This document shows positions 1 to 64,000 of a stretch of 64,000 nt of DNA, piece by piece. The notes below the pieces were generated by a model. It searched no databases and had not been told where the DNA came from. It saw only the letters and a list, made by a program, of their open reading frames with translations. The DNA is from Acidobacteriota bacterium (GTDB taxonomy: Bacteria > Acidobacteriota > Terriglobia > Bryobacterales > Bryobacteraceae): contig JBBIJF010000002.1 of NCBI GenBank assembly GCA_037446115.1, forward strand, positions 204,994 to 268,993, given 5' to 3'. How positions within the stretch are numbered: the stretch's first letter is position 1; each line of letters opens with the position of its first letter. The translations under genes were made by a program, and so were the position numbers.

Positions 1-323
1 TTCGTGGGTACGTAGATCTGCTCCACCCGGTTACGTTGAATGAAAAAGCGGCAGATCTGTGCGAATTCTTTTCGCAAGAACGGCTCACCGCCCGACAGAT
101 TGAGCGTCTCCACGCGACCAAGCTCCCGTGACAGCCGGTCGAGTTCCTCTACGGTCAGATCATCGGGACGGTTGAGATTGCGCCAGTAGAAACAGTGTTC
201 GCAGGTCTGATTGCAAATCGAGTTGATGAACAGAATCAGAAAAGGGGGGCTGGGAGCACCTCCGGGCTGGTAGTTCCGCCACGTGATGCGTGCGTGACGG
301 ATAGCCCGTTCCCAGAGACGCAT
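1..323 (-). CDS. radical SAM protein, N-terminal part (runs off the window edge); CNQTCEHC = CxxxCxxC cluster motif and GGEP motif
   Basis: Reverse-strand translation [22 protein letters not shown]...[18 protein letters not shown]...[12 protein letters not shown]; ATG at 321-323. Confidence 0.6.
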
Positions 324-452
324 CTGATCATAATAACACAAAAGCCGTCGTATTCCCTTGCCTGCAGCCGGGTGCCCCCGGAGGCGGGCCTGTGGCTTCC
401 GCGGAATCGAGGTAAACTACAGTGGGCGCATCAGGCCATCGGGAGGTGTGTT

Positions 453-890
453 ATGGCGGTCACAGTCAAGAAGGCGGTGCTCTGGCGCCGCGAGATCGAG
501 AACAAGCCGGGGGAGCTCGCCCGTACGCTGGAGCCGCTGGCCCGCAGCGGGGCCGACCTCGGCGTGGTCATGGCCTATCGTTACCCGGGCGATGAGACCC
601 GCGGGGCGGTCGAAGTTTATCCCGTAACCACCAAGAAAGCTACGGCCGCGGCCGGCGAGGCAGGGCTGAGCGCGGCAGCCATCCCCGCCCTCGTGGTCGA
701 AGGGGACAACAAACCGGGACTGGCCCACGCCGTCAGCCAAGCTTTGGCCGACGCCGGCATCAACCTGAGCTTCTTTGTAGCTCAGGCCGTGGGGCGGCGC
801 TTTTCGGCCGTCATCGGCTTTGATACCGAAGCAGATGCCCGCAAGGCGACGCCGCTGATCAAAAAAGCCGCGGCCGCCAGAAAGAAATAA
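453..890 (+). CDS. ACT-domain pair protein (putative small-molecule/amino-acid binding regulator)
   Basis: Two tandem ACT-like halves (EIENKPGELARTLEPLARSGADL / VVEGDNKPGLAHAVSQALADAGINL); GGGAGG RBS 7 nt upstream of ATG 453. Confidence 0.5.
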   Translation: MAVTVKKAVLWRREIENKPGELARTLEPLARSGADLGVVMAYRYPGDETRGAVEVYPVTTKKATAAAGEAGLSAAAIPALVVEGDNKPGLAHAVSQALADAGINLSFFVAQAVGRRFSAVIGFDTEADARKATPLIKKAAAARKK

Positions 891-923
891 ACCCGGCGGG
901 GTCAGCCCGAGGCAGCTGACCCC
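886..923 (-). terminator. GC hairpin (9-bp stem GGGGTCAGC/GCTGACCCC) followed on the minus strand by a U-rich tract; terminator for gene 958..1317, hairpin also ends the convergent gene 453..890
   Basis: Perfect inverted repeat 898-906/915-923; minus-strand downstream sequence GGGUUUAUUUCUUUCU. Confidence 0.4.
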
Positions 924-957
924 GTGTCCGACGGATACAGACCGGGGTTAAAGAGCT

Positions 958-1317
958 TCAAAGGATCTTCAGGCTCGCTACCCGGAGTGTGCCGCCGGAT
1001 TCCTCTCCGCTCACCCTGACGCGGATATTGTCTTTCTTCTTGCTGGCTTCCAAGGCCTTGACGGCCTGTTCATTGCCGGCCGCATCCAGCTTGATCACTT
1101 TACCGGCGTCGGTCACCAGCGCGTAGCCGGATTCCTTGCACGGTCCCATGAGCGCACAGTCCCGGGTGTGCATCTTTGCAGCCTTGACGCCCTCTTTTTC
1201 GACCTTGGCCGAGCACATGTTGTCCATCAGGAAACCTTCGAACTCGGCGGCGGAGGCCGCCAGGGCCAACGCAGCACCAACTGCGCTCACACACAGCAGA
1301 CGTTGCAACTTCGACAT
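958..1317 (-). CDS. small secreted Cys-containing protein (signal peptide MSKLQRLLCVSAVGAALALAASA), function unknown
   Basis: Internal ATG at 1315-1317 preceded by GGAGG RBS; N-terminal signal peptide; four Cys. Confidence 0.45.
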   Translation of the reverse strand: MSKLQRLLCVSAVGAALALAASAAEFEGFLMDNMCSAKVEKEGVKAAKMHTRDCALMGPCKESGYALVTDAGKVIKLDAAGNEQAVKALEASKKKDNIRVRVSGEESGGTLRVASLKIL

Positions 1318-1430
1318 ACTCCCTCCTTGAGATACAGCAGGTTGCCGTCGGGGACCGGAACGGGTCCGGCCTCCCACAGTGAACTTCGCTCCAGGGTCCG
1401 CGAAGTTACGCCCCGACTGGCGTGTAACTT

Positions 1431-1460
1431 TTGACACTGCGGCTTCGAATTGCGAATATT
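1431..1460 (+). promoter_or_regulatory. candidate sigma70-type promoter (TTGACA-N18-AATATT) upstream of the ECF sigma factor gene
   Basis: Exact TTGACA at 1431-1436 in an AT-richer patch, -10-like AATATT at 1455-1460, about 60 nt upstream of ATG 1521. Confidence 0.3.
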
Positions 1461-1520
1461 GTGGTATTGGCCGGAGCCCCAACGCCGTTGCGCCTTCAAG
1501 AGGAGAGTCTTGAGAGCCTC

Positions 1521-2045
1521 ATGGTGCGCTACCAGAGCGCCGACGAGGAGGCGGCTGCCGAACTGATCCGGAGAGTGTCCCCGGCCCTTTTAAAATATCT
1601 GGCGGCACGTATCCCGGTGCGCCGCGATCTCGAAGATCTGTTGCAGGAGTGCTGGTTGCGGATTCACGGCGCGCGTCACAGTTATCGGCCGGGCGAGCCG
1701 GTACTGCCCTGGGTCTTCGCGATCGTCCATCACACCTGGGTGGACAGCTACCGGCGCTTCCGGCGGATACAGGCCAAGGAAACGGCGGTCGAAGATCTTC
1801 GCGAGGGACTCCAGCCCGCCACCGACCCGGCAGGCTCATCCGGCCTGTTGCTGGAGCAGCTTCTGAAAGAGCTTCCCGAAAGCCAGCGGGAGGTGATCTT
1901 GCTGCTCAAAGTCAGCGGCATGAGCCTGGAGGAGGTGGCTCGGGCAACCTCCTCGACCGTGGGCGCCGTAAAACAGAAAGCGCACCGGGCTTACGAAAAA
2001 CTCCGTAAGGTGCTCGCCGAACGTGGCGGAGCCGAAGCAATATGA
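1521..2045 (+). CDS. RNA polymerase ECF-type sigma-70 factor
   Basis: Sigma region 2 (LLQECWLRIHGARHSYRPGEPVLPWVFAIVHHTWVDSYRR) and region 4 (QREVILLLKVSGMSLEEVARATSSTVGAVKQKAHRAYEKLR); start taken at internal ATG 1521 (TTG 1431 also possible). Confidence 0.75.
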   Translation: MVRYQSADEEAAAELIRRVSPALLKYLAARIPVRRDLEDLLQECWLRIHGARHSYRPGEPVLPWVFAIVHHTWVDSYRRFRRIQAKETAVEDLREGLQPATDPAGSSGLLLEQLLKELPESQREVILLLKVSGMSLEEVARATSSTVGAVKQKAHRAYEKLRKVLAERGGAEAI

Positions 2046-2845
2046 CGTGTCAGGAAATCAACGAACTGCTTGACAGGAGACTGGTTGCGGCCGGCGCCGC
2101 CCTGCCGCAGGCCGTGCTGGAGCACCTGGAGCGCTGCGAGGGATGCCGGCGTCTGGTCCGGTTCCTGTGTCCGGAGTCGCAGCCGGAGTCCCCGCGCATT
2201 GCCGAAGAAACCTTCGAGCGCATCACGCGATGCCTGCAAGCTTCTCTGCACCCGGTCAAGCCGGTTCCGGCGGCGGGGTTCTTCTTCGGTGCTTTCGTCG
2301 GGATCGCGGCGCTGCTCCTGCTGGCCACCCTGGCGATGAAAGGGGCGCCGGGCTGGGACGCAATGGGGTGGCGGCAGGCGCTGGTGGTTGGCCTGACGCT
2401 GGCAGCCGGTCTTTTGATGGTCGCCTTTTCCCTGAGCAGGCAGCTGTTGCCCGGAGCGCGCCAATGGATCTCCACCCGTCTGGCGTGGGCACTGGCCGTG
2501 GGGCTGTTCGGCTTTGGCGTAGCAATCGGCTTGCCGTGGAAGGCGCGCGTCGCCAAAGCGGCCGGATTCCATTGCGCACTCCATGAGCTCATGTTCGCCG
2601 CTGCCACGGCGGCCACCCTGTTGGTGATTCTCCGCCGCGGAGTTGCATTGGCGCCGGTCCGGCTTGGGGCAACGGCAGGGGCTCTTGCCGGTCTTTCCGG
2701 GGCCATGGTGCTCCACTTCCAGTGCACCGTACCGGAGGCCCCTCACGTGCTGCTCTGGCACGTCACCGTGCCGGTCCTGTGTGCGGCCGGGGGGGCGCTT
2801 GCAGGATACTTGTGGCAACGGCGGCTCCGGAGGGAGGCTCCGTAA
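2042..2845 (+). CDS. anti-sigma factor, N-terminal zinc-finger (HLERCEGC) anti-sigma domain plus multi-pass membrane domain
   Basis: ATGA start/stop overlap with the sigma factor gene; HxxxCxxC motif; six predicted TM helices. Confidence 0.65.
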   Translation: MTCQEINELLDRRLVAAGAALPQAVLEHLERCEGCRRLVRFLCPESQPESPRIAEETFERITRCLQASLHPVKPVPAAGFFFGAFVGIAALLLLATLAMKGAPGWDAMGWRQALVVGLTLAAGLLMVAFSLSRQLLPGARQWISTRLAWALAVGLFGFGVAIGLPWKARVAKAAGFHCALHELMFAAATAATLLVILRRGVALAPVRLGATAGALAGLSGAMVLHFQCTVPEAPHVLLWHVTVPVLCAAGGALAGYLWQRRLRREAP

Positions 2846-2860
2846 CCTTATCTACCGGGC

Positions 2861-3208
2861 ATGCGAATGCCCAGATGGGGGACAACAATGTTTCCGACAG
2901 CCTTTGCTACGCCCGGATACAACGCTTCCGAGACGCGTGACAGGAAGGCGCGGCTGACCCGCAAAGAGGCCGAATTGCTGGACCTTCTGCGGCGTCACGC
3001 CGGCCAGGTTCTGACGCGAGACTATTTGCTACAGAGCGTGTGGCGCTACGAAGCCGGTACGCGTACGCGCACTCTGGACGTACACATCCAGCGCCTCCGC
3101 CGGAAGCTCGCACCCGAAGATGCCCGGCGCATCCTCACCATTTTCCGGACCGGATACTGCTGGAGAGGAAACGGAGAGGGAGACGAGCACGGCGGCGCCG
3201 TAGAATGA
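2861..3208 (+). CDS. stand-alone OmpR/PhoB-type winged-helix DNA-binding protein (trans_reg_C domain only, no receiver)
   Basis: LTRKEAELLDLLRRHAGQVLTRDYLLQSVWRYEAGTRTRTLDVHIQRLRRKL...IFRTGYCW matches the OmpR C-terminal domain; start may be a later ATG at 2888. Confidence 0.55.
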   Translation: MRMPRWGTTMFPTAFATPGYNASETRDRKARLTRKEAELLDLLRRHAGQVLTRDYLLQSVWRYEAGTRTRTLDVHIQRLRRKLAPEDARRILTIFRTGYCWRGNGEGDEHGGAVE

Positions 3209-3404
3209 CCGCATGTTCGAGGCGCTCCTCAGGGACTTGCGCCGAGCTACGACTGGCCGCTACTGAGGAGCGCCAGCGGCGCGTCCGGCAATTCTTCCGG
3301 CAGCCCGTGACAGCGCCGGGCGTCCCGGCCCCGGAACAGAAACACGCACCCGCCACCCTTTACCGGCTCGTGAAATCGCGGCCGGTCAGGCGCCGCAACC
3401 GCCT

Positions 3405-3905
3405 TTGCCGGAGACTTTGGGAAGGGGGGCTCCCGGAGGAAGGCAGGGTTGCCATCCACCTCTATCGCCGCTTCGCGCCACAGGCCGGAAGGGGCAATTC
3501 CGCCTCATCGAAGAGTGGGTGGCTCGCTATGTGCGCGACGGGGCGCACTGTGACGGGGTCTCGCTTTTGGGGGCAGCCGTCCGCAACGAGCCGCGCTTGG
3601 CGGAGGAACTGCTCCCGTGGACGGAGTCTCCACACCCGTGGAAGCGCCGCGCAGCGGCGGTGGCGCTGGTCGGGGAGGCAAAGCAGGGCCGCCAGCGCAA
3701 TGCCATCCTTGCCATCGCAGACAGGCTGCTTGACGACATGGTGCAGAAAGCCGTCGGGTGGCTGCTGAAAGAGACCTACCCGAGGCAAGCCGCCGCGGTG
3801 GTGAATTTTCATAGGAAACGCCGTCACCGAGCTGCCCGCATCGTACTGCGCTACGCCGCCGAGAAGATGACGCGGCAGCACCGCGAACAGGTGCTCGCCC
3901 GTTAG
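3405..3905 (+). CDS. DNA alkylation repair protein (AlkD-like HEAT-repeat glycosylase family), C-terminal 166 aa; upstream N-terminal region appears disrupted (possible pseudogene 3213..3905)
   Basis: WVARYVRDGAHCDGVSLLG...HPWKRRAAAVALVGE...MVQKAVGWLLKETYPRQ matches the DNA_alkylation family C-terminal half; expected N-terminal ~65 aa lies in 3213-3404 but is split between frames and contains an in-frame TGA at 3264. Confidence 0.5.
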   Translation: MPETLGRGAPGGRQGCHPPLSPLRATGRKGQFRLIEEWVARYVRDGAHCDGVSLLGAAVRNEPRLAEELLPWTESPHPWKRRAAAVALVGEAKQGRQRNAILAIADRLLDDMVQKAVGWLLKETYPRQAAAVVNFHRKRRHRAARIVLRYAAEKMTRQHREQVLAR

Positions 3906-4018
3906 GCGTCAGAACCGTTCGAGAGCGCTAAAAATACCATATCTTGATTATTGTGCTACTCAAGGACCTAGTGATAGCCTTGACCCAAGGTGCAGAGGGG
4001 CAAGTTAGTAACCCTGAT

Positions 4019-4042
4019 GGCTGCGGGTGCAGCCGTTTTTCT
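4019..4042 (+). terminator. canonical rho-independent terminator (stem GGCTGC/GCAGCC, loop GGGT, then GTTTTTCT)
   Basis: 6-bp perfect stem 4019-4024/4029-4034 followed by T5 tract; located 115 nt after the AlkD-like stop in an AT-rich island. Confidence 0.45.
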
Positions 4043-4070
4043 GGTGAAGCCGGCTTCGGGCCAGGGTTGA

Positions 4071-5075
4071 GTGGCGGCCAGACAGAGCGCGCCCGTGCTT
4101 GGCGCCTTGTGCAGCCGGACCGAACACCGCGCTTCCGCCTCCACGACGGCTCTGCTTGATCCGCCCAGGCGCCGCCCCTGGACCATCAGCGTGGGCTACC
4201 GGTTCCAGCCTTCTTCTCGCCATTTCGTGGGTACGGTGGAACAGAAGCAACGGGAACTCCTGCACAACCAAATCCAGAATGTCTACCATCTGTTTGACGT
4301 CTCCGTCAGCCGAATGATCACGCGCCGCTGGACGGTGAACGCGAGTCTGCCTGTGTTATTGTCCTACCGCAATCAGTTGTATGTCCCCCGCGGCGAATTC
4401 CGTGTGCGCAGTATCGGAGACGCCACGGTGGGAGCGCGGGCATGGCTCTTCCGTCCGCCCACCGAGTCGGGGGCAAACATCGGACTTGGGTTCAATCTCA
4501 AGCTTCCGACAGGTAAGTACGACGCGATGGGCTTGGCGAGGGATCGCAGCGGCAACGTGATTCTCGCCACAGCCGATCAATCCATTCAGGCCGGCGACGG
4601 AGGCACCGGTTTCTCGGTTGATATACAGGCATACAGGCCTTTTTACGGCGCTACGATGCTTTACTTTTCCGGGACATATCTGTTTAACCCGCGCAATACC
4701 AATGGCGTCTCGACGTTCCGTACGCGCCGCGGCGAAGAAGTCATGTCGGTGGCGGATCAATACCTGGCGCGCGGCGGCGTAAGCCGGGCGCTCCCCAGGT
4801 TTCGCAATATCACCGTCACCTTCGGGGGAAGAATCGAAGGAGTTCCGGTGCGGGATCTGATCGGGGCGAGCGACGGTTTCCGCCGGCCGGGCTATGCAAT
4901 TTCGCTCGACCCGGGATTCATGGTCACCTTGCGAGGCTCCGTATTTTCCTGCAACGTGCCGTTCGCAGTGGAACGGAACCGGCGTCGCAGCGTCACAGAC
5001 ATCGCCAACGGCACACATGGCGATGCGGCTTTCGCCGACTATGCGCTCATCCTGGGGTTCTCCCGCAACTTCTGA
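4071..5075 (+). CDS. putative outer-membrane beta-barrel protein (C-terminal ...LGFSRNF aromatic terminus)
   Basis: Alternating amphipathic beta-strand pattern, terminal Phe; GTG start at 4071 with weak signal peptide MAARQSAPVLGALCSRTEHRASA; N-terminus uncertain. Confidence 0.5.
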   Translation: MAARQSAPVLGALCSRTEHRASASTTALLDPPRRRPWTISVGYRFQPSSRHFVGTVEQKQRELLHNQIQNVYHLFDVSVSRMITRRWTVNASLPVLLSYRNQLYVPRGEFRVRSIGDATVGARAWLFRPPTESGANIGLGFNLKLPTGKYDAMGLARDRSGNVILATADQSIQAGDGGTGFSVDIQAYRPFYGATMLYFSGTYLFNPRNTNGVSTFRTRRGEEVMSVADQYLARGGVSRALPRFRNITVTFGGRIEGVPVRDLIGASDGFRRPGYAISLDPGFMVTLRGSVFSCNVPFAVERNRRRSVTDIANGTHGDAAFADYALILGFSRNF

Positions 5076-5096
5076 GGGCGGCGGCGCCCTGCCGCC

Positions 5097-7178
5097 TCAC
5101 AAGTTGGACCGGCCCTCCACTCCGAGTTGCCACAGCAGGAACTGCAGCCGGATGGCGAGATTCTCAATCTGCTCGGACAGGGGCAAGCCGCCCGAGTGAC
5201 CTCGCCGCGTGTCATAGAGCAGAAGGACGGGGCGACCGGAACTCGTCGCCGCCTGGAGCCGCGCCGCCATTTTGCGCGCATGCAGCGGGTCCACCCGTGT
5301 GTCGGCATCCCCGGTGACGAAGAGCACGGCGGGGTAGGGCGTGCCGTCCCGCACGCGGTGATAGGGCGAATAGGCGTAGAGATACCGGAACTGTTCCGGG
5401 TCCTCCGAAGAGCCGTACTCGGCCACCCACCACCGCGCCACGGAAAATTTGTGGTAACGGATCATGTCAAGCAAAGGCGCGCCGCAGATGACCGCGCCGA
5501 ACAGCTCCGGGCGTTGCGTGAGCGCCGCTGCGACCAGCAGCCCGCCGTTACTGTTGCCGGTAATCGCCAGGCGGGAGGGCTTGGTGTACTTGTTGGCGAT
5601 GAGCCACTCGGCGGCAGCAATGAAATCGTCAAAGACGTTCTGTTTTTTGTCCAGCATCCCTGCGCGGTGCCACGCCTCGCCGAACTCCCCGCCGCCGCGC
5701 AGATTTGCCACCGCGTAAACGCCTCCGCGTTCCGCCCAGACGACGGCCAGGGGTTCGAATCCGGGTGTGGAAACGAGGTTGAAGCCTCCGTAACCCGTAA
5801 GCAGCGCGGGAGCCTCCCCGCGCGGCTTGAGCTCCTTGGCATGGAGCAGGAACATCGGTACCCGTGTGCCGTCGCGGGAGGTGAACCAGACCTGGCGGAG
5901 TGCGAACCGGTCGCTTGAGACAGGCGCCTGAGTCCGCCACCACACCTCGCGGCGCCCGGAGGAAATTTCGTAACGGTAGATCGTGGCAGGGATGTGATAC
6001 GAGCTGAACTGGAAAAAGGCCTCCCCGCTCCTCCACTCCCCGCTGACGCCGCTGACCGTTCCGAGCGCAGGAAACGCGATCTGCCGGAGGCGGCGGCCGT
6101 CGGGTTCGAATACCTCCAGGCGCGACGTCACGTTCTCCAGATAGTTGACGAAGATTTTTCCACCCGCCAGGGCGAAGCCGCGGATCACGGCCTTGCCTTC
6201 CGGGATGATCTCCCTCCAGTTGGCGCGCTCGGGTTTGTCCAGGGGGATCGCCAGAATGCGCCCGTTCGGCGCCTCCCAGTTGGTGTGCACAAACAGGGTG
6301 TCAGGACTCATCCGTCCCAAGGAGCGGGCGCGAAGTCCCTCAATGACGGCCCGCGGCGGCCCGGGCCGGGCGCGATCCATCAGGTACAGTTCGGTGCGGC
6401 CTTCGCCGCCGACGCCGTGCGTCAAATGAATCAGCAAGTACCGCCCGCTAGGAGAAAGGGAAGCGGACAGCGTCTTGTCGCGCCCCAGCCCTTCACCGAA
6501 CACGACCGGGTCGCGGGCGGGATCGGTACCGAGCTCGTGATAGTGTACGCGCGGGCCTTCGGCGCCGAACCGGACATAGTAAAAGCCGCGGTTGTCGGGA
6601 AGGAAGGAGAGGCTCGAATAGCGGGCGCGCGGCAGAATGTCCGGCCGCTCCTTGCGCGTAGCGGTTTCGAGAACCCGCACCGTCACTTCATCTTCGCCTC
6701 CGCGCCGGACGCCGTAGGCCACGAGCGAGCCGTCCTCGGACACCGCGTTCAGGGTCACCGAAACCGACCGGTCGGGACTCAACGGATGCGGATCAACCAG
6801 GACCCGCTCAGACCCTCTTGCGCCGTCTCGCGTATAAATCGCGGACAGCTCCTGATCGCGCCCCCGCCGGAAGTAGAAATAGCGGTGGTTGCGCACGACC
6901 GGCATCCCCACAAAGTCCGTGCGCATCAGTTCGGTGAGGCGCTCGCGCAGCGCCGCCCTTCCCGGCAAGGCATCCAGCACGGAGCGGGCATAGGCGGTCT
7001 GGCGTTCGATCCAGTCGCGGGTCTCCGGGCTGTTGCCGTCCTCGAGCCAGCGGTAGGGATCCGCAATCCGGACGCCATAGAGGACGTCCGTGACGGGATC
7101 CGTGCGCGTGGATGGAGGCTTGACGTCCGCCGCGAGCGCTGCGGCCGTGAACACAACAGACAGGAGTCTCAACAGCAT
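5097..7178 (-). CDS. prolyl oligopeptidase family serine peptidase (S9), secreted
   Basis: GNSNGGLLVAAAL Ser-nucleophile motif, C-terminal alpha/beta hydrolase plus N-terminal beta-propeller region; signal peptide [17 protein letters not shown] from ATG 7176-7178. Confidence 0.85.
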   Translation of the reverse strand: MLLRLLSVVFTAAALAADVKPPSTRTDPVTDVLYGVRIADPYRWLEDGNSPETRDWIERQTAYARSVLDALPGRAALRERLTELMRTDFVGMPVVRNHRYFYFRRGRDQELSAIYTRDGARGSERVLVDPHPLSPDRSVSVTLNAVSEDGSLVAYGVRRGGEDEVTVRVLETATRKERPDILPRARYSSLSFLPDNRGFYYVRFGAEGPRVHYHELGTDPARDPVVFGEGLGRDKTLSASLSPSGRYLLIHLTHGVGGEGRTELYLMDRARPGPPRAVIEGLRARSLGRMSPDTLFVHTNWEAPNGRILAIPLDKPERANWREIIPEGKAVIRGFALAGGKIFVNYLENVTSRLEVFEPDGRRLRQIAFPALGTVSGVSGEWRSGEAFFQFSSYHIPATIYRYEISSGRREVWWRTQAPVSSDRFALRQVWFTSRDGTRVPMFLLHAKELKPRGEAPALLTGYGGFNLVSTPGFEPLAVVWAERGGVYAVANLRGGGEFGEAWHRAGMLDKKQNVFDDFIAAAEWLIANKYTKPSRLAITGNSNGGLLVAAALTQRPELFGAVICGAPLLDMIRYHKFSVARWWVAEYGSSEDPEQFRYLYAYSPYHRVRDGTPYPAVLFVTGDADTRVDPLHARKMAARLQAATSSGRPVLLLYDTRRGHSGGLPLSEQIENLAIRLQFLLWQLGVEGRSNL

Positions 7179-7345
7179 TTGGGCCTCACATATTTGGCTT
7201 GCAGGCGCTGATCGCTGAAGCGCCGCCATTCCTCCGGCGAATGCCGGCGGCCGTGATACGCCAGATGGCGCCGGTAGGCACTCTCATCGCTCAGTTCTTG
7301 TAACAGTTCCCAGAGCAAGAAACTCGCACGTTTCAACAAGCTCAT
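7169..7345 (-). CDS. YbdD/YjiX-family small protein (DUF466), the conserved partner of CstA
   Basis: [58 protein letters not shown]; ATGA overlap with cstA stop. Confidence 0.6.
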
Positions 7346-9408
7346 ATTTCCTCCGGACGGAGGCGGGAAGGCACAAACGGCGCCTCCGTGACCTTGGCTT
7401 CTCGGGTGCCTCGCAAAATCCCGGCCCACACGCGGATCGAATCGGCCAGGATCAGGGCCACCAGGAACAGGAAAATCCCGCAGACGGCCGCGTCCAGACG
7501 GGCGTTGAAGATCAGCGCCTGGCTTTCCGCGACTTTGGCCGCGGCGATCTGACCGGAACGCAGGGCGCTTTCCAGATGGTCGGCCTGCGCCAGAAATCCG
7601 ACTCTAGGCTCCGGCGAGAAGATCTTCTGCCAGCCCGCCGTGAAGGTCACCACCACGAGCCAGGCCAGAGGCAGGCACGTGATCCACATGTAACGGGCGC
7701 GATGCATCTTGATGAGGATCGTGGTCGCCACACACAGCGCGATCGCAGCCAGCAACTGGTTGGCGATGCCGAACAGCGGCCACAGGGAGTTGATGCCCCC
7801 TAAAGGATCCCGGACGCCCTGGATCAGGAAATAACCCCACGCCAGCACGACCACAGCGCTCGCTCCGATCACGCCCGGCATCCAGCTCGTCCGCCCGAGG
7901 GACTTGTGCAGATGACCCAGCAAGTCCTGCAGCATGAAGCGTCCCACACGCGTGCCGGCGTCAATGATCGTGAGAATGAACAGCGCCTCGAACATGATGG
8001 CGAAGTGGTACCAGAAGCCGACAATGGCTCTGCCGCCGGCACCCGTGGCGAAAATATGCGCCATGCCCAGCGCCAGGGACGGCGCACCTCCGGTGCGGTA
8101 AAACAGCGTGTGCTCTCCCACGTCGCGAGCCAGCTGTTCCATTTCACCCACGGTGACGGGGAATCCCCACGACGTGATGGTGGCGGTCGCCGCTTCCGGC
8201 GTTGTGCCCACGATACCCGCCGGTGAGTTCACAGCGAAATAGACGCCGGGCTGCAACACGCAGGCCGCGATCATGGCCATAATGCCGACGAAACTTTCAA
8301 GCAGCATCGAACCGTAGCCCACCGGCCAGGCGTGCCACTCCTTGGCGATCATTTTGGGGGTTGTGCCGGAGGAGATCAGCGAATGAAACCCGGAAATGGC
8401 CCCGCAGGCGATGGTGATGAAACAAAACGGAAAGATTTTGCCGGCGAAGATCGGCCCCGTGCCGTCCGTGAAGCGCGTGAACGCCGGCAACTGCAACTCC
8501 GGTCGGACAAACAGAATCCCGACGCCGAGCATGAGCACGACGCCGAGCTTGACGAAGGTGCTCAGGTAATCCCGCGGCGCCAGCAGCAGCCACACCGGAA
8601 GCGCGCTGGCGAAGAATCCGTAGATGATCACGGCCACGGCCAGGCTCATGCCGCCCAGTGTGAACCACGGGGCCAGCGCCGGCGACTCCGCCACCCGCTG
8701 CCCGCCGAAGATGCTCAGCACGACCAGGGCAAACCCGATGAGGGAAACCTCCAGCACCTTGCCGGGCCGCCAGTAACGCAGGTACAGACCCATGAAGATC
8801 GCGATGGGCATCGTGGCCGCGATGGTGAAGGTTCCCCAGGGACTGCCCTTCAGCGCGTTGACCACCACCAGCGCCACCACCGCGAGCAGGATGATCATGA
8901 TGAAGAGCACCGTAAGCAAGGCGGCGATCCCGCCGGTCTTGCCGATCTCCTCCCGCGCCATCTGCCCCAGGGTCTTGCCGTCCCGGCGCATGGAGCAAAA
9001 CAGGATGACGAAGTCCTGCACCGCCCCGCCGAGCACCGCCCCGATGATGAGCCAGAGGGTGCCCGGCAGATAGCCGAACTGTGCGGCCAGCGTGGGGCCG
9101 ACGAGCGGGCCCGGACCGGCGATAGCGGCAAAGTGGTGGCCGAAGAGGATCCACTTGTTGGTGGGCTCGTAGTCGTGGCCGTTGCGCAGGCGCTCGGCGG
9201 GCGTGGCCCGGTCGTTGTTCAACACCATCACCTTGGCGGCGATAAACTTCGCGTAAAAGCGGTAGCCCACCAGATAGGTACAGGTGGCTGCCAGCACCAG
9301 CCACATGCTGTTGACCGGCTCGCCGCGTTCCAGCGCGATCCCGGCCAGGAAAAACGCCGCCCCCACTGAGACGGCTGCCCAGAACAGGTGCCCGATCAGT
9401 CGTCGCAT
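7342..9408 (-). CDS. cstA: carbon starvation protein A (peptide/pyruvate transporter CstA family)
   Basis: 688-aa polytopic membrane protein with CstA N-terminal signature ([41 protein letters not shown]). Confidence 0.9.
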
Positions 9409-9472
9409 CGCTTTACCTGCCTCACATTATGAGTTCGTTGCGCGGCGCGGTTTGAGTTTCACCCGAAGCGAG

Positions 9473-9649
9473 CTACTTCCGCCTCAATTCGAGCCAGCCT
9501 AGCGCAAAGAATCCCGCCGCAATCAGCCAACGCAGCACCACGGTCCAGAAGCGGGCCCCCAGCATCCAGGCCCGGAGGCCCAGAAGGAGGAAGCCGGCGC
9601 CGAGCGACAGGTACCACCACCCAAACCACCAAGCGCGAGGCCGAACCAT
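9473..9649 (-). CDS. possible small two-TM membrane protein (58 aa)
   Basis: MVRPRAWWFGWWYLSLGAGFLLLGLRAWMLGARFWTVVLRWLIAAGFFALGWLELRRK; only composition/hydrophobicity support. Confidence 0.25.
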   Translation of the reverse strand: MVRPRAWWFGWWYLSLGAGFLLLGLRAWMLGARFWTVVLRWLIAAGFFALGWLELRRK

Positions 9650-9657
9650 GAGCCGGA

Positions 9658-10575
9658 TCAGACCTGAGCTTCCGGCTTCTTGTACCGTTCGATCCTGGAT
9701 CCGAACGGCCCGCGGCGCGTACGCTCCAGAAGCGCGGCGATTTCCTCGCCGGACATCTTCTGAAAGGTCTTGCACACGCGCACGTTTTCATCCAGCTGCT
9801 CGACGGTCTCGACGCCGGAGACCACGGTGTCCACGTCCTGGCTCCAGGCAAAGCGGAGGCACTCGGCCACGGTGGCGATTCCGTTGCGGCTGATCTCGCC
9901 CATGGCGTTGGTCTTCATCGCCAGCAGCCCGAGGCCTCGCTTGCGGATGTTCGGAAGTACGGTCCGAATGAAGCTCAAATAGTGAGGATCAATCAGGTTG
10001 ACGGGATGCTGGACCGTCTCCCAGCCGTCGAAGGCATCGAGCAGACGCTGGTGCACGGCAGGGTCATGGTGGCCGGTGAAACCGATGTGACGGGCTTTGC
10101 CCTGTTGCTTCGCCTTGACGAAGGCCTCCAGGGCGCCGTTCGGGCCCAGGATGCGATCCACCTCCTGCTGCGTGCTGACCTCGTGACACTGCCAGAGATC
10201 GAGATAGTCCGTCCGCATGCGCCGGAGTGTCTCTTCGAGCTGGCGCATGGCGCCGTCCCGGTCCCGGAGCTGCGCCTTGGACATCAAAAGCACCTTGTGT
10301 CGCAAGCCGCCCGCCAGAGCCTTCCCGTAGATTTCGTCACTGAGGCCCTTGTGGTAGTGGTGCGCGCTGTCGAAGAAGTTGACGCCCAGCTCGACGGCGC
10401 GGTGGATCAGCCGGATTGCGTTCTCCTCCCCGCGCACCGCCATGTGGTAGCCGCCGAGACAAAAGCGCGACACGCGGAGCCCGCTCTTGCCGAGCGTGGC
10501 CATGGGCATGGGCTGGTCGGCGAGGGCGCCGAAACCGGCTGCGGCAGACACCTGAAGGAAAGTTCTGCGTTTCAT
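9658..10575 (-). CDS. aldo/keto reductase with twin-arginine (Tat) signal peptide
   Basis: MKRRTFLQVSAAAGFGALA Tat motif; AKR core (GVNFFDSAHHYHKGLSDEIYGKAL...RTDYLDLWQCHEV); ATG 10573-10575 with GGAG RBS. Confidence 0.8.
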   Translation of the reverse strand: MKRRTFLQVSAAAGFGALADQPMPMATLGKSGLRVSRFCLGGYHMAVRGEENAIRLIHRAVELGVNFFDSAHHYHKGLSDEIYGKALAGGLRHKVLLMSKAQLRDRDGAMRQLEETLRRMRTDYLDLWQCHEVSTQQEVDRILGPNGALEAFVKAKQQGKARHIGFTGHHDPAVHQRLLDAFDGWETVQHPVNLIDPHYLSFIRTVLPNIRKRGLGLLAMKTNAMGEISRNGIATVAECLRFAWSQDVDTVVSGVETVEQLDENVRVCKTFQKMSGEEIAALLERTRRGPFGSRIERYKKPEAQV

Positions 10576-10606
10576 TTCGCCTTCTCCGCTGTTCCAGGAT
10601 GGACCG

Positions 10607-12010
10607 CTACAACTTACGGCCAATGATAGCGTAATCCAGACCGCCGAAGAAGGTTTCCCGGAAATCCTGCGGCAACGAACCAAGCGCGGGGACGGACTCG
10701 GACGCCGGCGCAAGCCAGTGCACCTGAATTGCGGAAAAGCCGGCCTCCTCCATGTAGAACCGCAGCAGGGCAGCAGGCACAGGGCGCACGTGGGTGGGAT
10801 CCAGATAAAAATGCGTGGCAAAGATGGCCAGGCACTGGGGATTCGGGGTTTCGATAAGCAGCAGGCCGCCGGGCACGAGCGCGTCGGCGGCGAGGCGAAC
10901 CAGCTCCGGCAGGCAGGCGGGCGGCAGATGCTCCACCACCTGAGCGCAGAAAACCGCGTCGAAGCTATCCGTGCCGGCCCGCAGCCAGTCCAGCAAGTCC
11001 GCCTGTTCAGCGCGCAGACCTTTTCGGCGGCACAGCTCCACGCATGCGGCACTGTGATCCACGCCGAGAGCTTCAATCCCGGCCTCCTGCATCAGTTCGA
11101 GGAATTCGCCGCGCCCGCAGCCGAGATCCACGACCTTGCGGCAGCCTTCGAGGAACGGCAGGTAGAAGCGCAGGCGGTTACGGATGTCCTCCGGGCTGCC
11201 CCGGAACGTTGCGGCAAATCGCATCCAGTCCAGCTGCGGGACGGCTTCCGTCCCCGCCGCGGCGGGCGCGGGGGGAGTCGCGACAGCCGGAAGAACGGAG
11301 CGCTGGCGCAGCAGGCGCAGCTCGGTGTGAATCAGCCGCTCAAATTCGGTGCGAACTTTCTCGAAGTCGGCCCACACCCGCTGCTGGATCTCCAGGACGG
11401 CCCGGTCAAGTGCGTTGCGGAAGTCCGCGTGCTGTGTCTTGACGGTTTCCCGAACGTTTGCCTCCATCAGCGCGATACGGTGCTGGAAGGCGGCCTGGAG
11501 TTCGGCCACGGTGCGCAGAAACTGCAACTCGTTGGTTGCCAGCTTGTGCTCCCAGTCCTGGCGCCAAAGGGACCAGTTCGCGCTGAGATCCGCAGTGCGC
11601 TGTGCCGCCGAAGCGGCCTGCTCCCCGGCTGCCGCGCCCGCAGAAGCCAGAGCTGCCAGCGCCCGGTTGTTCTCATTGAGAGCCTCCAGGACGGCGTCCA
11701 GAGAACGGACGACGGCGCGGTTGAACTCCACTTGCTCGCGTACGTGCCAGTCCAGCAGGCGGGCGAGCAGGCGCTTGACCGCCTGGATCAGGTCGTTGAA
11801 AAGGCCCGGAGGCCGCGGGTTCACCGTGCCGATCGCCGCCACTTTGCCTTCAGCGGCATCCCGGGCATGAAGCAGCGGGGTCAGATCCGGAAGGGCGATG
11901 CCGCCCGCGGCGGAGTGCGGATAGCGGGCCCGCACGCGCTCGCGGATCTCGCGCACCATGGCGGCGATTTCCTCCGCCGTCAGGCTGCGGGCCTCTTCAG
12001 CGCCGGGCAC
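10607..12010 (-). CDS. class I SAM-dependent methyltransferase with long N-terminal coiled-coil region
   Basis: VVDLGCGRGEFLELM (motif I) and DAVFCAQVVEHL (motif II); ~280 aa of heptad-rich N-terminus; overlaps queF stop by 14 nt. Confidence 0.75.
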   Translation of the reverse strand: MPGAEEARSLTAEEIAAMVREIRERVRARYPHSAAGGIALPDLTPLLHARDAAEGKVAAIGTVNPRPPGLFNDLIQAVKRLLARLLDWHVREQVEFNRAVVRSLDAVLEALNENNRALAALASAGAAAGEQAASAAQRTADLSANWSLWRQDWEHKLATNELQFLRTVAELQAAFQHRIALMEANVRETVKTQHADFRNALDRAVLEIQQRVWADFEKVRTEFERLIHTELRLLRQRSVLPAVATPPAPAAAGTEAVPQLDWMRFAATFRGSPEDIRNRLRFYLPFLEGCRKVVDLGCGRGEFLELMQEAGIEALGVDHSAACVELCRRKGLRAEQADLLDWLRAGTDSFDAVFCAQVVEHLPPACLPELVRLAADALVPGGLLLIETPNPQCLAIFATHFYLDPTHVRPVPAALLRFYMEEAGFSAIQVHWLAPASESVPALGSLPQDFRETFFGGLDYAIIGRKL

Positions 12011-12398
12011 GCTTCTTACTCCAGGTAGCGGTTACTCTGGTGTAGATTCCCCCGCGGGGATTAAACTCGCCCGTCACGGTCACGGAGACCGGATCGCAGG
12101 CCCGCACCACGTCGCGCAGGATGCGATTGACGGCGTTTTCCTGAAAGATGCCGAGGTTACGGTAGGCCAGCTCGTACATCTTCAGCGACTTCAGCTCCAT
12201 CACCTTCTTGTCCGGGACGTAGCGGATGGTGATTTTACCGAAGTCCGGCAGGCCGGTCTTCGGGCAGACGGAAGTGAACTCGGGGATGACCACTTCGATT
12301 TCGTACCCCGGAAATTGGTTGGGGAAGGTCTCGATCTCCGGCAACGGCGCGTCCAGTCCGGCACGCGCGTGCTCTGCGGTGTAACCGCCTTTCTTCAT
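11997..12398 (-). CDS. queF: NADPH-dependent 7-cyano-7-deazaguanine (preQ0) reductase QueF, unimodular type
   Basis: Catalytic Cys in EFTSVCPKTGLPDFG and QueF motif ELKSLKMYE; 133 aa; start ATG 12396-12398 overlaps upstream gene stop (ATGA). Confidence 0.8.
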   Translation of the reverse strand: MKKGGYTAEHARAGLDAPLPEIETFPNQFPGYEIEVVIPEFTSVCPKTGLPDFGKITIRYVPDKKVMELKSLKMYELAYRNLGIFQENAVNRILRDVVRACDPVSVTVTGEFNPRGGIYTRVTATWSKKRARR

Positions 12399-13630
12399 GA
12401 CGTCATCAAGGCTCTTGCCAGCAGGTGAAGGAAGAGGCCGACGTCGGTGACGACGCCGACGGCCTGGCCGGTGCCGCGGTCGCTGACCTTGGTGGCGACG
12501 GCGGGGTTGATGTCCACGCAGATAATTTTGACCCAGCTGGGAAGCATGTTGCCGACGGCGATCGAGTGCAGCATGGAGCCGAGGCAAAGCACCAGCCCGG
12601 CGCCCCGGAGATGGGCGGCGTAGGCATCCTGGGCTTCGTTCATGTCCGTGATCGTCTCCGGCAGCGGCCCGTCGTCGCGCAGACTGCCGGCCAACACGAA
12701 CGGTACGCCGGCCCGGACGCATTCATAAAGGATGCCGGACGTGAGCCGGCCGCTCTGGACCGCCTGGAGAATACCGCCGTAATGGTAGATGGCATTGATC
12801 GCCCGCATATGGTTGCGGTGCCCGTGTTCTTCCTGCCGGCCGTCGCTCTGGCGGATGCCGAGGGAGGTCCCATAGAGCGCGGCCTCCACATCGTGGACCC
12901 CCAGGGCGTTGCCGCTGAGGAGCGCTTGCACGTACCCTGCGCGGATCAGCGCCGCCAGCGACGGCCCGCCGCCGGTGTGCACGACCACCGGCCCGGCCAC
13001 CACCACAATCTTCTGGCCCGCCTGGCGCGTTTGTCGCATCAACGCCGCAGTCTGGCGCACCGCGGTCTCCACCTGCCGCTCCGAGGAAATGCCGTTGGTC
13101 ATAAAGGCGAACGCGAGCCGGTCGCGTTCCTTGGATTCCGGAATGACGCGGATGCCGCGGAGCCCCACCACCACGCGGTCGCCGGCGCGGAGATCGCGTA
13201 GCCGGCGACAGAAGGCGCGTTCCCCGTCCACCACGATCAGGGCATCCATGCGCTGGTCCTCCACGGACACCCAGCGACCATTGAGGCGGACCAGGGTGCG
13301 GTGATTGGTGGTCGAATAGAAATCCTCGGGAGCGCAGCGGTCGCGTTCGACGATGGCGAGGGCCGCATCCCCGGAGTCCACCGGCGAGCAACCCAGATCC
13401 ATCAATTGCTGGAGCAGCCGCTCCATGTCCTCCCGCGTGGGGGCCTCGATGCGCAAACGCAGATAAGAAGGGTCTTCGTTCGTGCGCCCGATCCGGAACT
13501 GTTCCACTTCAAAGCGGCCGTGGAATTCGACCACTTTGTCGAAGATCCGCTCCATGATGTGGGAGTCAATCAGATGTCCTTCGGCCTCCACGACCTCGTG
13601 AAAGGGCATCAGCGCCATGGCGGAATTCAT
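12395..13630 (-). CDS. TIGR00300 / LOR-SDH-like family protein (ornithine cyclodeaminase/ornithine-ammonia cyclase type fold), function in this context unknown
   Basis: 411-aa ORF with family-like segments (HLIDSHIMERIFDKVV..., YSTTNHRTLV, HMRAINAIYHYGGI, Rossmann-like GPVVVHTGGG); assignment from memory of family signatures, moderate. Confidence 0.55.
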   Translation of the reverse strand: MNSAMALMPFHEVVEAEGHLIDSHIMERIFDKVVEFHGRFEVEQFRIGRTNEDPSYLRLRIEAPTREDMERLLQQLMDLGCSPVDSGDAALAIVERDRCAPEDFYSTTNHRTLVRLNGRWVSVEDQRMDALIVVDGERAFCRRLRDLRAGDRVVVGLRGIRVIPESKERDRLAFAFMTNGISSERQVETAVRQTAALMRQTRQAGQKIVVVAGPVVVHTGGGPSLAALIRAGYVQALLSGNALGVHDVEAALYGTSLGIRQSDGRQEEHGHRNHMRAINAIYHYGGILQAVQSGRLTSGILYECVRAGVPFVLAGSLRDDGPLPETITDMNEAQDAYAAHLRGAGLVLCLGSMLHSIAVGNMLPSWVKIICVDINPAVATKVSDRGTGQAVGVVTDVGLFLHLLARALMTS

Positions 13631-13663
13631 GGGTTTGCCTTTCAGTGTAGCCTGCCGGGGAAC

Positions 13664-14044
13664 TCAGGGGCGGTAGGAGGCCGTCGCAGTGTCCGTCTCC
13701 CAGATGCGAACGCAGGTCACGCGCACGGGGACCTCCGGCCGCAGCGCCGCCAGAGAGCGGCTCACCTCTTCGTAGAAATAGCGGGCCATGTTCTCGGCGG
13801 AAGGATTCTGCCGGTCGAACGGGGGGATCTCGTTCAGGTTGCGGTGATCGAGCCGCTCGATGACGGAGTGCAGGATCTTTTTCACATCGGCGAAATCCAC
13901 GAGCAGGCCGATGCCGTCCAGCCTTTCCCCCTCGAGGGTCACCCGAACCTTGTAGTTGTGCCCGTGCAGGTTCTCGCACTTGCCCTTGTAGCCGCGCAGG
14001 GCGTGCGCCGCGGCAAACACCTCCTCGACCGAGATCTCGTACAT
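13664..14044 (-). CDS. queD: 6-carboxy-5,6,7,8-tetrahydropterin synthase QueD
   Basis: CENLHGHNYKV (CxxxHGH zinc motif), 126 aa, T-fold PTPS family. Confidence 0.85.
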   Translation of the reverse strand: MYEISVEEVFAAAHALRGYKGKCENLHGHNYKVRVTLEGERLDGIGLLVDFADVKKILHSVIERLDHRNLNEIPPFDRQNPSAENMARYFYEEVSRSLAALRPEVPVRVTCVRIWETDTATASYRP

Positions 14045-14046
14045 AT

Positions 14047-15987
14047 TTACGCGTTTTCCGGACCGCTGAAGAAACGTTCGACGTCTCTGATATCCATCGT
14101 AAACCGGTAGGGCGGCAGGCTGTCGAGGAAAACCCGCCCGTAGCGCTGGCGCACGATCCGGTGGTCGAGCAGCGCCAGCACGCCGCGGTCCGTGCGGTTG
14201 CGAATCAGGCGACCGAACCCCTGCTTGAGCAGCAGGGCCGCCTGGGGGATCTGGTAGTCGTAAAAGGGATTGGCGCCCTCCTCGCGAAGGTTCCGGATGC
14301 GCGCTTCGACCACGGGGTCCGTCGGGACCGCAAAGGGCAGCTTGTCAATGATGACGCAGCTCAACTGTTCGCCCGGCACGTCTACCCCCTGCCAGAACGA
14401 CGCAGTCGCAAACAGGACGCAGTGCGGTGTGGAGCGGAACTCTTCCAGCAGCGCGTTGCGCGGCGCGGTGCCCTGCAGCAGGGCGGGGAATTCCAGCTGG
14501 TAGACCAGCAGGTCGTAGACCTGGCGCATCTGTTGATGGGAGGTGAACAGCACGAAGGCACGGCCCCGGCTCAGCGCGAGCAGGCGCCGGATCTCCTCGG
14601 CCGCCTGGGCGGGGAACAGGGGGCTGCGCGGGTCGGGAAGGTGCGGGGCGACGTAGAGCAGCGCCTGGTTTTGCCAGTCGAAGCTGCCCGGCACGATGAG
14701 GGTGCGGGCTCCGGTCAACCCCAGCCGCCGCTCCACGAATTCGAAGCTGCCCCCGACGGCGAGGGTGGCGGAGGTCAAAATGGCCACCCGGGGGCCGCTG
14801 AACAGGCGTTCCGCCAGGATGCCGGAGACGTCAATGGGAGTGGCTTGCAGGAAGCATCCACGCCCGCGCCGCTCCACCCAGTAGACGTAGCGGCGGTCGT
14901 TGCCTTCCATCCAGAAACGCAGCGCGAGGGATATCTCCCGGGCGCGCCGCACCAGAGGGATCACCTCTTCCGGAGCGCTTTGCAGGCTTTCCAGGTGCGC
15001 CCCGAGCAGTTCCAGGGCGCCGAGCAGGTCCCGGTATTCTTCCTCGTGGCGCTCCAACAAGGCCTGCTGCTGCCGGAACCCGGTGCGGCCCTCGAGGGCT
15101 TCAAACAGCGAAAAAAAACGCGCCGCACACTCGCCGAGAGTCACGAGAACCCGATCGAGCTCCGGAGAGCCGAACTGCTTCAAGCGCGCGGTAGCGGCTA
15201 CATCCCGCACGAGCTCCTCGACCTGGTAGTTGCTGACCGAGAGTCCGAAGTACTGGCTGGCCACGTCTTCGATTTCGTGAGCTTCGTCGAAGACCACGGC
15301 GGCGTAGTCGGGAATGATGCCGCCGTAGTCCTCGTCGCGCACGGCGAGGTCGGCAAAGAACAGGTGGTGGTTGACGATGATGACGTCGCTTTCAGCCGCG
15401 CGCTGGCGCATCAACGTGATGAAGCAGCGCTCGAACTGAGGACATTTCTGGCCCGTGCACAGTTCGCGGCGCGCGTCGAGTTTGTTCCAAACGGAGCTGG
15501 ACTCCGGCAGCGCGCGGATCTCCGCCCGGTCGCCGGTCTGGGTGGTCTTCTCCCACTCCCGGATGATTTCGAAGTCGGCCAGCTCCTCCAGGCCTGCCAG
15601 CACCGGTTCTTTTTCGGCGTCATAAATCTTCTGCCGGCAGGCGTAGTTGGAACGGCCCTTCATGTAACAAACCCGGAGGCGCTGTCCCAGGGTCTTTTCA
15701 AGGAGTGGAACATCTTTGAAAAACAGTTGCTCCTGGAGGTTCTTGGTCGCCGTGGACACGACCACACGCCGTCCGGACAGAATCGCCGGAACCAGGTAGG
15801 CGAGCGTCTTGCCGGTCCCGGTTCCGGCTTCCACGATCAGGTGCCTTCCTTCCGCCAGGGCTTCCTCAACGGCCTGGGCCATCTCGAGCTGGCCGGGCCG
15901 GAACTCGTATTGAGGATGGGAGCGCGAAAGCGGCCCGCCGCGGGAGAAGAAGTGGCGCACGCTCAGAGTCCGGGCGTGGGGCGGCAT
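14047..15987 (-). CDS. dinG: DinG/XPD-family ATP-dependent DNA helicase with Fe-S cluster domain
   Basis: Walker A EAGTGTGKTLAYL, DEAH-like VVFDEAHEIEDV, four-Cys FeS insert (CYMKGRSNYAC...CTGQKCPQFERC), helicase C_2 C-terminus. Confidence 0.8.
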   Translation of the reverse strand: MPPHARTLSVRHFFSRGGPLSRSHPQYEFRPGQLEMAQAVEEALAEGRHLIVEAGTGTGKTLAYLVPAILSGRRVVVSTATKNLQEQLFFKDVPLLEKTLGQRLRVCYMKGRSNYACRQKIYDAEKEPVLAGLEELADFEIIREWEKTTQTGDRAEIRALPESSSVWNKLDARRELCTGQKCPQFERCFITLMRQRAAESDVIIVNHHLFFADLAVRDEDYGGIIPDYAAVVFDEAHEIEDVASQYFGLSVSNYQVEELVRDVAATARLKQFGSPELDRVLVTLGECAARFFSLFEALEGRTGFRQQQALLERHEEEYRDLLGALELLGAHLESLQSAPEEVIPLVRRAREISLALRFWMEGNDRRYVYWVERRGRGCFLQATPIDVSGILAERLFSGPRVAILTSATLAVGGSFEFVERRLGLTGARTLIVPGSFDWQNQALLYVAPHLPDPRSPLFPAQAAEEIRRLLALSRGRAFVLFTSHQQMRQVYDLLVYQLEFPALLQGTAPRNALLEEFRSTPHCVLFATASFWQGVDVPGEQLSCVIIDKLPFAVPTDPVVEARIRNLREEGANPFYDYQIPQAALLLKQGFGRLIRNRTDRGVLALLDHRIVRQRYGRVFLDSLPPYRFTMDIRDVERFFSGPENA

Positions 15988-16402
15988 CTCACCGTTGAGT
16001 ATACGGCCGGCAGGATCCGGGCAGGAGCTGGGGCGCGGCCGACTCGCAGAGCGGTGGGCGAGTTCTCAGGCTGGGGGCTCGAGCAGGCCGTCCTGGCCGG
16101 GCCCGATGCGGAATGGGAGTTGAACCCCAGTCAGTTGCCGCCCGGCGCCGAACCCGGGCGCGGATCCTATCGTGCGCGAATCGACTTCGTCCGGTTTCGA
16201 GATGGGACCGAGTGGGGGCCGGATGAGGCAAGAGAGAGTCTTCGCTTTACGGGGATCCGTTCCGGAGTTGCAGCGACACGGCAATACCTTAAAATGCTCC
16301 TTCGCCAGCGCGGAGTCGAGGCGGTGATCCAGGAGTTGGAACGCTGAGCCCTGGAAGCGGCCGCCGGAACAAGCGCCGAACGCGGAGTGTACGAGTTTGC
16401 TC

Positions 16403-18349
16403 TCAAACCGCCAGATCCACCACCGCTTCGGTGATCTGGCCCAGGTATTTTCCGTTGCGCACCACGTCGGCCGCGATGGCGAAGCGGGGACCGGGCGGGG
16501 TCCAGTCGCGCGGGACGGACAACGTGACGCGGGCTTTGGCGTGTCCCCTGGCGGGCACGGCGAGCTTGACGACGTCCGGCTCGAGCGTCCACTCCGAGGG
16601 AGTGACCAGCGCCACCTCCAGTTGCATGGGCTCGGCATAGTAGTTCTGCGCGCGCACTTCGATCTGGCGCCGGCCGCCGGGCGCGACCAGAATCTGGTAA
16701 GGATAGATCTTCACCCAGCTGGGATCGAGCCCGAAATCGGTTTCCCCTTCCGGAAGCAGATCGAAGAAAAACTGCTGCTGCCTGCGGAGCTTCTGCTCGG
16801 TGGCAAGCAGGATCTGTCGGTCCACGGGATAGGGCCGGCCGTGACCCGGACAGATCAGTTCCGGCTCGCGTTCGATCAGGTTGCGGATGGACTTCAGGTG
16901 GCTGTCGTTTTCGACGTGGTTGCGGAAGATGAGGTTGTGGCGCAGCGTGCCGTCGTTGCGCGGGTTGGGGAAGAAGGCATCGCCGGTGAAGGCCACGCGT
17001 TTGCCGTCAATGGTGACGAACAGGGCCATCTGATACTCGGTGTGGCCCGGAGAATGCGTGATCTCGAATTCGAATTCCTCCCACTTGAACCGCTCCCCGT
17101 GGCGGAAGGCGCGTGAAACTTTGAACGGCTCGCCGAGGATGCAGCCGAGGTTGTAGCCGCGGGGGTTCTCAAAGACGTCCACCATGTTCTCGTAGCACCA
17201 GATTTGCGTGCCGTAGTGGCGGATCAGGTGAGGGAAGCCGTTCATGTGATCGTCATGCATGTGGCTGGGCATGGCCACGTCCACCGATCGGAGGCCGTAG
17301 TTCTGCTTGAGATGGTCAATGGAGTGCTCGACGAAGCGAATCCGGTCGGTGACGGCGGTGGCCCGCTCGAAGTTGCCGAAATGGACGCCGGACGCCGATC
17401 CGTAGTCAATGAACATGGCCTTGCCGCTGTTGCTGATGATGGCGTAGAAGGACGAGGTCGTCTGGTAGTGCGCCACCAGGTGCGGGCTGACGGGGAAGGG
17501 GCGGTTTTCCTCGGTGGGTTCGTTGCCCCAGAAACGGTAGTAGTCGCTGAGGCGGCGGATGGTCTCGGCCATGCCTGCGTCCGGATCGGGCAGCGGCTCC
17601 CCGTGCGAGGGGCACAGCAGTTGCGGCTTCTGCTCCCGCAGGCGCGCCAGCGAGTAGATGGCCAGATCAACGCCTTCGGTACCGCCGTAGTTGATCTGCG
17701 TGTCGTAGAGCGTCTGGATCTTGCCGGGGGCGTACATCAGATCGCCTGAGAAAGCCACCTTCCTGCCGTCCACGGTCGCCAGCAGGGTGATGGCGCCGAG
17801 GGTGTGCCCGGGCGTGGGGAGCACGTAGAAATCGGTGCCGTTCCAGCGAAAGGTGGAGTAGTCGGCCAGCGCCCGTGCGACGGGGACATTCTCGGTGAGG
17901 GTGTAGAAGTCGTTGCGGACGTAATACAGATGAAAGACGCGCCGGTTGCGCCAGAAATTCTGGGCGTCGGCAAACAGGTGGCGCTCGTGGGCGGGCACGG
18001 CGATGGGAATCCCGCGCTCGACCGCCCGCCAGTCGCCCTGGCACTGGTCCCGGTGATGGTGGGTATGCAGAATCCAGTCCACTTTCGAGATGCCGAGGGC
18101 GGGGAGGTGGTCCAGAATCCTTCCGGAGCCGAAGTCAATGAGGACGCAGCTGGCGCCGTCGCGCACCACGTACACATTGCAGGTGTCTTCGAACACCCAC
18201 AGGTTGTCGCTGAGGCGCCGCGGCGCGCCTTTAGGCGCGAAGGAGGTGCGGCGAAAGCCTTTGCGGTCCGGCGGGGCGGAGGCGGCCAGCGGAGCTGTGC
18301 CGAGTGCTCCGGCGGAGCGGAGAAACTTGCGGCGGGTCGGTTTGCTCAT
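16403..18349 (-). CDS. Tat-exported protein with two tandem metallo-beta-lactamase-fold domains
   Basis: Tat signal MSKPTRRKFLRSAGALG; two HxHxDH motifs (HTHHHRDQCQGD and HMHDDHMNGF); 648 aa. Confidence 0.75.
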   Translation of the reverse strand: MSKPTRRKFLRSAGALGTAPLAASAPPDRKGFRRTSFAPKGAPRRLSDNLWVFEDTCNVYVVRDGASCVLIDFGSGRILDHLPALGISKVDWILHTHHHRDQCQGDWRAVERGIPIAVPAHERHLFADAQNFWRNRRVFHLYYVRNDFYTLTENVPVARALADYSTFRWNGTDFYVLPTPGHTLGAITLLATVDGRKVAFSGDLMYAPGKIQTLYDTQINYGGTEGVDLAIYSLARLREQKPQLLCPSHGEPLPDPDAGMAETIRRLSDYYRFWGNEPTEENRPFPVSPHLVAHYQTTSSFYAIISNSGKAMFIDYGSASGVHFGNFERATAVTDRIRFVEHSIDHLKQNYGLRSVDVAMPSHMHDDHMNGFPHLIRHYGTQIWCYENMVDVFENPRGYNLGCILGEPFKVSRAFRHGERFKWEEFEFEITHSPGHTEYQMALFVTIDGKRVAFTGDAFFPNPRNDGTLRHNLIFRNHVENDSHLKSIRNLIEREPELICPGHGRPYPVDRQILLATEQKLRRQQQFFFDLLPEGETDFGLDPSWVKIYPYQILVAPGGRRQIEVRAQNYYAEPMQLEVALVTPSEWTLEPDVVKLAVPARGHAKARVTLSVPRDWTPPGPRFAIAADVVRNGKYLGQITEAVVDLAV

Positions 18350-18377
18350 GGCCGTATTCTACAATTGAAGCAACGGG

Positions 18378-19337
18378 ATGATTCAGACTTTATTCGGCAC
18401 GGTGCCGCAGCAGCCCGGGCTGCTTGAGCGCCTCAAGGCAGGAGTCCAGAAGACCCGGGCCGGGCTCGTGGCCCGGCTGGAAGAGGCCATCGCGGGCAAG
18501 AAGGAGATTGACGCCGGGCTGCTGGAGGAGCTCGAGTACGCGCTGATCGCCGCGGACGTCGGAGTCCGGACCACCTCCGAGATTCTGGAACGGATTCGCC
18601 AGCGGGCGGAGCGGCGAACGCTCAACGACGCGCAGGAGCTGCGCCAGCTGATCCGCGAGCATCTTTTGGAAGTGCTCCGGCTGGCCGAGCGCCCGGCGCC
18701 GCGGGTGAGCGAGCCTCCCGCGGTCGTGCTGGTGGTGGGCGTCAACGGATCGGGGAAAACCACGACCATCGGCAAGCTGGCCCACCTGTACAAATCCGAA
18801 GGGCGCAGCGTGCTGCTGGCTGCGGCGGACACTTTCCGGGCTGCGGCCATCGAGCAGCTGGAGATCTGGGGCCAGCGCACGGGCAGCCCCGTGATCCGGC
18901 AGAAACCGGGAGCGGATCCGAGTGCAGTGCTGTTCGATGCCTTGCAGGCGGCCCGCGCCCGCGGAACGGATTACGTGATCGTGGACACAGCCGGACGGCT
19001 GCACACCAAGTCGAACCTGATGGCCGAGCTCGAGAAGATGCGGCGAACGGCCTCACGCGTGGTGCCGGGAGCGCCCCACGAAGTGTTGCTGGTGCTGGAC
19101 GCGACGACCGGGCAGAATGGTCTGGAGCAGGCGCGTCGGTTTACGGAGTCGAGCGGCGTCACCGGGCTGGTGCTGACCAAGCTGGACGGCACAGCGAAGG
19201 GAGGCATCATCGTCGCCATCGCGCGGGAGCTCAACCTGCCCATCCGCTATGTGGGCGTGGGAGAGCACCCGGAAGATCTGCTGCCCTTCGAGCCGGAACA
19301 ATTCATTACGTCCTTGTTTGAGTCCGACTCCGCGTGA
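18378..19337 (+). CDS. ftsY: signal recognition particle receptor FtsY (NG domain)
   Basis: [15 protein letters not shown] (G1), DTAGRLH (G3), [10 protein letters not shown] (G4). Confidence 0.9.
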
Positions 19338-20437
19338 AGGGCGACTACATGGAAGAGGCCCTGGATCTCGCGCGCCAGGGTGTGGGGCGGACGAGTCCCA
19401 ATCCGGCCGTCGGGGCGATTCTGGTGCGAAACGGGCAGGTGGTGGGCCGCGGTACGCACACGTGGGCGGGGGTGAAGCATGCCGAGGTCCTGGCGCTCGA
19501 GCAAGCCGGGGAGCAGGCGCGCGGGGCGACGCTGTACGTGACGCTGGAACCTTGCGCGCACCAGGGACGCACGCCGCCCTGCACGGAGGCCCTGATCGCG
19601 GCGGGCGTGCGGCGCGTGGTGGCGGCGATGGAGGATCCCAACCCGCTGGTGTCGGGGGCGGGCCTGCGGCGGCTGCGCGCGGCGGGTGTGGAAGTGGAGA
19701 TCGCCGGCGAGTACACCGAGGCGGCGCGGGAGATCAACGAAGAGTTCGCGCATTTCATGCGAACGGGCCGCCCGCTGGTGACGCTGAAGGCGGCGGTGAC
19801 GCTGGACGGCAAGATTGCGGCCCCGGCCGACAATGCGGGCTGGATCACTTCCGAGCACGCCCGTGCGCACGTACAGCAGCTGCGCCACCGCTCCGATGCG
19901 ATCCTCACGGGCATCGGGACGGTGCTGGCGGACGACTGCCTGCTGACGGACCGTACCGGCCTGGAGCGGAGCCGCCCGCTGCTGCGCATCGTCGTAGATT
20001 CCCAACTGCGGCTGCCGCTCCATTCGCGAATGGTCGCAAGCTGCCGCGATGACGTGCTGGTGGTGACCACTTCGGCGGCTCCGGCGGAGCGGCGCCGGGC
20101 GCTGGAGGAGCGAGGTGTGCGGGTGCTGACGCTGGACGGCCCCGGCGGCCGAACCGATCTGCGGCGCCTGGTGGAGCATCTGGCCAAAGAAAAATACCTC
20201 TCGCTCCTGATCGAAGCGGGGAGCAAGGTGAACTGGGCCGCCCTCGAGGCGGGCATCGTGGACCGGATCTTTTTCTACTATGCGCCCAAGATCCTGGGCG
20301 GCCTCGCGTCGCTCCCGGTGGTGGGCGGCGTGGGGAGGTCACGCCGCGCCGATGCCATCCGGTTCGAGCGCGTGCGCCTGCACCGGATCCCTCCGGATGA
20401 GTTCGCGGTGGAGGCCTGGCGCGTTCGGGAGGAGTAG
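19334..20437 (+). CDS. ribD: bifunctional diaminohydroxyphosphoribosylaminopyrimidine deaminase / 5-amino-6-(5-phosphoribosylamino)uracil reductase RibD
   Basis: CMP/dCMP deaminase zinc motif (HAEVLAL...[11 protein letters not shown]) followed by RibD C-terminal reductase domain; 4-nt overlap with ftsY. Confidence 0.9.
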
Positions 20438-20439
20438 CG

Positions 20440-21090
20440 GTGTTCACGGGGCTGATCGAAGAAACCGGAACCGTGGAATCGCTCGAGAGGCTTCCGGCGG
20501 GAGCACGCCTGCGGGTGCGTTGCCGTACGGTGCTTGCGGATCTCCGCGAAGGCTCGAGCATCGCCGTCAACGGCGTCTGCCTGACGGCGCGGCAGGTGGA
20601 GCATGACGGTTTTGTCGCGGATCTGGCGCCCGAGACCCTGGAGCGCTCGAATCTGGGCGACTTGCGGCCCGGGGCTGTGGTGAACCTGGAGCGGCCGCTT
20701 TCACCCTCGGGGCGCTTGGGCGGCCACCTCGTGCAGGGCCACGTGGACGGCACGGGCGAGTTTCTCTCGCTCGAACCCCTCGGCAGCGGTCACTGGTGGC
20801 TGCGGGTCCGCGTACCTGCCGAGCTGGACCGCTATCTGGTCTACAAAGGCTCGGTGGCCATTGACGGGATCAGTCTGACGGTGGCGGCCCTGGAGGCGGG
20901 GGTACTGTCGGTGGCGATCGTTCCGCACACCTACGCGAACACGAACCTGCGCGTGCGCCGGCTCGGCGAGCGGGTCAACCTCGAGTGCGACATCGTGGCG
21001 AAATATCTGGAGAAGCTGCTGGCTTCCCGGGAGGGGCTTCCGGAGGCCTCGCGGCTGACGATCGAGAAGTTGCGGCAGATGGGTTACTGA
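20440..21090 (+). CDS. riboflavin synthase alpha subunit
   Basis: MFTGLIEETGTVESL...GSSIAVNGVCLT and second lumazine-binding repeat GSVAIDGISLT. Confidence 0.9.
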   Translation: MFTGLIEETGTVESLERLPAGARLRVRCRTVLADLREGSSIAVNGVCLTARQVEHDGFVADLAPETLERSNLGDLRPGAVVNLERPLSPSGRLGGHLVQGHVDGTGEFLSLEPLGSGHWWLRVRVPAELDRYLVYKGSVAIDGISLTVAALEAGVLSVAIVPHTYANTNLRVRRLGERVNLECDIVAKYLEKLLASREGLPEASRLTIEKLRQMGY

Positions 21091-21110
21091 GGCCGGCGCC
21101 GGCCGGTGCA

Positions 21111-22430
21111 CTATCGAGCCACGGTATTGCCGATTTCGCGGTCGTCGGGTCCGAGCAGGCGGATGGAATCGCCGGCAGTAAACAAGGGGCTGTTCCGCCC
21201 CAGGAACAGCAACTGGGCGCCCGGCCTGCCTTGACCGGTCCGAATGCTCAACTCAAGGCCCGCGGCCGGCATCGGCATTTGCAGCGAAACCCTCGCCTTT
21301 TCAGTTCCGGAGACCAGCGTCACGTAGTCAAGGAAGCTGGAAATGCCGGCGGCCGCGTAAGGGCCGTCGGGGATCAAGCGCAGAGAGATCACTTCACTGC
21401 CGCTATCGCCCGCTCCTGTAATCTCGAAGCGCTCGGCACGCACAGAAAGCGCGCCGTAGTAACTCAACAGACGGGCTGCTGCCGGTTCGTCACCGAACGT
21501 CACGTCCTCCGGCGGGCTCTTCAGGATCCGCGAAGCTAAGTCCTCTTTGAGAGCGGCCTCGGCGAACGCAACACGCTCCCGGAAGTTGTCGCGGGAGAGG
21601 GCCTCCACGGTTTCGTACTGAGTTTTCAGCAGGGCGTGGGCATAGGCGTACAGGGAACGGGGCGACAGGGCGGTGTCCGGGGCGGGCAAGGACGCCGCAG
21701 GGGAGACGAGCAATGCGATCGCCTGTCCGGCCAGATTCCGCGCCTCGGCGGGAAAGCCCAGCATGCGTTTCACTTTCGCCAGTCCCGCCAGCGCGCTCGT
21801 GTAGCCGTCCCGGGCGTTGTTTTTTTCAAGATCGGAAGCCGCGGCGCCGGCCTCGACAACGGGCGTCTGCGCGGCAACCCACGCGTGCTGATAGAAATCC
21901 GCGGCGAGCCGATAAAGCGCTCCTTGGCGTACGGCCTGCAAGAGAACGGAACGGCCGTCGCTTCCGCTCCGCAAGGACTCGGCGCAGAGGAGGAAGGCAT
22001 CGCCGGCCATGGTATGCAGCCGGGGTCGAAGCCAGGCGGGCACAGGGTGCTGGTCGGTCAAGGCTTCAAGCAGGCGCAGGTCGCGGAAGAGTTCGGCGGC
22101 GTAGGCCGTATTCCAGGCCCCGCCGGGGCGCTGCACGGAGAGGCGGAGCAAATCCAGATGACCGCTTGCGCGCAGGGCGAGCATCCCGGCGTCGGCGGGA
22201 TTTTTTTCCAGGTGACGGTTGAGATTGGCGATGGCCGCCCGGAGGCTCTCCTCCGTGGTCTCGTTCAACAACGCCTTGTAGTAAGCCTGCACCCCGAGCT
22301 GGTAGGCGCCGGGCCTGACTTTCGGGCAACCGGCCGTAACCAGCACCACGGCGGCAAGGCAAACTGCCGGGAACCAGCGGCGGGAAATGGTCACCAGTAG
22401 AGGTTTGGTCAAGCTAGGCGCGCCTTCCAT
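21111..22430 (-). CDS. hypothetical lipoprotein (lipobox LVTAGC), helical/TPR-like
   Basis: N-terminal hydrophobic segment ending in LVTAGC; no recognisable catalytic motifs. Confidence 0.5.
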   Translation of the reverse strand: MEGAPSLTKPLLVTISRRWFPAVCLAAVVLVTAGCPKVRPGAYQLGVQAYYKALLNETTEESLRAAIANLNRHLEKNPADAGMLALRASGHLDLLRLSVQRPGGAWNTAYAAELFRDLRLLEALTDQHPVPAWLRPRLHTMAGDAFLLCAESLRSGSDGRSVLLQAVRQGALYRLAADFYQHAWVAAQTPVVEAGAAASDLEKNNARDGYTSALAGLAKVKRMLGFPAEARNLAGQAIALLVSPAASLPAPDTALSPRSLYAYAHALLKTQYETVEALSRDNFRERVAFAEAALKEDLASRILKSPPEDVTFGDEPAAARLLSYYGALSVRAERFEITGAGDSGSEVISLRLIPDGPYAAAGISSFLDYVTLVSGTEKARVSLQMPMPAAGLELSIRTGQGRPGAQLLFLGRNSPLFTAGDSIRLLGPDDREIGNTVAR

Positions 22431-23272
22431 TTGGTGAGATCCTCGATCTGTTTCTGGAGAGCGGCGCGCTGATCAGCCGGTGCGTTCCCCAGTTCGTCCT
22501 GTAAGCCCTTGATGCGGGCGTCAATGGACTGTTTCTTGAGCTCCTTGACTAGTCCCAGGATCCTGGCGGCGCCTCCTTCATCGCCGAGAAAGGCGCCGCG
22601 AACCAGACTCCGCACCGAGTCGTCCAGCTCGGCCTGAGTCTCGATCTGGGCGCGGGAGATCGCCTGGATCTCCAGTGCCAGCTTGTCCTTCCAGAAGTCG
22701 GCGGCGAGATCAAAATAGGCGCCCACCGTGAGTTCGGAGTCGGGATACAGCCGCAGAAACTCTTCGATGAGGCCGCGGAAGGTGCGGCGGGTGGGATCGA
22801 GGCCGATCAGGAACATATCCCGGAGGCCGGCATGATCGGAGCGGACCAGTTCGGGGTCGCTCGTGAGGGCGGGAGCCAGCACGCGCGCCAGCTCGAGCCG
22901 GGCGCGTGTGGCTTTGGAAACGAGACCGCCGGTGCGGTCATATTCGGCGATCTCCTCGGCCAGTTCGGCCAGTACGGGGAAGGCAGCGAGGTTCGCCTTG
23001 TTGTCGTAAAAGTTGCGAAACTCCGTCTCGGCCAGGTCAATGGCGATGGGCGTGCGGACGAGGCTGCGCGCGCGAATGCGCTGATCGAGGGCGGCATTGA
23101 GCTCGGCCTGCCTGCGGCGGATTTCCAGGCCGAGCCGGACGCCTTTGAAAACGCCCTCGGCGAGAAAGCCGAGCACGGCCGTGGGACCGGCACCGAGGTT
23201 GAACAAACCTCCCAGCCGGGAGGCAGCGCCGCGAAGAGTGCCTTCCAGTTGCGCGAGCGCGTCGTTCCCCAC
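22409..23272 (-). CDS. hypothetical protein (287 aa), co-transcribed between BON-domain protein and lipoprotein genes
   Basis: Long ORF with coding-like composition; overlaps downstream gene start by 22 nt; no family recognised. Confidence 0.5.
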   Translation of the reverse strand: MGNDALAQLEGTLRGAASRLGGLFNLGAGPTAVLGFLAEGVFKGVRLGLEIRRRQAELNAALDQRIRARSLVRTPIAIDLAETEFRNFYDNKANLAAFPVLAELAEEIAEYDRTGGLVSKATRARLELARVLAPALTSDPELVRSDHAGLRDMFLIGLDPTRRTFRGLIEEFLRLYPDSELTVGAYFDLAADFWKDKLALEIQAISRAQIETQAELDDSVRSLVRGAFLGDEGGAARILGLVKELKKQSIDARIKGLQDELGNAPADQRAALQKQIEDLTKWKARLA

Positions 23273-23333
23273 AGGCAGCCCCTCCCGGCGGCTGCCTCGA
23301 TTGTAACAGCTTCGGCGCCCGGAAGCCGGTCAC

Positions 23334-23624
23334 CTACAGGGGTTCGACGACGAGTTCGTTGACGACGCGCCGGACGCCTTTGACTTTGCGGGCAATGCGC
23401 TCGGCCTTGCTCTTTTGCTTTTCGGTGCGCACCTTGCCGCGCAGCGTGACGGTGCCCTCGTGAACGTCCACTTCGAGGGCGCCGCCTTTGACGTCACGGT
23501 CCGCGGCCAGCTTGCGGCGGACCTCGTCATGGATCCAGTCGTCGGAGACCTGTTTCTGGGCAACCGCGGCGGCCGCGAACGCCAGCAGAAGGAATACACC
23601 GGCGGCGAGTGAAATCCAGCGCAT
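23334..23624 (-). CDS. BON-domain periplasmic protein
   Basis: Signal peptide MRWISLAAGVFLLLAFAAAAVA then BON-like GGALEVDVHEGTVTLRGKV...VKGVRRVVNELVV. Confidence 0.6.
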   Translation of the reverse strand: MRWISLAAGVFLLLAFAAAAVAQKQVSDDWIHDEVRRKLAADRDVKGGALEVDVHEGTVTLRGKVRTEKQKSKAERIARKVKGVRRVVNELVVEPL

Positions 23625-23626
23625 GA

Positions 23627-24553
23627 TCAGCTCACCTCGAAACCGGCCATCGAACGCCAGTCTAGCGCATTGAGGAAGGCGGGATTCTGGCGCCATTTCG
23701 GGCGCACTTTGACGTACAACTCCAGGAAGATCTTGCGGCCGAACAGCAGCTCCATCTCCTCGCGTGCCAGGGTGCCGATCTTTTTGAGGCGCGAACCCTG
23801 GGCGCCGATGATGATCCCTTTCTGGCCTTCCCGCTCGACATAGATGGTTGCGGCGATGCGGGTGAGCTTCGGGGTTTCCTCCCAGCGGTCCACGATGACG
23901 GCCACGGCATGCGGGACTTCCTGGCGGGTTTCGTGGAGGATCTTTTCCCGGATGAGCTCGGCGGCCAGGAAGCGCTCGGGCTGGTCGGTGAGGTAGTCGG
24001 GCGGAAAGTAGGGAGGCCCCTCGGGCAGGCGCTTGACAATCTCCTGGCGCAGCACATCCAGACCCTCGCCCGTGAGGGCCGAGATCGGGATGTAATCGGC
24101 GAACTCGTGCAGCTGGCGGTACTGTTCGATGAGCGGCAGCAGTCGGGACTTGTCTTTGATGCGATCAATCTTGTTCAACGCCAGCAGAACCGGCGTGCGG
24201 GCCGCCTTGACCACGTCCACGGCGCCGCGGTCTTCGTCCTCGAACGGAAGTGTGGCGTCCACAAGGTAAATGAGCAGGTCGCGGCCGTCGAGGGCGGCTT
24301 TCACCGTTTCGAGCATCCGCTTGTTGAACAGCGTGTCGGGCTTATGAATGCCGGGAGTGTCTACGAAGACGATCTGCGCGCCGGGAAGGTTCAGGACGCC
24401 CTGGATCGCCGTGCGCGTGGTTTGCGGTTTGTCGGCTACGATGGCCAGCTTGGTTCCGACCAGCGCGTTCAACAGCGTGGATTTTCCAGCGTTGGGCCGT
24501 CCGAGAATGGAGACGAACCCCGAGACGAAGCGGCTATCCGGCGCCGGAGTCAT
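23627..24553 (-). CDS. era: GTPase Era
   Basis: GRPNAGKSTLLNAL (G1), DTPG (G3), NKID (G4), C-terminal KH domain. Confidence 0.9.
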   Translation of the reverse strand: MTPAPDSRFVSGFVSILGRPNAGKSTLLNALVGTKLAIVADKPQTTRTAIQGVLNLPGAQIVFVDTPGIHKPDTLFNKRMLETVKAALDGRDLLIYLVDATLPFEDEDRGAVDVVKAARTPVLLALNKIDRIKDKSRLLPLIEQYRQLHEFADYIPISALTGEGLDVLRQEIVKRLPEGPPYFPPDYLTDQPERFLAAELIREKILHETRQEVPHAVAVIVDRWEETPKLTRIAATIYVEREGQKGIIIGAQGSRLKKIGTLAREEMELLFGRKIFLELYVKVRPKWRQNPAFLNALDWRSMAGFEVS

Positions 24554-25808
24554 GGTTTTCTCCCGCAACACGCATGACGCGCAACTGTTCCACCCGCCGT
24601 TCGTCGGCGGACAGTACCTCCATGCGGATGCCGTCCCGCTCGACGACTTCCCCGGGCTGGGGCACGTGTCCGGCCCACTCGGCCACCAGCCCGCCCACGG
24701 TCGTGGACTCGGTGCTTTCATGGGGGCGGAACCCGAACAGCTCGCGCAGGCGGTCCACGTCGCAGCTTCCGGAAACGACCCAGGCCCCGCCCGGCTCGGG
24801 CGTGGCGTCCAGCTCCGGCTCGTGCTCGTCCCGGATCTCGCCCAGGATCTCCTCGACCAGATCCTCCATGGTGGCCAATCCGGCGGTGCTCCCGTATTCG
24901 TCCACGACGATGGCCATGTGGGCCCGGTCCTCCTGCATCTCGCGCATCAGTTCTCGTACAGGCTTGGTTTCCGGCACCAGGCGCACCGGCCGCACCAGCT
25001 CCCGGACCGTCCGCTTGCGCCGCTCCTCCTCGTCGAGTTCGAACATGTCGCGCACGTGGACGAAACCGATGATCTGGTCAATGGTGCCTTCGTAGACAGG
25101 GATCCGGGAGTACTGCTCGTTGATGACAAGCTGGCGCAGGTCCTCGAGCGTGCGCGAGGCCTCGATGGCGACGATGTTCGGCCGCGGCGTCATGACTTCG
25201 CGGACCGTTTTGTCACCGAATTCCACGGCGGCCTGGATGAGCTCCCGGTCCTCTTCACCGATGATTCCCTCTTCGGCTCCGGCGGAGATGAGAGCCTCGA
25301 TATGCTCGGCGTGGTTCGAGTTGGCAGGCGACGGCTCTTCGGTGTCTGCAAGCTCCACGACCGCCTGGAAAAACTCCATGACGGCGATCACGGGGCGTAC
25401 CAGCCAGCCCATCAGCCGCAGAGCCGGCACCAGTGGGAGCAGCCAGCGGCCGTCGGTTTTTCGGTACAGCGTCTGAGGGACAACGTAGGCGCTTGCCAGC
25501 ATGAGCGCCCACGCCACCAGGGCCGCCTCCGCCAGCGCCTGCCACAGGGCCGAAGATCCGGCAAGCGTCACCCCGAAGATCACGACTCCCAGCAGCACCA
25601 GCACCGTGTGCTTGAGCAGCGAGAAGACGAGCGCGCCGCGGGCCCCTTTCCAGCCGATGCGCGCTTCCAGCGTCTTCTTGAAAAATTCCAGGGCGGGAAG
25701 CTCGCGGCTGCGGAGCCGGAGCGATTCCAGGTAAAGCACCTGCACGAAGGTCACGGGGGCCAGCACGAGGGCCAGCAAGACGGCCAGAGCGATCAGCAGA
25801 GGCGTCAT
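24534..25808 (-). CDS. hemolysin-family / CNNM (CorC-HlyC) transporter-associated protein: DUF21 membrane domain + CBS pair + CorC_HlyC domain
   Basis: 424 aa from ATG 25806-25808; four N-terminal TM helices, CBS pair, C-terminal transporter-associated domain. Confidence 0.8.
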   Translation of the reverse strand: MTPLLIALAVLLALVLAPVTFVQVLYLESLRLRSRELPALEFFKKTLEARIGWKGARGALVFSLLKHTVLVLLGVVIFGVTLAGSSALWQALAEAALVAWALMLASAYVVPQTLYRKTDGRWLLPLVPALRLMGWLVRPVIAVMEFFQAVVELADTEEPSPANSNHAEHIEALISAGAEEGIIGEEDRELIQAAVEFGDKTVREVMTPRPNIVAIEASRTLEDLRQLVINEQYSRIPVYEGTIDQIIGFVHVRDMFELDEEERRKRTVRELVRPVRLVPETKPVRELMREMQEDRAHMAIVVDEYGSTAGLATMEDLVEEILGEIRDEHEPELDATPEPGGAWVVSGSCDVDRLRELFGFRPHESTESTTVGGLVAEWAGHVPQPGEVVERDGIRMEVLSADERRVEQLRVMRVAGENHDSGAG

Positions 25809-26248
25809 GCGCGGCTCCGCTCCGTGAGCGCCTGGGGCAGGCCGAGCCGCTTGCGCCAGGCGCGCTCGGCACGGGACATTCGCCCGCGGTCGCGTTCGTG
25901 ATCCATGCCCAGCAGGTGCAGCACGCCGTGCAGCATCAGGATCTGGATTTCCTTGGCCAGAGAATGGCCGAAGCGCCGGGCCTGCTCGGCGGCCCGGTCC
26001 ACGGAGATGGCGATGTCGCCCAGCCATCCCGTGCGGCCCGGCTGAGGGAAGGAGAGCACGTCAGTGGGCTCGTCCCGCCCAAGGAAACGGTGGTTGAGGT
26101 TGCGCAATTCTCGGTCGGTGGCCAGCAGGCAGGTAAAGCGCTGCCCGCCCGCGACGGTTTCTTGCAGGCGGCGGGCGAAGGCCCGCAGGGCTTGACGCGG
26201 CAGGCGGCGGCGGCCGCGGAACAGGAGCGGATCTTCGGAAGCCGGCAT
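25805..26248 (-). CDS. ybeY: rRNA maturation endoribonuclease YbeY
   Basis: HGVLHLLGMDHE zinc-binding motif; ATGA overlap with downstream gene. Confidence 0.85.
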   Translation of the reverse strand: MPASEDPLLFRGRRRLPRQALRAFARRLQETVAGGQRFTCLLATDRELRNLNHRFLGRDEPTDVLSFPQPGRTGWLGDIAISVDRAAEQARRFGHSLAKEIQILMLHGVLHLLGMDHERDRGRMSRAERAWRKRLGLPQALTERSRA

Positions 26249-26258
26249 GGGCGTTGGC

Positions 26259-27320
26259 TCAGGCCCGGGGCGTTCCGGCAGCCCACGGACCCGCCTCTTC
26301 CTCGCGCGCGGCGCCCTCCCGCAGCGCGGTGGGTTCTCCCAGCTTCAGGCTGAGCTGGCGGCCGGCCTCCTGCGCCTCCTGGTAGCGCTCGTAAGCTTTG
26401 ACGATGCGCTGCACCAGCGTGTGTCGCACCACGTCGCGCTCGTCGAAGTAGATGAAGCGGATGCCTTCGACGCCGCGCAGCACCTCGATGGCTTCCAGCA
26501 GGCCGCTGCGCTTGCCGGCCGGCAAGTCAATCTGCGTCACATCGCCGGTAACCACCATCTTGGAGTTGAAGCCCTGGCGCGTGAGCACCATTTTCATCTG
26601 TTCCGTGGTGGCGTTCTGGGCCTCGTCCATGATGATGAAACTGTCGTTGAGGGTCCGGCCGCGCATAAAGGCGATGGGGGCCACCTCGATCACGGAGCGC
26701 TCGAGCAGTTTCTCGACCTTCTCGGCCTCCAGCATGTCATAGAGAGCGTCGTAGAGGGGCCGCAGATAGGGGTCCACCTTTTCCTGGAGCGTGCCGGGCA
26801 GGAAGCCGAGCCGCTCGCCGGCTTCCAGGGCGGGCCGCGTCAGCACGATGCGGCTGACGCGTTTGGAAGTGAGCGCCGAGACCGCCATGGCCACGGCCAG
26901 ATAGGTCTTACCCGTGCCCGCGGGGCCGATACCGAAGACGAGATCGCATCGCTCGATCGCCTCGACGTAACGGCGCTGGTTGACCGATTTCGGCGCGACG
27001 GCCTTCTTACCGAAGTTACGCTGGCGGCCGCTCAAAACCAGGTCACGCAGCGTGACCTCGGGATCTTCCGTGACCACGCGCAGGTAGCTGTTCAGGTCGC
27101 CGTTGGTGAATTGATGCCCTTCCTGCACGAGCGCGACGTAGTCGTTAAGAATCCGGCCTGCGCGGGCCACGCCGTCTTCGTCCCCTTCGATTTCCAGGCT
27201 GTCCTCGCGGAGCTGGGCGCTGACGTTGAGGCCCTTTTCGAGCAGGCGGATATTCTCATCGCGGGTGCCGAACAGCGGTTCAATCCCGCGGCTGATCTGG
27301 ACACTGATTCTGGTTCTCAA
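26259..27320 (-). CDS. PhoH-like ATPase (PhoH/YbeZ family)
   Basis: Walker A GPAGTGKTYLAVAMAV, N-terminal KH-like region; TTG start with GGAGG RBS. Confidence 0.85.
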   Translation of the reverse strand: MRTRISVQISRGIEPLFGTRDENIRLLEKGLNVSAQLREDSLEIEGDEDGVARAGRILNDYVALVQEGHQFTNGDLNSYLRVVTEDPEVTLRDLVLSGRQRNFGKKAVAPKSVNQRRYVEAIERCDLVFGIGPAGTGKTYLAVAMAVSALTSKRVSRIVLTRPALEAGERLGFLPGTLQEKVDPYLRPLYDALYDMLEAEKVEKLLERSVIEVAPIAFMRGRTLNDSFIIMDEAQNATTEQMKMVLTRQGFNSKMVVTGDVTQIDLPAGKRSGLLEAIEVLRGVEGIRFIYFDERDVVRHTLVQRIVKAYERYQEAQEAGRQLSLKLGEPTALREGAAREEEAGPWAAGTPRA

Positions 27321-27714
27321 ACGAGTGTCGTCACCTCCATCACAGGGAAGGCCCGTTCAGATCGGAGACAGGAAGGAAACCGGCAAGCAAACGCCCGGCT
27401 GCGAGCCGGGCCCAGAAGCTGTGCCGCGTCCGCATGCGCGGAGGTTGGACCATCCACTCCCATTATATCCGGAAGCGGACGCGCAGGAGCCGGGGAAGGA
27501 AGCCGTATCCCCGAGGGTCCGCCCGCGGGATGCCGGCGCTTAAGCTGCGGCGATCGTGCTCCGGCCCAGGAAGCTGCGTGCGGCCACTCGGCGGGCCACC
27601 GCCACAATGCCACGCAGGCCGTTACAATGGAACGATTCCCGGAAACCGTATCGTGCTTCCACCAAATGAGCTCGCCGTGCGGAGTCGAAAATTTCAGCAT
27701 AATTCGGAAGTGCC

Positions 27715-28647
27715 ATGTTGAACCACATATGCAGGGAAGCAGTCCATCGCTTCCAGGTAGGGAAAGTCTTGGCCCTCGCTGCCGCCCTTGTGATTGGCAC
27801 GAGCGCTGTTGTTGCCCACCCCGGCTCCGGCATCGTGGTGGACTCGCAAGGACACGTGTACTTCGCGGACACGGGCCAAGGCGTCTGGAAACTGGACCCG
27901 CAGGGCAAACTGACTCTTCTCCACACGGCCGCCTACCACTGGATGGCGCTGGACGAAAAAGGGCATTTTGTTAAATCCGGCGCTCTCGGCAATTTCGACC
28001 GCGGTTCCTTCGAACGCGTAACCCCGGCCGGCGCCGTGCCGGGCTTGATCATCTCGAGCGACTACCCCATCGTCATAGGTAGCGACGGAGGGCTTTACTA
28101 CGTGCCGTACAACCCCGAGGGCCCGCGCGAGCTGATCCGCAGATTGCCCAACGGACAGCGTTCCGTTTTCGCGGTCTTGCCGGCAGATGCCGGCCCCGAG
28201 CCGATCAAGTGGGTGAACGGAATCGCTACCGGCCCGGACGGTGCGCTCTACGTCACCGATAACGACGCGGTACGGCGGATCGGCCGAAACGGCGCCGTCT
28301 CTACCTTCCGAGAGGCCGTCCAACTCGCCGAATGCGCCGATCCACTGCCGGACACCCCAAAGCTGCCGTATCTTCGGGGTCTCGCAGTGGCGCGCGACGG
28401 AACCGTCTACGCAGCCGCCAACGGTTGCCGCGCCGTAGTTGCCATTCCTGCCAAAGGGCCGATCCGGATTCTTTTGAAAGCGGAGCGCCCCTGGTCACCG
28501 ACCGGAGTGGCGCTTTTCGGAAGAGACATTTACGTGCTCGAATACGTCCACACACCGGGAGACAATCGCAAGGAATGGATACCGCGCATCCGCCGAATCG
28601 CTGCCGACGGCACAATCACAACCCTGGCCACGGTACAACGCCGGTAG
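27715..28647 (+). CDS. secreted beta-propeller protein (NHL/SMP-30-like repeats)
   Basis: Signal peptide then repeated blades (GHVYFADTGQGVWKLDPQGK, GGLYYVPYNPEG, GALYVTDNDAVRRIGRNG, GTVYAAANGC). Confidence 0.5.
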   Translation: MLNHICREAVHRFQVGKVLALAAALVIGTSAVVAHPGSGIVVDSQGHVYFADTGQGVWKLDPQGKLTLLHTAAYHWMALDEKGHFVKSGALGNFDRGSFERVTPAGAVPGLIISSDYPIVIGSDGGLYYVPYNPEGPRELIRRLPNGQRSVFAVLPADAGPEPIKWVNGIATGPDGALYVTDNDAVRRIGRNGAVSTFREAVQLAECADPLPDTPKLPYLRGLAVARDGTVYAAANGCRAVVAIPAKGPIRILLKAERPWSPTGVALFGRDIYVLEYVHTPGDNRKEWIPRIRRIAADGTITTLATVQRR

Positions 28648-28745
28648 CATGGGGCGGCCTTGACGGTTGAGAAGCCTCCACGCAGGGCTGGCCGGGAAGA
28701 TTCCAAACACGGCGGATCGCCTGAGTTACAACTACAACTACTTCT

Positions 28746-29675
28746 CTACTGACTTACTGAGCGACCCTGGGCGGCAGCCGTGAGGATGGCTAAGGCGATG
28801 GAGTGAATCTTTGTCTCGGGTGTCTCGGCCCGGGACAGCAGAATCAGAGGGACGCGCGCGCCGACTACGATGCCGCCGGAGCGAGCCTGGGCGAAGTACA
28901 CGATGGCGCGGTAGAGGATGTTGGCGGCCTCGATATCCGGGGCGATAAAGATGTCGGTATTTTCGACCAGGGGGCTTTCGATACCCTTCCGTTCGGCGGC
29001 GAAGCGGCTGAGCGGGACGTCCAGAGCCAGCGGACCGTCCAGGTAGGCGCCGGAGATCTGCCCGCGGCGGTTCATCTGCGTCAGGGCGGCGGCATCCACC
29101 GTGGCGGGCATTTCCGGATTGACGAACTCCAGGGCGGCCAGCAGGGCGACATTGGGCTTTTCCACACCAAGGGCGTGGGCGACCTCGATGGCGTTGCGGC
29201 AAATCTCCGCCTTTTGCTCGAGGGTGGGGGCGATGTTGATGGCGGCGTCGCTCAGAAACATCAGCCGGTAGACGCCGGGGACCTGAAAGACGATGACCTG
29301 GCTGAGGAGCCGGCCGGTGCGGAGGCCGGATTCCCGATCGAGCACGGCGCGCACCAGCGTGGCAGTGCTCACCTTGCCCTTCATCAGCAGCCGCGCATGG
29401 CCGTCGCGCACCAAGGCGATGGCGCGGCGCACGGCGGCGCCGTCGTCAGGCTCGTGGATGATCTGACTCTCGGGCAGATCGAACCACACCGAGCGCGCCA
29501 GCGCACGGATCCGCGAGGCGTCACCGACCAGAGTGCCTTCCGCCAGCCCCATTTCGCGCGCCTGCTTGAGGGCTTCGATGACGTCCGGATCGTGACCCGC
29601 CGCCACGGCGATGCGCACAGGGCCCTTGCGTCGGGCGGCGTCCACCATTGCGTCGAGACTGCGGAATCCGCTCAC
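28746..29675 (-). CDS. phosphate acetyl/butyryl transferase family protein (Pta/Ptb)
   Basis: 309 aa, full-length resemblance to phosphate butyryltransferase (PTA_PTB family), e.g. N-terminal ...RIAVAAGHDPDVIEALKQAREMGL and C-terminal ...IAPDIEAANILYRAIVYFAQA. Confidence 0.7.
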   Translation of the reverse strand: MSGFRSLDAMVDAARRKGPVRIAVAAGHDPDVIEALKQAREMGLAEGTLVGDASRIRALARSVWFDLPESQIIHEPDDGAAVRRAIALVRDGHARLLMKGKVSTATLVRAVLDRESGLRTGRLLSQVIVFQVPGVYRLMFLSDAAINIAPTLEQKAEICRNAIEVAHALGVEKPNVALLAALEFVNPEMPATVDAAALTQMNRRGQISGAYLDGPLALDVPLSRFAAERKGIESPLVENTDIFIAPDIEAANILYRAIVYFAQARSGGIVVGARVPLILLSRAETPETKIHSIALAILTAAAQGRSVSQ

Positions 29676-30526
29676 TCGGCCACCACGGGGTTGCGCAGTT
29701 CCCCCAGACCCTGGATGCGCACCACCACCTCGTCGCCCGGCTTGAGAAACCGCGGGGGCTTGCGGGCGAAGCCGACGCCGGGCGGGGTTCCCGTCGAGAC
29801 CACGTCGCCCGGTTCGAGGGTGAAGACGCTCGACAGAAAGGCGATGAGCTCCGGGATTCGGAAGATGAACTGGCGGGTGTTGGAATGCTGGAGGACTTCG
29901 CCGTTAATTTCGCAGGCGATGTCGAGCCCGTGCGGGTCCGCGATCTCATCGGCGGTGACCAGCCAGGGGCCCATGGGCGCGAAGGTATCGAAGGTTTTGC
30001 CCATGAGCCACTGGGTCGTGGCCATCTGGTAGTCGCGGGCGCTGACATCGTTGAAGTTGGTGTAGCCGAAGACGTGTTCCTCCCAGCGCGTCGCGGGGAT
30101 GTGCCGGCCGCCTTTTCCGATGACGAAGGCCAGTTCGGCTTCATAGTCGGGCTGGGAGGAGGAGCGCGGCAACACGATGGGCTCGCCGGGTCCGATGACG
30201 GCCGTGGAGAATTTCGAAAAGATGGTCGGCACCTTGGGGATCGGCAGACCGGATTCGGCGGCGTGGTCGGCGAAGTTCAAGCCGACGCAGATAATCTTGG
30301 GCGGGCGGGGAATGGGGGCCCGCAGCGTCACCGCCGAGAGCTCCGCGAAGGCCGAAGCGGGCGCCGCAGCGGCGAAATGCGCGATACGGCGCCGGGCCTC
30401 GTCGCCCCCGGCGATGACGCTGAGCAGGTCAGGGAAGCCGGCGCCGCCAAGTCCCAGCACCCGGCCGTCGGTGATCAGGCCCGGCTCAGGCGGAGCACCC
30501 GGACGTTGAAACGTGACCAACTTCAT
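29672..30526 (-). CDS. fumarylacetoacetate hydrolase (FAH) family protein
   Basis: FAH fold signature (GLNFADHAAE...PTIFSKF...GEPIVLP...DYEAELAFVIGK...). Confidence 0.75.
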   Translation of the reverse strand: MKLVTFQRPGAPPEPGLITDGRVLGLGGAGFPDLLSVIAGGDEARRRIAHFAAAAPASAFAELSAVTLRAPIPRPPKIICVGLNFADHAAESGLPIPKVPTIFSKFSTAVIGPGEPIVLPRSSSQPDYEAELAFVIGKGGRHIPATRWEEHVFGYTNFNDVSARDYQMATTQWLMGKTFDTFAPMGPWLVTADEIADPHGLDIACEINGEVLQHSNTRQFIFRIPELIAFLSSVFTLEPGDVVSTGTPPGVGFARKPPRFLKPGDEVVVRIQGLGELRNPVVAE

Positions 30527-30663
30527 CCGGCAGGATTCCTTTCGAAAGCGAGTATTGTAGCACCGGGACTGCGCAGCGCCGGGCGCGGCGAGCGCCCTCG
30601 TGGCTGCGGAAATTGACTTGTCCTCGGCGCTCCGGTACACTTGGGCTGCTAAGGATAGATCAT

Positions 30664-31206
30664 GTGAGCACCTGGTGGTCGCAGGTCTCGGCCTTTGGCG
30701 TGTTCCTGGGCATTGCCGGGGTCGGATTTCTCTTTCTGGTACTCTCCTTCCTCTTCGGAGAGATCTTCGAGCACTTCGGCGCGGATCTGCATCACGACTG
30801 GGACCAGGCCGGTCCGAGCTTTTTCAGCCCGCGCGTGCTGAGCGTGTTTGTCACCGCCTTCGGAGGGCTCGGCGCCGTGGCCGTCTACTACGGACTGTCC
30901 ACGCCGGCCGCCTCCGGCGTGGGCTTCGCCGGAGGTTTGTTCTTTGCCACCCTCATCTACCTGTTCGCGCGCTTTTTGTACGGACAGCAGGCCACCACGC
31001 GTATCGAAAGCCAGGACGTCGTAGGCCGGACGGCGCGCGTCGTGGTGGCCATCCCGGCAGGAGGAGTGGGGCAGGTGCGATGCCAGATCGGCGAGGAGGT
31101 CGTGGACAAGATCGCACGCGCCCGTTCCGGCGAGGCCATCCCCGCCAACGCCATCGTGCGCATCGAGGAAGTGCTGGGCGAAGTCGTGATTGTGCGTCCT
31201 CAATAG
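30664..31206 (+). CDS. NfeD-family membrane protein (TM N-terminus + C-terminal OB-fold)
   Basis: GTG start 30664 with AAGGA RBS; hydrophobic N-terminus, C-terminal OB-like GRTARVVVAIPAGGVGQVRCQIGEEVV; immediately upstream of flotillin. Confidence 0.6.
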   Translation: MSTWWSQVSAFGVFLGIAGVGFLFLVLSFLFGEIFEHFGADLHHDWDQAGPSFFSPRVLSVFVTAFGGLGAVAVYYGLSTPAASGVGFAGGLFFATLIYLFARFLYGQQATTRIESQDVVGRTARVVVAIPAGGVGQVRCQIGEEVVDKIARARSGEAIPANAIVRIEEVLGEVVIVRPQ

Positions 31207-31217
31207 GAGGTGACGCC

Positions 31218-32783
31218 ATGTCGCAACTGCTGCTGCCGTTTATCGTGCTGCTGGTCCTGCTGGCGTTTTTCATCGCCATGGGACTCTTCAGCCGCAACTA
31301 CATCAAGGTCCCGCCGAATCTGGTGGCCGTACTGAGCGGGCGCAAGCGCAAATTGCCCGACGGGCGAGTGGTGGGCTACCGCCTGGTGCGCGGCGGGGCG
31401 GCGCTGCGGATCCCGCTTCTGGAAAAGGTAGACTATCTCTCCCTCAACGTGTTCACCATCCCGCTGGAAATCAAGCGGGCCTACACGCTGCACGGGGTCC
31501 CGGTTTCGGTGAAGGCCATCGCCAACGTGAAGATCCGCAGCGACGAGACGTCGCTGCACGCGGCGGCGGAGCGCTTTCTGGGGATGTCGCTGCAACAGGT
31601 GCAGCAGGTGATCTTCCAGACGCTCGAAGGGCACCTGCGTTCGATCCTGGGCACGCTCACCGTGGAAGAGATCAACAACGACCGCCAGAGCTTCGCCCAG
31701 AAACTGACCAGCGAGGCGGCGGTGGACCTGGAAAAAATGGGCATCGGCGTGGACGTGCTGACGATTCAGGAGATCAGCGACGAAGAGGACTATCTCAATG
31801 CTCTGGGGCGGCGGCGTACGGCGGAAGTCAAGCGCGACGCGGTGATCGGCGAAGCGGAGGCACAACGGGACGCCAAGATCCGCTCCGCGCAGGCGCTTCA
31901 GGAAGGCGAGCGCGCCAAGTTCGCCGCCGACGCGACCATCGCCGAAGCGCAGCGCGACTTCCAGATCAAGCAAGCCCAGTACCAGGCGGAGGTCGAAACC
32001 GAGAAGGCCAAGGCGGCTCAGGCCGGGCCCCTGGCCGAGGCGCGGGCGCGGCAGGCCGTGGTGGCCGAAGAAATCAAGATCGAAAAGACCCGCACGCAGG
32101 AGCTCATCGGCGTACAGGAACAGGAAATCCAGCGCAAGCAGCGGGAACTGGAGGCCACGGTGATCAAGCCCGCAGAGGCTGAGCGCCAGGCCGCCATCGT
32201 GCGCGCGGAAGCAGCCAAACAGGCCGCGGTGCTGGAGGCCGAGGGCCGCCGTGCGGCGCTGATCGCCATGGCGGAGGCCGAGCAGGAGAAGCTGCGCAAG
32301 GAAGGCATCGGACGGGCGGCGGCTCTGGAAGCAGAAGGCAGGGCGGAGGCGGCCAAGATCGAAGCCATCGGGCTGGCCAAGGCCAAAGCCATCGAGGCGC
32401 AGGGGCTGGCGGAGGCGGCGGCCATCCGCCAGAAGGCGGAAGCATGGAAGCAGTTCAACCAGGCCGCCCAGCTTCAGACGATCCTGGAGCGGCTGCCGGC
32501 GATCCTGGAATCCTCGACCGGAATCTTCAGCGCCGTGGCGGCGCCGCTCGGCAACATTGACAAAGTCGTGGTGATTGACCACGGCAACGGCGCTACAGGC
32601 GCCTCCGGGATCGGACGCCTGGCGCAGACCGGACCGTCGGTCGTCTTCGGCCTGCTCCAGCAGCTACAGGCACTTGGCCTGGACGTGCCGGCGATTCTGC
32701 AGCAGCTCGGAATTCGCGCAGCGGACGGCGGAGCGGCTGCGGCGAAGCCTTCCGAGCCGGCTGCCGGACAGCCGGGAGGCTGA
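31218..32783 (+). CDS. flotillin-like SPFH/band-7 protein
   Basis: AGGAGG RBS then ATG 31218; N-terminal TM, SPFH domain, long Ala/Glu-rich coiled coil (EAEGRRAALIAMAEAEQEKLRKEG...). Confidence 0.85.
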   Translation: MSQLLLPFIVLLVLLAFFIAMGLFSRNYIKVPPNLVAVLSGRKRKLPDGRVVGYRLVRGGAALRIPLLEKVDYLSLNVFTIPLEIKRAYTLHGVPVSVKAIANVKIRSDETSLHAAAERFLGMSLQQVQQVIFQTLEGHLRSILGTLTVEEINNDRQSFAQKLTSEAAVDLEKMGIGVDVLTIQEISDEEDYLNALGRRRTAEVKRDAVIGEAEAQRDAKIRSAQALQEGERAKFAADATIAEAQRDFQIKQAQYQAEVETEKAKAAQAGPLAEARARQAVVAEEIKIEKTRTQELIGVQEQEIQRKQRELEATVIKPAEAERQAAIVRAEAAKQAAVLEAEGRRAALIAMAEAEQEKLRKEGIGRAAALEAEGRAEAAKIEAIGLAKAKAIEAQGLAEAAAIRQKAEAWKQFNQAAQLQTILERLPAILESSTGIFSAVAAPLGNIDKVVVIDHGNGATGASGIGRLAQTGPSVVFGLLQQLQALGLDVPAILQQLGIRAADGGAAAAKPSEPAAGQPGG

Positions 32784-32786
32784 GCG

Positions 32787-33233
32787 GTGAAGGAAGTGTA
32801 CCGAACCGGCACCCGTTCCACGGGCGAGGCGGACACGCTGGTGCTCCATTGCAGCGATCCGCGGTTCCAAGGGCATTTCCAGGAGTTTCTGCGCGAACAG
32901 CTCGGGACCGAGCGCTACGGTCTGGTGGCGGTGCCCGGCGGGCCGCAGTTTCTCACGCTGGTGGATTACCTGCCGAAGTTTTCCTGGGCCGGCTGGCGCT
33001 GGCTGAAGTTTCTGGTGGACTTGGCCAAACCGAAACGTGTGATCCTGATCGCCCACGAGGACTGCCGGTGGTACATCGAAGGACGTTTTGTGCAGCGCGG
33101 CAGCCTGCGTGAACGGCAGATCCACGATCTCGAACACGTGCGCCGGGCCATCCGCGAGCGATTTCCGGGCGTCGCCGTCGAGACGTACTTCGCACGCCTG
33201 GACAACGGCGCCGGCGTGTTCGAAGCCGTCTGA
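32787..33233 (+). CDS. hypothetical protein with beta-carbonic-anhydrase-like metal-ligand motifs (CSDPR ... HEDC)
   Basis: 148 aa; LVLHCSDPRF and IAHEDCRWY resemble CxDxR/HxxC zinc ligands; starts 4 nt after flotillin stop. Confidence 0.4.
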   Translation: MKEVYRTGTRSTGEADTLVLHCSDPRFQGHFQEFLREQLGTERYGLVAVPGGPQFLTLVDYLPKFSWAGWRWLKFLVDLAKPKRVILIAHEDCRWYIEGRFVQRGSLRERQIHDLEHVRRAIRERFPGVAVETYFARLDNGAGVFEAV

Positions 33234-33268
33234 GCCCCGCTCCGGCGACCGGGCGGCCGGAGCGGGAG

Positions 33269-34204
33269 TTGCGGACTTTCGGAGTGCAGGTGCGGCGGCG
33301 GGACTTTCTGGCCGCGCTCGTTCAAGCGGGCGCCGGCATCCGAGTGGAAGGCAGCATCCTTGTGCACGAGCATGTGCTCGTGGACTTCATCGGAGCAGAC
33401 CGCATCGGGCCCGGCCGCTACGACCCGGAAGAAGTTTTCCGCGTAGCCCTGCCCAAGCTCGAAGAGGTGCGGCGGTACGGCTGCCGGCGACTGCTCGAGT
33501 GCACGCCCGAGTTCATCGGCCGCGATCCGCAACTGATGGACCGACTGGCACGGGCCGCCGGTCTGGAGATCTGGGTCAACACGGGTATCTACGGTGCGGC
33601 GAACCATAAGTTTGTCCCGGCTTTCGCGCAGCGACAGACGGCCGATGAACTGGCGGAGCGCTTCGTCAAAGAATGGCGGGAAGGTGTGGATGGCATCCGG
33701 CCGCGGTTCATCAAGACCGGCGTGAACAAAGGTCCGCTCAACGAGCTGGATCGCAAACTCGTCCGCGCGGCCGCCATGGCTTCGCGTCAAATGGGCCTCA
33801 CGATCGCCTCCCATACCGGCGACGGCCGCGCCGCTCTGGAGCAGATCGAGCTCATGGCCGCAAGCGGCGTTGCGCCCTCGAAGTTCGTCTGGGTTCACGC
33901 CCAGAACGAAAAAGATCACAGCTTCCACGAACAGGCGGGCCGGGCAGGGGCGTGGGTGGAATTCGACGGCATCGCCTCGGAGACTGCCGACTGGCACCTG
34001 GAGTGCGTCCGTTTCATGGCGGAAAAAGGACTGCTCGGCCGGACGCTCATCTCGCAGGACTCAGGCTGGTACCACGTGGGCGAGCCGGGAGGCGGCCGCT
34101 ACCGCGGCTATACCTACATCTACACCGGTTTTCTCCCCCGCCTGGATCCGTCCTGGATCCGCGTGCTGCTGCGCGACAACCCGGTGCAGGCCTTCGGCGA
34201 CTGA
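33269..34204 (+). CDS. phosphotriesterase-related (PTE/Php family) amidohydrolase, possible Tat signal
   Basis: LVHEHVLVDF (HxH), ...HTGDG..., ...VWVHAQ..., SQDSGWYHVGE typical of PTE family metal ligands. Confidence 0.7.
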   Translation: MRTFGVQVRRRDFLAALVQAGAGIRVEGSILVHEHVLVDFIGADRIGPGRYDPEEVFRVALPKLEEVRRYGCRRLLECTPEFIGRDPQLMDRLARAAGLEIWVNTGIYGAANHKFVPAFAQRQTADELAERFVKEWREGVDGIRPRFIKTGVNKGPLNELDRKLVRAAAMASRQMGLTIASHTGDGRAALEQIELMAASGVAPSKFVWVHAQNEKDHSFHEQAGRAGAWVEFDGIASETADWHLECVRFMAEKGLLGRTLISQDSGWYHVGEPGGGRYRGYTYIYTGFLPRLDPSWIRVLLRDNPVQAFGD

Positions 34205-34228
34205 GAGCCGTGCGCCGGGCGGAAAAGC

Positions 34229-35113
34229 TCATCCGCGGAGATCGCGAAAGGCCTCTTCGATCTCGCGCCGGGCTTCCGGGCCGGGCACGGTAAGCGGCAG
34301 GCGTGGCGGCCCGCCGTAGTAGCCCATCAGATCCATGGCGTATTTGAGGCCCCCAATACCATACTTCACGGTCACCAGCCGCGCGGGGTGTGCGATCCGT
34401 TGCTGCCAGTCGAGGGCCGCCTCGGTCTGGCGGGTGCGGTGGCTCTCCCAGATGGTGATGCAGGCGTAGGGAGCCGCGTTGGCGAAGGCGAGCACCGCGC
34501 CTGCGGCGCCGACGGCCAGCGAGGGGGCCAAGGTGGGCGCCGAACCCACCAGGACCTGGAAACCGGGCCTGACCTCCCGCACCATCTGCATCACTTTTTC
34601 CAGGTTCCCGGAGCTTTCTTTGATCGCGGTGATATTGGGATGGTGAGAGAGCTCCGCGACCGTTTCCGCCGGAATGTCCACGCCCGTGGTCTGGGGCCAA
34701 TTATAAATCATGATCGGTATGCGACTCTGATCGGCCACGGCCCGAAAAAAAACCGCCTGGACCTCGCCCCGGCTCACTAAGTTCTTGTAGTAATGAGGGG
34801 TGCGCACCATAGCGGCCTTGTAGCCGAGTTCGGCCGCCCGGTTGGTCAGCGCCACGGTTTCGCGCACGCTTTCCATGCCGGTTCCGGCAATGAGCAACTT
34901 CTCCGGCGCGGCATATTCCGCAGCCCATTCCCAAAGACGAACCTTCTCCTCGGAGGTGAGCATGACGCTTTCGCCCGTGGAGCCGCAGACCACATAGCCG
35001 GCGAGCGCCGTCTGGTTCCACTTCTCCAGGTTGTGCCGGAGTTTGGCCTTGTAGAGGTCGCCGTTGTGGTCGAAGGGTGTGGCGATGGGTACGAAGATAC
35101 CCTGAAGCTTCAT
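34229..35113 (-). CDS. dihydrodipicolinate synthase family aldolase (DapA-like)
   Basis: GIFVPIATPFDHNGDLY...GYVVCGSTGESVMLT...class I aldolase Lys region; ATG 35111-35113. Confidence 0.75.
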   Translation of the reverse strand: MKLQGIFVPIATPFDHNGDLYKAKLRHNLEKWNQTALAGYVVCGSTGESVMLTSEEKVRLWEWAAEYAAPEKLLIAGTGMESVRETVALTNRAAELGYKAAMVRTPHYYKNLVSRGEVQAVFFRAVADQSRIPIMIYNWPQTTGVDIPAETVAELSHHPNITAIKESSGNLEKVMQMVREVRPGFQVLVGSAPTLAPSLAVGAAGAVLAFANAAPYACITIWESHRTRQTEAALDWQQRIAHPARLVTVKYGIGGLKYAMDLMGYYGGPPRLPLTVPGPEARREIEEAFRDLRG

Positions 35114-35160
35114 CAAAAAGACGGGGGACAGACTGCCGGCAGGAGCCTGTCCCCGGATTC
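35113..35160 (-). terminator. rho-independent terminator after atpE (8-bp stem GGGGACAG/CUGUCCCC then GUCUUUUUG)
   Basis: Perfect inverted repeat 35124-35131/35146-35153, U-tract runs into the start codon of the next gene. Confidence 0.6.
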
Positions 35161-35163
35161 CGC

Positions 35164-35460
35164 TTAGACGACCTTCAAGAAGATGATCGCCAGCGTGTAC
35201 AGGGCCAGCGATTCAATCAGCACGAGGCCGAAGATCAGGGCGAACCGGATCGCTCCGGCCGCCGAAGGATTGCGCGCCATGCCCTCTGCGGAGGCGGCCA
35301 CGGCCTTGGCCTGCGCCAGTCCGCACAGACCCGAAGCAAAAGCCATGGAGAAACCGGAGGTGATGGCCACCCAGTTGGGACCGCCCTGCTGCGTCTGCGC
35401 CAGAACCGGGCTGGCGAGCAGGAGCAAAGCAGCCAGCGTCAGCATCAGCTTGACTTTCAT
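35164..35460 (-). CDS. atpE: F0F1 ATP synthase subunit c
   Basis: GLCGLAQAKAVAASAEGMARNP...IFGLVLIESLALYTLAI, with essential carboxylate in second helix; N-terminal extension. Confidence 0.8.
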   Translation of the reverse strand: MKVKLMLTLAALLLLASPVLAQTQQGGPNWVAITSGFSMAFASGLCGLAQAKAVAASAEGMARNPSAAGAIRFALIFGLVLIESLALYTLAIIFLKVV

Positions 35461-35619
35461 CGTCGTGAGTCTCCTTGTGTGAAATATGAACCGCCCCAGG
35501 AGGTGGTTCCCGTCATCCTCTTGCAGCCGGGCTCACACTGGAGGGCGGGATGAAGCCGGAATCAACCCGTATCGTCGGCAGAGGGCGTCGCCGGGACCCG
35601 TCCGCCCGGAACCCCCTTG

Positions 35620-36357
35620 TCAATGCTCATGTTCGACCGCACTGGAGACGTAGATCATCGTCAGCAGGGCGAAGACAAAGGCCTGCAGGAAGGAAACGAA
35701 AACGTGCAGGCCCATGAAGATCGCCGGGATCGCCACCGGGATCAGACTCAAGAACACGAGCGTCACCTGCTCGCCGGCGAACATGTTGGCATAAAGACGG
35801 ACCGTCAGGGAAAGCAGGCGCCCGGTGTGGCTGATGATCTCGATGGGAATCATCAGCGGCGCCATGACTTTGATCGGGCCGGCGAAGTGCGCCAGGTATC
35901 CGCCCACGCCGTGGGCTTTGAACCCCATCAGGTTGTAGTAAAGAAAAGTGACCAGGGCGCACCCGAGCGGTACCGGAGCAAACATCGTTGGCGACTCGAA
36001 CCCTGGAATGATCCCGATCAGGTTGCAGAACAGAATGAACAAAAAGATCGTGCTGAACAGGTGCACGTACCGGGGCCCGTCGTGACCGACCACGTCCTCG
36101 GCCTGGCCGCGTAAGAAGCCGTAAATGATCTCGAAGCAGTGTTGCAGCTTGCCGGGCCGGTCCACGGAAAGTCGGGGGCGCAGCGCGGCAAACAGGACGA
36201 GCACGACGGCCACCACCAGCACTTGCATGGCCACGTAGTTGGCCCACGGCTTCTCCGGATTCTCCGCATGCAGGCCCACCCAGCCCAGGAGGGTGTTGGC
36301 GAAGCCGGCGCAATAGCGGTTCAGCAACGCCGTGAACCAGAGCTCATGCTCGGGCAT
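35620..36357 (-). CDS. atpB: F0F1 ATP synthase subunit a
   Basis: SLTVRLYANMFAGE (conserved Arg helix) and C-terminal ...ALLTMIYVSSA. Confidence 0.85.
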   Translation of the reverse strand: MPEHELWFTALLNRYCAGFANTLLGWVGLHAENPEKPWANYVAMQVLVVAVVLVLFAALRPRLSVDRPGKLQHCFEIIYGFLRGQAEDVVGHDGPRYVHLFSTIFLFILFCNLIGIIPGFESPTMFAPVPLGCALVTFLYYNLMGFKAHGVGGYLAHFAGPIKVMAPLMIPIEIISHTGRLLSLTVRLYANMFAGEQVTLVFLSLIPVAIPAIFMGLHVFVSFLQAFVFALLTMIYVSSAVEHEH

Positions 36358-36727
36358 AGACAAGCTCGTAGAGGATTTCCACAATAACCGCGGCAGCGGC
36401 CACGAACAAGCCGAGAATCGCGGCCGTCAGGTTCAATCCGAAATATCTCACTATAACATAGCCCGCAAGACCGAACAGGAGGTAGCGCAGCGAAAGAAAA
36501 GCGAACAGCCGGCGAGAGGGGCGGCGGCCGCCCGGGCCGAGCGAGGCCACCAGTTGATGCAGCCAGCTGAAATTGAGGAAGGAAACCAAGGCCCCGGCCA
36601 GAAAGCCGACGCCCCACTCCCACCCCCGCAGCGTAGCTGCGGCCAGCGCTCCCGTCACGGTGAGCAACGCCATGAAAGCCCGCAGCCGGCGCATGGCGCG
36701 GTCAAAGGCCGCTTCGTCCGTGTCCAT
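36344..36727 (-). CDS. ATP synthase protein I-like small membrane protein
   Basis: 127 aa, four hydrophobic helices, position immediately upstream of atpB. Confidence 0.45.
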   Translation of the reverse strand: MDTDEAAFDRAMRRLRAFMALLTVTGALAAATLRGWEWGVGFLAGALVSFLNFSWLHQLVASLGPGGRRPSRRLFAFLSLRYLLFGLAGYVIVRYFGLNLTAAILGLFVAAAAVIVEILYELVYARA

Positions 36728-36938
36728 TGTCCCGCGAGTCTTTCTGAACCTGGCGCAGCAGCTGGAGAAACCCCGAGACGATGCCCAGCACCAGAAAGAC
36801 GGGTTTCAGAAATGAGGTCCCCAACGCGCGATCCAGCAGATAACCGATGAGATACCCCGCCACCGTGGCGGCGGGCAGCAGGAAGGCAAGGGAGGTGTAC
36901 TCGCCGATCATCACCCACCAGCTCTTGTTCCGCTTCAT
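36702..36938 (-). CDS. AtpZ/AtpI-family small membrane protein (putative F0F1-ATPase associated)
   Basis: MKRNKSWWVMIGEYTSLAFLLPAATVAGYLIGYLLD...; 78 aa, two TM helices. Confidence 0.4.
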   Translation of the reverse strand: MKRNKSWWVMIGEYTSLAFLLPAATVAGYLIGYLLDRALGTSFLKPVFLVLGIVSGFLQLLRQVQKDSRDNGHGRSGL

Positions 36939-37762
36939 GGCCTCGCGCGCCGGCCCTCGAGGATGTGGCGCGCGCGCCCGGCGGTTTCGTGCACCAGGAA
37001 ACCCATCTTCGGGTGCGCGGGCTCCACGTCCGGTTTCAGGCCGTATTCTTCCAGCATTTCCGTGGTCGTCGGACCGATGGAGCCGATGACCGCCCGCCGG
37101 AGTCCTTCGCGAACAGCCTCCTCCAGCCCCTCGGCAGCCGCGACGCGGAAGAGGTGCTCCACCTGAACCGAAGTGGTGAACAGTACCACGTCGGCCGCTC
37201 CGGCGGCGATGCGCCGTACGGCCTCCCGCAGCGGACCGGTGTCCTCCGGCAGATCCCACTGGTAGACCCGGACCGGGGTGACCTCACGGCCCTGGGCCCG
37301 CAGGCCGGCCACGAGTTCGGGATTGGAGCGGCCATACTCCTGGAGCGCGACGTGTCTCTCGGGCCGGCCGGCCACGGCTGCCAGCAGTTCCCGCCAGGTG
37401 TTCGGTTCCGGGACCGCAACCGTGACAGGGACATTCATCTCTTTGAGCGCCGCGGCGGGCTTGGGCCCGCGGGCCACCACAGTGATGCGGCGCAACGCCT
37501 CGGCAAGGCGTTCCGGCGGGTAGCGTCCGGCCAGCACACGCGCCAGCAGACGGGTCCCCACTCCGGTGAGAAAGATGATCATGTCGAAGGCGCCGGCGAA
37601 GAGGCGCGCGGCAAAGCGAAACGCCTCTTCGTTGTTTTCAATGGGGACTTCCCGCATCGAAGGGGCCACGAAAGGCTCGCCGTCCAGGCTGCGGATGAGC
37701 GCGCCCATCTCCGCAGCGCGCCGGCTCTCCAGGCTGATCACCCTGAGTCCGGCGAATGACAT
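36935..37762 (-). CDS. hemD: uroporphyrinogen-III synthase
   Basis: 275-aa two-lobed HemD fold (RVISLESRRAAEMGALIRSLDGEPF...VVLFTTSVQVEHLFRVA). Confidence 0.7.
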   Translation of the reverse strand: MSFAGLRVISLESRRAAEMGALIRSLDGEPFVAPSMREVPIENNEEAFRFAARLFAGAFDMIIFLTGVGTRLLARVLAGRYPPERLAEALRRITVVARGPKPAAALKEMNVPVTVAVPEPNTWRELLAAVAGRPERHVALQEYGRSNPELVAGLRAQGREVTPVRVYQWDLPEDTGPLREAVRRIAAGAADVVLFTTSVQVEHLFRVAAAEGLEEAVREGLRRAVIGSIGPTTTEMLEEYGLKPDVEPAHPKMGFLVHETAGRARHILEGRRARP

Positions 37763-37772
37763 GACCTGCAAG

Positions 37773-39101
37773 TCAGAGAATCTCTTCGAAGCGCGGATCC
37801 CAGCGAACCTTGCGCCCGCGCTTGAAGGACTCAACCGACATGACGATCGTGACGGCTTCTTCGAAGGCGCGGTCCACGCCGCAGCGAGGCGTCTGGCGGC
37901 TCCGCACACAGTCGAAGAAATCTTCCATGTGGCTGGAGACTTTGACTTCGTCCGGACCCATGGAGTAGTCCGGCGGCACCACGGCGTCCTGCGGCTGCAG
38001 ACCGAGCTGGCGTGCCGCCTGTACGGCGGCGGCCCGTTTCTGCTGGAACTCCGGCTTCCATTCGGCCCCGTAGGTGCGGCAGAAGCGCGGCGAGACCTCC
38101 AGCGTCTGGTCCCGTCCCAGAATCTGCGTGACTTCGCCGTTGTGCGTGTTGTGGAAGGTGCAGCCGAAGGTGATCGCCAGTTCCCGGCTCGGGTAATCAA
38201 ACAGTACGTGCCACATGTCGGGAACATTCCGGTCGCCCTTCCAGAAGTACGTGCCTCCTTGCGTCATGGCGGTCTCCGGGATGCCCATGCCGATGATCAT
38301 GTTGACGCCGTCCCAGACGTGGCTCATCAGATCGCCTGCGATCCCGGTGCCGTAGTCCCACCAGCAACGCCAGGTGAAGAAACGTTCGGCGTCAAACGGA
38401 TGGTACGGGGCGTTTCGGATGAAGCGGTCCCAATCGATCGTGTCCGGATTGGCCTCCTTGGGCAGCTGCGTGATGTTGTAGGCGGTGTAAAACTTCCACT
38501 CGGGGGTATCGCGCGTGCGATCAATGTAAGTCCGCACCAGAGTGACCTTGCCGAGCTGCCCGGAGCGATAGATCTCCCGGGCCTTGTGGTAAGCCGGCAG
38601 GCTGTTATACTGGTGGCCGAGTTGCATGACGACGCGGGCGGATTTGACGGCGTCGCGCATCCTCTTGGCGTCTTCCAGTTTCGTGCACCAGCCTTTTTCC
38701 ACGTAGATGTCCTTGCGCGCCTGGGCGGCGGCGATCACCTGGGGCGCGTGCCAGAAATCCGGCGTGGCGATGATGACAACGTCAATGTCGGGATCCGCCA
38801 CGGCTTTCTCCCAGTCTTTCACGATCCGCACCCTGGAATTCTTCGTCTGCTTCCGGGCGCGCTCGATATTGGGTTCGTAAAGATCGCAGATGATGCGGAT
38901 TTCCGTGTTCGCTACGTCCTGCGCCTCCCGCAGGAGCTGAATTCCCCGAGTACCGACGCCGATGACCGCCACGCCGAGAACACTGGCCGGGCTGCGCTGG
39001 GCAAAAACGGCGGGAGCGTTTTGAAGGATCGCGGCGCCGGCGCCGGCAGCTGCGATGTCCTTGAAAAAAGATCTGCGCGAGCGGGAGTTGGGATGGCTCA
39101 T
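37773..39101 (-). CDS. Gfo/Idh/MocA-family NAD(P)-dependent oxidoreductase with Tat signal
   Basis: MSHPNSRSRRSFFKDIAAAGAGAA Tat motif; Rossmann GVAVIGVGTRG; AGGAGG RBS before ATG 39099-39101. Confidence 0.8.
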   Translation of the reverse strand: MSHPNSRSRRSFFKDIAAAGAGAAILQNAPAVFAQRSPASVLGVAVIGVGTRGIQLLREAQDVANTEIRIICDLYEPNIERARKQTKNSRVRIVKDWEKAVADPDIDVVIIATPDFWHAPQVIAAAQARKDIYVEKGWCTKLEDAKRMRDAVKSARVVMQLGHQYNSLPAYHKAREIYRSGQLGKVTLVRTYIDRTRDTPEWKFYTAYNITQLPKEANPDTIDWDRFIRNAPYHPFDAERFFTWRCWWDYGTGIAGDLMSHVWDGVNMIIGMGIPETAMTQGGTYFWKGDRNVPDMWHVLFDYPSRELAITFGCTFHNTHNGEVTQILGRDQTLEVSPRFCRTYGAEWKPEFQQKRAAAVQAARQLGLQPQDAVVPPDYSMGPDEVKVSSHMEDFFDCVRSRQTPRCGVDRAFEEAVTIVMSVESFKRGRKVRWDPRFEEIL

Positions 39102-39272
39102 CGGACCTCCTGATTCCAAATCAGTGTGAACTCCGCTTCCGATATTACGCCACAATGGAAGGAGTCTGCCGGGCAGGCGGCGCCGCCTCGGGGTCGTTGT
39201 CGCCGAAGACCCCGTTTCCAGGCGTAACTTCCATAAGTCCGCAGACGAATACGTGGCTACGGAGGCACACCG

Positions 39273-39845
39273 ATGACACTGTGGCTGTGGTTGGGCGTGG
39301 CGCTGGCCGCTCAGTTCGGTCCGAAGGACCAGCGCGCACTGCCGCCGTTCGACCTCGAGCGCGTGCGTCCCGGAGAGGTCGCCCCCGATTTCACCTTGCC
39401 CGCGGCAAACGGCAAACCCGTGAGCCTGTCGGATTACCGCGGCAAGAACGTCGTGCTCGTATTCTACCGGGGTTATTGGTGACCTTACTGCACGGCGCAA
39501 CTGGTCGAGTTGCACAAGCTCCTGCCGGAGCAACGAAAGGCCGACACGGTCATCCTCGCCGTAAGCCCGGACCCCCTGGACAAAATCGGCCAGATGGCGG
39601 CGAAGGTGGAACAGCAATCCGGCGTCAAGTTTGCGATCACACTCTTGAGCGACGCCGACCACCGCGTGATTGACCGTTACGGGCTGTTGAACGAAACCGC
39701 GGCAAAGCAGAACCGTTTTCTTCCCCACCCGACCACGTACGTCATTGACCGCGAGGGCGTGGTCCGGTGGAAATTCACGGAGAAGGACTACCGGATCCGT
39801 CCGACCAATGAAATGATCCTCCGCGAGCTCGACAAACTCCGGTAA
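39273..39845 (+). CDS. periplasmic TlpA/redoxin-family thiol:disulfide oxidoreductase, candidate selenoprotein (in-frame TGA at 39480-39482 at the first Cys of the W-C-x-x-C active site)
   Basis: GGAGG RBS, signal peptide MTLWLWLGVALAAQF; ...VVLVFYRGYW-TGA-PYCTAQLVELHK... then ...PTTYVIDREGVVRWKF; both halves in one frame, combined length 190 aa. Confidence 0.65.
39483..39520 (+). promoter_or_regulatory. candidate SECIS hairpin (stem GCAAC/GUUGC, apical loop UGGUCGA containing GGUC) 14 nt downstream of the in-frame UGA
   Basis: 5-bp stem 39497-39501/39509-39513 plus flanking G-C pair; loop carries the GGU(C) found at the apex of E. coli fdhF-type SECIS. Confidence 0.45.
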
Positions 39846-39880
39846 CCCCGGAACGCTCGGCGCAGCTATAATCACAGGGC

Positions 39881-40660
39881 ATGACGCGGCGGGGCTTTCT
39901 GCTCGCACCCAGTGCGGCGGCGCTGGGGTGGACTCAGACAAGGACGCGGTTCCCGACGGAGGTCGCGCGCAAAGTCGAGCTCGCCTTTCCCACTCCGGGC
40001 CCGCAGCCGAACGGCTTGCAGGCCACACCCGGCGGGCTGTGGATTCTGGATCAGAAGACCAACCGGGCTTCCCTGGTCTCCTACGAAGACGGCCGCCCGC
40101 TGCGGGAGATCGAAACGGAATCCGACCGCGGCAGCGGGATCACTTTTGACGGCGAAGCGCTTTGGATTGCCTCGACCTACGATGCTCTGCTGCTGCGTGT
40201 GGATCCGGGCTCGGGACGTACTTTGAAGAAACTGCCGGCGCCGGGCGCCGGTGTGGTGAAGTGGGGAACGCGCGGCTCGAATCCCGCGGTCACGGGCGCC
40301 CACGGACTGGAATTTCGCCGCAACCAACTGTGGGTGGCCGTGCCGCCCGCCGTCACGATCTATGTCCTTCATCCGGAGGACGGATCCGTGCTGCGCTCCT
40401 TTGCGGCGCCCGGCGTGAGGCCCCACGGGCTCGGCTGGGATCCCGACGGAGCGCTGTGGTGCGCGGAAAGCAATTACCGGGCTTTTTTCAAGATCGCCCC
40501 CGCCTCGGGCCGAATCCTGAGACAGATCTTGCTGCCTGCCGCCGAGCCCGAGGTGAACGGTGCGGTCGTCGTACCGCACGGGATGACGGTGTGGAACCGC
40601 CAGATCTGGTTCTGCGTGGCCGAGACGGCGCAGGTGTACCGCCTGCCACTGGAGGGCTGA
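39881..40660 (+). CDS. Tat-exported beta-propeller protein (glutamine-cyclotransferase/NHL-like repeats)
   Basis: MTRRGFLLAPSAAALG Tat motif; repeated GxxxD/W blades (GGLWILDQ, GEALWIAST, RNQLWVAV, DGALWCAES, NRQIWFCV). Confidence 0.5.
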   Translation: MTRRGFLLAPSAAALGWTQTRTRFPTEVARKVELAFPTPGPQPNGLQATPGGLWILDQKTNRASLVSYEDGRPLREIETESDRGSGITFDGEALWIASTYDALLLRVDPGSGRTLKKLPAPGAGVVKWGTRGSNPAVTGAHGLEFRRNQLWVAVPPAVTIYVLHPEDGSVLRSFAAPGVRPHGLGWDPDGALWCAESNYRAFFKIAPASGRILRQILLPAAEPEVNGAVVVPHGMTVWNRQIWFCVAETAQVYRLPLEG

Positions 40661-40702
40661 GCGCCCCGCGAAACGGATTCCAGGGGCCAAAAGGAGGACG
40701 CG

Positions 40703-41704
40703 ATGAAACCCTGGCTGCTGATGGCGCTGGTTCCGGCCGCCGCCGGAGCCGCAGAAACGCATCACGTCGTGGCGCAGGTCTACTACCACACCTTTTCGCG
40801 CTCCCATCCGGTGCTGCGCAAAATCCGGCCGGGCGATATCGTCGTGACGCGGACGATTGACGCCTTCGGCATTGACGAACGCGACCTCCAGCGCGCGGCG
40901 CCATCCAATCCCCTCACGGGGCCTTTCTACATCGAAGGCGCCGAGCCGGGAGACGCCCTCTACATCCGGTTCCGCAAAATCCGGATGAACCGCAGGTGGG
41001 GCTGGAGCGCGTATCGCCTGGGACTGTTTGCGCTGACGCCCGACTACGTGGAGTCCGTTTACTCGAAACGCTACAAGCCGGATTTGGTCTACAAAGGCAG
41101 GGACGATCTGGTTCCGTGGGATCTCGATCCGGAACGAAATCTGGTGAGGCTCCGGGAGCCGGTGAGCCGCCGCATCCGGCTGGAATTCCCGGCCAGGCCC
41201 ATGCTGGGATGTGTGGGGGTGGCGCCCGAAGGGGACTTCGCCCCGACCTCGCGGCCCTCCGGAGCCTACGGAGGGAACTTGGACTACAACGAAATTACCG
41301 AAGGTGCGACGGTCATCCTGCCCGTCTACCATCCCGGCGCGCTGCTGTTTCTCGGCGACGGTCACGCGCTGCAGGCCGATGGGGAGCCCTCCGGCACCGG
41401 CGTCGAGACGTCCATGGACGTCGAGTTCACGACCGAAGTGCGCAAGAGAGCGGATCTGGCCGGGCCGCGAGTGGAGACCGCGGAGGAGATCATCAGCATC
41501 GGCAGCCAGCCCGAGTTCGCCAGTTCCCTCGACCGCGCCCTCCAGATCGCCACCACGGACATGGTGCGGTGGCTGGTTTCCGACTACCGCCTGGAACCCT
41601 GGGCGGCGCACCTGTTGATCGCATACCAGGGCCGCTATCAGGTCATCACCGCGGCAGGCTCCATGGCGCTGAAGATACCGAAACGCTACCTTCCCAAGGA
41701 CTGA
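40703..41704 (+). CDS. acetamidase/formamidase (FmdA_AmdA) family protein with signal peptide
   Basis: TGPFYIEGAEPGDAL, GGNLDYNEITEGATVILPV..., GDGHALQADGE family signatures. Confidence 0.8.
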   Translation: MKPWLLMALVPAAAGAAETHHVVAQVYYHTFSRSHPVLRKIRPGDIVVTRTIDAFGIDERDLQRAAPSNPLTGPFYIEGAEPGDALYIRFRKIRMNRRWGWSAYRLGLFALTPDYVESVYSKRYKPDLVYKGRDDLVPWDLDPERNLVRLREPVSRRIRLEFPARPMLGCVGVAPEGDFAPTSRPSGAYGGNLDYNEITEGATVILPVYHPGALLFLGDGHALQADGEPSGTGVETSMDVEFTTEVRKRADLAGPRVETAEEIISIGSQPEFASSLDRALQIATTDMVRWLVSDYRLEPWAAHLLIAYQGRYQVITAAGSMALKIPKRYLPKD

Positions 41705-41752
41705 AGTGGCGTCATTTCGCAAAGCGGAGACGCGGCAGTCGGATCCCGGTGC

Positions 41753-41938
41753 CTACCGCAGGATGCGGGCCGGGAGCAAAAACAGAGCGCGGATCAGCTC
41801 GAAGACACTTGTCACCACGATCCCAAGCAGCCGGAAGGGCAACAGCAGGACCCAGATAAGGGGATAAACGAGCAGCGCCGCGATGGCCAGGGGCCAGCAC
41901 AACACCAGCAGGATGCAAAATAGCAGCAATTTCACCAT
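41753..41938 (-). CDS. possible small hydrophobic membrane protein (61 aa)
   Basis: MVKLLLFCILLVLCWPLAIAALLVYPLIWVLLLPFRLL...; low-GC, only hydrophobicity support. Confidence 0.3.
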   Translation of the reverse strand: MVKLLLFCILLVLCWPLAIAALLVYPLIWVLLLPFRLLGIVVTSVFELIRALFLLPARILR

Positions 41939-42055
41939 CCGCGCACCCGCTTAAGAAGTACGCAAGGAGCCGCGAAACGTTCCTCTTTTTTGCCGCACAC
42001 CCCGGGCGGCGCCAGGCGGTAATTCGCGGTTCACCGCACCTGCGGCGTCCGGGCG

Positions 42056-43993
42056 TCAACCACGACCACGCCGGCGCCCCGGCACGGACATCAGACAGGC
42101 CGCCAGACCGGCGAGCCAAGCCGCCCATGCTGCCGCGCGAGCCAGCCGCATCGGGCGCCCTCCGTCGTAAATGAGCTCGACACGGCAGGCTCCCGAACAG
42201 TTCGGTTCCACGACGATCTGCCCGAGGGGATCGCCATAGAGGCGCACGGGGCGGCCGCCGGCGATGGCGCGCCAGCCGGGATGGTAACTGATCTGAACCG
42301 ACAGCACTTGGTCCGGGGTGAGTTCGGCCGCAATCACGGCCGCATGCCGGCTGGTCCACGCAAATTGCGCCTCCCCTCGCAGCGGATCCTCCAGAGCGGA
42401 GACGTAGGCGCGTATGGGTTCCACGTCCAGGCCGTGGAGCGGCGCACGCGGCGGCAGATCGGCCCGGCGCATCGCGTGCGCCAGGGATTTCCGCGGCCGC
42501 CCCAGATCGTAAACGGTCATGCCGTCCAGACGCGCCGCCTCGTTTAGCAGCCCTTCGAATTTCCGCGGATTCCGAAAGGGTTTGTAAATCTCGCGGCTGT
42601 CCGGCCCGCTCACCGCCACCAGGTCCACGCCGTAGGCCTTCAGCCACAGCACCGCAACCTCGCCTTCGCGCGAGCCGGCGCCATCGCCCGAAAGAATCTG
42701 GTAGCGCACATGAGGCGACAGCGGATTGACGGCCCCTTGATCGAAACCGCCTGCCAGTTGCGGCGTGTCTGTGAAGGCGTTGAGGAAAAAGCCGACGGAA
42801 CCCGGAACCATCACGCGGCCCCCGGCGGCGTTGCGTTCCAACCAGTGTGCCACGCGGTACTCGATCGTCTGCTCGATCGCCACGGGACGGATCATCCGCC
42901 GGGCATAGCGCTCATACCGGACGAAAGCGTACCCGCATGCGACGATCACGGCGCAGACCGCCCCGATGCGTCGGGAGCGGGGCAGGCGGGACCAGAAGGT
43001 TGCCAAAACCAGAGCAGCCAGGAGCGCCAGCGCCATCTCCATCTCGAGGTGATAGCGCTCGGGCTGCGGAACGGCCCGCAGGCCGGCCCAGTATGACGCC
43101 AGCGGAACCCCGCAGGCGGGCAGGGCGAATAGCAACGCGAAGGCGGCCGCTTCCGAGCAGCGTCGGCGGCGACACCACCACCGCAGAAAGAATCCAGCCG
43201 CCACCAGGCAGGCCCCAAACAGCCAGCGGTTCGCCGAAAGCTCGCCGCTCAGCCAGCGCTCCCCGTGGCGGATCGTGCGGATCGTGGACGGAGGAATCCA
43301 GGAGCACGCCAGTGCGTAGGCCCAGACCGCCACGCCGGAAGCCAGGGCCCACCGCCGCCAGGAGCCGTCGGCTTGTGCGAGCAACCACGCAAAGGCGCCC
43401 GCCGCCAGCGCCGCCGCTCCCAGCCAGTTCGTCAGCGCAACCGCGGCCAGTCCGGTAGCTGCCGCAAACCCGCGCGCCGCGCCTGGCCGCCGCAGCGCAG
43501 ACATCAGCAACAGCAAGGCGGCGGGAATCAGGGCCATCGCAACCAGGTGCGGTCCCTCGCCGTACTGAACCAGGGCCTGCAAGCGCCGCGCGTGCCACAC
43601 GCTTCCCGCGTCCTGGCGCACCGCAGCCGCCAGCCAGCAGGAGGGCGAAAACAGCGAGTACATCAGTCCCGCCGCCAGCGCCGGCCACAGCGCGCGATAC
43701 AGCACCAGCGCCAGCCAGAACAGCGTGACCGGACCGGCGGCGTAAGACACAGCCGCCAGAATGTGGTAGGCCCGAGCAGGCGCCAGTCCGGTTAGCGCGG
43801 ACAGCCCGCCTGCGACGAGCGGGACCAGGGGCGGATACGTGTTCTCGAACGGAATCCCGCCGTACCACAAGGGGAACCAGGTCAGGTCGCCCCGGTTGCG
43901 CGCCACCCAGCGCGCCAGGGCGATGTGCGTGCCTTCGATGGAACCCATCTGATCGAGCCACTCGATCCACAGCAGATTCCGGACGATCCACAT
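42056..43993 (-). CDS. large polytopic membrane protein with C-terminal periplasmic domain (glycosyltransferase-like/DUF-type), start uncertain
   Basis: >10 predicted TM helices, Trp/Ala-rich; start placed at ATG 43991-43993 to avoid divergent overlap with glpD (ORF open to 44278). Confidence 0.45.
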   Translation of the reverse strand: MWIVRNLLWIEWLDQMGSIEGTHIALARWVARNRGDLTWFPLWYGGIPFENTYPPLVPLVAGGLSALTGLAPARAYHILAAVSYAAGPVTLFWLALVLYRALWPALAAGLMYSLFSPSCWLAAAVRQDAGSVWHARRLQALVQYGEGPHLVAMALIPAALLLLMSALRRPGAARGFAAATGLAAVALTNWLGAAALAAGAFAWLLAQADGSWRRWALASGVAVWAYALACSWIPPSTIRTIRHGERWLSGELSANRWLFGACLVAAGFFLRWWCRRRRCSEAAAFALLFALPACGVPLASYWAGLRAVPQPERYHLEMEMALALLAALVLATFWSRLPRSRRIGAVCAVIVACGYAFVRYERYARRMIRPVAIEQTIEYRVAHWLERNAAGGRVMVPGSVGFFLNAFTDTPQLAGGFDQGAVNPLSPHVRYQILSGDGAGSREGEVAVLWLKAYGVDLVAVSGPDSREIYKPFRNPRKFEGLLNEAARLDGMTVYDLGRPRKSLAHAMRRADLPPRAPLHGLDVEPIRAYVSALEDPLRGEAQFAWTSRHAAVIAAELTPDQVLSVQISYHPGWRAIAGGRPVRLYGDPLGQIVVEPNCSGACRVELIYDGGRPMRLARAAAWAAWLAGLAACLMSVPGRRRGRG

Positions 43994-44087
43994 GTTGAGG
44001 AAAAACAGAAACAGCGAAGCGGCGAGCGGGCGGATCTTCGGCGACAACGCCCGATTATAGTCCCGGCCGCCGTCTACACTGAAAGCG

Positions 44088-45536
44088 ATGGGACCCGAGG
44101 ACCGGCGGCGGAACATCGAGCGGCTGAAAAAGGAAACGTTCGATGTGCTCATCCTCGGCGGCGGCATCAACGGCGCGGGCGTGGCCCGCGACCTCATGCT
44201 GCGTGCCGCCGCCAACGGCGTTTCTCTCACCGTCGGACTCCTCGAGCAGCGCCATTTCGCCTCGGGAACCAGCAGCAAGAACTCGCAGCTGATTCACGGC
44301 GGCTTGCGGTACCTCAAGTACCTGAAGTTCGGCCTGGTGCGCGAGAGCCTGCGCGAGCGGCAGCGGCTGTTGCGCATGGCGCCCCATCTGGTCGAGCCGC
44401 TGCCCTTCTTGCTGCCCATGTACGGCTGGCGACGGCGGCTGTTCTACGAAGCTGGCCTGCGCCTTTACGACGCCCTGGCAGGGGCCGCGCAGGTAGGCGA
44501 GCGCCGCAGCCTGTCCCCCGACGACGTAGCCGCCCTCGAGCCGGAACTCGTGCGCGACGGCCTTGCCGGCGGCGCGATCTTTTACGACTGCCGCGTACGT
44601 GCGGCGCGCTTTGTGCTGGAGAACGTTCTGGACGCGGCCCGGCGAGGCGCCGCGGTCGCCAATTACGTGCGGGCCGGAGATTTCGATCGCGAAGGCCGTC
44701 TCTGGCGCGTGGCAGTCACTGAGATGCTCACCGGCGAACGGTTCGAGGTGCGGGCGCGCCTCATTGTGGACGCGCGGGGCCCCTGGTCCGGTGAGGGCGT
44801 GCGCCTGGTGCGCGGGTCGCATCTGGTGTTGCCCAGGATCACGTCCGGCCGGCGCGCCATTGCGCACTTCGACGAGCAGGGCCGGATCCTCTTCTTCATC
44901 CCCTGGGGCGCTCGGGGCGAACTCACGCTGGTCGGCACCACGGATGTAGAGCATACGACCGGACCGGAGGAAGTGCGCATCTCGGCCCAGGAGTGGGAGT
45001 ACTTGACGGGCGCCGTGCGCCGGCTGTTCCCGCGCGCGGCCGGCCTGGCACCCGTCTCCGCCTACAGCTCGCTGCGGCCTCTGGTCGCGCGCGGTCGCGG
45101 CTCCCCCACCGCGGCCAGTCGCGAGCACCGCATCTGGGCATCGCCGGAGGACCTCATCCACATCGCAGGCGGCAAGTACACCACTTACCGGCTGATGAGC
45201 GAGCAGGCGGCCGATCTGGCCTGCCGCCGCGTGGCGCCCACCCTGGCCGGCGTGCACGTCACCGAGAATGCGCCGTTGCCGTCGCCGCTTGCGCCACCCA
45301 TCGAGGAGCTCCCGCTCGAACAGCAGGCCGCGCGCGCCGTCGACTGCGAGATGGCCCAGCGGCTCGTGGATCTGCTCTTCGTTTCCACCTACGCCGGTTA
45401 CGAACGCCGCTGGGACCGCGATTCGCTCGAGCCATGGGCCGCGGCCATGGGCAGGCGGCTGGACTGGGACGCCCCGAGGGTGGAGGAAGAGATCGCGCTG
45501 GCGCTCCGCGTGGCGAACGTGGGTCTCCGGCCGTGA
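44088..45536 (+). CDS. glpD: FAD-dependent glycerol-3-phosphate dehydrogenase
   Basis: FDVLILGGGINGAG dinucleotide fold, SSKNSQLIHGGLRYL, C-terminal GKYTTYRLMSE. Confidence 0.8.
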   Translation: MGPEDRRRNIERLKKETFDVLILGGGINGAGVARDLMLRAAANGVSLTVGLLEQRHFASGTSSKNSQLIHGGLRYLKYLKFGLVRESLRERQRLLRMAPHLVEPLPFLLPMYGWRRRLFYEAGLRLYDALAGAAQVGERRSLSPDDVAALEPELVRDGLAGGAIFYDCRVRAARFVLENVLDAARRGAAVANYVRAGDFDREGRLWRVAVTEMLTGERFEVRARLIVDARGPWSGEGVRLVRGSHLVLPRITSGRRAIAHFDEQGRILFFIPWGARGELTLVGTTDVEHTTGPEEVRISAQEWEYLTGAVRRLFPRAAGLAPVSAYSSLRPLVARGRGSPTAASREHRIWASPEDLIHIAGGKYTTYRLMSEQAADLACRRVAPTLAGVHVTENAPLPSPLAPPIEELPLEQQAARAVDCEMAQRLVDLLFVSTYAGYERRWDRDSLEPWAAAMGRRLDWDAPRVEEEIALALRVANVGLRP

Positions 45537-46402
45537 AGCCGCGCCAGTTGTTCCGGCTGCTGCGCGGTTGCGTGACGCGTGCCTGGGAGCATAACGCCTT
45601 CGGTGTCGCCAAGGGCGCCACCTATTCGGCCCTGCTGGCGTTTTTTCCTCTCCTCACAGCCACGGCGGCGGTGCTGGTCCAGATTCGCGCCGAGCCGGTC
45701 ACGCGCGTGCTGTCGCGGGCCCTTTCCCGCGTGCTCCCGCCCGGAACCGAACAGCTCGCTCTGGACTATTTCCGCGTGCACGGCCAGCGGCCCAACGAAC
45801 TACTGATCGTCGCCTCCGTGGTCTCGGTGTGGGCCGCGTCCCGGGTGATGACGAGTCTGATGGAGGGATTCAACGCCGCCTATGGCGTCGCCGTCGAGCG
45901 CCCGTTTCTGCGGCAGCAGGCGATGGCGATTTTACTCGTCTTTGCGGCCATTGTCCCGGCGTTGGTGGCTTCGGTCGTCATTCTCCTCGGCGCCCGCACC
46001 GAGCAGATGCTGATCGGATGGCTCGGGCTCGTGCCCGCGGGCCAGATGTTCGAGGACTGGGTGGCGTGGGCAGGCACGGCCTCTCGCTACGGGATTGCTT
46101 TCGGGACGACCGTACTGGTCACCGCCCTCCTGTACAAGCTCGGCCCGAATCGCCCGCAGCGGTGGCGCTGGGTGTGGCCGGGAGCGCTGCTGGCAACGCT
46201 GCTGTGGCTGGCCGCCACAATGGTGTTTTCCTGGTACGTGCGCAACATCGCGGATTACAACATCCTCTACGGCTCCATCGGCGCCGTCATCGCCCTGATG
46301 ATCTGGATGTACGTGCTTGCAGTGGTGGCGCTGCTCGGCTGTGAGTTCAATGCCGAATATGAGCGCCTCCTCCGGCAGCGGCGCCGGCCGCAGCCGCGGT
46401 GA
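45533..46402 (+). CDS. YihY/BrkB-family membrane protein
   Basis: GTG start overlapping glpD stop; six TM helices; ...NILYGSIGAVIALMIWMYVLA... family core. Confidence 0.7.
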   Translation: MKPRQLFRLLRGCVTRAWEHNAFGVAKGATYSALLAFFPLLTATAAVLVQIRAEPVTRVLSRALSRVLPPGTEQLALDYFRVHGQRPNELLIVASVVSVWAASRVMTSLMEGFNAAYGVAVERPFLRQQAMAILLVFAAIVPALVASVVILLGARTEQMLIGWLGLVPAGQMFEDWVAWAGTASRYGIAFGTTVLVTALLYKLGPNRPQRWRWVWPGALLATLLWLAATMVFSWYVRNIADYNILYGSIGAVIALMIWMYVLAVVALLGCEFNAEYERLLRQRRRPQPR

Positions 46403-46480
46403 CCCCCGTGCGTGATTCCGCCCTCTCCGCGATCTCGCCGTCTGCGAGTTTTCGCCCGGGCCCGGCACTAATGTATTGAG

Positions 46481-48133
46481 GTGCTATTTGGCCTGCCGGC
46501 GTGGGTGGACGGGATTATCGCGGAGCTGCTGCTGCCGCTGGCGATCTTCCTGATCCTGAGCGGGCTGGACGATCTGTTCCTGGATCTCGCTTTGGTGGCG
46601 CACCGCCGCCGCAACGGTGCGGCGCCTCCGGCGGATACCGGCGATCTGCCCGAGAAGCGCATCGCCGTCTTCATTCCGCTGTGGCGGGAACACGAGGTGA
46701 TCGAGGGGATGCTCGCGCACAACCTGGCGGCCGTCCGCTATGCGAATTACCAGGTGTTCCTGGGTGTTTACCCGAATGATGAGTCCACGCTGGCGGCGAC
46801 GCGGCGCGCCGCGCAGCGCCATCCCAACGTCCACGTCGCCATGTGCCCTCATGACGGGCCGACCTCGAAGGCCGATTGCCTGAACTGGATCTATCAGCAC
46901 ATGCTGCTCCAGGAGGAGCAGACCGGAGAGCGCTTCGATCTTGTGGTGACGCACGACGCCGAAGACATCCTGCATCCGGAATCGCTTCGCCAGATCAACC
47001 GCTACGCCGATGCCTACGACATGGTCCAGATTCCCGTGCTGCCGCTTCCCACGCCCCTGCACAAGCTCACCCACGGCGTCTACTGCGACGAATTCGCCGA
47101 GTACCAGACCAAGGACGTACCTCTGCGCAAACGCTTGGGCGGATTCCTTCCCTCCAACGGCGTGGGAACGGGCTACACGCGACGCGCCCTCCAGGCGCTG
47201 GCGGAATCCTCCGCCAACCGCGTCTTCGAGCCCGAGTGCCTGACTGAAGATTACGAGAACGGTTACCGGCTTCACCGCCTGGGCTTCCGGCAGGTCTTCA
47301 CCGCGTGGGAGTTTTCGAGCGGCAGGCCGGTGGCCACCCGGGAGTATTTTCCGCAGAAGTTCCGGCAGGCCGTCCGCCAGCGCACGCGGTGGGTGCTCGG
47401 CATTGCGCTGCAAAGCTGGGAGCGCCACGGCTGGGGTGCGCGGCTCGGGGAGCGGTACTGGTTCTGGCGGGACCGCAAGGGCCTGATCGGCAACCCTGTC
47501 AGCCTGCTCAGCAACTGGATCTTCCTCTACGGAGCGGCGACGTGGGCGGTCAGCCGGCTCCGCGACACGGTCTGGGGGCTCGCGGCGGCGCTCGACCACG
47601 TCCTCGCCCCCTGGCTTGCGGCGGCTGTGCTCCTGCTCACCGCGGTGCGCACCGGCGTGCGCATGGGCTGCGTAGCCCGCTTTTACGGATGGCGCTTCGC
47701 GCTTGGCGTGCCCGTGCGCATCGTTTGGGCCAACTGGCTGAACACGCTCGCCACGATCGCCGCCGTGGGGAGGTATGCGGCGGCCCGGCTGGCCAACCGG
47801 CCGCTCGTGTGGGTCAAGACCGAACACCGCTATCCCACGCAGGAGGCGCTGGTCCACATGCGGCTGATCAGCCCCGAGGAACTGGAGAGGCTGATCGAGC
47901 GCGTCGAGCCGCACGCCGTCCGCCGTGAGGTCGCGCGCGCATTCCCGGCCAGGGTGGTCCGCCAGTGGCGCGTTCTGCCCTTCCGGGTGGAGGAAGGCGC
48001 ACTGTTTGTGGCGACCCCCGAGTCGCCGGCGCCGGCCGTGCGCCGCGAGCTTGCCCGCTTTACCCGGCTGGAAATCCGCTTCCATCTCGTCACCGCCGAA
48101 AACTACGAAGAACTGGTGCGGCTGCTGCTTTAG
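46481..48133 (+). CDS. NfrB-like family-2 glycosyltransferase with C-terminal MshEN/T2SSE_N-like (putative c-di-GMP-binding) domain
   Basis: N-terminal TM, GT2 core (IAVFIPLWREHEVI...VVTHDAEDILHPESL), TM bundle, then C-terminal ...VRQWRVLPFRVEEGALFVATPESP resembling T2SSE_N/MshEN. Confidence 0.65.
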   Translation: MLFGLPAWVDGIIAELLLPLAIFLILSGLDDLFLDLALVAHRRRNGAAPPADTGDLPEKRIAVFIPLWREHEVIEGMLAHNLAAVRYANYQVFLGVYPNDESTLAATRRAAQRHPNVHVAMCPHDGPTSKADCLNWIYQHMLLQEEQTGERFDLVVTHDAEDILHPESLRQINRYADAYDMVQIPVLPLPTPLHKLTHGVYCDEFAEYQTKDVPLRKRLGGFLPSNGVGTGYTRRALQALAESSANRVFEPECLTEDYENGYRLHRLGFRQVFTAWEFSSGRPVATREYFPQKFRQAVRQRTRWVLGIALQSWERHGWGARLGERYWFWRDRKGLIGNPVSLLSNWIFLYGAATWAVSRLRDTVWGLAAALDHVLAPWLAAAVLLLTAVRTGVRMGCVARFYGWRFALGVPVRIVWANWLNTLATIAAVGRYAAARLANRPLVWVKTEHRYPTQEALVHMRLISPEELERLIERVEPHAVRREVARAFPARVVRQWRVLPFRVEEGALFVATPESPAPAVRRELARFTRLEIRFHLVTAENYEELVRLLL

Positions 48134-48181
48134 CTGCCGCCCGTTCCCCCCTCCGGCACGCTACAATTGGCTTCGATTCGC

Positions 48182-48880
48182 ATGCTACTGCGCCATCTCA
48201 GAGAAGAAGTCCTCCAGGCAAACCTGGAGCTGATTCGCCGCGGACTGGTGATCTACACCTTCGGCAACGCCAGCGGCATTGACCGCGACCTCGGCCTGGT
48301 GGTGATCAAACCGAGCGGCGTGCCGTTCGACGAGCTGGTTCCGGAAAACCTGGTGGTCACCGATCTGGAGGGCCGCGTGCTCGAAGGCGATCTGCGTCCC
48401 TCCTCGGACCTGCCCACGCACCTGGCGCTGTACCGGGCCTTCCCTTCGATCGGCGGCGTCGTTCACACGCACTCGCGCTACGCCACGGCCTGGGCTCAGG
48501 CGCACCGGGAAATCCCCTGCCTGGGCACCACGCACGCCGACTATTTCCACGGCGCCGTGCCCGTGACGGAACCGCTCCGCCGCGAGGAGATCGAGGAGGA
48601 ATACGAGCGGCACACCGGAGACGTGATCGTGCGGCGCTTTCGCGATACGGACCCGCTCGAGATGCCCGCGGTGTTGGTGGCCGGCCACGGCCCGTTCTGC
48701 TGGGGCAGATCGGCGGCCGAAGCGGCCGAGCACGCGGTCCTGCTCGAAGAGGTCGCCGCGCTCGCCTATTTCACCGTCGTACTGAACCCGGCCGCCGGGC
48801 CGCTGGCCCCGGCGTTGTTGGACAAGCACTTTTACCGGAAACACGGGGCCGGGGCGTACTACGGCCAGAAAAGCAAATGA
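48182..48880 (+). CDS. L-ribulose-5-phosphate 4-epimerase family (class II aldolase/adducin, AraD-like)
   Basis: Near-collinear match to AraD: MLLRHLREEVLQANLEL..., VIKPSGV, PSSDLPTHLALYRAFPSIGGVVHTHSRYATAWAQ, HGPFCWG, LDKHFYRKHGAGAYYGQ. Confidence 0.8.
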   Translation: MLLRHLREEVLQANLELIRRGLVIYTFGNASGIDRDLGLVVIKPSGVPFDELVPENLVVTDLEGRVLEGDLRPSSDLPTHLALYRAFPSIGGVVHTHSRYATAWAQAHREIPCLGTTHADYFHGAVPVTEPLRREEIEEEYERHTGDVIVRRFRDTDPLEMPAVLVAGHGPFCWGRSAAEAAEHAVLLEEVAALAYFTVVLNPAAGPLAPALLDKHFYRKHGAGAYYGQKSK

Positions 48881-48918
48881 CGCCCGGCCCCCGGGGCGCG
48901 GGTTGAGCCGGAAGCCTG

Positions 48919-50157
48919 ATGCGCGGCGTGGTGCTCGCTGTCGGACTCAGCTGCGGCCTGCTGACCGCAGACAGCGACGAACTGCACCGCGCAGCCCGGG
49001 CCGGAGACGCCGCCCGGGTGCGCGCCCTGCTCGATGCCGGAGCCGACGTCAATGCCCGCAACGCCTTGGGCGCCACACCGCTCCACGATGCGGCCTGGAG
49101 CGGCAATACAAGCATTGTCGAGCTGCTGCTCGATCACGGCGCCGAGATCAATGCGCGGCATGCGGAGGCGGGTTCCACGCCGCTGCACTACGCCGTCCTC
49201 ACCAATCGCCTGGAGACAGTGCGCCTGTTGGTGGCGCGCGGCGCAGACGTTATGGCGCGGCAGCGGAGCGGCGCCACGCCGCTGCACGTGGCTGCCGGGC
49301 GGGGCTACGTGGAGGTCGCACGCATCCTTCTGGATCACGGCGCCGAGGTGAACGCCAAGGACTACGAGGGATCCGCTCCTCTGGACGAAGCCGCCTGGCG
49401 CGGCCAGGCGGAGATCGTCAAACTCCTGCTCGAGCGCGGCGCCGACGTGCGCGTGCGCAATCGCCAGACGGGAGCCACGCCCTTGCACGAAGCGGCCTCG
49501 AAAGGACACGCCGAAGTGGCGGCGCTGCTCGTGGCGGCCGGCGCGGATCTGAAGGCCAGAGACAATGCCGGGGTGACGCCCCTGGAGGAAGCCCTCAGGC
49601 GCCGCCACTACCGCGTCGCCGAAGTGCTGCTGGGCCGGGATGCGCCGCTGGAAGGCGCCGCACTGCAGGAGCTGCTGGAGCAGGCCGTGCTGCGCGGCGA
49701 TACGGATCTGGTGCGGCTGCTCCTCGAAAAAGGCGCCGACGTCAACGCGCGCACGGCACTGGGCTCCACACTGCTGCACGAGGCGGCCCTCAAGGGACAC
49801 CGCGACTTGGCGCGCCTGCTGATCGGGAAGGGCGCTCAGGTGAATGCACGGAATGCCGGCGGCGCTACGCCGCTGCATGATGCGGCCGTAGGCGGCCATG
49901 CGGCCGTCATCGCCCTGCTCGTGGACCACGGAGCAGACCTGGAAGCCCGGGATGCCGCCTCGGGAGCCACGCCGCTGTTTGTCGCTGCTTCCTGGGGCCG
50001 AGCCGAAGCCGTGGCCTTGCTCCTGGCCCGGGGCGCCGACCCGCAAGCCCGGGCCCGAGACGGCCGGACTCCTCTGGAAGCCGCCCTCGAAGGAGGACAT
50101 CAGGACGTGGCGGAAATGTTGCGTTCGGCTAAAGCGGCTCCGTCAAAAGCCCGATAA
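48919..50157 (+). CDS. secreted ankyrin-repeat protein (about 11 tandem ANK repeats)
   Basis: Signal peptide MRGVVLAVGLSCGLLTA; repeated G(A)TPLH-AA--GH--V--LL--GADVNA units. Confidence 0.85.
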   Translation: MRGVVLAVGLSCGLLTADSDELHRAARAGDAARVRALLDAGADVNARNALGATPLHDAAWSGNTSIVELLLDHGAEINARHAEAGSTPLHYAVLTNRLETVRLLVARGADVMARQRSGATPLHVAAGRGYVEVARILLDHGAEVNAKDYEGSAPLDEAAWRGQAEIVKLLLERGADVRVRNRQTGATPLHEAASKGHAEVAALLVAAGADLKARDNAGVTPLEEALRRRHYRVAEVLLGRDAPLEGAALQELLEQAVLRGDTDLVRLLLEKGADVNARTALGSTLLHEAALKGHRDLARLLIGKGAQVNARNAGGATPLHDAAVGGHAAVIALLVDHGADLEARDAASGATPLFVAASWGRAEAVALLLARGADPQARARDGRTPLEAALEGGHQDVAEMLRSAKAAPSKAR

Positions 50158-50166
50158 CCACAACGG

Positions 50167-51777
50167 GTGACGATCGAGCACGGGCCCGTACTGGCGGCGC
50201 CGGCCGTGCTGGTACGCAGCCGCCTGCCCCGGATTGCCAGACTTCTGCGGCCGCATGCCCGCAAGCTGGAGCGCAAGTTCCTTGAGCGCCTGCGCGCACT
50301 GGGCTACGATGCCCGCCAGCGCCGGGCCCTGGCCGCCATCACCCCCGGCGCGCTGGCCCCGCTCTTGGAGCGCCGCAGCGCTGAGCCCTGGCTGGAACAG
50401 ATCAGCTACCACGCCCGCCGCCTGGCCAAGCTGAACGTGGCTCCCGAGCGGGTCTGGGAGGCGCTCGGAGAGTACGACCGGCTCATGAAGCCGGTGCTCG
50501 AGGCCGTACCGGCCCGAGAGACCGCCGAGTTGCTGTGGGCCCGCGAGCAGCTTCGCTTCAGCATTGTGCTCACGCTGAACAACGCCTACTATCAGGTCCG
50601 GCAGGCCGAGGCGGCCACCTACCATGAGCTGTTCCGGGCAGAGCTGGAGTCGCAAAACCTCGCGGAGTTGCTCGGCCGCCTGCTGGAGATCCTGTGGCGG
50701 TACAGCCAAGCCGCCACGGCCGCCTTCTTCCGGCTGGATGCCGAGCAGCGGTGCTGGTATCTGGAAGCGCGCGCCCCGGCGGGCCGGCGTCCGGCGGCTC
50801 CCGGCCTCCAGGTGCCGGCCCGGCGAGCCGAGTGGGCCCGGCTGTCGCGCCCCCTCTCGGCGGTGCGGGGGAAAGGAGCGTGGCCGGCCCTCGACCCCGC
50901 CTGGCGGCGTTTCGGAACCTGCTGGTCCATCCCGCTCCGCCGCGGCGAGGGCCTGGCGGGCGTGTTGCAGTTCGCTTTCCGGGGCCCGTACGAATGGCTT
51001 CCCCGCGAACGGGAACTGCTCGCCGCGGCGGCCGAGCGCTGCCTGCTGGCCGCAGAAAAAGCGCGGCTGGTGGAGAGCCTGGCCGCGCGCGAGGAGCAGG
51101 TACGGCGCCTGGCCGAGCATCTGATGCTGGCCGAGGAGCGCGAACGGCGCCGCATCAGCGCCGAACTCCACGATGAGACCGGCCAGTCGCTGCTGTGCAT
51201 CCGCCTGCAGCTGGAAATGCTGGAACGGAGCATTCCCCGGGACCGGCCCCAGCTGCGCGCCGGGCTGGAGGAGGTCCGGCGGCTCACCGAGCGCACCATC
51301 GTTGAGATGCGCCGCTTGATTGCGGACTTGAGTCCGGCGGTGCTCGAGCAGTTCGGCCTGGCGGCGGCGCTCAAGCAGCTGGTCGGACGTTTCCGGCGCT
51401 TGCACCCGGCCCGGGTCCGCCTGCGCCTGCTGCGGGTGCGGCGGCTCCCCAGAAGCCTGGAGCATCTGGTCTACCGGCTGGTGCAGGAATGTCTGAACAA
51501 CGTTGCCCGCCACTCGGCCGCCCGCCACGTAAACATCCGGGTCCGGTTCGCCGATAAACAGTTAGTGGTCCAGGTCGAAGACGACGGTGTCGGTTTCGAC
51601 GTGAACGCGGCGCTGGCCAAACGCGACTCGTTCGGTCTGGCAGGCATGCGCGAGCGGGTGGCGTGGTACGGCGGGCGCTACCACATCCAAAGCCGGCCGG
51701 GACACGGCGCGAAGATCCGGATCGAGCTGCCGCTGCCTGAGGCGGGGCGGCCGGAGACGCCCCCGGCGGCGGAATGA
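50167..51777 (+). CDS. sensor histidine kinase (GAF-like N-terminus, HisKA_3 dimerisation domain, HATPase_c), NarL-type partner
   Basis: H-box RRRISAELHDETGQSLL; C-terminal ATPase (VQVEDDGVGF, GLAGMRERV). Confidence 0.85.
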   Translation: MTIEHGPVLAAPAVLVRSRLPRIARLLRPHARKLERKFLERLRALGYDARQRRALAAITPGALAPLLERRSAEPWLEQISYHARRLAKLNVAPERVWEALGEYDRLMKPVLEAVPARETAELLWAREQLRFSIVLTLNNAYYQVRQAEAATYHELFRAELESQNLAELLGRLLEILWRYSQAATAAFFRLDAEQRCWYLEARAPAGRRPAAPGLQVPARRAEWARLSRPLSAVRGKGAWPALDPAWRRFGTCWSIPLRRGEGLAGVLQFAFRGPYEWLPRERELLAAAAERCLLAAEKARLVESLAAREEQVRRLAEHLMLAEERERRRISAELHDETGQSLLCIRLQLEMLERSIPRDRPQLRAGLEEVRRLTERTIVEMRRLIADLSPAVLEQFGLAAALKQLVGRFRRLHPARVRLRLLRVRRLPRSLEHLVYRLVQECLNNVARHSAARHVNIRVRFADKQLVVQVEDDGVGFDVNAALAKRDSFGLAGMRERVAWYGGRYHIQSRPGHGAKIRIELPLPEAGRPETPPAAE

Positions 51778-51789
51778 GAGAAGGACGTT

Positions 51790-52455
51790 ATGGGCAAGAT
51801 ACGAGTGCTGCTGGCCGATGATCACACTCTGTTCCGCCAAGGAGTGCGAACCCTGCTCGGAGCCGAGCCGGACATCGAGGTCGTCGGCGAAGCCTCCAAC
51901 GGGGTCGAGGCAGCCGCCAAGGCGGCAGAGTTGCGTCCCGACGTGGTGTTACTGGACATCGGCATGCCCGGTCCGAGCAGCTTCGAAACGGCACGCCAGA
52001 TTCGCCGCCAGCGTCCCGAAACCAAGGTCCTGTTTCTGACCATGTACGACGATGAGGACTACTTGCTGGAGGGCATGCAAGTCGGCGCCAACGGGTATGT
52101 GCTCAAAGACAGCCCCGCTCCGCAACTGATCGGAGCCATCCGTGACGTCTACCGCGGTGGAAGTTACCTCAGCCCGCGCATGCTCGGGCAACTCGTGGAC
52201 GACTTCCGCTCCCGTATCCGTTCCGCCGACCAACAGCCGCGCCTGGCCACCCTCACGCCGAGAGAAAAGGAAGTCCTCAAAATGCTGGCCGAGGGTAACT
52301 CGGTCAAAGAGGTGGCCTCGCTGCTGAATCTCAGCGTCAAGACCGTCGAGGCGCACAAGTTCAACCTCATGCGCAAGCTCGACATCCACAACAAGGCGCA
52401 ACTGGTGCAGTACGCCATCCAGAAGAAAATCATCAAGATCCCGATGATGGGCTGA
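51790..52455 (+). CDS. NarL/FixJ-family response regulator (REC + LuxR-type HTH)
   Basis: IRVLLADDH...DVVLLDIGMPG receiver and LTPREKEVLKMLAEGNSVKEVASLLNLSVKTVEAHK HTH. Confidence 0.9.
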   Translation: MGKIRVLLADDHTLFRQGVRTLLGAEPDIEVVGEASNGVEAAAKAAELRPDVVLLDIGMPGPSSFETARQIRRQRPETKVLFLTMYDDEDYLLEGMQVGANGYVLKDSPAPQLIGAIRDVYRGGSYLSPRMLGQLVDDFRSRIRSADQQPRLATLTPREKEVLKMLAEGNSVKEVASLLNLSVKTVEAHKFNLMRKLDIHNKAQLVQYAIQKKIIKIPMMG

Positions 52456-52606
52456 GCGAATCGCGCCCGCCGGGCCGGCACTGTGCCAGAGGCCGCCATC
52501 GAGGACGTCCTCACCGAGTGGCCGACCACCACCGCACCGGTTAGCCAAACGCCCGACTCCGGCCCGCATCTACGGGGTGGCACCTTCACCGTTGTAGAAT
52601 CTTGAA

Positions 52607-53458
52607 ATGACGCGGAGAGAACTGCTCGCCTTTGTCGCTGCCCTCCAAACCCTCACGTTGAAAGCGGCGCGCTTGCCTATCCGCAAGGCAGTGTGGTACG
52701 GCATGCTGCCCAAAGAACTCAGCGTCGCCGAGCGGTTCCGTCTGGCGCGGGACGTCGGATTCGAGGCCATCGAGTGTCCGACCGCCGACGAACGTCTGGC
52801 CGAAGAGTTCAAGAAAGCCTCCGAGGAAGCCCGGCTGCCCATTCATTCCGTCATGAACCAGGCGCACTGGAAGTTTCCGCTGTCTTCGGCGGATCCCGCC
52901 GTCGTGGCCGAGAGCATGAAGGGCATGGAAACCAGCCTGCGCAACGCCCGTTTCTGGGGTGCCGACACCGTGCTTCTGGTGCCCGCCGTGGTCAACCCGC
53001 AAACCAGCTACCGGGACGCCTGGACGCGCTCCCAGGAGCGGATCCGCAATCTCATTCCCCTGGCGCAGGAGCTGAAGGTCGTCATCGCGGTCGAGGACGT
53101 CTGGAACCGGTTCCTGCTCAGCCCGCTCGAGTTCGCGCGCTATGTAGACGAGTTTCAAAGCCCCTGGGTGCGCGCCTACTTCGACGTCGGCAACATCGTG
53201 CTGTACGGTTATCCTCAAGACTGGATCCGCACGCTCGGCAGCCGCATCGTCAAGCTCCATCTCAAGGACTTCCGCTTCCGGAAAATGCAGGCCGAGTTTG
53301 TCAACCTGCGGGAAGGCGACATTGACTGGAAAGAGGTCCACAAGGCGCTGGCGGAAATCGGCTACAAGGGCGACGCCACGGTGGAACTCGCCGCAGGCGA
53401 TGAAGCGTATCTCCGGGATGTGGTCCGGCGCGTGGATTTGATTCTGGAAGGCGCCTGA
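52607..53458 (+). CDS. sugar phosphate isomerase/epimerase (xylose isomerase-like TIM barrel)
   Basis: GFEAIE...VIAVEDVWNRF...YFDVGNIVLYGYPQDWIRTLGSRIVKLHLKD typical of AP_endonuc_2 family. Confidence 0.75.
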   Translation: MTRRELLAFVAALQTLTLKAARLPIRKAVWYGMLPKELSVAERFRLARDVGFEAIECPTADERLAEEFKKASEEARLPIHSVMNQAHWKFPLSSADPAVVAESMKGMETSLRNARFWGADTVLLVPAVVNPQTSYRDAWTRSQERIRNLIPLAQELKVVIAVEDVWNRFLLSPLEFARYVDEFQSPWVRAYFDVGNIVLYGYPQDWIRTLGSRIVKLHLKDFRFRKMQAEFVNLREGDIDWKEVHKALAEIGYKGDATVELAAGDEAYLRDVVRRVDLILEGA

Positions 53459-53479
53459 TTTCCGCAGGGGAGCAATCCC

Positions 53480-55198
53480 ATGGCCAAGTTTCTGGTCGGA
53501 CTGGTGGCCGGGATGATCCTGGCCGTGCTGATCGCTGTCATTCTCGTCTTTGCCGCCGTGCGCCTCAGTGAGCGGCCTCCGGAAGTGGCCGATAACTCCG
53601 TCCTGGTCCTGCGTCTGGAGGGCGAGCTCGTCGAAAAAGCTCCGGTGACCATCCCTCTGCCGTTCTTTGAGGCGCGCCGGCCGCTGACCGTGGCCGACGT
53701 CTGGGATCTGGTGCGCAAGGCGGAGGCGGATTCGCGCATCCGGGCGGTGGTGGTCATGCCGGCGGGAATCGCCGCCGGCTGGGGCAAACTCGAAGAGCTG
53801 CGCACCCTGCTGGGGCGCCTGCGCAAGACCGGCAAACCCGTGGTGGCGTTTCTCCGCGAGCCGTCCACGCGCGAATACTATGTGGCCGCGGGCGCGGGCC
53901 GGATTTACATGCCGCCCGAGGACATGTTGGACATGAAGGGCCTCCGGGCCGAAGTCATGTTCTTGCGGCGCACGCTGGACAAGCTGGGCGTCAGGGTGGA
54001 GATCGAACACGCGGGCAAATACAAAGATTTCGGAGACCGGTTCACGCGGACCGCGATGAGCCCGGAAACCCGGGAGGTGCTCAACTCCATCCTCGACGAT
54101 CTCTACGGTCGCCTGGCCGGCGCGGTCGGTGAGGCGCGCCGCAAGAGCCCGGCCGAGGTGCGCGCCTTGCTCGACGAAGGACCGTTCCTGGCGCGCCAGG
54201 CGCTGGCCAAGGGGCTCGTGGACGGCCTGCTCTATGAAGATCAGGTCTTCGCCGAGACCGAAAAACTCGCCGGAGGAAAGCCGCTGCGGAAGCTTCCCGC
54301 CAGAGACTACCTCCGGGTTCCCGCCTCCTCCCTGAAACTGAGCGGACCGCGCATCGCCCTGGTAGCGGCCGAAGGAACCATCGTGAGCGGCCGCGTTCCG
54401 GGCTTCGGCGATGAAGATGTCATCGAATCCACCCCGTTTTCCCAACTTCTGCGCCGGGTGGCCGATGACCGGAGCATCCGCGCCGTGATCGTCCGGATTG
54501 ATTCGCCGGGAGGCAGCGCCTTCGCCTCCGATGAAATCTGGCGCCAGATGAACGCGCTCAGCAAGAAAAAGCCCGTGGTCATCTCCATGTCCGATACGGC
54601 GGCCTCCGGTGGCTACTACATCGCCATGACCGGCGATCCCATCGTGGCCTATCCGGGAACGTTCACCGGCTCGATCGGCGTGGTCTACGGGAAGGTGAAC
54701 CTGCGGGGTTTCTACGACAAGATCGGCGTCACCAAGGAGTTGCTCACGCGCGGCCGTTTTGCGGACCTGGACTCCGACTACACCCCTCTCGATGAAGCGG
54801 CACGCAAGAAGCTGCGGGAGGGCCTGGAGGCGACCTACCGGGCTTTCGTCGAACGCGTCGCTCAGGCGCGCAAGCGCCGCTACGAAGAGGTCGAGCCGCT
54901 GGCGCAGGGCCGGGTCTGGCTCGGTTCCCAGGCCAGGGAGCGCGGTCTGGTGGATGAGCTCGGCGGACTGGATCGCGCCATCGAGCTGGTCCGCAAAAAG
55001 GCGGGAATCCGGCCGGAGGAAAAGATCTCGCTGGTGGTCTACCCGCCCAGGCGCACGATTCTCGAACGCCTCATGCAACCGGAGCGTGAAACCGCCTGGG
55101 GGGCGCGCCTCCGGGAGATTCTGCGGCAAGCGCGCGCCGCCGCCTGGCTGGAAGGCGGCATGCTGCGCTTGATGCCGTTCGCTATAGAAGTGCGCTGA
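53480..55198 (+). CDS. sppA: signal peptide peptidase SppA (67K type, tandem S49 domains)
   Basis: N-terminal TM; two S49 ClpP-like halves, Ser in SDTAASGGYYIA, Lys in KVNLRGFYDKIGV region. Confidence 0.85.
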   Translation: MAKFLVGLVAGMILAVLIAVILVFAAVRLSERPPEVADNSVLVLRLEGELVEKAPVTIPLPFFEARRPLTVADVWDLVRKAEADSRIRAVVVMPAGIAAGWGKLEELRTLLGRLRKTGKPVVAFLREPSTREYYVAAGAGRIYMPPEDMLDMKGLRAEVMFLRRTLDKLGVRVEIEHAGKYKDFGDRFTRTAMSPETREVLNSILDDLYGRLAGAVGEARRKSPAEVRALLDEGPFLARQALAKGLVDGLLYEDQVFAETEKLAGGKPLRKLPARDYLRVPASSLKLSGPRIALVAAEGTIVSGRVPGFGDEDVIESTPFSQLLRRVADDRSIRAVIVRIDSPGGSAFASDEIWRQMNALSKKKPVVISMSDTAASGGYYIAMTGDPIVAYPGTFTGSIGVVYGKVNLRGFYDKIGVTKELLTRGRFADLDSDYTPLDEAARKKLREGLEATYRAFVERVAQARKRRYEEVEPLAQGRVWLGSQARERGLVDELGGLDRAIELVRKKAGIRPEEKISLVVYPPRRTILERLMQPERETAWGARLREILRQARAAAWLEGGMLRLMPFAIEVR

Positions 55199-55265
55199 AG
55201 CTCGGGTCGCTCGAGATTGTTTGACGGCCCCCGTTTGATGTAAGCTTGCCCCTTCGGCGGTGGTT

Positions 55266-56669
55266 ATGCCCGGAACCCTTTCGACGCTGGCGCGGCGCAT
55301 GGACCGGCTCTACGAATTCGACCGCGAGCCGGTGGCCGAGGCCAGGCTACAGGCTGGCCGGCGCTTCGCGGGGCTGTTTGCCGGCGAGCATGTGGCGGCC
55401 ACGGAGTTTGTCATCGGCGCTTTCTTCGTCCTGCACGGGGTCAGCGCTCGCGACCTCATCCTGGGACTCCTGGCCGGCAACTTCCTTGCCGTGCTCTCCT
55501 GGACCCTCATCTGCGCCCCGATCGCCGTGCGCACCCGGCTCACTCTGTACTGGTACCTGCGGAAGATCGCCGGACCGGGCATGACCTTGGTCTACAACAT
55601 CGCCAACGCCTTTCTCTACTGCATCCTGGCCGGCGCCATGATCTCGGTCTCGGCTACCGCCGTCGGACTGGGATTCGGCATCCGCACGCCCGAACTCCAT
55701 CAACTCATGCCCAACAGCGTCGGATGGGTGGTGCTGACGCTCTCGATCGGCGCTGCCTTCACCATCCTGGCCATCCTCGGCTTTGAGAAGCTCAGCAAGT
55801 TCGCCAGTGTGTGTTCCCCCTGGATCTTTGTCATCTTCCTCGCCGGGGCCGTCGCCACGTTCCGCCCCCTTGGGATTCACCCCAATCTGGATAACCTCTG
55901 GGAGGTGCTCCAAACACGGGTCTGGAACGGCGTGCCGACACCGGGCCAGGAAAAGTTCGGCATGGCGCACGTCATCTTCTTCGCGTGGTTCTGCAACCTG
56001 GCCATGCACGCCGGACTCTCCGATATGGCGCTCTTCCGCTACGCCAGGAGCTGGAAATACGGACTGTACTCCGCCTTCGGGATGTATCCGGGACACATGC
56101 TCGCCTGGATGTGTTCCGGCATCATGGTGGCCGGCGTCAATCGCCAGATGGATCCGGGACTGATGGCCTACCAGGCGGCGGGGCTGGCCGGAGTGCTGGC
56201 CGTGATGCTGGCCGGCTGGACCACAGCCAATCCCACGCTCTATCGGGCGGGACTCGCCCTGCAAGTCATCACACCCGACTGGCCCCGCTGGAAGATCACC
56301 CTGCTGGCCGGCATCGCCACTTCCATCCTCGCCGTCTTCCCCGTATTCTTCCTCCGGCTGCTCGACTACGTGGCCATTTACGGCCTGGTGCTGATGCCCG
56401 TCGGAGCCGTGGTGTTCGCCGAACACTGGATCCTGCCCCGACTCGGTCTGGAGCAGTACCGGGCGGAGAAGCATGGCTGGCTGTTTAACTGGCGGGCGCT
56501 CCTGGTCTGGGTGGGGACACTGGCGGTCTGCTGGGGGATGCCGTTCCATCTGTACTTCCGCTGGCTGCCCGGCTACGTGCTGGCGGTGGCGGCCTACACG
56601 GTGTTGCAATACGTGCCCGCAGCGCAACGCGTCAAAGCAGCCGCGCCCGTCTCCGGAGGCCTGCCGTGA
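55266..56669 (+). CDS. NCS1-like (purine-cytosine permease-type) membrane transporter
   Basis: 12 predicted TM helices, N-terminal ...ARLQAGRRFAGLFAGEHVAATEFVIGAFFV... resembling cytosine/allantoin permease family. Confidence 0.55.
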   Translation: MPGTLSTLARRMDRLYEFDREPVAEARLQAGRRFAGLFAGEHVAATEFVIGAFFVLHGVSARDLILGLLAGNFLAVLSWTLICAPIAVRTRLTLYWYLRKIAGPGMTLVYNIANAFLYCILAGAMISVSATAVGLGFGIRTPELHQLMPNSVGWVVLTLSIGAAFTILAILGFEKLSKFASVCSPWIFVIFLAGAVATFRPLGIHPNLDNLWEVLQTRVWNGVPTPGQEKFGMAHVIFFAWFCNLAMHAGLSDMALFRYARSWKYGLYSAFGMYPGHMLAWMCSGIMVAGVNRQMDPGLMAYQAAGLAGVLAVMLAGWTTANPTLYRAGLALQVITPDWPRWKITLLAGIATSILAVFPVFFLRLLDYVAIYGLVLMPVGAVVFAEHWILPRLGLEQYRAEKHGWLFNWRALLVWVGTLAVCWGMPFHLYFRWLPGYVLAVAAYTVLQYVPAAQRVKAAAPVSGGLP

Positions 56670-56833
56670 AGCTCATTGCCGCCATCAGCCTGCTGAGCCT
56701 GGCCGGATGTCTGGCCGCTCCCATCGCTTATTTCCTCGGCGCCGCCGACGTGACCACCTACAAACGGCTCTTGTTCGTTTTCTCCGTGATCTGGTTTGTC
56801 GCCGCCACGGCGTGGGCGTCGCGAAAAAGCTGA
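56666..56833 (+). CDS. possible small membrane protein (55 aa, GTG start, overlaps transporter stop)
   Basis: KLIAAISLLSLAGCLAAPIAYFLGAADVTTYKRLLFVFSVIWFVAATAWASRKS; below ORF-track cutoff. Confidence 0.2.
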   Translation: MKLIAAISLLSLAGCLAAPIAYFLGAADVTTYKRLLFVFSVIWFVAATAWASRKS

Positions 56834-56849
56834 TCCCGGAGACGGCGCC

Positions 56850-57308
56850 ATGGCCCCGGGCGTCCGCATTCGGCGTTTTGTCCCCGCCGATTTTGAAGCT
56901 GTGCTCGAGCTGGAACGCGCCACTTTCGGACCGGGCGCCTGGCGCCGCGAAATGTTCGGCCAAGTCGCGCACCCCCCTGCAGGGCTGCTGCTGGTGGCCG
57001 AACGCGGCCGCAGCATCGCCGGCTACGTGGCGGCCTGGAAAAGCGGCCTGAAAGCCGAAATCGTCTCCATCGCGGTGGAGCGCCGGCAGCGCGGCAGCGG
57101 CATCGGCGCCGCCCTCATCCGGCAGGCACTCCGGGAACTGGCCCGCCGCGGAGTCCGCAAAACCGAATTGATGGTCCGCGCGGATAACCGCGCCGCCATC
57201 CGCTTCTACCAGCGCCTCGGCTTCCGCCGCGCCGGATGGGTGCCGGGCTACTACGAAGACGGATCCGCCGGCCTCCGCATGCGCTGCACCTTGCCCTGGG
57301 CGGCGTGA
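56850..57308 (+). CDS. GNAT-family N-acetyltransferase (RimI-like)
   Basis: VERRQRGSGIGAALIRQALREL (acetyl-CoA binding Q/RxxGxG/A) and FYQRLGFRRAG. Confidence 0.75.
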   Translation: MAPGVRIRRFVPADFEAVLELERATFGPGAWRREMFGQVAHPPAGLLLVAERGRSIAGYVAAWKSGLKAEIVSIAVERRQRGSGIGAALIRQALRELARRGVRKTELMVRADNRAAIRFYQRLGFRRAGWVPGYYEDGSAGLRMRCTLPWAA

Positions 57309-57393
57309 GTCCAGGAGGCGGCCCGGCGGTGCATGGCTTACGCTTTGCCACCCCTGTTAGCTACGCTGGAAAGAGGAGAACTCCCCGGAACCG

Positions 57394-58362
57394 ATGCGGT
57401 GGCCTGAGTGGGCGGAGCGCCTCCGCCCCACGCTCCGATACTGGATGGAAACGGAGGTGCACGTCTATGCGTTTGCCGTGGCGGCCTGCGTGCTCCTTTC
57501 GTTCTTTCCGTTCCTGATCGTGATCCTCGCCTTCTGCCGCCACGTACTCAATTGGCGCGCCGCGGCGGATGCGCTGAATCTGGCCCTTTCCGACTACTTT
57601 CCCGGCGCCCTGGGCGAGTTCATCCAGCGCAACCTGTGGGTCACCGTGGCGGAGCGGGGTGAACTGCCGGTCGTCTCGCTCCTGTTGCTCCTGTTCGTCG
57701 CCAACGGAATCTTCGAGCCGCTCGAAGTGGCCTTCAACCGCGCCTGGGGCGTGCCGAAACACCGCAGCTTCCTCCGCAACCAGCTGGTCAGCTTCGCGCT
57801 GATTCTGGTCTGCGGAACCCTCGCGCTGGCCTCGACCACGTTCGCCGCGCTCAACCAGGAAATCTGGCGCAAGCTGCTGGGCCCCAGCTCCTGGCTCCTG
57901 ACGGCCGTGGGGCTGGCCGCGTTCAAACTGGCCGCCATCCCGGTCTCCATCCTGATCCTGCTGCTGGTCTACTGGCTGCTGCCGAATCGCAGGATCCGGG
58001 CGCGCGATGTGGTGCCTGCAGCGGTGATCGTGGGCCTGGCCCTGGAGATTCTGAAATACGTGAACCTTCTGACCTGGCCCCTGCTGCGCGTCAAGCTCTC
58101 GCGCGAATACGGTCCTTTCGTCTATTCGGCCTCGATTCTGCTATGGAGCTTTTTTGCGGCGATGATCGTGCTGGCGGGAGCGGAATGGTCCGCGCGCAAG
58201 GCCCGGCCGTCCGAGCAGGCCGCCGGCGGCGCGGGTCCTGATTTCTCAGATGCGCAATTGCAACTCCATCCGGAAGCGGATAGACTTGAAGAGAAATTTA
58301 CCTCGCAACCATACTCTGAGGTACTCGGCGATGGCCAAAAACAGCAATCCCACGCGTCGTGA
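57394..58362 (+). CDS. YihY/BrkB-family membrane protein (second paralog in window)
   Basis: Six TM helices; ...VYWLLPNRRIRARDVVPAAVIVGLALEILKYVNLLTW... family core. Confidence 0.75.
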   Translation: MRWPEWAERLRPTLRYWMETEVHVYAFAVAACVLLSFFPFLIVILAFCRHVLNWRAAADALNLALSDYFPGALGEFIQRNLWVTVAERGELPVVSLLLLLFVANGIFEPLEVAFNRAWGVPKHRSFLRNQLVSFALILVCGTLALASTTFAALNQEIWRKLLGPSSWLLTAVGLAAFKLAAIPVSILILLLVYWLLPNRRIRARDVVPAAVIVGLALEILKYVNLLTWPLLRVKLSREYGPFVYSASILLWSFFAAMIVLAGAEWSARKARPSEQAAGGAGPDFSDAQLQLHPEADRLEEKFTSQPYSEVLGDGQKQQSHAS

Positions 58363-59716
58363 TTTTGTGAAGACCGCCGGCGCCGCCGCTGCGGCCGCAT
58401 CTGCGTTTCCGGCGCCCGCGATCCAGAAGGTACGGGCCGCCAACGACCAGGTCCTCTACGGGGTGATTGGAACCGGCGGCCGCGGCACCTACCTGCTGCG
58501 GCACCTCCGCGGGATTGACAGCGGCCGCTGCGTCGCCGTGTGCGATATCTACGAGCCCGCCCTGAAAAACGGCGTCGCCGCCGCCGGAACCAATCCGGCG
58601 GCCTACAAAGACTACCGCGAGCTGCTCGCCCGCAAAGACATTGACGCCGTGCTGATCGCCACGCCGCTCTACCTGCACTTTGCTCCGACGCGCGACGCCC
58701 TCCAGGCCGGCAAGCACGTCTTTTGCGAGAAAAGCCTCGTCTTCAAGGCCGAGGAGGTGCATGCTTTGCGCGCTCTGGTCCGCCAGTACCCCAAACAGGT
58801 GTTGCAGGTGGGACTCCAGCGCCGCTACAGCCAGTTCTACCAGACGGCCAAGCAGATGATTGACAAGGGCCTGCTCGGCAACGTGACGCACATCAAGGCC
58901 CAGTGGCACCGCAATCCCGGCTGGACCATGAAACCCAACCAGCCCCGCGAGCGCAACTGGCGCCTGTTCCGGGAGTTCTCCGGCGGCCTCACCGCTGAGC
59001 TGGCCTCCCACCAAATTGACGTCGCCGACTGGATGTTCGGCGCGCACCCGGAGTACGTGGTCGGCGTCGGAGGCCTGGAGTTCATCCGGGACGGCCGCGA
59101 CGTCTACGACAACATCCAGCTCATCTTCAAGTACCCGAAAGGCCAAAAGCTGATTTACACCGCCATCAGCACCAACAAACATCTGCCTTTGTTCGGCGGC
59201 ACCCGCACCGAATTCGGCGAGTGCATCATGGGCACCGAAGGCACGATCGAGATCACCGTGGGTACCGACAACGAGCCGGCCATTGCGCTCTGGTATTACG
59301 AGCCCGGGCCGCCCCGGGTCACCAGCGCCGCGCAGGCCAAAGAAAGACCGGCGATCGCGGGCGCAACCTTGGCTACCACTGGACGCGGAGCGCGCGGCTT
59401 CCCGGTACTGCTCGAGAAGGATCAGTTCCGCGGCAACGAGTCGTTCCTCGAAAAAGAACTCAAGTACGCACGCCGGTGGCTGTACAGCAAGGGCGTGATG
59501 GTCCCCGAAGAGGACCGCAACCCCGTGGATGTGCAGCTCGAGAGCTTCTTTGAATGCGTCCGCACCGGCGCCCGGCCCAGGGCCGACGTCGAGGTGGGCC
59601 TGCAGGACTCCACCGCCGTGATTCTGGCCAACCTCGCCATGGACGAGGGCCGCCGCGTCTACTTCAGCGAGATCGAGCAGATGGGCCGCGGCGAACCCGC
59701 GCGAAAAAAGGCCTGA
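58331..59716 (+). CDS. Gfo/Idh/MocA-family oxidoreductase with Tat signal
   Basis: MAKNSNPTRRDFVKTAGAAAAAASAF Tat motif; Rossmann YGVIGTGGRGT; overlaps yihY-like stop. Confidence 0.8.
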   Translation: MAKNSNPTRRDFVKTAGAAAAAASAFPAPAIQKVRAANDQVLYGVIGTGGRGTYLLRHLRGIDSGRCVAVCDIYEPALKNGVAAAGTNPAAYKDYRELLARKDIDAVLIATPLYLHFAPTRDALQAGKHVFCEKSLVFKAEEVHALRALVRQYPKQVLQVGLQRRYSQFYQTAKQMIDKGLLGNVTHIKAQWHRNPGWTMKPNQPRERNWRLFREFSGGLTAELASHQIDVADWMFGAHPEYVVGVGGLEFIRDGRDVYDNIQLIFKYPKGQKLIYTAISTNKHLPLFGGTRTEFGECIMGTEGTIEITVGTDNEPAIALWYYEPGPPRVTSAAQAKERPAIAGATLATTGRGARGFPVLLEKDQFRGNESFLEKELKYARRWLYSKGVMVPEEDRNPVDVQLESFFECVRTGARPRADVEVGLQDSTAVILANLAMDEGRRVYFSEIEQMGRGEPARKKA

Positions 59717-59848
59717 GCAAGCCCCCGGAAGGCAGCGAAGCCGACCCGCAGCCCTCGCCGCCGTGGGCCCGAGCGGAACCTGCCCGAGGTGCTGAACTTT
59801 TCGGGCTTCTCAAGTGGTAGGACGCGTGCGCGCCGCTTCCACCAACCT

Positions 59849-60442
59849 CTAAAACTCCGGCCTGCCTTTGTAATACAGCTCCCGCGCGTCGAATTCCGCG
59901 GTCCGGTACGGAAACACAGCCGCCGGCAGGTAGAGCTCGAAACGGAGCTTGCGAAAATCGCTCCGCACCGGGCGGGGAAACACCAGCCGAAGGTAAGGGT
60001 CCGAAGGGCTCGGCGGAAAGTGACCGGCCAGGCGGTGCCGCTCCCGGCCGGCGATCATCACCGACTCCTGCTCCATGCGCCGGATTTGTTCCTCATCCAC
60101 CGGCCCCGGCGGATTGTCCACACGCACCGCCAGCACCACGTACTTGCCCTCGTTTTGCGCCAAGAACTCCTCGTACTCTTCCGCCGCCGGGTCTTCCGGA
60201 GGAGGGCCCTCGCGCCGCCGCCGCAGCTCCTGTTCGGCCTCTCGCACCGGCCTGGCCGTCGCCAGATAGACAAACACTCCCGGAACCGAACCTCCCCGTG
60301 CGCGCAGCGTCAGCGTCTGGACCCAGGGAGAGGCCGAGAGGAGCTGCTGGAGCTCCTCATCGGTCCATTGCTCGGACGGCTTCGTCTCCCAGAAAGGAGC
60401 CTGAAACAGCCATGCGAGAAGGCAGAAATGCGCTGCGGCCAT
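59849..60442 (-). CDS. hypothetical secreted protein (signal peptide MAAAHFCLLAWLFQAPF)
   Basis: Coding-like composition versus Arg-rich antisense ORF; no family recognised. Confidence 0.45.
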   Translation of the reverse strand: MAAAHFCLLAWLFQAPFWETKPSEQWTDEELQQLLSASPWVQTLTLRARGGSVPGVFVYLATARPVREAEQELRRRREGPPPEDPAAEEYEEFLAQNEGKYVVLAVRVDNPPGPVDEEQIRRMEQESVMIAGRERHRLAGHFPPSPSDPYLRLVFPRPVRSDFRKLRFELYLPAAVFPYRTAEFDARELYYKGRPEF

Positions 60443-60473
60443 CCCGGGACACCTTACGGTATTCTAGCCGGAG

Positions 60474-61547
60474 ATGAGCGAGGTCACGTTTCGCGGCCGC
60501 CGCGCCGTCTCGATCGAAAACGAGTTGCTGCGCATCACCGTGCTCGTCGAAGGCGGCCACATCGCCGAAATCCTGGATAAACCGAGCGGCCTCAACCCGC
60601 TCTGGATCCCGCCTTGGCCTTCGATCGAGCCCTCCGCCTACGACCCCGCCCGCCATGCCGCATACGGCACGGGCCCCGAGAGCCGGCTGCTGGCAGGGAT
60701 CATGGGCCACAATCTCTGCCTGGACCTGTTCGGGCCCCCGTCGCCGGAAGAAGCCGCCGCGGGCCGCACGGTGCACGGCGAAGCTTCGGTGGCGCCCTAC
60801 GACCTCCACGCCGGCGGCGGCGAACTGGTGGCGCGGGCGCACTTCCCCGTGGCGCGCCTGGCGTTTGAACGCCGCATCCGGCTTGCACCGGATCGTCCGG
60901 TGGTCCGTTTTACCGAAACCGTGGAGAACCTCTCCGCGGCGGATCACCCGATCGCCTGGACCCAGCATGTCACCCTGGGCCCGCCCTTCCTGGAAAAAGG
61001 CGCCACCGAGTTTCGCATCCCTGCCGCTCGCTCCAAGGTCTTCGAGGGAGACTTTGCCGGCGACAAAGGCGCGCTCGAGCCCGGCGCAGCATTCGAGTGG
61101 CCCTACGCTCCGCGCAGAGACGGCGGCGCCCAGGATCTGCGCGTGCTCACCGGCGCCCCGGCCTCCGGCGCCTACACCGCGCACCTGATGGACCCGCGGC
61201 GCGAACATGCCTTCTTCCTCGCCTTCTCGCCCGCGCGCCGGATGGTGTTCGGCTACGTCTGGCACCGCGCCGATTTTCCCTGGCTCGGAATCTGGGAAGA
61301 GAATTACAGCCGTGCCAACCCTCCCTGGAACGGCACCACGCTGGCCCTGGGCATGGAGTTCGGCGTCTCGCCGATGCCCGAGCCGCGCCGGTCAATGATC
61401 GAGCGGGGCACGCTCTTCGGCGTTCCGTGCTACCGCTGGCTTCCGGCGCGCAGCCGCCTCCGGGCGGACTACTGCGCCTTTCTCGGCCCGGCGGAGGCTC
61501 TTCCGGACTCAGTCCGCTGGGACGGGGAATGGGAAGTGGTCTGGTAA
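60474..61547 (+). CDS. hypothetical protein, possibly aldose-1-epimerase/galactose-mutarotase-like beta-sandwich
   Basis: 357 aa, His/Asp/Glu-rich beta-rich composition; weak resemblance only. Confidence 0.4.
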   Translation: MSEVTFRGRRAVSIENELLRITVLVEGGHIAEILDKPSGLNPLWIPPWPSIEPSAYDPARHAAYGTGPESRLLAGIMGHNLCLDLFGPPSPEEAAAGRTVHGEASVAPYDLHAGGGELVARAHFPVARLAFERRIRLAPDRPVVRFTETVENLSAADHPIAWTQHVTLGPPFLEKGATEFRIPAARSKVFEGDFAGDKGALEPGAAFEWPYAPRRDGGAQDLRVLTGAPASGAYTAHLMDPRREHAFFLAFSPARRMVFGYVWHRADFPWLGIWEENYSRANPPWNGTTLALGMEFGVSPMPEPRRSMIERGTLFGVPCYRWLPARSRLRADYCAFLGPAEALPDSVRWDGEWEVVW

Positions 61548-62477
61548 GTCCACGTTGCCCCCGGAAAGAATCACTCCCACAGACCGGATCCCGGCGGGCA
61601 GCTTCCGATGCAGCACGGCCGCGGCGGCCACGGCCCCGCTCGGCTCCACAAGGATCTTGAGCCGTTCGAGCAGGAACCGCATCGCCTCGCGGATCTCCTC
61701 CTCGCTCACCAGCAGCACCCCCTCCAGATGCCGCTGAAGGATGGGAAACGTGATCTCGCCCGGTGAGGTGGCGCGCAGGCCGTCCGCGATCGTATCCGGC
61801 GCCGGAATCTCCACCCGGCGTCCGGCGGCGAGCGAAAGGAAGGTGTCGCGGGCGCGCTCCGGCTCGGCGCCGAACAGCCGGATCCCGGGCGCCAGACTGC
61901 GCGCCGCGATCGAGCAGCCCGAAAGCAGCCCTCCGCCCCCCACCGGAGCCACCAGCGCATCGAGCTCGCCGGCGTCTTCCAGCAGCTCGAGCCCCGCCGT
62001 GCCCTGACCGGCGATGATCCACGGGTGATCAAAGGGAGGAACCAGCGCCGCTCCGCTTTGTTCGGCGATCCGCCGCCCGATCGCCTCCCGGCTTTCCCGG
62101 CGCCGGTCGTAGGTGATGATGGTGGCGCCGCGCGCACGCGTGGCCTCGAGCTTCGCGCGCGGCGCGTCTTCCGGCATCACCAGCGTGGCCGGAACGCCCA
62201 GCGACTGGGCCGCGATGGCCACCGCCTGCGCGTGGTTTCCCGAAGAGTACGCCACCACGCCGCGCCGCAACTGCTCCGGACCGAGCGAGCGCAGGAAATT
62301 AGTCGCGCCGCGGATCTTGAACGAACCGCCCCGCTGGAGGTTTTCGCACTTGAACAAAGTGCGTACGCCCGCTCGTGCGTCGAAGCTCCGCGACGTCATC
62401 ACCGGCGTCCGGTGTGCCAGTCCCCGGATCCGTTCCGCCGCCCGCTGGACGTCCTCGATGGTGACCGCCTCAGACAT
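61509..62477 (-). CDS. PLP-dependent threonine/serine dehydratase (tryptophan synthase beta superfamily, catabolic type)
   Basis: PLP lysine motif ENLQRGGSFKIRGA, GNHAQAVA, SGGN loop. Confidence 0.8.
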   Translation of the reverse strand: MSEAVTIEDVQRAAERIRGLAHRTPVMTSRSFDARAGVRTLFKCENLQRGGSFKIRGATNFLRSLGPEQLRRGVVAYSSGNHAQAVAIAAQSLGVPATLVMPEDAPRAKLEATRARGATIITYDRRRESREAIGRRIAEQSGAALVPPFDHPWIIAGQGTAGLELLEDAGELDALVAPVGGGGLLSGCSIAARSLAPGIRLFGAEPERARDTFLSLAAGRRVEIPAPDTIADGLRATSPGEITFPILQRHLEGVLLVSEEEIREAMRFLLERLKILVEPSGAVAAAAVLHRKLPAGIRSVGVILSGGNVDLPDHFPFPVPAD

Positions 62478-63615
62478 GGATCGGATTGCGCCGCACGGAG
62501 CGAATCACCGCAGCGAGTTCCGCCATGCCTTCGGCGTCGCTCATGAGCACGCGATGCGGCAGCCAGAAGGCGTCGCGCACGCACTCCTCGGCCACGGGAC
62601 ACGGCTCCACCCGGCAGCCGCCGCTCTGATATACCGGGTTCGCATAGAGCGGGTGCGGATAGAAGGGCGTGCACGGGATGCCGTTCGCCGCCAGCGCTTC
62701 ACACAGCGCGTCGCGGTCCGCCCCGAACCGCCGCGCGTCCATCCGCCCGAGCAGCAGATAGTGAGAATGCCGCGCCGCAGCCGGCGGCGCCTGCTGCCAG
62801 CAAATCCCTTCGACGTCGCTCAGGGCCGCCTTCAGAGCTTCGGCATTCCGCCTGCGCAAGCAGATCTGCTCGGGAAGCCGTTCGAGCTGCGCCAGCAACA
62901 CCGCGGCCTGCAGCGCCGTCATGCGGTAGTTGGTGCCGAGCGTAAAGTGGTGGAACCAGCCTGACCCGGGCCGCCGGCCCTGGTTGGCCAGCGAGCGCGC
63001 ACAGGCGGCAAGATCGGCATCGTTGGTCACCAGCATGCCGCCTTCGCCCGCGGTCATCACTTTGGAGTTCTGAAAACTGAAGATCCCCGCCCGGCCGAAA
63101 CTGCCCGCCCGCCTGCCGTTCCATTCCGAGCCGTGGGCGTGGGCCGCATCCTCGATGAGGATCAGACCACGGTCCCGGGCGAGCGCACTCAGCCGGTCCA
63201 TGTCCGCCATCGGTCCGCCGAAATGCACCACTAACAGCGCTTTGGTGCGTGGGGAAACGGCCGCCGCCGCGCGTTCCGGATCCATGTGGAAGCTGGAGGG
63301 TTCGATATCCACAAAAACCGGCGTGGCGCCCACGCGCGACACCGCCGTCGCCGTCGAGATAAACGAAATCGCCGGCACGATCACCTCGTCGCCCGGGCCG
63401 ACCCCTGCCGCCTCCAGCGCCATCTCGAGGGCCACGGTTCCGTTGGCGCAGCTCACGCCGAAGCCGCAGTGCTGGAAGGCGGCAAAGGCCTGCTCAAACC
63501 GCTCGATGAAGGGATGGAATCCGCCCCACTGCGGGCTCTCCAGGACCTCGCGCAGCAGCTCCCACTCCCGCTCTCCGGCCGCAGGCCACTTCGGGATCCG
63601 CATCTCTTCCAGCAT
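62470..63615 (-). CDS. DegT/DnrJ/EryC1/StrS-family PLP-dependent (sugar) aminotransferase
   Basis: CANGTVALEMAL, ...AHAHGS..., SFQNSKVMTAGEGGMLVT with PLP-Lys. Confidence 0.85.
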   Translation of the reverse strand: MLEEMRIPKWPAAGEREWELLREVLESPQWGGFHPFIERFEQAFAAFQHCGFGVSCANGTVALEMALEAAGVGPGDEVIVPAISFISTATAVSRVGATPVFVDIEPSSFHMDPERAAAAVSPRTKALLVVHFGGPMADMDRLSALARDRGLILIEDAAHAHGSEWNGRRAGSFGRAGIFSFQNSKVMTAGEGGMLVTNDADLAACARSLANQGRRPGSGWFHHFTLGTNYRMTALQAAVLLAQLERLPEQICLRRRNAEALKAALSDVEGICWQQAPPAAARHSHYLLLGRMDARRFGADRDALCEALAANGIPCTPFYPHPLYANPVYQSGGCRVEPCPVAEECVRDAFWLPHRVLMSDAEGMAELAAVIRSVRRNPIHV

Positions 63616-63689
63616 AAACCCCGCTTCGCATGCGTCTCCGGGCCGCAGTTGGCCTGAGATTCTGCCGCCCCGGGCGCCACTAACCATTC

Positions 63690-64000
63690 GTGGACGACAA
63701 GGAACGGCGGCGTGTCATTGATCTGGCGCTCGTCCAGATGGAGAAGCAGTTCGGCAAGGGCGCAGTGCTGCGCCTGGGTTCCCGGCAGGTCATCGCCGTG
63801 GAGGTCATTCCCAGCGGATCCCTTGCCGTGGACGCGGCGCTCGGCGTGGGAGGCTTCCCGCGCGGCCGCGTCGTCGAAATTTTCGGCCCCGAATCCTCCG
63901 GCAAAACCACGCTGGCCTTGCAGGTCATCGCCGAGGCCCAGAGACGGGGCGGCGAAGCCGCCTTTATTGACGCCGAGCACGCCCTGGACGCCGTCTATGC
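63690..64000 (+). CDS. recA: recombinase RecA, N-terminal 103 aa (continues beyond window)
   Basis: GTG start; ...[17 protein letters not shown]...[35 protein letters not shown]... (Walker A). Confidence 0.9.

Follow-up and report, generated by a model that had tools for sequence, protein, structure and literature searches.

A predicted Prx-like U-x-x-C selenoprotein gene and its SECIS-type hairpin in a 64-kb stretch of Acidobacteriota DNA

Gene organization and domain architecture

In the 64-kb stretch of DNA analyzed (the window), two open reading frames of the forward strand (39273..39482 and 39510..39845, +) share a common frame, and the sole stop codon between them is a TGA at 39480-39482, as described in an earlier sequence-only reading of this DNA. 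When the TGA is read through, a complete CDS of 190 codons plus TAA with one internal TGA (39273..39845, +) is obtained, whose product reads ...NVVLVFYRGYW-U-PYCTAQLVELHK... with the TGA in the context FYRGYW-TGA-PYC. A Shine-Dalgarno-like GGAGG (39261..39265, +), read from the sequence, is located 7 nt upstream of the ATG at 39273, and a GGAGG is likewise present ahead of the ATG at the syntenic locus L001. A promoter/terminator scan of 38900-40100 identified neither element. With high confidence, 39273..39845 is considered a single gene for a thioredoxin-fold oxidoreductase with the active site Sec70-Pro-Tyr-Cys73, the UGA being recoded via a SECIS-type hairpin.

The N terminus (39273..39314, +) probably represents a short signal peptide, MTLWLWLGVALAAQ, with cleavage predicted after AAQ from the homologues, whose signal peptides are classical and end with ...A-x-Q/A immediately before (Y/F/L)GPKD. 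The signal peptide proposed in the sequence-only reading is probable by this comparison, but the window copy is unusually short (14 residues) and contains no basic residue. Judged from these features, the 190-residue thioredoxin-fold oxidoreductase is probably exported.

With U read as C, the product matched Pfam AhpC-TSA (PF00578) over residues 33-166 with E=1e-34 and 119.6 bits (cut-off 26), and Pfam Redoxin with E=3e-26. The redox motif W-U-P-Y-C comprises residues 69-73. Its Cys73 (TGC, 39489..39491, +), the putative resolving Cys of U-x-x-C, is invariant in both alignments inspected (A1 and A3); it corresponds in position to the peroxidatic Cys in peroxiredoxins and was matched to the cysteine of TxxC in 2ywn and in AhpE. 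The segment PHPTTYVID (39723..39749, +), with invariant P151, P153, and D159, aligns with P-x-T-F-(I/V)-(I/V)-D (P-D-T-F-I-V-D) in 3hdc, a CxxC protein, and probably forms the cis-proline loop facing the active site; its proline would adopt the cis configuration. Structural modeling was carried out with the Cys homologue P0004, which is 60% identical to the window protein. In its AlphaFold model (pLDDT 90.5), helix 71-80 starts directly after residue 70, and PrxQ/BCP, AhpE, and ResA/Etrx2 were the nearest solved structures (target-normalised TM-scores 0.79-0.88).

The UGA codon among Sec- and Cys-containing relatives

The UGA (39480..39482, +) represents the putative selenocysteine codon of residue 70, as deduced from the comparison of TGA and Cys forms and from its alignment to the U of published members. 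At the homologous codon, 150 distinct DNA sequences representing about six phyla contained TGA, whereas only six distinct ones contained TGC or TGT, the latter (three added look-ups included) being phylogenetically non-independent and serving as the Cys-form control. TGA was found in 80/80 of the best loci from species-representative genomes; these comprised 28 loci from Acidobacteriota (11 from Bryobacterales), 40 from Gemmatimonadota, and further ones from Binatia, Rokubacteria, Udaeobacter, and Eisenbacteria. The scan of metagenomes was run with a Cys-only alignment as intended control, yet it returned 75 TGA forms among 79 loci and only four Cys loci. At the protein level, the motif FYRG(Y/H)W-C-P(Y/F)-C was present in 67 full-length homologues, in which the first Cys of W-C-P-Y-C takes the UGA position; Cys is also found there in PDB 3hdc (WCPYC). 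The placement of the TGA at the first Cys of W-C-x-x-C, and the expectation of Cys (TGC/TGT) at the orthologous position in other species, are both borne out by these alignments, in which the orthologues have either TGA or TGC/TGT.

Coding conservation was observed on both sides of the UGA. In one and the same frame, the third codon position was the most variable, with entropies for the three positions of 0.97/0.84/1.47 upstream and 0.89/0.74/1.33 downstream of the TGA, and invariance across phyla extends up to W69. The comparisons thus establish a Sec/Cys pair and coding constraint in both flanks; a hairpin that covaries and keeps its distance from the UGA, the fold, and the relationship to published members are likewise shown (the hairpin and the published members are described below). 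At the level of sequence comparison, the reading of the UGA at 39480-39482 as selenocysteine is strongly supported.

Genes for the Sec machinery were searched for in the window and in the relatives. None of selA, selB, selD, and tRNA-Sec was found within the 64-kb window: ARAGORN detected no tRNA of any kind, tblastn with SelD from L055 gave noise only, and Pfam analysis of about 40 window ORFs revealed no SelA, SelB, or SelD. ARAGORN analysis of all fetched loci retrieved no tRNA-Sec. In relatives, a selD gene (TIGR00476, 345 bits) is located ~2 kb downstream of the redoxin gene, and at seven loci the nearby selD contains its own in-frame TGA (SHGAG-U-ACK). An eighth selD-like ORF is present in L067. 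For Solibacter usitatus, which belongs to the Bryobacterales, the Sec trait is documented by entries for SelA and SelB and, as selenoproteins, by two FdhA and one Prx-like protein (PMC1794560 supplements). These relatives lend indirect support to a Sec machinery in the genome of the window. Clustering of the neighbours in roughly 160 fetched loci identified no partner conserved across phyla. Other in-frame TGA candidates of the window (e.g. at 51775 and 53456) turned out to be adjacent genes with a common frame and were rejected as selenoproteins.

Several explanations other than selenocysteine were considered for the in-frame TGA. A single base change (TGC/TGT to TGA), either as mutation or as sequencing error, could have turned a Cys codon into a stop in a dead gene, and the two ORFs given by gene callers would fit such a pseudogene. 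However, the same TGA recurs in 150 distinct sequences belonging to several phyla, coding constraint acts on either flank without further stops or frameshifts, and the downstream half shows no neutral decay, which renders the probability of this explanation practically negligible. Two independent small genes, one for a 69-aa N-terminal protein and one for a separately initiated 111-aa protein, would account for the many database fragments of 105-127 aa, and the TTG at 39510 could serve as start codon. The fragments, however, start at differing residues between relatives (LHKLLP, MKQLVELH, LPEQRK, VQRKAD, or MELHSLLP), the TTG sits within the conserved stem, and neither half makes up a full thioredoxin fold, as the active site, strand beta-1, and helix alpha-1 would be separated from the rest. 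Moreover, the Cys homologues each consist of one polypeptide of about 200 aa. An arrangement of two genes is therefore extremely improbable. Both halves are conserved as one thioredoxin-fold protein, in agreement with the joined product postulated from the sequence, and the family does not represent a true split gene. The 111-aa "peroxiredoxin" ORF (39510..39845, +), with its TTG start in the 3' arm of the hairpin, is a gene-caller artefact. The anticipated truncation at the UGA is indeed common: C-terminal fragments account for 44 of the 120 top database proteins, the TGA is given as Trp in nine, and in the loci L001-L004 the halves are annotated as two genes (69 aa and 111 aa).

The UGA might also specify an amino acid other than selenocysteine, either by reassignment to Trp or Gly, or by SelB-like, SECIS-dependent insertion of Cys via a selC*-type tRNA-Cys(UCA). 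In some JGI gene calls the codon is given as Trp, and opal-reading selC* tRNA-Cys is found in some bacteria (PMC5389517). A reassignment is excluded by the use of TGA as terminator of 23/31 Pfam-supported genes in the window; Trp would also be implausible at the position of a catalytic Cys, and the database entries with "Trp" carry TGA at the DNA level, with identical flanks (P0051 corresponding to L077, and P0108 to L029). The occurrence of selC* has been reported for Firmicutes, Thermodesulfobacteria, Nitrospirae, and Proteobacteria, but not for Acidobacteria (PMC5389517), and selD, itself a selenoprotein gene, adjoins the redoxin gene in several relatives. Decoding as another amino acid is thus very unlikely, and selenocysteine is the preferred assignment of the UGA.

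The hairpin downstream of the UGA

Downstream of the UGA, a SECIS-type hairpin (39497..39513, +) was identified on the basis of folding, covariation, paired cells, and frozen synonymous sites. In the window, GCAACU (39497-39502) pairs with AGUUGC (39508-39513) and encloses the loop GGUCG (39503-39507), giving six pairs and a 5-nt loop. The sequence-only reading had correctly placed the start of the hairpin 14 nt past the UGA, a spacing found in every sequence compared, and the element proved to be conserved and covarying; the assigned stem of five pairs, in contrast, had to be corrected to six pairs with a 5-nt loop. The family consensus consists of seven pairs and a 3-nt loop, with 39503:39507 as the seventh pair in most relatives. 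The loop motif GGUC noted earlier is present in the window, but the family retains only its first G: base 1 of the loop is always G, and base 2 is G or U.

The fold of the single sequence (39480-39540, 61 nt) was unremarkable with z = -0.5 versus shuffles, and significance therefore had to come from comparison. When applied to the alignment, RNAalifold found the hairpin independently by pairing columns 48-54 with 58-64. In all of the TGA-containing genome and metagenome loci the hairpin stayed in register: paired cells amounted to 94.8%, versus 26-47% when the partners were slid by 1-3 columns. Covariation was observed at four of the seven pairs, with pair types of UA 40, GC 30, and CG 1; GC 68 and AU 13; and CG 47 and UA 13. 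A further helix of five pairs across the UGA, suggested by RNAalifold (columns 16-20 with 28-32), showed no compensatory changes and was left out of the element.

The stem lies within a stretch encoding the palindromic Gln-Leu-x-Glu-Leu, and its conservation derives in part from protein constraint. It might even be a mere by-product of this peptide without RNA function, the UGA being read through by other means: the common codons of a GC-rich genome naturally give the palindrome CAGCTC...GAGCTG, and the fold of the single sequence is not significant. Compensatory changes, however, occur between synonymous sites; the GC/AU exchange joins Gln CAR with Leu YTG (CAA with TTG, CAG with CTG). Likewise, the CG/UA exchange joins Leu CTC/CTT with Glu GAG or Lys AAG, so that the third position of Leu covaries with the first position of Glu/Lys. 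The third positions of the 3' arm are almost frozen, with 0.00 bits for Leu and 0.06 bits for Glu/Lys versus 1.6-1.9 bits in the codons just downstream, where adjacent Leu codons vary freely. The central five pairs were all present in 150/150 Sec forms, whereas this held for only 2/6 Cys forms. Three Cys forms (L165, L124, and L167) encode the same peptide with a degraded stem, and in the Cys form P0004 one pair is lost by a change of TTG to CTG relative to its closest Sec relatives. In 30 of the 67 Cys proteins, the peptide is QLxGM, for which the stem is impossible. Taken together, a hairpin that merely reflects the encoded peptide is highly improbable, and a function as SECIS-type element is preferred.

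A scan with covariance models, one of the checks suggested in the sequence-only reading, came out negative: Rfam contained no match to a SECIS or other credible RNA family, neither for the window at gathering score nor for 39200-39900 at E<=10. As the SECIS elements of bacteria are short and differ from gene to gene, the missing match weighs only weakly against the assignment. The SECIS of E. coli fdhF, with its GGUC motif, serves as comparison element. Both this SECIS and the general bacterial model (bSECISearch, Zhang & Gladyshev 2005) represent a stem-loop within the CDS soon after the UGA, as found here, and the bacterial elements resemble the window hairpin in the G, or G followed by U, that opens a small apical loop (in the window GGUC, ~21 nt past the UGA). 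In contrast to them, the window stem is short (6-7 pairs) with no bulged U predicted, there is no covarying lower stem that includes the UGA, and no Rfam SECIS model matches; the SECIS role is a predicted one.

Family placement and proposed function

Prx-like thiol:disulfide oxidoreductases have been a predicted selenoprotein family since 2004 (Kryukov & Gladyshev 2004) and were also covered by Zhang et al. 2006 (PMC1794560), the member from Solibacter usitatus (order Bryobacterales) being published in 2006. In the GOS survey, the family was named "Prx-like 1" (pfam00578, UxxC) (PMC2398784), and a 2026 review with WP_010940744.1 as representative refers to it as "predicted with high confidence", not as verified (PMC13188914). 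In BLASTP analyses the window protein aligned U on U with the members from S. usitatus (38% identity, E=2e-28), Geobacter sulfurreducens (33%, E=6e-25), and Syntrophus (31%, E=4e-21), which identifies the window gene as a new member of the known predicted family. PF00578 and W-U-P-Y-C are common to the family and the window protein, and the S. usitatus protein likewise has a signal peptide and QLVEL right past the motif, but it comprises 343 aa with a C-terminal extension versus the single 190-aa domain of the window protein. On sequence grounds, the window gene is a real and ordinary member of this predicted selenoprotein family.

The identity of 31-38% to the published members points to a separate subfamily. 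In the sampled loci it is almost exclusively Sec-containing (150 distinct Sec versus 6 Cys sequences), and it occurs mainly in MAGs of Acidobacteriota and Gemmatimonadota, whereas the Prx-like family was first described in anaerobic Deltaproteobacteria. No NCBIfam model reached its cut-off with the window protein. A more far-reaching proposal, which we put forward tentatively and regard as rather doubtful, is that of a separate, as yet unannotated subfamily of exported Prx-like U-x-x-C proteins in soil and sediment phyla (Acidobacteriota and Gemmatimonadota included) in which Sec is nearly fixed, the DsbD linkage of the Cys sister group has been lost, the gene lies near a Sec-containing selD in Longimicrobiales-type genomes, and the protein might have a role of its own. 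Such a role might be, for example, a selenium-supply-dependent reduction of peroxides or disulfides in the envelope, in which the enzyme would not be interchangeable with Cys enzymes.

Among solved structures, the PrxQ/BCP and AhpE peroxiredoxins (2ywn, 3hjp, and 1xvw) gave the best sequence and structure matches, and the Arg of ...DHRVIDRYG... in the window protein aligned to the Arg in NREVVKKY of 2ywn. In alignments to 2ywn and AhpE, however, Pro and Thr of the peroxiredoxin motif PxxxTxxC are replaced by Arg66 and Sec70. All NCBIfam models for thiol peroxidase, PrxQ, AhpC, and Tpx stayed under cut-off, the best peroxiredoxin model being PRK09437 (71 bits versus a cut-off of 140; PrxU 43 versus 270; PrxQ 37 versus 260). 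TlpA/ResA/CcmG proteins (1su9, 4nmu, 2yp6, and 3hdc) were structurally similar to a comparable degree (target-normalised TM-score about 0.8) and share W-C-x-x-C at the helix N terminus, the P-T-T-(Y/F)-V-I-D loop, and an export signal. The scores of the window protein were nonetheless far under the respective cut-offs (ResA 52 versus 170, TlpA 26 versus 230, and DsbE 17.7 versus 123 bits). Cytochrome-maturation genes (ccm/res) were found neither within +/-10 kb in syntenic loci nor among conserved neighbours in roughly 160 loci. From the TlpA/redoxin identity originally suggested, the thioredoxin fold and the Redoxin match are retained, but the best Pfam family is AhpC-TSA, and an assignment to TlpA/ResA/DsbE is not supported by the model scores.

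By analogy with the general bacterial mechanism, the hairpin would act as a bacterial SECIS that recruits SelB-GTP-Sec-tRNA(Sec) to the ribosome; the UGA at 39480-39482 would then be decoded as selenocysteine, and the chain would not be terminated. Sec70 would be placed where helix alpha-1 begins, as is the attacking Cys of thioredoxin-like CxxC proteins. The selenolate of Sec70 may attack an oxidised substrate (disulfide, sulfenic acid, or peroxide), Cys73 would resolve the intermediate to an intramolecular selenenylsulfide, and an external reductant would reduce the latter. We infer SelB dependence, export, chemistry, substrate, and reductant, the chemistry on account of the fold and the CxxC/UxxC relatives.

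The main value of the assignment lies in annotation: together with well over a hundred relatives, the window gene is present in incorrect form in public protein collections, either as two fragments (69 aa and about 111 aa), as C-terminal "peroxiredoxin" stubs, or with Trp in the active site. As a result of such forms, the use of selenium is undercounted in abundant soil phyla, e.g. Acidobacteriota and Gemmatimonadota. With its synonymous covariation and its decay in Cys forms, the hairpin alignment is a clear example from which a SECIS or protein model specific to the family could be built. The understanding of selenocysteine decoding is unchanged by these results, and the prediction of the family dates back about twenty years. 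P0001 is the closest database form with Trp at the UGA position.

Reading frame and product

The gene under study occupies window positions 39273..39845 on the forward strand in one frame, with a GGAGG motif 7 nt 5' of the ATG at 39273. TGA 39480-39482 is the sole stop inside it, and the two same-frame ORFs described by the sequence-only reading are thus indeed split by this codon alone. Read-through gives a product of 190 residues (...KNVVLVFYRGYW-U-PYCTAQLVELHK...) with Sec70 at the UGA. With U replaced by C, Pfam analysis identified AhpC-TSA (E=1e-34, residues 33-166) and Redoxin (E=3e-26). None of the NCBIfam models reached its cut-off, the top match being thiol peroxidase (71 bits vs 140); the ResA model scored 52 bits (cut-off 170). 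The probable signal peptide of the window copy is short (MTLWLWLGVALAAQ), and relatives carry classical signal peptides ending directly before (Y/F/L)GPKD. Of the proposed exported TlpA/redoxin protein, the redoxin assignment and a probable signal peptide, albeit a short one, were retained and the TlpA/ResA assignment was dropped.

The gene is flanked by a divergent GFO/IDH/MocA oxidoreductase gene on one side and a beta-propeller gene on the other. A 751-codon ORF on the reverse strand (37773-40028), running from the GFO/IDH/MocA gene through the antisense of the selenoprotein gene, was rejected as a product of GC-rich codon structure; its real part, the GFO/IDH/MocA gene, covers approximately 37773-39113, and an antisense 'shadow' ORF was found again in 136 loci. 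Two further TGA codons between long same-frame ORFs were assigned as ordinary stops: 53456-53458 separates adjacent genes for a xylose-isomerase-like TIM barrel and a peptidase S49, and 51775-51777, between a histidine kinase and a response regulator, yields no selenoprotein candidate.

Homologues and the codon at the Sec position

Among the best 120 matches of a protein search, 67 were full-length homologues with FYRG(Y/H)W-C-P(Y/F)-C, and 44 were C-terminal fragments of 105-127 aa (65-94% identity) with varying starts directly past the motif. The other 9, full-length public gene calls (P0001, P0010, P0012, P0014, P0019, P0025, P0030, P0051 and P0108), had Trp at the critical residue (WWPYC). 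Two of these were traced to DNA loci with identical flanks (P0051 to L077, P0108 to L029), where the codon is TGA, indicating that the genes had been called with a code translating TGA as Trp. P0001 has a C-terminal extension of approximately 60 residues with additional Trp, as expected under such calling of its contig. The same TGA is present in L001-L004, four JGI contigs that share synteny with the window and encode a C-terminal half 91% identical to its own; their annotation divides the gene into one of 69 aa and one of 111 aa, each an AhpC-TSA match. Together with the 44 fragments, this confirms that gene callers cut at the UGA.

In a genome scan limited to one genome per species and the best 80 loci, with taxa taken from record labels, all 80 loci had TGA at the Sec codon. 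They comprised 28 from Acidobacteriota (including 11 Bryobacterales and 8 Blastocatellia) and 40 from Gemmatimonadota (many Longimicrobiales), the remainder being Binatia, Rokubacteria, Udaeobacter, Eisenbacteria, MAGs with a deltaproteobacteria label and a handful of other taxa. The loci nearest to the window (58-68% identity) were from Bryobacterales and a single MAG whose label reads just 'Acidobacteria bacterium'. Even when a metagenome scan was seeded with Cys forms only, TGA was still present in 75 of 79 loci. Overall, 150 distinct Sec-form sequences stood against 6 Cys-form ones (TGC or TGT), and the placement of the UGA at a Cys position was in accordance with these and the 67 Cys homologues. 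The region around the TGA aligned without gaps, and the third codon position was the most variable in the same frame on either side; both halves are therefore translated as a single protein.

Candidate SECIS hairpin and alternative readings

The hairpin reported earlier is formed by GCAACU (39497-39502) and AGUUGC (39508-39513) around the loop GGUCG on the forward strand, its stem beginning 14 nt past the UGA. Taken alone it is unremarkable (61-nt fold, z = -0.5), and no Rfam match was obtained for it even at E<=10. From a DNA alignment of 82 homologous sequences (A2), RNAalifold returned unprompted a 7-pair helix of columns 48-54 with 58-64, equivalent to window 39497-39503 with 39507-39513. 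In this helix 94.8% of cells were paired versus 26-47% with the 3' partners slid by 1-3 columns, a value reached by none of 500 shuffles. The SECIS proposal was thus upheld by a fold conserved and covarying across A2, and not by the single-sequence fold or the Rfam scan.

Within A2, the outer pair was UA (n=40), GC (n=30) or CG (n=1). The fourth pair, GC (n=68) or AU (n=13), couples position 3 of a Gln codon (CAG/CAA) with position 1 of a Leu codon (CTG/TTG), the exchange being synonymous on both sides; the innermost, CG (n=47) or UA (n=13), joins Leu CTC/CTT to Glu GAG or Lys AAG. Third-position entropy in the 3' arm was 0.06 bits for the Glu/Lys codon and 0.00 bits for the Leu codon, compared with 1.6 bits for two Leu codons slightly downstream. 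The first loop base was always G, the second G or U. In the genuine Cys form P0004 (locus L165), TTG is changed to CTG relative to its nearest Sec relatives L086 and L087, and one pair is broken; 30 of the 67 Cys-form proteins contain QLxGM, which cannot encode the stem. This pattern is the one expected of a bacterial SECIS required only at a UGA codon. A second RNAalifold helix of five pairs, UACCG with UGGUG (39465-39481; columns 16-20 with 28-32), would take in the first two bases of the UGA; it was rejected, as it showed no compensatory change and every column is codon-fixed.

Reassignment of UGA was ruled out because TGA terminates 23 of the 31 Pfam-supported genes in the window, and a pseudogene or sequencing error is incompatible with 150 conserved sequences. 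Insertion of Cys at the UGA in a SelB-like manner by an opal-reading tRNA-Cys is improbable, although compatible with the sequences; such tRNAs were reported from other phyla (PMC5389517). A true split gene encoding two separate proteins is unlikely: the fragment starts differ between relatives, the putative TTG start at 39510 lies within the hairpin stem, and each half alone is an incomplete fold. Selenocysteine is the strongly supported reading, given the TGA of the 150 distinct sequences and the central five pairs, intact in 150/150 Sec forms vs 2/6 Cys forms. As judged from these sequence comparisons, the predicted product is a real selenoprotein with a well-supported SECIS.

Family, Sec machinery and proposed chemistry

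The 'Prx-like thiol:disulfide oxidoreductase' (PF00578, UxxC) was reportedly described by Kryukov and Gladyshev in 2004 as a predicted selenoprotein family. Eight members were listed in a 2006 survey (PMC1794560) and 225 'Prx-like 1' selenoproteins in the GOS survey (PMC2398784); a 2026 review grades the family 'predicted with high confidence' (PMC13188914). Such U-x-x-C selenoproteins were thus already known, as the earlier reading had stated, with TFYRGAW-U-PYC in Geobacter and LVFYRSADW-U-PYCKTQLVEL in Solibacter usitatus (PMC1794560 supplements). The window protein shares 31-38% identity with published members in alignments that cover the entire domain and place U on U, and has PF00578, UxxC and homology, the defining features of the family; it does not qualify as a canonical peroxiredoxin or as a TlpA/ResA/CcmG protein. 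By sequence, the gene is a new, divergent member of this known family and no new kind; its value lies in correcting a widespread mis-annotation and supplying a clean comparative example.

Neither a tRNA nor a match to SelA, SelB or SelD among the ORFs was found within the 64-kb window. Eight of the fetched loci, most of them Longimicrobiales, have a selD-matching ORF less than 3 kb from the gene, approximately 2 kb downstream: L032, L040, L046, L055 (at 5620-6530; TIGR00476, 345 bits), L067, L083, L117 and L134. All except L067 were checked, and all seven selD had an in-frame TGA (SHGAG-U-ACKLG), making them selenoprotein genes as well. In L055 the two genes do not form one operon because an opposite-strand GCV_T-family gene intervenes. 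Solibacter usitatus belongs to Bryobacterales, the order most represented among the nearest relatives, and has SelA, SelB, two FdhA selenoproteins and one Prx-like selenoprotein in the 2006 survey (PMC1794560 supplements). The selD genes and these entries indirectly support the Sec trait.

The nearest solved structures by sequence were 2ywn (Sulfolobus Prx-like), 3hdc (Geobacter thioredoxin-family) and M. tuberculosis AhpE. The WCPYC motif of 3hdc, a CxxC protein, is identical to that of the Cys form, and its P-x-T-F-I-V-D loop aligns to PHPTTYVID. Cys73 aligns to the peroxidatic Cys of peroxiredoxins, Sec70 to the Thr of their TxxC, which is the attacking-Cys position in CxxC proteins, and Arg66 stands where they have a conserved Pro. 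The AlphaFold model of P0004 (60% identical; pLDDT 90.5) has a helix (71-80) beginning directly past residue 70 and is about equally similar to PrxQ/BCP, AhpE and ResA/Etrx2. Sec70 would likely attack an oxidised substrate and Cys73 would probably resolve the intermediate, giving a selenenylsulfide; recycling of the enzyme would likely fall to a reductant in the envelope.

Clustering of neighbours in the fetched loci revealed none conserved across phyla. A dsbD gene lies head to head with the Cys-form gene in 5 of 7 fetched Cys-form loci and in no Sec-form locus (L166:2650-4890, L167:350-2569, L159 and L161:467-2626, L136:2-187; divergent, full-length with DsbD_N, DsbD_TM and Thioredoxin_7), which hints at the reductant; in L166, msrB (SelR) also adjoins dsbD. 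In 14 Gemmatimonadota loci (e.g. L083:538-1545; TIGR04018, 401 bits), a gene for a YpdA-family putative bacillithiol disulfide reductase lies upstream of the selenoprotein gene at a distance of 1-2.5 kb. Elsewhere in the window, an ECF sigma factor gene is followed by an NrsF-family anti-sigma gene (1431-2845) whose start overlaps the sigma stop; other genes are cstA and ribD (the latter with a riboflavin synthase gene), those for a prolyl oligopeptidase and an ArgZ-like arginine dihydrolase, and the atpI-atpB-atpE cluster at 35164-36727.
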